Shown in pieces: positions 1 to 26,996 of a stretch of DNA of 26,996 bases. The notes beneath the pieces were generated by a model. It saw nothing but the letters and a program-made list of their open reading frames with translations. It did not search any database and had not been told where the DNA came from. The stretch's first letter is position 1; each line of letters begins with the position of its first letter. This DNA comes from Deltaproteobacteria bacterium (lineage in GTDB: Bacteria > Myxococcota_A > UBA796 > SXON01): contig CANKTH010000066.1 in the NCBI GenBank assembly GCA_947486185.1, positions 1 to 26,996 on the forward strand, given 5' to 3'. Position numbers and translations under genes: made by a program.

Positions 1-1006
1 CGTCGCCGCCGAGGTGATCATCCGCAGCCTCGACGACCGCGGCTGGCTGACCGTCGGCCTTGACGAGCTGATCACCGAGTACCAGATGGATCGTGAAGAG
101 GCCGAGGGTGCGCTGCTCATCGTCCAGCAGTTCGACCCCCTTGGCTGCGGCGCGCGGGACCTCGTGGAGTGCCTGGACATCCAGATCAAGACCCTGTTCC
201 CGGAGGACCCGCACTTCCCGCTGCTCGTCCGGAGCCACCTTGACGACATCCAGAAGCGGAACTACCCCGCGATCGCCCGGGCGATGGGCCTGGACCTCGA
301 GGACGTCATCGAGTATCACCGGATGCTCCGCCAGCTCGAGCCCTGGCCCGGCCGGCGTTTTTCCTCCGAAGATCCTCAGTATATTTCGCCCGATGTCTAC
401 GTGGTACGGGTGGGGGACGAGTGGCAGGTGCGCCAGAATGAAGACGGCTTGCCGAAGCTGCGCATCTCCAACTACTACAAGAACGTGCTCACCGGCAAAG
501 ACTCCACCCGGGAAGAGCGGAATTACATCAAGGAGCGCCTCGCCAGCGCCGACTTCCTCATCCGGTCGATCTACAAGCGGCAGGACACGATCGGCAAGGT
601 GGTCCGCTGCATCCTCCGTCGCCAGGCTGACTTTTTTGAACGAGGCCCCGACCACCTGCGCCCGATGGTGCTGAGAGATGTCGCGGACGAGGTCGGGCTC
701 CACGAGTCGACCGTCTCCCGGGTGACCTCCAACAAGTACCTGCAGTGTCCCCACGGTTTGTTTGAGCTCAAGTATTTCTTCAACAACGGCCTGAACGCCG
801 TGCACGGAGAACAGGTCGCCGCGGAGGCGGTCAAACGCCGGATCAAGCGCCTCATCGCGAGTGAGCCGACCGACAAGCCCCTGTCGGACGACGCTATCGT
901 ACAGGTCCTCCAGAAAGAGAACGTCGAGATCGCGCGACGTACGGTCGCGAAGTACCGAGAGGCCATGGGCATCCTGCCCTCATCAAAACGGCGGAACCCT
1001 TCCTGA
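1..1006 (+). CDS. rpoN: RNA polymerase sigma-54 factor, C-terminal portion (5' end outside window)
   Basis: Frame open from the window start. Translation contains the RpoN-box ARRTVAKYRE and the sigma-54 DNA-binding/core-binding regions (LRQLEPWPGRRF, HTH region VSRVTSNKYL). Stop at 1004-1006. Confidence 0.9.
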   Translation, partial: VAAEVIIRSLDDRGWLTVGLDELITEYQMDREEAEGALLIVQQFDPLGCGARDLVECLDIQIKTLFPEDPHFPLLVRSHLDDIQKRNYPAIARAMGLDLEDVIEYHRMLRQLEPWPGRRFSSEDPQYISPDVYVVRVGDEWQVRQNEDGLPKLRISNYYKNVLTGKDSTREERNYIKERLASADFLIRSIYKRQDTIGKVVRCILRRQADFFERGPDHLRPMVLRDVADEVGLHESTVSRVTSNKYLQCPHGLFELKYFFNNGLNAVHGEQVAAEAVKRRIKRLIASEPTDKPLSDDAIVQVLQKENVEIARRTVAKYREAMGILPSSKRRNPS

Positions 1007-1031
1007 GTCCGCCACTTCAAGGAGAAGACAG

Positions 1032-1385
1032 ATGGAGCTGGGCTTTACTTTCCGAAACATCGAGTCCACCGAAGCCATCAAACAATGGGCCCAAAAGCGG
1101 TTCCAGAAGGTGCTCAAACACCTCAAGGAGCCAAACACAGCCCACCTCACCTTGACCGTCGACAAACACCGCCACCGCGCCGAGCTCTCCGTCCACCAGC
1201 AGGGCGACGTACTCATGGCGCGGGAGGAGACCGACGACATGTACGCCAGCCTGGACGGAGTGATGTCGAAGCTGGAGCACGTGGCCCGGCGCCAGAAGGA
1301 GCGGGAGCTCGCCCGCCGCCAGTCGGAGCGTGATGCGGCGCGGCGCCCGAAGGATCGGGACCGCCGCACCGGCACCGAGTTCTGA
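1032..1385 (+). CDS. hpf: ribosome hibernation promoting factor / sigma-54 modulation protein (short HPF with basic C-terminal tail)
   Basis: MELGFTFRNIESTEAIKQWAQKRFQKVLKH... is a typical RaiA/HPF N-terminus. GGAGAAG RBS lies 4 nt upstream of the ATG at 1032. Conserved rpoN-hpf synteny. The ORF track's 861 start is an upstream in-frame extension. Confidence 0.85.
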   Translation: MELGFTFRNIESTEAIKQWAQKRFQKVLKHLKEPNTAHLTLTVDKHRHRAELSVHQQGDVLMAREETDDMYASLDGVMSKLEHVARRQKERELARRQSERDAARRPKDRDRRTGTEF

Positions 1386-1437
1386 CAACGCCTCCGCCCG
1401 GGGCCGCCGGTCACGATATGCGGCCCTTGGAGCGGCG

Positions 1438-2343
1438 ATGGCCTTTACGATGAACAGCATCCCCCCGTGCGACGGCAAGACCTTCCTCGTCACCGGGGCC
1501 AACAGCGGGCTCGGGTACGAGACCTGTCTGGCCCTGGCGCGCCGCGGGGCGAACGTCAAGATGGCGTGCCGCAGCCCCGAACGCGCGGCGGCCGCCGTAG
1601 AGCGGATCCGCGAGGCGGTACCGGACGCAAAGATTGAGGTACTAAGCCTGGACCTTGGCGATCTCGCGAGCGTCGCTCGCTGCGCGGAGCAGGTGGCCGG
1701 CACCGGTGGACTCGACGTGCTGATCAACAACGCCGGGATCATGGCGGTTCCGCCGGGCCGCACCGTCGACGGCTTTGAGCTTCAGTTCGGCACCAACCAC
1801 CTCGGGCATTTTGCGCTGACCTTGCGGCTCTTGCCCACGCTCCGCGACCGGGTGGTCACGGTCACCAGCACAGTCGCCCGTATCGGCAGCATGCCCTTCG
1901 ACAACCTCCACGGCGAGAAGAGCTACAATCGATGGGCCGCATATGCAAGGTCAAAACTTGCGAACCAGCTGTTCACCCTGGAACTCGCGCGGCGGCTCGA
2001 GGCGGCGGGCGATCCGCGTCGGGCGCTCTCAGCCCACCCAGGCTACGCGGCGACTGAGCTTCAAAAAAGCAGCGCCGATCAATCGGGATCGTGGTTCGAA
2101 GGCGCGATCATGGCCCTCGGCAACTTCTCCATCGCGATGAGCGCGGCGAACGGCGCCTTACCGCAGCTCCTCGCGGCTACGATGCCGGACGCGCCAAATG
2201 GCGCCTTGTACGGCCCGTGGATCTTCGGCTCCTGGGGCGCCCCGGCGCTCGAGACCCCGCCGCCCCAAGCGCGCGACGCCGAGGTGGCCGCCCGTCTGTG
2301 GGAGCTGTCCGAGACCGCTACTGGCGTGCGTTTCGTGCGCTGA
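1438..2343 (+). CDS. classical short-chain dehydrogenase/reductase (SDR) family oxidoreductase
   Basis: TGANSGLGYET Rossmann NAD(P)-binding motif, NNAG motif, and catalytic YxxxK in YARSK. Start chosen at the ATG at 1438, preceded by GGAG; the ORF track's 1330 start is an upstream extension. Confidence 0.8.
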   Translation: MAFTMNSIPPCDGKTFLVTGANSGLGYETCLALARRGANVKMACRSPERAAAAVERIREAVPDAKIEVLSLDLGDLASVARCAEQVAGTGGLDVLINNAGIMAVPPGRTVDGFELQFGTNHLGHFALTLRLLPTLRDRVVTVTSTVARIGSMPFDNLHGEKSYNRWAAYARSKLANQLFTLELARRLEAAGDPRRALSAHPGYAATELQKSSADQSGSWFEGAIMALGNFSIAMSAANGALPQLLAATMPDAPNGALYGPWIFGSWGAPALETPPPQARDAEVAARLWELSETATGVRFVR

Positions 2344-3178
2344 ACGCACGCTGTTCGACCAACCAGCGCCGCAACACCCGCTGCGCCACCTGCCGCCGCC
2401 AGACCGCGGTACTACGCACATCGTCGATCGGGGCGATGTCGTCGACCACCGCGTCCGCGGCGTCGGGATCGAGGCCGCGCTCAACCAGGAGCGCCTCCAC
2501 CCGACGGGCCCGTAGAGGGACGGGCCCCACCGAGCCAAGCGCGATACGAGCCTCAGTGACCGTACCTTCTACCTGACGAATACGCGCGCCCACCACGACC
2601 TTCGAGATCGCCTGGGCGAGCCGGGTGCCCACCTTCCGGTAGAGCACCGCGTCCGCGCCTGCCGGCGCGACCGTGACCCCCGTCAGGAGCTCGTCGGGCG
2701 CCAGCGCGGTCCGCCGATAGCCCACCCAGAAATCTGCGGCGGCTATCCGCCGGGCGCCGCGTAGGCTCGCCACCTCAAACACAGCGTCCAACGCCAGCCA
2801 GAGCGGCAGCGAGTCCCCAGCCGGCGACGCATTGACGATGTTGCCGCCTACCGTGCCACGGTTCTGGATCTGGAGCGCGCCCACCGTCCGGGCGCACTCG
2901 CGGAGCGCGGGATGGACCGCCGGGTGGCGGGCGACGTCGGTCCAGGTAGCCAGGGCGCCAAAATGGCCTCCATCTTCGGAGATCGTACGAAGCCCGGCGC
3001 AGCCCCACAGGTTGAGCACGCGCCCAGGCCGGAGCTGGCCCGCCTCCATCATCACCATGAGATCCGTGCCACCGGCCAGGACCACCGCCTCGGGGAATTG
3101 TGCACGAAGGGCAAGCGCTTCGGGCAGGTCACGGGCGGTGACAACCGCGCCGCCGTAGGTAGGCGCCGGCCCGCTCAT
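2318..3178 (-). CDS. xanthine dehydrogenase/CO dehydrogenase family, FAD-binding (medium) subunit
   Basis: AVVLAGGTDLMVMM and GTVGGNIVNASPAGD FAD-binding motifs (CoxM/XdhB-like). The ATG at 3176-3178 overlaps the stop of the upstream 2Fe-2S gene (ATGA). The long N-terminal extension in the ORF track is not used. Confidence 0.8.
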   Translation of the reverse strand: MSGPAPTYGGAVVTARDLPEALALRAQFPEAVVLAGGTDLMVMMEAGQLRPGRVLNLWGCAGLRTISEDGGHFGALATWTDVARHPAVHPALRECARTVGALQIQNRGTVGGNIVNASPAGDSLPLWLALDAVFEVASLRGARRIAAADFWVGYRRTALAPDELLTGVTVAPAGADAVLYRKVGTRLAQAISKVVVGARIRQVEGTVTEARIALGSVGPVPLRARRVEALLVERGLDPDAADAVVDDIAPIDDVRSTAVWRRQVAQRVLRRWLVEQRAFSARNARQ

Positions 3179-3639
3179 TCGCGCACCGCTTCGGCGTGCA
3201 CCACGGCATCGACGATCGCCTGGTAGCCCGTGCAACGGCAGAGGTTGCCCGCCAGGGCGTCCCGCGCCTGATCCGGCGTCGGATGAGGATTTCTGTCGAG
3301 CAGGTCCCGCGCGGCGACGAGGAAACCCGGCGTGCAGATCCCGCACTGGGCCGCCCCGTGTTTGAGAAAACTCGCCTGAATACTATCGAGCTCGCCGGCC
3401 CGCGCCAGCCCCTCCACCGTTCGTACCGACGCGCCCGCGACCTGCACTACGGGCACGAGGCAGGAGCACACCACCTCCCCGTCCAGGATCACGCTACACG
3501 CGCCACACTCGCCCTCCCCGCAGCCCTCCTTGGCGCCGGTGAGATCGAGGTGCTCGCGGAGTGCGTCGAGCAGGCGGGTCATCGGCGGCAAGTCCACCTC
3601 ACGGCGCTCGCCGTTGACCGAAAATTCGATATGCATCAA
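3175..3639 (-). CDS. xanthine dehydrogenase/CO dehydrogenase family, [2Fe-2S] (small) subunit
   Basis: Plant-type ferredoxin cysteines CGEGECGAC and a second cluster motif CGICTPGF...CRCTGY. 154 aa. Start ATG overlaps the large-subunit stop (ATGA). Confidence 0.85.
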   Translation of the reverse strand: MMHIEFSVNGERREVDLPPMTRLLDALREHLDLTGAKEGCGEGECGACSVILDGEVVCSCLVPVVQVAGASVRTVEGLARAGELDSIQASFLKHGAAQCGICTPGFLVAARDLLDRNPHPTPDQARDALAGNLCRCTGYQAIVDAVVHAEAVRE

Positions 3640-5840
3640 AAACTCCGCTCTGAAAGAGCCACATTCATCTCAGCCACCACCCGTTCGGGCGTCATGGGCA
3701 ACCGGTCCAGCACCACCCCCAGCGCCTCCTCGATCGCCGCGGCCACCGCCGCCGCCGGGCCATCCATGGGGATCTCGCCGATGCCCTTCGCGCCAAAAGG
3801 GCCGCCTGCGTAAGGGATTTCGACGAGTCGGGTCACCATCTGCGGCGAATCGACCGAGGTCGGGATGATGTAGGTGGTGACACGATCACTCCGCACCCTG
3901 CCAACGTCATCCCGCACCACCTCCTCCAGGGTCGCCCAACCCAGGGCCTGGAGCGCGCCGCCTTCAAGCTGCCCGATCGCCAAAACCGGGTTGATCGCCC
4001 GCCCGACGTCGGTGGCCGAGACAAAGCGCCGGTAACGCACCACACCGGTGTCCTCGTCTACGTCGAGGTCGACGATGCCGCAGCTCCACCCGAAGGTGGG
4101 GTAGGCATCCCCCGAATAGCGATGTTCATCCCACACAAGGTTGGGATCCGGCTCATAGGTGTGGTCGGTGCGCAGGGGAGAGTCCACCGTGCGCGCGGCG
4201 AGCAGGGTATCGAAATCGCGGCTCGTGCTGCCTGTCTCCGCCTGAAGTGCCGCGCGCATCCGCCGCGCCGTCTCCTGGACCACCGCTCCGACCACCATGG
4301 TCGTGCGGGACGCCACCGTCGGACCCGAGTCGGGCACCTCGGCGGTATCGTGGCGCGCCACCTCAACTCGATCCAGCGAGATACCCAGCTCCTCCGCCAC
4401 GATCTGCGTGAATATCGTCTCCGCGCCCTGACCGATCTCGGTCGCGCCCGTCAGGATGTGGAGCTTAGAATCACGGAGCTCTAACGCTGCTTTTCCTTTG
4501 AGCCAAGCCTCGCCGTTGCCCGTGAAGCCACACCCGTGGAAGGCCAGGGCCAGGCCCCGTCCCGAGCGCCACGAGGCTCCGCCTTCTCCCGGCTGGGCGG
4601 CTACCGCCGGGAGCGGAGCCTCGGCCGCCGCGAGCGCCTCCTCCAGCACCGCAGCACCGCCGACGTCGTACAGCGTCTGGCCCGTGACGGTGACGTCCCC
4701 GTCACGATATAGGTTCAACCTCCTGATTTCAAGCGGACTGCGCCCGAGCTCTCGCGCGATCCGGTCCATGTGGCGCTCGGCGGCGAACAGGGTCTGCGGG
4801 GCCCCAAACCCGCGGAAGGCGCCGTTAGGCGGCGAATGGGTAGCCACCACCGCGCCTGACAGCTCCACGTGCGGGCAGGCATAGGGACCGGTCGCGTGGA
4901 GCAGGCCGCGAGAGATCACCACCGGCGAGAGCGTGTTGTACGCGCCGCCATCCATCAGGATATCCGCCTTCCAAGACAATAAACGCCCGTCTGGCGCGAC
5001 CAGGCTCTCGATGCTGACCCGCGCCGGATGGCGCTTGGTGGTAGCGCGGATGTCTTCGTCTCGCCGATAGATCATCTTCACCGGCCGGCCCGCCTTGAGG
5101 CATAAAAGAGCCGCATGCGCCGCGATCATCGAGGGATAATCTTCTTTGCCCCCGAAGCCGCCACCGGTGGTGGCCTGAACGACGTTCACCCGGTCGTGAC
5201 CGAGGAGCCGCTTGAGCGCCTTGAGCACGTAGTAAGGGCACTGCAGGGAGCCAATCAGCGTGAGGCCGGCGTCGGTCCGCGCCGACGCGATCATGCCCTG
5301 TGGCTCCAGGTAGAGCTGCTCCTGGTGGCCCACGTGGTAGACGCCGCGCACGACCCTGCCCACGGTCGGCGGATCGCCGCGACGGATGGTGATCTGCTTG
5401 AAAACGTTGTTTTCGCCATAAATTCGGATCGGGCTCCCGATGGACTGCTCGGGGTCGATCAGCACGGGGAGCGGCTCGTAGGTGATCCGAACGTGGCGCG
5501 CGGCGTCCAGAGCGCGCTCCCGCTCCGGAGCCGCAACGAGCGCAACCGCCTCCTCGACGTGGCGAACCACCCCGTCCGCGAGGCATGGTTGATCGTCGGT
5601 AATGAGCGCGATGACGTTCTCGCCAGGGATGTCCCGCGCCGTGACGATGACGACGTCCGTCCAGTCAAAGGCAGGATCCCGCTCGATCTTGACGATCCGG
5701 GCGTGGGCACAGGAGGCGCGAACGGTCGCTCCGTGCCAGCATCCGTCCGGGTGCAGGTCATCTACGTAGATCGCCTTGCCGGTGACCTTGGCCACGCCGT
5801 CCCCACGCGGAACCCCGATGCCGATATTCTTCAAAAGCAA
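3636..5840 (-). CDS. xanthine dehydrogenase/CO dehydrogenase family, molybdopterin-binding (large) subunit
   Basis: 734 aa. N-terminus IGIGVPRGDGVAKVTGKAIYVDD is typical of aldehyde oxidase/xanthine dehydrogenase a/b hammerhead and MoCo-binding domains. Non-ATG start: TTG at 5840 or TTG at 5834, the latter with a GGAG at better spacing. Confidence 0.85.
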   Translation of the reverse strand: MLLKNIGIGVPRGDGVAKVTGKAIYVDDLHPDGCWHGATVRASCAHARIVKIERDPAFDWTDVVIVTARDIPGENVIALITDDQPCLADGVVRHVEEAVALVAAPERERALDAARHVRITYEPLPVLIDPEQSIGSPIRIYGENNVFKQITIRRGDPPTVGRVVRGVYHVGHQEQLYLEPQGMIASARTDAGLTLIGSLQCPYYVLKALKRLLGHDRVNVVQATTGGGFGGKEDYPSMIAAHAALLCLKAGRPVKMIYRRDEDIRATTKRHPARVSIESLVAPDGRLLSWKADILMDGGAYNTLSPVVISRGLLHATGPYACPHVELSGAVVATHSPPNGAFRGFGAPQTLFAAERHMDRIARELGRSPLEIRRLNLYRDGDVTVTGQTLYDVGGAAVLEEALAAAEAPLPAVAAQPGEGGASWRSGRGLALAFHGCGFTGNGEAWLKGKAALELRDSKLHILTGATEIGQGAETIFTQIVAEELGISLDRVEVARHDTAEVPDSGPTVASRTTMVVGAVVQETARRMRAALQAETGSTSRDFDTLLAARTVDSPLRTDHTYEPDPNLVWDEHRYSGDAYPTFGWSCGIVDLDVDEDTGVVRYRRFVSATDVGRAINPVLAIGQLEGGALQALGWATLEEVVRDDVGRVRSDRVTTYIIPTSVDSPQMVTRLVEIPYAGGPFGAKGIGEIPMDGPAAAVAAAIEEALGVVLDRLPMTPERVVAEMNVALSERSF

Positions 5841-5867
5841 CTCCAGAAACGACGGTTTATCAACAAC

Positions 5868-6818
5868 CTACACCGACTCCACCGCGGAACGGAAGGCCGC
5901 CGCGTCAAGCCGTCCCGCCTCGAACGCTGCGCTAAGTGCGGCGATCCTCTCGCGCCGCTCGCGTGCCGATGCAGCGTGCTCCTCTCCCCGCTCCTGGTAG
6001 AGCCGCTCTCCCTCAGCCCGCGCTGCCAGAAAGCGCCCCCTCAAGGCAGAAGGGTCGCTCTGCGCACCCTCAGCGAAGTACCTTTCCGCCACGCGCCCCA
6101 CCGCCCAGGTGCTGCCAAAGGCTGCCGCGGCGCCGTATACCGAGCCAAACCCTGGAATCAACCTTGCGAGTTGGCCAATCGCGAGGCGCAGACCCACGCT
6201 TCCGAGCATCGCCGCCAAGAGCGAACGCCCGGCTGCCTGGTCTAGCTGATGCCCATGATAAAGCCCGATGTCCCTCACCATTTTCACCTGCGCCGCCACC
6301 ACCACCAGGTCCGTCACCACCGCCGCGCCGGCGAGCGGGTTGGCGCCCAGGATCGCGGAGAGCAGAGCATATTTCAGCAGATCTTCGCGGACCTGCGTCG
6401 CGCGCAGCTCGGGGTCGGCTTCCGCCTGGACCGCGCTCGGGAGCAGCGTGTCCCGGGTCTCAGCCACCACCTGCCGAAGGAGGCCCACCTCTTCTGCCTC
6501 CCCCCGTACCAGCTCCAACAGCACCAGCTCATCCGGCGTCGCCTCGCCATCCGCCGTCGCGAGCACAAAGGCTGCCTGATAGATCGACCGACGGGCGTCC
6601 GGGGCGAGTGGCGCCACCAGCGCGGCGAGGTCCAGGTCGGCCTCCGTGAGCGTCTGGATCAGGGCGTCCGTCGCCTCGCTCTGGCCCCCCAGCGCCTCCT
6701 CGAGACAGGCGCGTTCCCCCGGTGTGAGTCGGCCATCCGCCCGAGCGACCGCCACAAGCACACGGATGCCGATAGAGGCTACGGCCTCGTCCTCGAACCT
6801 GGCTTGCACCTCACGCAT
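5868..6818 (-). CDS. hypothetical protein: N-terminal TerB-like domain fused to C-terminal DUF697-like domain
   Basis: N-terminal half has two ADG-x-x-x-x-E repeats (ARADGRLTPGE, ATADGEATPDE) characteristic of TerB-like domains. C-terminal half (NPLAGAAVVTDLVVVAAQVKMVRDIGLYHGH...LIPGFGSVYGAAAAFGSTWAVG) matches the DUF697/YcjF-type pattern as I recall it. GGAGGG RBS precedes the ATG at 6816-6818. Confidence 0.6.
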   Translation of the reverse strand: MREVQARFEDEAVASIGIRVLVAVARADGRLTPGERACLEEALGGQSEATDALIQTLTEADLDLAALVAPLAPDARRSIYQAAFVLATADGEATPDELVLLELVRGEAEEVGLLRQVVAETRDTLLPSAVQAEADPELRATQVREDLLKYALLSAILGANPLAGAAVVTDLVVVAAQVKMVRDIGLYHGHQLDQAAGRSLLAAMLGSVGLRLAIGQLARLIPGFGSVYGAAAAFGSTWAVGRVAERYFAEGAQSDPSALRGRFLAARAEGERLYQERGEEHAASARERRERIAALSAAFEAGRLDAAAFRSAVESV

Positions 6819-6842
6819 ACGTGTCCCTCCGCCCCCTTTGTC

Positions 6843-7622
6843 TCACGACGCCTCGAGCTGTAACTGCGAGAAGCCGAAGCGGACTTTCAGCGTGAGCTCG
6901 TCCTCGTCGATGTCGAGTCCTACGTCCTCAACCACAAACTTGAGCTTCAACGGCCCGCCGGCGGGACCGATCATCTCTTCGAGCTGGTCCTTCTTGAGGA
7001 TGGGGACCGGGTTGACCTTGGGCACCTGCTGACTCAGGAGGTACTCCGCCGCCCGACTCAGGAGCTGCAGCACGAAGTTCTCTCCGAGATCGACGGTGAC
7101 GCCGCCGAGCTCGCCCACCAGGGCGCGCTTCTCGTTGTCGTAGTGGATGTCGCCGAGCGAGGCCTGCGCACCGATACGCTTCTCGATCACGAAGGGGAAC
7201 TCTACGTTTTGTCGGAGGAGGAGCACCTTGCCCGAGGCGACCGCTTTGACGTGCGCCTCAACCCCGAAACGTTGGCGGGAATAGTGGAAATTGGAGCCCT
7301 CACGGTCCACATCGAGCCGCCAGTCCCCCTGAACGGCCACCAGGTCGTTGACCACGCGGTAGACCTGCTCGCGCCGGGCCACCCAGACCCCGCGGGCGAC
7401 CTCCTTCCCACGCACGAGCACTCGCGGAACCTCCCGATCCTCCAGGAGTCCTCGCACCTTTTCACGCACACCGAGCTGTTTGACCCCCGCACGCACGTTC
7501 TGGACGAGGTCAAACTGCCCATCCTGGATACGGAAGGGCAGACCAACCGAAAAGAGCTCGTTCCAAAGCGCCTTTCCGATCGTGAACTTGAGGTGGTACC
7601 CATCCGATTGCCGCGCCGCCAT
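6843..7622 (-). CDS. hypothetical protein (no recognisable domain)
   Basis: High GC3 coding frame. Start chosen at the ATG at 7620-7622 (MAARQSDGYHLKF), preceded by GAGAGG; the ORF track's 7676 start is an upstream extension. 24 bp upstream of, and co-oriented with, the TerB/DUF697 gene. Confidence 0.55.
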   Translation of the reverse strand: MAARQSDGYHLKFTIGKALWNELFSVGLPFRIQDGQFDLVQNVRAGVKQLGVREKVRGLLEDREVPRVLVRGKEVARGVWVARREQVYRVVNDLVAVQGDWRLDVDREGSNFHYSRQRFGVEAHVKAVASGKVLLLRQNVEFPFVIEKRIGAQASLGDIHYDNEKRALVGELGGVTVDLGENFVLQLLSRAAEYLLSQQVPKVNPVPILKKDQLEEMIGPAGGPLKLKFVVEDVGLDIDEDELTLKVRFGFSQLQLEAS

Positions 7623-7728
7623 GCCGCCTCTCGTGAGCCGGCAGTATAACGGCACGTCTACGACCGGACCCGGCACCCCCGAGGTCGCGCCCGAAATACC
7701 AGCCTTTCAGGTGCAGAGCGCCTAGCGC

Positions 7729-8142
7729 TCAGTGCAGCTCGAGCGTCGAGAAGAAGTACGTGATCTCGCGCGCGGCGGAGGCAGCGGAATCGGAGCCGTG
7801 AACCGCATTCTCGCCTTTGGAGGCGGCATAGAGCTTACGCAAAGTGTTGGGAGCCGCGTCCGCCGGATCGGTAGCGCCCATGATCTCGCGGTTACGGGCG
7901 ATCGCGCCCTCGCCTTCGAGCACCATCACGACGACCGGGCCCGAGGTCATAAAGGTGACCAGCTCACGAAAGAACTTGCGCTCGCGGTGCTCCGCGTAGA
8001 ACCCTTCGGCCTCGGCGGTGGACAAGTGCCGCTTACGAGCCGCGACGATGCGCAGACCCTCCTGCTCAAATCGGCCGATGATGGCGCCGATACGGTTGGC
8101 CTTGACGGCGTCGGGCTTGATGATCGAGAGAGTGCGCTCCAT
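7729..8142 (-). CDS. ndk: nucleoside diphosphate kinase
   Basis: [13 protein letters not shown]..., the active-site His region NAVHGSD, and overall NDK length (137 aa). Start at the second Met of the ORF. Confidence 0.9.
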
Positions 8143-8236
8143 ACCTGTCTCCAAGGAAGGGTGCGCGGCTAACGCGATCTGCCCGGCGCGGCCAGCGATC
8201 TCGTGGCCGTCGGCTCAAACTCGTGACCCACCCGGC

Positions 8237-9133
8237 TCAGGCGCCGAGGTGCTCGATCTGGTGCCCGAGGATCTCTGCGATCTTCTTGCCCATCTCGGCG
8301 GGGCTACGGACGATGTTGATGCCCGCAGCGGCCATCGCCTTGTACTTCTCCTCGGAGGTGCCTTTTCCGCCCGAGATGATGGCGCCGGCGTGGCCCATAC
8401 GCCGTCCGGGGGGCGCGGTCGCACCGGCGATGAAACCGACCACCGGCTTACGCATGTGCGCGCCCACCCAGGCCGAAGCCTCTTCTTCCGCCGAACCGCC
8501 GATCTCGCCGATCATGATCACCGCGTCGGTGTCCGGATCTTCGTTGAACAGGCGCATCACGTCTTTGTGCCGCAGACCGATGATCGGGTCACCGCCGATG
8601 CCGATCGCGGTGCTCTGGCCGAGGCCGAGCACCGAGAGCTGGTGCACCGCTTCGTAGGTGAGCGTGCCCGAACGTGAGAGGATGCCGATGCGGCCAGGGC
8701 GATGGATATGCCCAGGCATGATGCCGATCTTGCACTGGCCGGGGGTAATGACGCCAGGGCAGTTGGGGCCCAGCAGGAGCGAGCCGCGGCGCTGCACCAG
8801 ATCCCACGCGGGGATCATGTCGCGCACCGGAATGCCTTCGGTGATCGCCACGATCAGGCGGATCCCAGCGTCGGCGGCCTCCATGATCGCGTCGGCGGCG
8901 AAGGCCGGCGGCACGAAGATGACGGTCGCGTTGGCGCCGGTCTTGGCCACCGCTTCGGTGACCGTGTTGAAGATCGGCACGGTGCCGTCGAACTGGGTGC
9001 CACCTTTCCCCGGCGTCACGCCGCCGACGAGGCGGGTGCCGTAGGCAATCATCTGCCGGCAATGAAATCCGCCGGCGGAGCCCGTGATGCCCTGGCAGAT
9101 GAGGCGGGTGTCAGAATCAACAAGGATGGCCAT
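8237..9133 (-). CDS. sucD: succinyl-CoA synthetase alpha subunit
   Basis: [24 protein letters not shown] CoA-binding N-terminus. Phosphohistidine loop SRSGTLTYE and [10 protein letters not shown] motif. Confidence 0.93.
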
Positions 9134-9136
9134 GGT

Positions 9137-10372
9137 CTACCCCCGCACCGCGGCCACGACCTTGCTGGCCGCGTCCGACATCGAGTCTGCGGGAATGACC
9201 GAGAGGCCGCTCTCCGCAAGGATTTTCTTGCCCATTTCGACGTTCGTCCCTTCGAGGCGCACCACGAGCGGCACCTGGAGTCCGACCTCTCGCACCGCCG
9301 CGAGCACGCCCTCAGCGATGACGTCGCACTTCATGATGCCCCCGAAGATGTTGACGAGGATCGCCTTCACCGCCGGGTCGCGCGTGATGATCTTGAAGGC
9401 CGCCGTCACCTTCTCCTTGTCGGCGCCGCCGCCGACATCGAGGAAGTTGGCTGGCTCTTCGCCGTAGAACTTGATGATGTCCATCGTAGCCATAGCCAGA
9501 CCGGCGCCGTTGACCATGCAGCCGATGGTGCCGTCCAGCTTGACGTAGGACAGGTTGTACTTGCCGGCCTCGATCTCCGAAGGGTCCTCCTCGGCGAGAT
9601 CACGGAGCGCCTCCAGATCCGGGTGACGGAAGAGGGCGTTCTCATCGAAGGTGATCTTGGCGTCCAGGGGCAGCACCCCGCCGTCGGCGGTCACGATCAG
9701 CGGGTTGATCTCGAGCATGGAGCAGTCGTTGATCTGGTAGACCTGGTAGAAGCCCTGGAGCATCTTGACGAAAGCGCTCACCGTCGGACCGCTGAGCCCC
9801 AAGCCGAAAGCAAGATCGCGCGCCTGCCAGGAGCCGAGCCCCACCACGGGATCGACGATACACCGTAGGATCTTCTCGGGGGAATGCGCGGCGACCTCCT
9901 CGATCTCGGTGCCGCCTTCCGCCGACGCCATGACCACCACCCGCGACTGCGCGCGGTCGAGCGTCATCGCGACATAGATCTCCCGGGCGATCCGCGTGCC
10001 CTCTTCGACGAACACACAGTTGACCCGCGTGCCGTCAGGGCCGGTCTGTTTGGTGACGAGGGTAGCGCCCAACATCGCCTGGGCTGCCTCACGCACCTCG
10101 TTGATCGAACGGCAGATCCGAACGCCCCCTTTCCCGGGCAGGCCACCTTCGCCCCGCGACGCGGCGGCGATGACGTCGGGAGCGACCTCTCCCACGAACC
10201 GGCCCATACCACGACCGCCGGCATGCACCTGGGCTTTGACCACCCAGATCTGACCCTCGATGAACTGCGCGACGTGGGCCGCCCCCTCGGGGGTGTGCGC
10301 GGCGCCACCCTTGAGCGTGGCGATACCCTGCTTTCGAAGGAGCTCTTTGGCTTGAAACTCGTGGATCTTCAC
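9137..10372 (-). CDS. sucC: succinyl-CoA synthetase beta subunit (ATP-grasp), with lineage-specific ~23-aa insertion
   Basis: [12 protein letters not shown]...[11 protein letters not shown]...; CoA-ligase C-domain [15 protein letters not shown] and [13 protein letters not shown] start at 10370-10372. Separated from sucD by only 3 nt. Confidence 0.93.
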
Positions 10373-10498
10373 GACAACACCCGGCCGCGGGACCGCGGCG
10401 ACAGCTTCAGGGACATAGCCACTCCGAAAATTAGGGGGGCACCTTGGTGATCCGGCCCCAGGGCGTGTGCGCTGCGGCCGGACTTGGGGCTCAGGAGC

Positions 10499-11671
10499 TC
10501 AGGACGCGGTGAGGCGGCGGCGGGGCTGATCCCGCGGAACGTACTTGCAGCGGTAGATCGCCACACCCTTCCCACCACGCGCGACCAGGCGCTCGTCCAC
10601 GATCTGGGCGGCGATGCCGGCCACGCGCGAGAAGCCGAAGAGCACGGTGTAGTACTCGCTGTCGGTGAAGCCGGTCGCGTTGAGCAGGGTGCCCGACACC
10701 GCATCGACGTTCGGGTAGGGGTTGGCGACCTTGGGGTTCTCCTGGAGAACCTTGACCGCGACCTCGCGCATGTTCCGGGCGGTCTGGAACAGAGGATCGT
10801 CGCCGCAGATACGCTCGCCGAGGGCGTACTGCACCCGCGCGCGCGGGTCCTCAGCGCGGAGCACGGCGTGCCCGAAGCCGAAAATGAGCCCTCCGGAAGC
10901 CAGCTCATTACGCACAAAGGCCTCGATCTTCGCCTTGTCCGGCGAGCCGACCTTACGCACGAAATCGAGGCAGTCCTGATTCGCACGGCCGTGCCGGGGG
11001 CCGTAGAGTCCCGCCATCGCCGCGACGTTGGAGGCGTAGACGTCGGCGAGGCCGGACGCGACCGACTTGCCGACGAAGGTGGAGAGGTTGCCACCGCCGT
11101 GGTCGAGATGGAGCACGTAGAAGATGCGGATCATCTCGGTGAGTTTGGCGGGATCACCGCCGGGCATTCCGAGCATGTGAATGAAGTTCTCCACCATGCC
11201 GAGCTCGGGACGGCTCGGAATTGGCGGGCCCCAACCCGAGCGCAGACGGAACACGTTGGCCACGAGTTCCGGCATCCGCGCGATCATATTGAAGGAGTCT
11301 TCCCGGAAATCGCCGGTTTTTCCGGTCATACCCAGGAAGGTGAGCCCCGCCATGAGCCACTCCATCGGGTGGCCGTCACGCGGGAGCGCAGAGAGGAAGC
11401 CGGTCAGGCGGAGATCGACAGCCGCTCGGCGCGCGAGATCTGCCTTGAACGCCGTGAGCTGCTCGGCGTCCGGAAGGTTCTTGTAAAAGAGCAGGTAGAC
11501 CGCGGCTTCGGGGTCGAGCAACGCGAGATCCTCGACGGGGTAACCGACGTAGTGGACGCCCTCGATCGGATCGACCGACGAGGTTCGACAGGTTCCAACC
11601 GGAAAACCACGCAACCCGGTATCAAGGTGTTCCTCGGTGACCTCGAAAAGCACCTTCTTCGTCTCTGACAT
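10499..11671 (-). CDS. gltA: citrate synthase
   Basis: 390 aa with the catalytic GFGHAVLR motif and citrate-synthase signature regions (HLDHGGGNLSTF, DPLF). Confidence 0.9.
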   Translation of the reverse strand: MSETKKVLFEVTEEHLDTGLRGFPVGTCRTSSVDPIEGVHYVGYPVEDLALLDPEAAVYLLFYKNLPDAEQLTAFKADLARRAAVDLRLTGFLSALPRDGHPMEWLMAGLTFLGMTGKTGDFREDSFNMIARMPELVANVFRLRSGWGPPIPSRPELGMVENFIHMLGMPGGDPAKLTEMIRIFYVLHLDHGGGNLSTFVGKSVASGLADVYASNVAAMAGLYGPRHGRANQDCLDFVRKVGSPDKAKIEAFVRNELASGGLIFGFGHAVLRAEDPRARVQYALGERICGDDPLFQTARNMREVAVKVLQENPKVANPYPNVDAVSGTLLNATGFTDSEYYTVLFGFSRVAGIAAQIVDERLVARGGKGVAIYRCKYVPRDQPRRRLTAS

Positions 11672-11701
11672 GGCCGCTCCAAAAGGGGGGACCCGTTATC
11701 C

Positions 11702-12336
11702 GAGACAGGGCGCCGCGACCAGGGTCGGGCGCGCTATGACGATCTCCGTACCGGCACCTACCCGTCGCGGGAACGGGCGCTGGGCGGTCTCGGTTGGACG
11801 ATCGTGCCGGTGGTGCTGGTCATCGCCGGCTTGATGCGGATCAATACGCGCTCGTGGGCCGCGACCGCCATCGTGGTGCTCTCACGGCCGCTCTCGGTGT
11901 GCGGCGCGCTCTGGCTCCTTTGGATGCTTGACTACAATCTGAGCGTCGCGGTGATCGTGGCACCATCGCGCTCGCCGGGGTGGACGCCGAGACCGGCGTG
12001 GTCATGCTGTTCTATCTCCGGCTCGCGTGGGAGAAGCGCCTACAAAGCGGCGGGATCACCTCCGCCGAAGACGCTGAGGGCGCGAACGTCGAGGGGGCCG
12101 CCCGCCGCCTCCGACCCAAGCTGATGACGGTAGTGACCGATATGATCGGCTTTATTCAAGTATTTATCGTTGGCGGCCTCGGGTCGGATGTCATGCGATG
12201 TATCGTCGCGCCGATGGTCGGCGGCCTGCTGGTGAGCTCCGCGGTAGAGCTACTCGTTCATCCCGCTGTTTTCGCGATCTGGCGCGGACGAGGCGCCAGA
12301 GGATGCGCCCCACGGCGGCCGACCCCGGCCGGCTGA
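11702..12336 (+). pseudogene. remnant of a heavy-metal-efflux RND transporter gene (CusA/CzcA family): C-terminal ~210 codons only, with a frameshift near 11945-11960
   Basis: Frame 2 (roughly 11720-11960) reads RERALGRLGWTIVPVVLVIAGLMRINTRSWAATAIVVLSRPLSVCGALWLLWMLDYNLSVA. Frame 1 (11950-12336) reads IALAGVDAETGVVMLFYLRLAWEKR...RLRPKLMTVVTDMIGFIQVFIVGGLGSDVMRCIVAPMVGGLLVSSAVELLVHPAVFAIW. Together these align with TM9-TM12 and the C-terminus of E. coli CusA (…MERAKERLSLVIPLTLLIIF…[30 protein letters not shown]…[20 protein letters not shown]…[35 protein letters not shown]). No upstream ~830 codons are present, because the gltA start lies at 11671. Confidence 0.6.
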
Positions 12337-12419
12337 CCGCGTAGAGGCCCATCGGGGAGACGGGCCCTCGAACCTTGCCCTCAGCTCCCAAACTCGATAG
12401 AGACGCCCCCCTCTTAGAC

Positions 12420-12435
12420 CCGCCCTCGTGGGCGG
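12420..12435 (+). promoter_or_regulatory. perfect 6-bp palindrome CCGCCC-TCGT-GGGCGG in the sdhC leader, 25 nt upstream of the start codon
   Basis: Read directly from the sequence. Possible operator or leader hairpin; function unknown. Confidence 0.25.
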
Positions 12436-12459
12436 CACGAGCCCTCCCAGCCCGAGGCG

Positions 12460-13146
12460 GTGATGTCCTGGCTCACGATGTTCCTCCGTTCTACCGTCGG
12501 CTCCAAAGCCGCCATGGCCGTGAGCGGCGTGATCCTCTACGGGTTCACGCTGGTTCATATGGCCGGGAACCTCAACGTTTTCCTCGGTCAGAAGGCGATG
12601 GCCGAGTACGTTCAGGTGCTCCACCTCGTGCCCGAGGTGGTCTGGGCCGTGCGCGCGGTGCTGCTCGCCTGCCTCGTGGTCCACATCGGCGCCTATAGCC
12701 GCTTGTTGGCCCAGACACGCGCGGCTCGGCCGGTGGCCTACAAGAGCTGGAAGGCCCGCGCCTCCACCTTCGCCTCCCGCAGCATGTTGGTTACCGGGCC
12801 GTTGCTCCTGATCTACATCGTGGTCCACCTGCTCCATCTCACCGTTGGCGCGCTCCAACCGCTCAAATACCAGAGCGGTGAGCACGCCCACCTGATGGAC
12901 GCCTACGCCAATCTGGTCAACGGCCTCGGCGGAAGCTGGTGGTGGATGGGCGGCTTCTACCTGATCGTGAGCGTCACGCTCGGGGTCCACCTCTGGCACG
13001 GCGGCTTTGCCTTCACCAAGACCCTCGGCCTCTCCGCGGGGCGTCAGCTCCAACTCGCGCGGCTCATCGCCACCGCGCTGGCCGTCACGGTGGCCGGCGG
13101 CAACGTGCTCATCGTCACCGCGCTGCTCACCGGCCTGGTCAAGTAG
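12460..13146 (+). CDS. sdhC: succinate dehydrogenase cytochrome b subunit, b558 (Bacillus/type-B) family
   Basis: Five predicted TM helices in 228 aa with conserved His residues ([32 protein letters not shown]), typical of diheme single-subunit anchors of type-B SQR. GTG 12460 / ATG 12463 start with a GAGG RBS. Confidence 0.8.
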
Positions 13147-13154
13147 GAGGCGTC

Positions 13155-15076
<1,922 letters not shown>

Positions 15077-15080
<4 letters not shown>

Positions 15081-15853
15081 AGATCGTGCTGAACATCTGG
15101 CGTCAGTCGACTCGCTCCGCGAAAGGCGCTTTCGAACGCCACGAGCTCGCGGATGTCACCGAGCATATGTCCTTCCTGGAGATGCTTGATGTGCTCAACG
15201 AGCGGCTCACGGCCCAGGGAAAGGAACCGGTCGCCTTTGACCACGACTGTCGCGAGGGCATCTGTGGCGCTTGCGGCTTCATGATCGACGGCCAGGCGCA
15301 CGGACCCGCGGTGCGCACGACGGTCTGCCAGCTCCACATGCGCTCCTTCAAAGACGGCGACGAGCTGTGCCTCGAGCCCTTCCGGGCCGCGGCGTTCCCC
15401 GTGGTCCGCGATCTCATGGTGGATCGGAGCGCGTTTGACCGGATCGTGCAGGCGGGCGGGTTCATCTCGGTCAACACCGGCAGCGCGCCCGAGGCCAACT
15501 CGACGCCGGTCGGCAAAGACGCCGCCGACAAAGCATTTGACGCGGCCGCGTGTATCGGCTGCGGCGCCTGTGTCGCGTCGTGCCCCAACGCATCGGCGAT
15601 GTTGTTCACCTCCGCCAAGGCGAGCCATCTCGGCCTGCTCCCGCACGGTCTCCCCGAGCGGCACGACCGCGCGGTGCGTATGGTCAGCCAGATGGACGCC
15701 GAAGGATTCGGGCACTGTTCGCAACACACCGAGTGCGAAGCGGTGTGCCCCAAGGGCATCAAGGTCGAGAACATCGCCAGGCTCAACCGGGATTATCTCT
15801 TCGCTTCGCTGTTTCACAGCCCGCGGGAAGGCGAGGCCGACGGCGGCGGCTGA
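15077..15853 (+). CDS. sdhB: succinate dehydrogenase iron-sulfur subunit
   Basis: CREGICGAC (2Fe-2S), [12 protein letters not shown] (4Fe-4S) and [12 protein letters not shown] (3Fe-4S) cysteine clusters. The ATG overlaps the sdhA stop (ATGA). Confidence 0.9.
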
Positions 15854-15876
15854 GCCGGCATTCTCGGCAGCCCCCT

Positions 15877-16293
15877 TCAGTCGGCGCCTTTCTTCTCCAT
15901 CCGCGCGCCCTCGCCTTGGCCGTTCCGGACGACGATGAGCTCGCCGTCCACGAATGCGAGCGTATTCTGAACGCGGAACTCGGTGGAAGGCCTCAACGAG
16001 TCGAAGCGGAGCTCGGTACCGTCAAACGCGACTGCGGAGATCACAAATCGCTCCCCGTCGGCGCTGTCCCATCCATCGACCCTGAGCTGGCCGCCCGACA
16101 TACAGGCTCGGAAGATCGCCGACGAATCCTCAGGCTGCCAGGCCCCGAGGAAGGGTCGCAGCGCAGGCGCCGCCCCCGTCGGATCACAGGGGGCGTTGAC
16201 GTCCAGCGCCCCCGTGTCGAGCCCGGACACCGGCGCCACGCCCTTGGGGCAGCCCGAGAGCGCGAGAACCAGGGCGACGTTCCAGGCTTTCAA
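15877..16293 (-). CDS. hypothetical lipoprotein
   Basis: Signal peptide with lipobox LALSGC (MKAWNVALVLALSGC). Good GC3. Convergent with sdhB, with only a 23-bp spacer. Confidence 0.55.
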   Translation of the reverse strand: MKAWNVALVLALSGCPKGVAPVSGLDTGALDVNAPCDPTGAAPALRPFLGAWQPEDSSAIFRACMSGGQLRVDGWDSADGERFVISAVAFDGTELRFDSLRPSTEFRVQNTLAFVDGELIVVRNGQGEGARMEKKGAD

Positions 16294-16314
16294 CTACCCC
16301 TCCCTAGGGTCGGG

Positions 16315-17502
16315 TCAGCGGCTCTGGCTTGCCCCGAAGTAGCTCCGAACCGCGTCGGCCATGTCGGTACGTTCCCAGGTAAAATCGGGATCGTTCCGTC
16401 CGAAATGACCGTAGGCGGCGGTCTTGCGGTAGATCGGCCGCATGAGGTTGAGGTGCTGGATGAGCCCCTTGGGGCGGGTGGGGAACAGCTCCCGCACACA
16501 TTGGCCCAACGCCTCCTCCGACACCTCTGAGGTGCCGAAGGTGCTCACCATCACGCTCACCGGCTCAGCGACGCCGATCGCGTACGCGAGCTGCACCATC
16601 GCGCGCTCGCACACGCCGGCGGCTACGAGGTTCTTCGCGATGTACCGGCCCATGTAGGCTGCGGAACGATCGACCTTGGAGGGGTCCTTCCCGGAGAAGG
16701 CGCCGCCGCCGTGAGCGCCGTGACCACCATAGGTGTCCACGATGATCTTCCGACCGGTGACACCGGTGTCTCCCATCGGCCCGCCGATCTCGAACTTACC
16801 AGTCGGATTCACAAAATAGCGGGTGTTCGCGTCCAACAGGTGAGCCGGCAGCTCCTTCTTGATCAGCTCGTCGATGATCTGGGAGCGGATCAACGCGTGA
16901 TCCCGCGGCGCGTGCTGGGTGGACACGACCACGGTATCAATCCGCGCAATCTGACCGTCACGGTACTCGATAGTGACCTGGCTCTTGGAGTCGGGCCGCA
17001 CCCAGGACCACGTCGGGTCGTTCTTGCGATGAAAGGCCAGCCTCTCCATGAGCTGATGCGAATACTGCAGGGTCGCGGGCATCAGCTCCGGGGTCTCATT
17101 GATCGCGTAGCCAAACATCATGCCCTGATCGCCGGCGCCCTGCTCCTGGAACAGGCCCTCGCCCTCGGACACCCCCTGGGAGATGTCGGGAGATTGTTCC
17201 TCGATCGCGACCATCACCGCGCAGGTGCTGCCGTCGAAGCCGGTGTCGGTATGGTTGAAGCCGATTTCGTTGACCACCTTCCGCACGATCTTGGGCACCG
17301 CGACGTTGACCGTCGGCGGCGCGGTGATCTCACCTGCGACCACGACGAGGCCCGTCTTGACGAGGGTCTCGCACGCAACACGGGCGGTCGGGTACTGGGC
17401 CAGGTAGGCGTCCAGCACCGCATCCGAGATCTGGTCGCACATCTTGTCCGGGTGGCCTTCGGAGACCGACTCGGAGGTGAAAAGATAGTTCTTCAATGCC
17501 AT
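16315..17502 (-). CDS. metK: S-adenosylmethionine synthetase
   Basis: [28 protein letters not shown]..., GAGDQG and [19 protein letters not shown] signatures. Start at the second Met (17500-17502). Confidence 0.94.
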
Positions 17503-17565
17503 AGATCTTTTTCGCTCCTGAAAACCGGGCACCACCGGCGGCCGGCATACGATGAAGGGGGCGGG

Positions 17566-17594
17566 AGTATCCCGGGCTCACGCGCCACTGTCAA
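17566..17594 (-). promoter_or_regulatory. putative sigma-70-type promoter of metK: TTGACA -17 nt- GATACT
   Basis: On the minus strand, TTGACA (plus 17589-17594) and GATACT (plus 17566-17571) are separated by 17 nt. This leaves a ~57-nt leader before the metK ATG, too short for a SAM-I riboswitch. Confidence 0.4.
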
Positions 17595-17670
17595 GCCCCC
17601 AAACGCTCCGGTGAGGGAGCGTACCGACCCCGATCCCAGCGCTCCCGCGCGTCGGGGTCCGGGTTCGCCG

Positions 17671-18234
17671 TCAGCCGTTGGAGGCGCCTGGACTCGCACG
17701 CTCCAATGACTTCCACTCCGCGCCGCCGTCCGGGACGCGGCCCATCGACACGTCCTGGGCCTGGTCCTTGAACTCCACTGCGTCGAGCCGGATCGGGTCG
17801 TTGCCGCCATCCACCAGGAAGATCGCGAGGAAGTCCTCCTTCCGGTTGAGCTTGTACGGCGCGTGCGTGGGGCCCTGCTCCGGCTGGTCGTCGCACCAGA
17901 TCAGGAGAAAACCACCGGGCTCCATCGACCGGTCCTCGGGGAGGGCAAACTTGGTGGGAGTTTCCAGATCATCGGTGAGGTACAGCCCAGCGAGCTCGAC
18001 GGTCTCGGAGCCACCGTTGTAGATCTCCACCCAGTCGTCAAACTCCCCGACATAGTCAGGGTCCTCGTATACCGTCCGGTTTGATGCCAGAAACTCGTTG
18101 AGTGAGAGCTCAGGCACGTCCATCTCGGGCGTGACACCCGAGGTCTCGGTGTCATCCCCAACGTCGGGTTTGCTCGCCTCGCACGCGACGAGGAAAATCA
18201 GCGGCAGCACGATCATCGCTCCAGGGTACCTCAT
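17671..18234 (-). CDS. lamin-tail-domain (LTD) lipoprotein
   Basis: Lipobox LVAC in MRYPGAMIVLPLIFLVACEA. LTD-like core LSLNEFLASN...DDWVEIYNGGSETVELAGLYLTDD...FALPE...GGFLLIW. Start at an internal Met of the ORF-track ORF. Confidence 0.7.
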   Translation of the reverse strand: MRYPGAMIVLPLIFLVACEASKPDVGDDTETSGVTPEMDVPELSLNEFLASNRTVYEDPDYVGEFDDWVEIYNGGSETVELAGLYLTDDLETPTKFALPEDRSMEPGGFLLIWCDDQPEQGPTHAPYKLNRKEDFLAIFLVDGGNDPIRLDAVEFKDQAQDVSMGRVPDGGAEWKSLERASPGASNG

Positions 18235-18283
18235 CCCGGCAGCATACAAGGTCGGGCCGCAACCGGCTATGAAGGGGCCGCCC

Positions 18284-18931
18284 ATGATCGTGCCCGATGT
18301 CGAGCTCTTTGACCGCCTGCTGGAGATCCTGCCCTCGCCGGTGGCAGTCTCAGATCGTGCAGGTCTGATCGTGCTGTTCAACTCCGCGGCAGAAGCTCTG
18401 CTCGGCTACAGCCAAACGGAGGCGCTCGGGCTGCACGCGAGTGAGCTCTACCAGTATCCCGAGCTTGCACCTCGGCTGATGGCTCGGCTACGGTCGTCGG
18501 ACGGGCACGGCGGGAGCGCGGCCGAGCCCACCGAAGTGGTGCTGCGGAGCAGGGACGGCACCCCGATCCCTGCGCGAATGGCCGCTTGCCTGCTCCGGGA
18601 CGCAAACGGCCAGCCCGCCGGGGTGGTGGCCGTGTACACCGACCTTCGGGAGACGCGGGCGCTCGAACGCGGACTTGATCAGGCGAAGGCGCAGGTCTCC
18701 GCCGCCGAACGCCGAGCCGCGCGCCTCTCGGCCGCGTCGAACCTGACCCACGCGATGTCCCAACCGCTCACGGCCGCGATGGGCAACATCGAACTCGCGC
18801 TCATGAACCGGGATCCGAGCGGGCACGAGCGGCTCCAACGTTGTTTTGAGCAGCTCGAACGTATCGCTCAGATCCACCAGGAGCTCACGGGCGTGCTCGT
18901 GTCGCGCGTAGACACTCTGCAGCGTTCCTGA
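18284..18931 (+). CDS. PAS domain protein with HisKA-like (DHp) phosphoacceptor helix but no ATPase (CA) domain
   Basis: GAAGGGG RBS 6 nt before the ATG at 18284. The N-terminal ~120 aa are PAS-like (LLEILPSPVAVSDRAGLIVLFNSAAEALLGY...VVLRSRDGTPIPARMAACLLRDANGQPAGVVAVYTDL), followed by a coiled coil and an H-box-like segment LTHAMSQPLTAAMGNIELAL. The ORF ends ~60 aa later, with no N/G1/G2 boxes. Confidence 0.6.
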   Translation: MIVPDVELFDRLLEILPSPVAVSDRAGLIVLFNSAAEALLGYSQTEALGLHASELYQYPELAPRLMARLRSSDGHGGSAAEPTEVVLRSRDGTPIPARMAACLLRDANGQPAGVVAVYTDLRETRALERGLDQAKAQVSAAERRAARLSAASNLTHAMSQPLTAAMGNIELALMNRDPSGHERLQRCFEQLERIAQIHQELTGVLVSRVDTLQRS

Positions 18932-18938
18932 CAGGCTC

Positions 18939-19835
18939 ATGTCAAGCTTATTGTGGTTTCTCCTTTCGTTTCCCGCGGTGATGTCGCCGCCGGCCGTCGC
19001 GGTGCAGGTGCACTTCCGCGTGGAGTCCTGCCCGCTCGGGAGCGGTAACGTCAAGATCTACGAGCGGATCTCGCAGAACGCCCACGGCGGCTGGGACTCC
19101 GATCTCGCGTCCTACGCCAGCGGGGGGCAGTGGCGGACCTTCCGGGTCGCGACGTGTATGGAAGGACTGTTCTCTTTGTACAACGAAGATTTCAGTCGCA
19201 CCTTCACCGCCGCGGAGCGCGTCCGCCTCGAGGTGGCGCTCAAGAACCGCGTCGCGGCGCTCGCCGTGCCTGACGCGCCGGAGATCTGGGAGCGCTACGG
19301 CATCGCCGCAGCGATGTATACGGAGCTCGGAAAGGACGCGGCATTCCTCGGAGAACTCTGGTTGGAGGCCTCGTGGACCGCGCGCGACGCCGCGGTTGGC
19401 TACTACCCGGGCCTCGAGGGACCCGCGGGCGCGCGCACGCTGCTCGACGCAGGCGGCGCGGAGCTGGCCAAACCGTTGGCGGTGGAGGACCGCAAGAAAG
19501 TGCTCTTCAACCTCGTCCGGATCGCTGAACGTGCCGGCCTGCCGACGCAGCGGGATCTGCATCTCGCCGCGTTCGAGAGCTCGGGACCGATGACGGACCA
19601 GGAAAAGACGGTGGTCTCCCGCTTCAAAAAGCTCACCCGGGAGGTCATCCCCGAGCTCCAGGATCACGTGATCCGCGAATACACCGCGGCGCTGATGACC
19701 CAGGGGACACGCCCCGAACAGCGGGCCCGCATGAGCTATGTGCTCGCGGATACCTTGCGCCGGCGCGGACGAGTCGCCGAGGCATCCGGTCTGTTCGCGG
19801 CGGTCGCCAAGGATCCGGCCGCGCCGGCCTCCTGA
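18939..19835 (+). CDS. hypothetical secreted protein
   Basis: N-terminal hydrophobic signal-like segment MSSLLWFLLSFPAVMSPPAVA. Very high GC3 in the body supports the plus-strand frame over the antisense ORF 18948..19916. No recognisable domain. Confidence 0.55.
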   Translation: MSSLLWFLLSFPAVMSPPAVAVQVHFRVESCPLGSGNVKIYERISQNAHGGWDSDLASYASGGQWRTFRVATCMEGLFSLYNEDFSRTFTAAERVRLEVALKNRVAALAVPDAPEIWERYGIAAAMYTELGKDAAFLGELWLEASWTARDAAVGYYPGLEGPAGARTLLDAGGAELAKPLAVEDRKKVLFNLVRIAERAGLPTQRDLHLAAFESSGPMTDQEKTVVSRFKKLTREVIPELQDHVIREYTAALMTQGTRPEQRARMSYVLADTLRRRGRVAEASGLFAAVAKDPAAPAS

Positions 19836-19872
19836 CAACAGCTCGCGACGCTGCTCGGCGGTTGGTGCAGCG

Positions 19873-19905
19873 CCTGACGCCTGAGGGTTGACGTTCGGCG
19901 TCAGG
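19873..19905 (+). terminator. GC-rich hairpin (9-bp stem CCTGACGCC/GGCGTCAGG, 15-nt loop), 38 nt after the stop of the 18939..19835 gene
   Basis: Inverted repeat read directly from the sequence. No U-tract follows, so it is terminator-like only. Confidence 0.3.
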
Positions 19906-20048
19906 TGTACAAACATGAGCCCATGGGCCCCTTCCCGTTGCAGCGCGAGAAGGGGCTCTCCCGTTTTTCGGGGCGCGGGTGGTCCGCGCGCGAGGCCGAG
20001 AGCGGTCTCGGCACCGGAAGCAGATTAGTCGTCCGACGGAGGTAGCTC

Positions 20049-26996: not shown

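What the first reader, a model, noticed from the sequence alone, without database searches (positions are those of the whole stretch)
11702..12336. Frameshifted C-terminal relic of a CusA/CzcA heavy-metal RND pump wedged between gltA and sdhCAB
Two overlapping reading frames together reconstruct TM9-TM12 and the C-terminus of an HME-RND transporter; the alignment with E. coli CusA is unmistakable, including NLSV…IALAGV…GVVMLFYLR…RLRPKLMTVV…GSDVMRCIVAPMVGGLL. There is an indel near 11945-11960, and no room for the N-terminal ~830 codons because the gltA start is at 11671. This records a past deletion or rearrangement between two divergent TCA-cycle operons. The gltA promoter and the sdhCAB upstream region must now lie inside or beside this dead gene.
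Basis: seen in the sequence. Interest (0 to 1): 0.5.

Follow-up and report, generated by a model that had tools for sequence, protein, structure and literature searches.

The report
Dead tail of a metal-efflux pump gene
The spacer between the citrate synthase and succinate dehydrogenase genes of an uncultured Myxococcota bacterium holds the broken last fifth of a copper/heavy-metal efflux pump gene, which is an ordinary pseudogene remnant and probably arrived by insertion.

Summary
Window 11753-11959 (frame +2) and 11959-12336 (frame +1) together encode the last ~194 codons of a CusA/CzcA-family heavy-metal RND pump, covering TM8-TM12. It matches solved E. coli CusA at E=6.5e-25 and TIGR00914 at E=1.2e-32.

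The two frames are joined by loss of one G (GTGGGC to GTGGC) at 11958-11960. Three other assemblies carry the same frameshift, so it is not an assembly artefact.

About 860 N-terminal codons are missing. No other cusA piece and no cusB or cusC gene lies in the window.

Nine related Myxococcota loci share the divergent sdhC / gltA arrangement. Eight have a spacer of only 166-259 bp with no cus gene, and one carries an M4 peptidase gene there. The 791-bp spacer here therefore reflects a lineage-specific insertion, not an old cus operon between the two gene clusters.

Signs of decay:
- Eight lineage-specific changes at sites at least 90% conserved in 117 homologues.
- The only two SNPs between the window and a 20.7-kb near-identical contig both fall inside the relic.
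- Low dN/dS (0.145) against the closest relative and retained GC3, which point to a fairly recent death.

This is an ordinary pseudogene remnant of low interest.

The parts
11753..11959 (+). Relic part 1 (frame +2): 69 codons matching CusA/CzcA TM8, TM9 and the first half of TM10 (GTYPSRERALGG...LDYNLSVAVIV). It has no start codon of its own. The homology boundary on the left is about 11740-11753.
   Evidence: tblastn HSPs with P0001 (75% identity), P0003, P0004 and full-length CusA homologues. DNA alignment with L041/L044. GC3 0.88.
11958..11960 (+). Frameshift site: one G lost from GTG GGC, giving GTGGC. Base 11959 serves both as the last base of the Val codon and the first base of the Gly codon.
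   Evidence: for the reading of both frames. The sequence is identical in L042, L043 and L126, with 0 gaps.
11959..12336 (+). Relic part 2 (frame +1): 125 codons plus TGA stop (12334-12336). It matches the rest of TM10, the cytoplasmic linker, TM11, TM12 and the C-terminal tail. The counterparts of CusA E939, K984 and T987 are retained.
   Evidence: Residue roles from PMC8092243. GC3 0.76.
11980..12336 (+). The 118-aa GTG-start ORF (110 aa from ATG 12007) that gene callers annotate as a gene with an ACR_tran hit. I judge it a by-product of the relic, not a gene.
   Evidence: Short CusA C-terminal ORFs on long contigs elsewhere are pieces of broken cusA genes.
11804..12124 (+). A 106-aa ORF. 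Its first 52 codons are CusA-like (TM8-TM10) and the rest is out-of-frame read-through after the frameshift.
   Evidence: ACR_tran E=0.095 on residues 4-52 only.
11901..11901 (+). Polymorphic site G/A. It changes TGC Cys to TAC Tyr in relic frame +2.
12324..12324 (+). Polymorphic site C/A. It is synonymous (ACC to ACA) in the non-conserved tail of the relic.
   Evidence: These two sites are the only differences between the window and L126 over 20,684 nt.
11672..11752 (.). Left flank, 81 bp between the gltA start codon and the relic. It has no CusA similarity. The ~45 nt next to gltA (RBS GGAG, GATAAC, GGCGCCCTG on the gltA strand) resemble the spacers of relatives. It probably holds the gltA RBS and core promoter (inferred).
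   Evidence: (visual similarity to L127, L007/8; pairwise scores not significant).
12337..12462 (.). Right flank, 126 bp between the relic stop codon and the sdhC ATG. It contains the conserved CGAGGC RBS-like motif. It probably holds the sdhC promoter (inferred). There is no significant RNA structure and no Rfam family.
10499..11671 (-). gltA (citrate synthase, 390 aa), first gene of gltA-sucC-sucD-ndk.
   Evidence: Pfam Citrate_synt E=4.8e-86. Synteny.
12463..13146 (+). sdhC (cytochrome b subunit, 227 aa), first gene of sdhC-sdhA-sdhB.
   Evidence: Homologues named succinate dehydrogenase cytochrome b subunit. sdhA and sdhB confirmed by Pfam.

Best explanation
The segment is a non-functional 3' remnant (about 585 bp, the last ~194 of ~1050 codons) of a CusA/CzcA-type heavy-metal RND efflux pump gene. 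It sits in a spacer between the divergently transcribed gltA-sucCD-ndk and sdhCAB clusters that was ancestrally ~170-260 bp long, in an uncultured Myxococcota lineage.

Most likely history (inferred):
1. DNA carrying a functional cusA, probably the last gene of a cus/czc operon and pointing the same way as sdhC, was inserted into the spacer after this lineage split from the sampled relatives.
2. A later deletion removed everything up to codon ~860 without destroying the gltA promoter.
3. The stump then lost one G in a G-run and began to accumulate substitutions freely.

It does nothing as a transporter. It lacks TM1-7, both periplasmic loops, D405 of the proton relay, a start codon and partner genes. 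Its only likely effect is to push the two promoters ~585 bp apart.

Shown: identity, truncation, frameshift, reproducibility, absence from relatives, signs of relaxed constraint. Inferred: the order of events and the size of the original insert.
For: - Identity: PDB CusA E=6.5e-25, TIGR00914 E=1.2e-32, and two collinear HSPs in adjacent frames.
- Truncation: no other CusA similarity in the window with eight full-length queries. No HlyD/OEP-type genes among the window's genes.
- Frameshift is real: the same sequence with 0 gaps is found in L042 (ENA ERZ27280224), L043 (Logan ERR3719140) and L126 (ENA ERZ27280196), representing three haplotypes.
- Derived insertion: the spacer is 166-259 bp with no cus gene in L038, L002, L007, L008, L127-129 and L133 (gltA 72-82% identical), against 791 bp here. 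The non-relic flanks (81+126 bp) add up to the ancestral length.
- Whole genes can land in this spacer: there is an M4 peptidase gene in L130-132.
- Relaxed constraint: the relic differs from the consensus at 20 of 87 columns that are at least 90% conserved in 117 homologues. Eight of these are relic-only (P18V, L87F, I112N, P136Q, R150C, A152V, F163S, Y170H) against 2 that are P0001-only.
- Relative-rate counts: 18 vs 9 at the amino-acid level, 18 vs 7 at codon position 2.
- Both of the only two SNPs in 20,684 nt fall in the 584-nt relic, chance about 8e-4.
- Recent death: pairwise dN/dS against L041 is 0.145, and GC3 is still 0.76-0.88, like host genes.
Against: - No intact donor or 5' partner was found, so the size of the original insert is unknown. 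A search with the upstream part of the closest homologue found nothing above 64% identity, but that search scored only 8000 candidates.
- The flank lengths add up to the ancestral spacer length. That fits direct capture of a short fragment equally well.
- The relative-rate tests are weak (chi-square 3.0 and 4.8) and dS is saturated.
- The whole subclade (relic, P0001, P0003) is unusually divergent at conserved sites, so some 'decay' may be clade-specific divergence.
- Two SNPs are a very small sample.
- No expression data exist.
Confidence: 0.8

Rival explanations
1. Direct capture of a short fragment. A ~600-bp piece of a cusA gene, from the same genome or from foreign DNA, was pasted into a double-strand break in the gltA-sdhC spacer by illegitimate or end-joining repair. 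No full-length pump was ever present at this site and no later deletion is needed. The outcome is the same: a dead remnant.
For: The non-relic flanks (81+126 = 207 bp) equal the ancestral spacer length of 166-259 bp. There are no cusB/cusC traces and no other cusA pieces. There are no transposon-like terminal repeats or target duplications.
Against: The fragment ends at the natural stop codon of the gene and points the same way as sdhC. That is what a 5' deletion of a terminal operon gene would leave. No near-identical donor copy exists in 5.8 billion proteins, the best being 75% identical. dN/dS of 0.145 only says the sequence was under constraint for most of its divergence, and does not say where. 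A relative shows that whole genes do get inserted here.
Confidence: 0.3
2. The relic is remnant of an ancestral cus/czc operon that lay between gltA and sdhCAB in the common ancestor. It was lost completely in all sampled relatives and almost completely here.
For: The region between metK and gltA is variable among relatives, with sdhCAB present or absent, so rearrangements do happen here.
Against: Eight relatives on different branches (gltA 72-82% identical) have a clean 166-259 bp spacer. None of the 40 loci has CusA similarity in the flank held for it, up to 10 kb on each side. The rival would need many independent precise losses.
Confidence: 0.05
3. The 110-118 aa ORF (11980/12007-12336; linker, TM11 and TM12) is expressed as a small membrane protein with a new role, or the relic DNA has been co-opted as a leader or promoter for sdhCAB.
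For: The ORF is open, keeps a high GC3 (0.76) and is called as a gene by automatic callers. An unusual AT-rich patch (12113-12200, GC 0.43-0.48) lies ~290 bp upstream of sdhC.
Against: It has substitutions at sites that are invariant in the family: R150C, P136Q, Y170H. There is no convincing RBS, no sigma-70 consensus, no Rfam family and no significant RNA fold. No conserved stand-alone homologues exist. Short C-terminal CusA ORFs elsewhere are pieces of broken genes. Polymorphism is elevated, not reduced.
Confidence: 0.05
4. Assembly or sequencing artefact: a chimeric join or a homopolymer error in a metagenomic contig, with the real genome holding either no cusA here or an intact one.
For: The window comes from a metagenome assembly (MEGAHIT-style contig name). 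The indel lies in a short G-run. Another low-coverage contig in this lineage is chimeric (L125).
Against: Four assemblies from at least two or three read sets, made with two assemblers, give the same junctions and the same indel while differing at SNPs. A GG/GGG run is not error-prone for short-read data. An intact gene cannot fit, because gltA starts 81 bp to the left.
Confidence: 0.03

Closest known systems
E. coli CusA (PDB 3K07, 3NE5, 7KF5) and the HME-RND family (NCBIfam TIGR00914, Pfam PF00873 ACR_tran)
   Same: Clear homology over CusA residues ~860-1039 (TM8-TM12), E=6.5e-25 and 1.2e-32. The counterparts of proton-relay residues E939, K984 and T987 are still present.
   Different: Only about 18% of the protein is left. 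TM1-7, both periplasmic domains, the methionine metal sites and D405 are absent. It is frameshifted, has no start codon and has no CusB/CusC partners. It scores 112.6 bits against a family cut-off of 701. It has substitutions at invariant positions.
Closest sequence relatives: P0001 on L041 (Logan ERR9973209, 75% aa identity) and P0003 on L044 (JGI 3300044511, 63%)
   Same: They form one divergent CusA subclade with the relic. Shared derived residues at otherwise conserved columns include Q2T, W68I and L134F. The nucleotide identity to L041 is 75%.
   Different: They lie in other genomic contexts, not next to gltA or sdhC. They extend further upstream. L041 has its own +1 G frameshift further 5'. 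They carry far fewer lineage-specific hits at conserved sites.
Ordinary bacterial pseudogene remnants: truncated, frameshifted gene fragments in intergenic DNA. This category is taken from general knowledge of bacterial genome decay, not tested in a database here.
   Same: Truncation plus a homopolymer indel, loss of partner genes, elevated polymorphism and substitutions at conserved sites.
   Different: Nothing essential. The only special feature is the location, inside the shared control region of two central TCA-cycle operons.
Divergent sdhC/gltA promoter region of E. coli (PMC3798270)
   Same: gltA and the sdh operon are transcribed divergently from a shared intergenic control region. The same layout is seen here and in nine relatives.
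   Different: This is a different phylum. The sdh operon type differs (a single cytochrome b subunit SdhC, then SdhA and SdhB, with no SdhD). The regulators are unknown, and the spacer here is enlarged by the relic.

Membership tests
CusA/CzcA heavy-metal efflux RND permease (TIGR00914 / PF00873) | Significant sequence homology to the family profile | tested here: met
   TIGR00914 E=1.2e-32 on profile positions 883-1039. PDB CusA E=6.5e-25. ACR_tran E=1.1e-10.
CusA/CzcA heavy-metal efflux RND permease (TIGR00914 / PF00873) | Full-length protein (~1000-1050 aa, 12 TM helices, two large periplasmic loops) that reaches the curated family score | tested here: not met
   Only ~194 codons are present. 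The score is 112.6 bits against a cut-off of 701.45. No further CusA similarity anywhere in the window. gltA begins 81 bp to the left.
CusA/CzcA heavy-metal efflux RND permease (TIGR00914 / PF00873) | Uninterrupted reading frame with a start codon | tested here: not met
   A 1-nt deletion at 11958-11960 splits the homology between two frames. There is no ATG/GTG/TTG in frame +2 before 11804.
CusA/CzcA heavy-metal efflux RND permease (TIGR00914 / PF00873) | Complete proton-relay triad D405-E939-K984, required for transport (PMC8092243) | tested here: not met
   The counterparts of E939 and K984 are retained in the alignment, but the TM4 region that carries D405 is absent.
CusA/CzcA heavy-metal efflux RND permease (TIGR00914 / PF00873) | Adjacent membrane-fusion (CusB/CzcB) and outer-membrane factor (CusC/CzcC) genes | tested here: not met
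   Pfam on the window's genes and the precomputed Pfam hits on L126 show only housekeeping genes, with no HlyD/CzcB or OEP domains.
Pseudogene remnant (non-functional gene fragment) | Homology to a functional gene family combined with disabling lesions (truncation, frameshift) | tested here: met
Pseudogene remnant (non-functional gene fragment) | Lesions are real, not assembly errors | tested here: met
   Identical junctions and indel in L042, L043 and L126, which differ at SNPs. Raw reads were not available.
Pseudogene remnant (non-functional gene fragment) | Relaxed selective constraint on the lineage | tested here: inconclusive
   Suggestive signals: 8 vs 2 lineage-specific changes at conserved columns; relative-rate counts of 18 vs 9 and 18 vs 7; 2 of 2 SNPs inside the relic. 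However, the samples are small, dS is saturated and the whole subclade is divergent.
Pseudogene remnant (non-functional gene fragment) | No transcript or protein product with a function | not testable with these tools
   No expression data. Only negative consensus scans are available.

The most novel reading that the evidence does not exclude
The gltA-sdhC spacer of this Myxococcota lineage is a recurrent landing site for foreign or translocated genes: a cusA remnant here and an intact M4 peptidase gene in L130-132. Under this reading the surviving cusA stump has been kept because it now contributes to control of sdhCAB or gltA, for example through the AT-rich patch at 12113-12200 acting as a new promoter or UP-like element, or because its 118-aa ORF encodes a small membrane protein.
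Probability: 0.06. Interest if true: 0.4.

Novelty: new member of a known kind. Interest (0 to 1): 0.15.

Why it matters
The finding matters little beyond correct annotation.
- The 118-aa 'ACR_tran' ORF that gene callers report here should be flagged as a pseudogene fragment. It should not be counted as a metal-resistance gene in MAG-based resistome surveys.
- It is a tidy example of a gene remnant that can be dated roughly: constrained for most of its history, recently dead.
- It shows that the shared control region of two core TCA-cycle operons tolerates insertions of 0.6-1.9 kb.
- If RNA 5'-end data existed, the locus could show how divergent promoters cope when pushed apart.

Tried and rejected
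1. Intact cusCBA at this position in relatives. A genome-contig scan with gltA returned 40 loci with no CusA similarity.
2. Metagenome scan with the relic. It returned only generic CusA homologues at 60% identity or less, none next to gltA or sdhC. The scan was swamped by the conserved DAETGVVM pattern.
3. Search for a 5' partner of the broken gene, using the upstream part of L041's cusA. Nothing above 64% identity was found. This is inconclusive because only 8000 candidates were scored.
4. Alignment of the spacer flanks to relatives' spacers to pin the insertion point. The sequences are too diverged (z-scores at most 2.0); only the ~45 nt next to gltA look similar by eye.
5. Mobile-element signatures. 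No convincing terminal inverted or direct repeats. The 17-nt, 82% inverted pair 11716-11732 / 12315-12331 is no better than 13 other chance pairs.
6. Sigma-70 promoter scan: 0 sites. The two terminator-like hits lie inside the relic coding sequence and look like chance.
7. Rfam: only a sub-threshold snoRNA hit, which is chance.
8. RNA folding of both flanks: z-scores 0.45 and 0.64.
9. Direction of substitutions (GC to AT against AT to GC) as a decay signal. Both lineages look AT-biased against a very GC3-rich outgroup, so it is uninformative.
10. L125 as a 'closer relative'. It is a chimeric nuoD/nuoH::sdhC contig and was discarded.
11. A stand-alone 'CusA C-terminal' protein family. The short ORFs on long contigs that I inspected (P0026, P0079) are fragments of broken cusA genes.
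12. Source names for the ORF. None is on record.

Full report
**What is in the sequence**

The interval between gltA and sdhC is 791 bp. gltA is citrate synthase, on the minus strand, with its ATG at 11671. sdhC is the succinate dehydrogenase cytochrome b subunit, on the plus strand, with its ATG at 12463.

Frame +2 from about 11753 reads GTYPSRERALGGLGWTIVPVVLVIAGLMRINTRSWAATAIVVLSRPLSVCGALWLLWMLDYNLSVAVIV. Frame +1 from 11959 then reads GTIALAGVDAETGVVMLFYLRLAWEKRLQ...RRLRPKLMTVVTDMIGFIQVFIVGGLGSDVMRCIVAPMVGGLLVSSAVELLVHPAVFAIWRGRGARGCAPRRPTPAG*, with the stop codon at 12334-12336.

**Identity of the fragment**

- The joined translation matches solved E. coli CusA chains at chain positions 882-1046, with E=6.5e-25. 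ZneA follows at 1.2e-14, and multidrug RND pumps score 1e-5 to 1e-8.
- It matches NCBIfam TIGR00914 (CusA/CzcA family) at profile positions 883-1039 of 1051, with E=1.2e-32.
- Pfam ACR_tran hits the downstream ORF alone at 1.1e-10.
- tblastn with five close homologues and eight full-length CusA proteins taken from fetched loci gives only two collinear HSPs in adjacent frames. They meet at base 11959, and nothing else in the 27-kb window matches.

Small corrections apply:
- The homology begins at about 11740-11753, not 11702.
- The piece covers TM8-TM12.
- About 860 codons are missing.
- The indel is the loss of one G from GTG-GGC at 11958-11960.

**Is it an artefact?**

The window's own contig is ENA ERZ27280196 k141_2859529 (52,232 bp), fetched as L126. 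Two 1.2-kb contigs from other assemblies, L042 (ENA ERZ27280224) and L043 (Logan ERR3719140), span the gltA start, the relic and the sdhC start.

All three are gap-free against the window and carry GTGGCACC at the frameshift site. They differ from the window at one or two SNPs, so they are not copies of one file. An intact gene cannot be hidden here, because gltA begins 81 bp to the left.

**Surroundings**

The window is housekeeping DNA from a GC-rich (~66%) genome. Its genes are:
- rpoN, a short-chain dehydrogenase and a xanthine-dehydrogenase-type three-gene set;
- a TerB-like gene, ndk, sucD, sucC and gltA;
- the relic;
- sdhC, sdhA, sdhB, metK and others.

There is no membrane-fusion or outer-membrane factor gene. 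GC content is flat across the locus. The best gltA relatives are MAGs labelled Myxococcota or Deltaproteobacteria.

**Comparative evidence**

Forty loci related through gltA were fetched with up to 10 kb of flank, and none has CusA similarity.

The exact layout metK-sdhB-sdhA-sdhC / gltA-sucC-sucD-ndk recurs in L038. The sdhC / gltA-sucCD core recurs in L002, L007 and L008, with spacers of 178-259 bp.

Contigs found through sdhC homologues add further cases:
- L127-129, whose gltA is 82% identical to the window's, have a 177-bp spacer.
- L133 has a 166-bp spacer.
- L130-132 carry an intact 534-aa M4 peptidase gene between gltA and sdhC.

The ancestral spacer was therefore short and free of cus genes. 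The relic is a derived gain in the window's lineage. The non-relic parts of the spacer (81 bp and 126 bp) add up to about the ancestral length. The ~45 nt next to gltA still resemble the spacers of L127 and L007/8 by eye, although the pairwise scores are not significant.

**Where the fragment came from**

The closest relative is P0001, at 75% amino-acid and 75% nucleotide identity. It lies on a 1.8-kb Logan contig (L041) in a different context. That cusA extends at least 300 codons further upstream and has its own +1 G frameshift. P0003 (63%) is next.

No near-identical donor exists among 5.8 billion proteins. A search for a 5' partner found none, though that search was limited.

The relic, P0001 and P0003 form a divergent CusA subclade. 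They depart from the consensus at 23%, 16% and 20% of the 87 columns that are at least 90% conserved in 117 homologues. The other homologues average 2.8%.

**State of decay**

- Apart from the truncation and one frameshift, the reading frames hold no stop codons.
- GC3 is still 0.88 and 0.76, against 0.79-0.90 for neighbouring genes.
- Pairwise dN/dS against L041 is 0.145, with dS about 1.2 and saturated. The sequence was therefore under purifying selection for most of its divergence, and its death is comparatively recent.
- Eight substitutions are unique to the relic at columns that are 91-100% conserved in the family: P18V, L87F, I112N, P136Q, R150C, A152V, F163S and Y170H. P0001 has two such changes.
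- Relative-rate counts with L044 as outgroup are 18 against 9 for amino acids and 18 against 7 for second codon positions.
- The window and L126 differ at only two positions in 20,684 nt, and both lie in the 584-nt relic: 11901 (Cys to Tyr) and 12324 (synonymous). The chance of this is about 8e-4.

Each of these signals is small, but they agree.

**Function**

The fragment cannot act as a pump. It lacks TM1-7, both periplasmic domains and D405 of the D405-E939-K984 proton relay that CusA needs for transport (PMC8092243). It also lacks a start codon and partner genes.

The 118-aa ORF that gene callers report has no support as a gene:
- It carries hits at invariant sites.
- It has no stand-alone relatives.
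- The short CusA C-terminal ORFs on long contigs that I inspected are pieces of broken cusA genes. One of them is separated from the rest of its gene by an inserted toxin-antitoxin pair.

No sigma-70 consensus, Rfam family or unusual RNA fold was found in the spacer.

An AT-rich patch at 12113-12200 (GC 0.43-0.48) results from about ten clustered GC-to-AT changes. It remains unexplained. It may be simple decay, or it may be raw material for a promoter.

**History**

I favour insertion of a cusA-bearing segment in the same orientation as sdhC, followed by a deletion from the 5' side. The reasons are that the remnant ends at the gene's natural stop codon, and that a relative shows whole genes can be inserted at this spot. 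Direct capture of a ~600-bp fragment during break repair explains the data almost as well, given the flank lengths. An ancestral operon at this position is disfavoured by the eight clean spacers.

**Comparison with the known**

The fragment is a homologue of CusA/CzcA but fails every membership criterion for a functional family member: length, curated score, intact frame, relay triad and partner genes. It belongs to the well-known class of bacterial pseudogene remnants.

The divergent gltA/sdh arrangement itself is classical in E. coli (PMC3798270).

**Verdict**

The feature is ordinary and of low interest, and its main practical consequence is an annotation caveat.

Noticed in passing
L130:1343-3254 (also L131, L132): In a relative (gltA 75% identical to the window's), an intact 534-aa M4 (thermolysin-type) peptidase gene sits between gltA and sdhC, in the same orientation as sdhC. 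This is a second, independent insertion into the same spacer.
   Followed up: partly
L041:880-905: The closest cusA relative of the relic has a +1 G in a five-G run (ATGGGGGCCC). It splits that gene into a 303-aa and a 245-aa ORF, so this CusA subclade may be decaying in more than one lineage. A Logan assembly error is the alternative.
   Followed up: partly
window 12113-12200: An AT-rich patch (GC 0.43-0.48 in a 66% GC region) lies inside the relic's TM11 segment. It results from about ten clustered GC-to-AT changes relative to L041 and L044 (TTT ATT CAA GTA TTT ATC GTT). No promoter consensus was found and its significance is unknown.
   Followed up: partly
relic, P0001 (L041) and P0003 (L044): These three form a CusA subclade that departs from the family consensus at 16-23% of highly conserved columns, against a mean of 2.8% for 117 other homologues. 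Shared changes include W68I, L134F and Q2T. This could be a functionally diverged HME-RND subgroup.
   Followed up: no
L001, L013, L019, L031 (record titles): Several MAG records in genome contigs carry implausible organism names (Klebsiella pneumoniae, Bifidobacterium breve, Chlamydia trachomatis), although their gltA-sucCD-ndk content is 67-81% identical to this Myxococcota-like window or is chlamydia-like. These are probably submission mislabels.
   Followed up: no
L003-L005, L017-L019, L021 compared with L038, L022, L007/L008: Among relatives, sdhCAB is either present between metK and gltA or absent, with metK directly next to gltA. The region upstream of gltA is structurally variable in this clade.
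   Followed up: no
L125:1-1362: This low-coverage (2.2x) ENA contig fuses nuoD and the start of nuoH in frame to the C-terminal two-thirds of an sdhC that is 76% identical to the window's. It is most likely an assembly chimera.
   Followed up: partly
L135:565-5543; L134:2409-5612: In L135 a cusA is interrupted by an inserted DUF3368/UPF0175 toxin-antitoxin pair, leaving a separate 180-aa C-terminal ORF. In L134 a cusA is broken into four ORFs, with a second broken RND gene on the opposite strand.
   Followed up: no
window 25801-26996: A 198-aa protein with an eCIS_core domain (E=2.5e-9) is followed by a winged-helix-domain protein that runs off the window end.
   Followed up: no
window 11672-11690 and 12406-12424: A 19-nt, 79% complementary inverted pair (GGCCGCTCCAAAAGGGGGG / CCCCCCTCTTAGACCCGCC) lies next to the gltA start and about 40 nt upstream of the sdhC start. 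It is probably chance.
   Followed up: no
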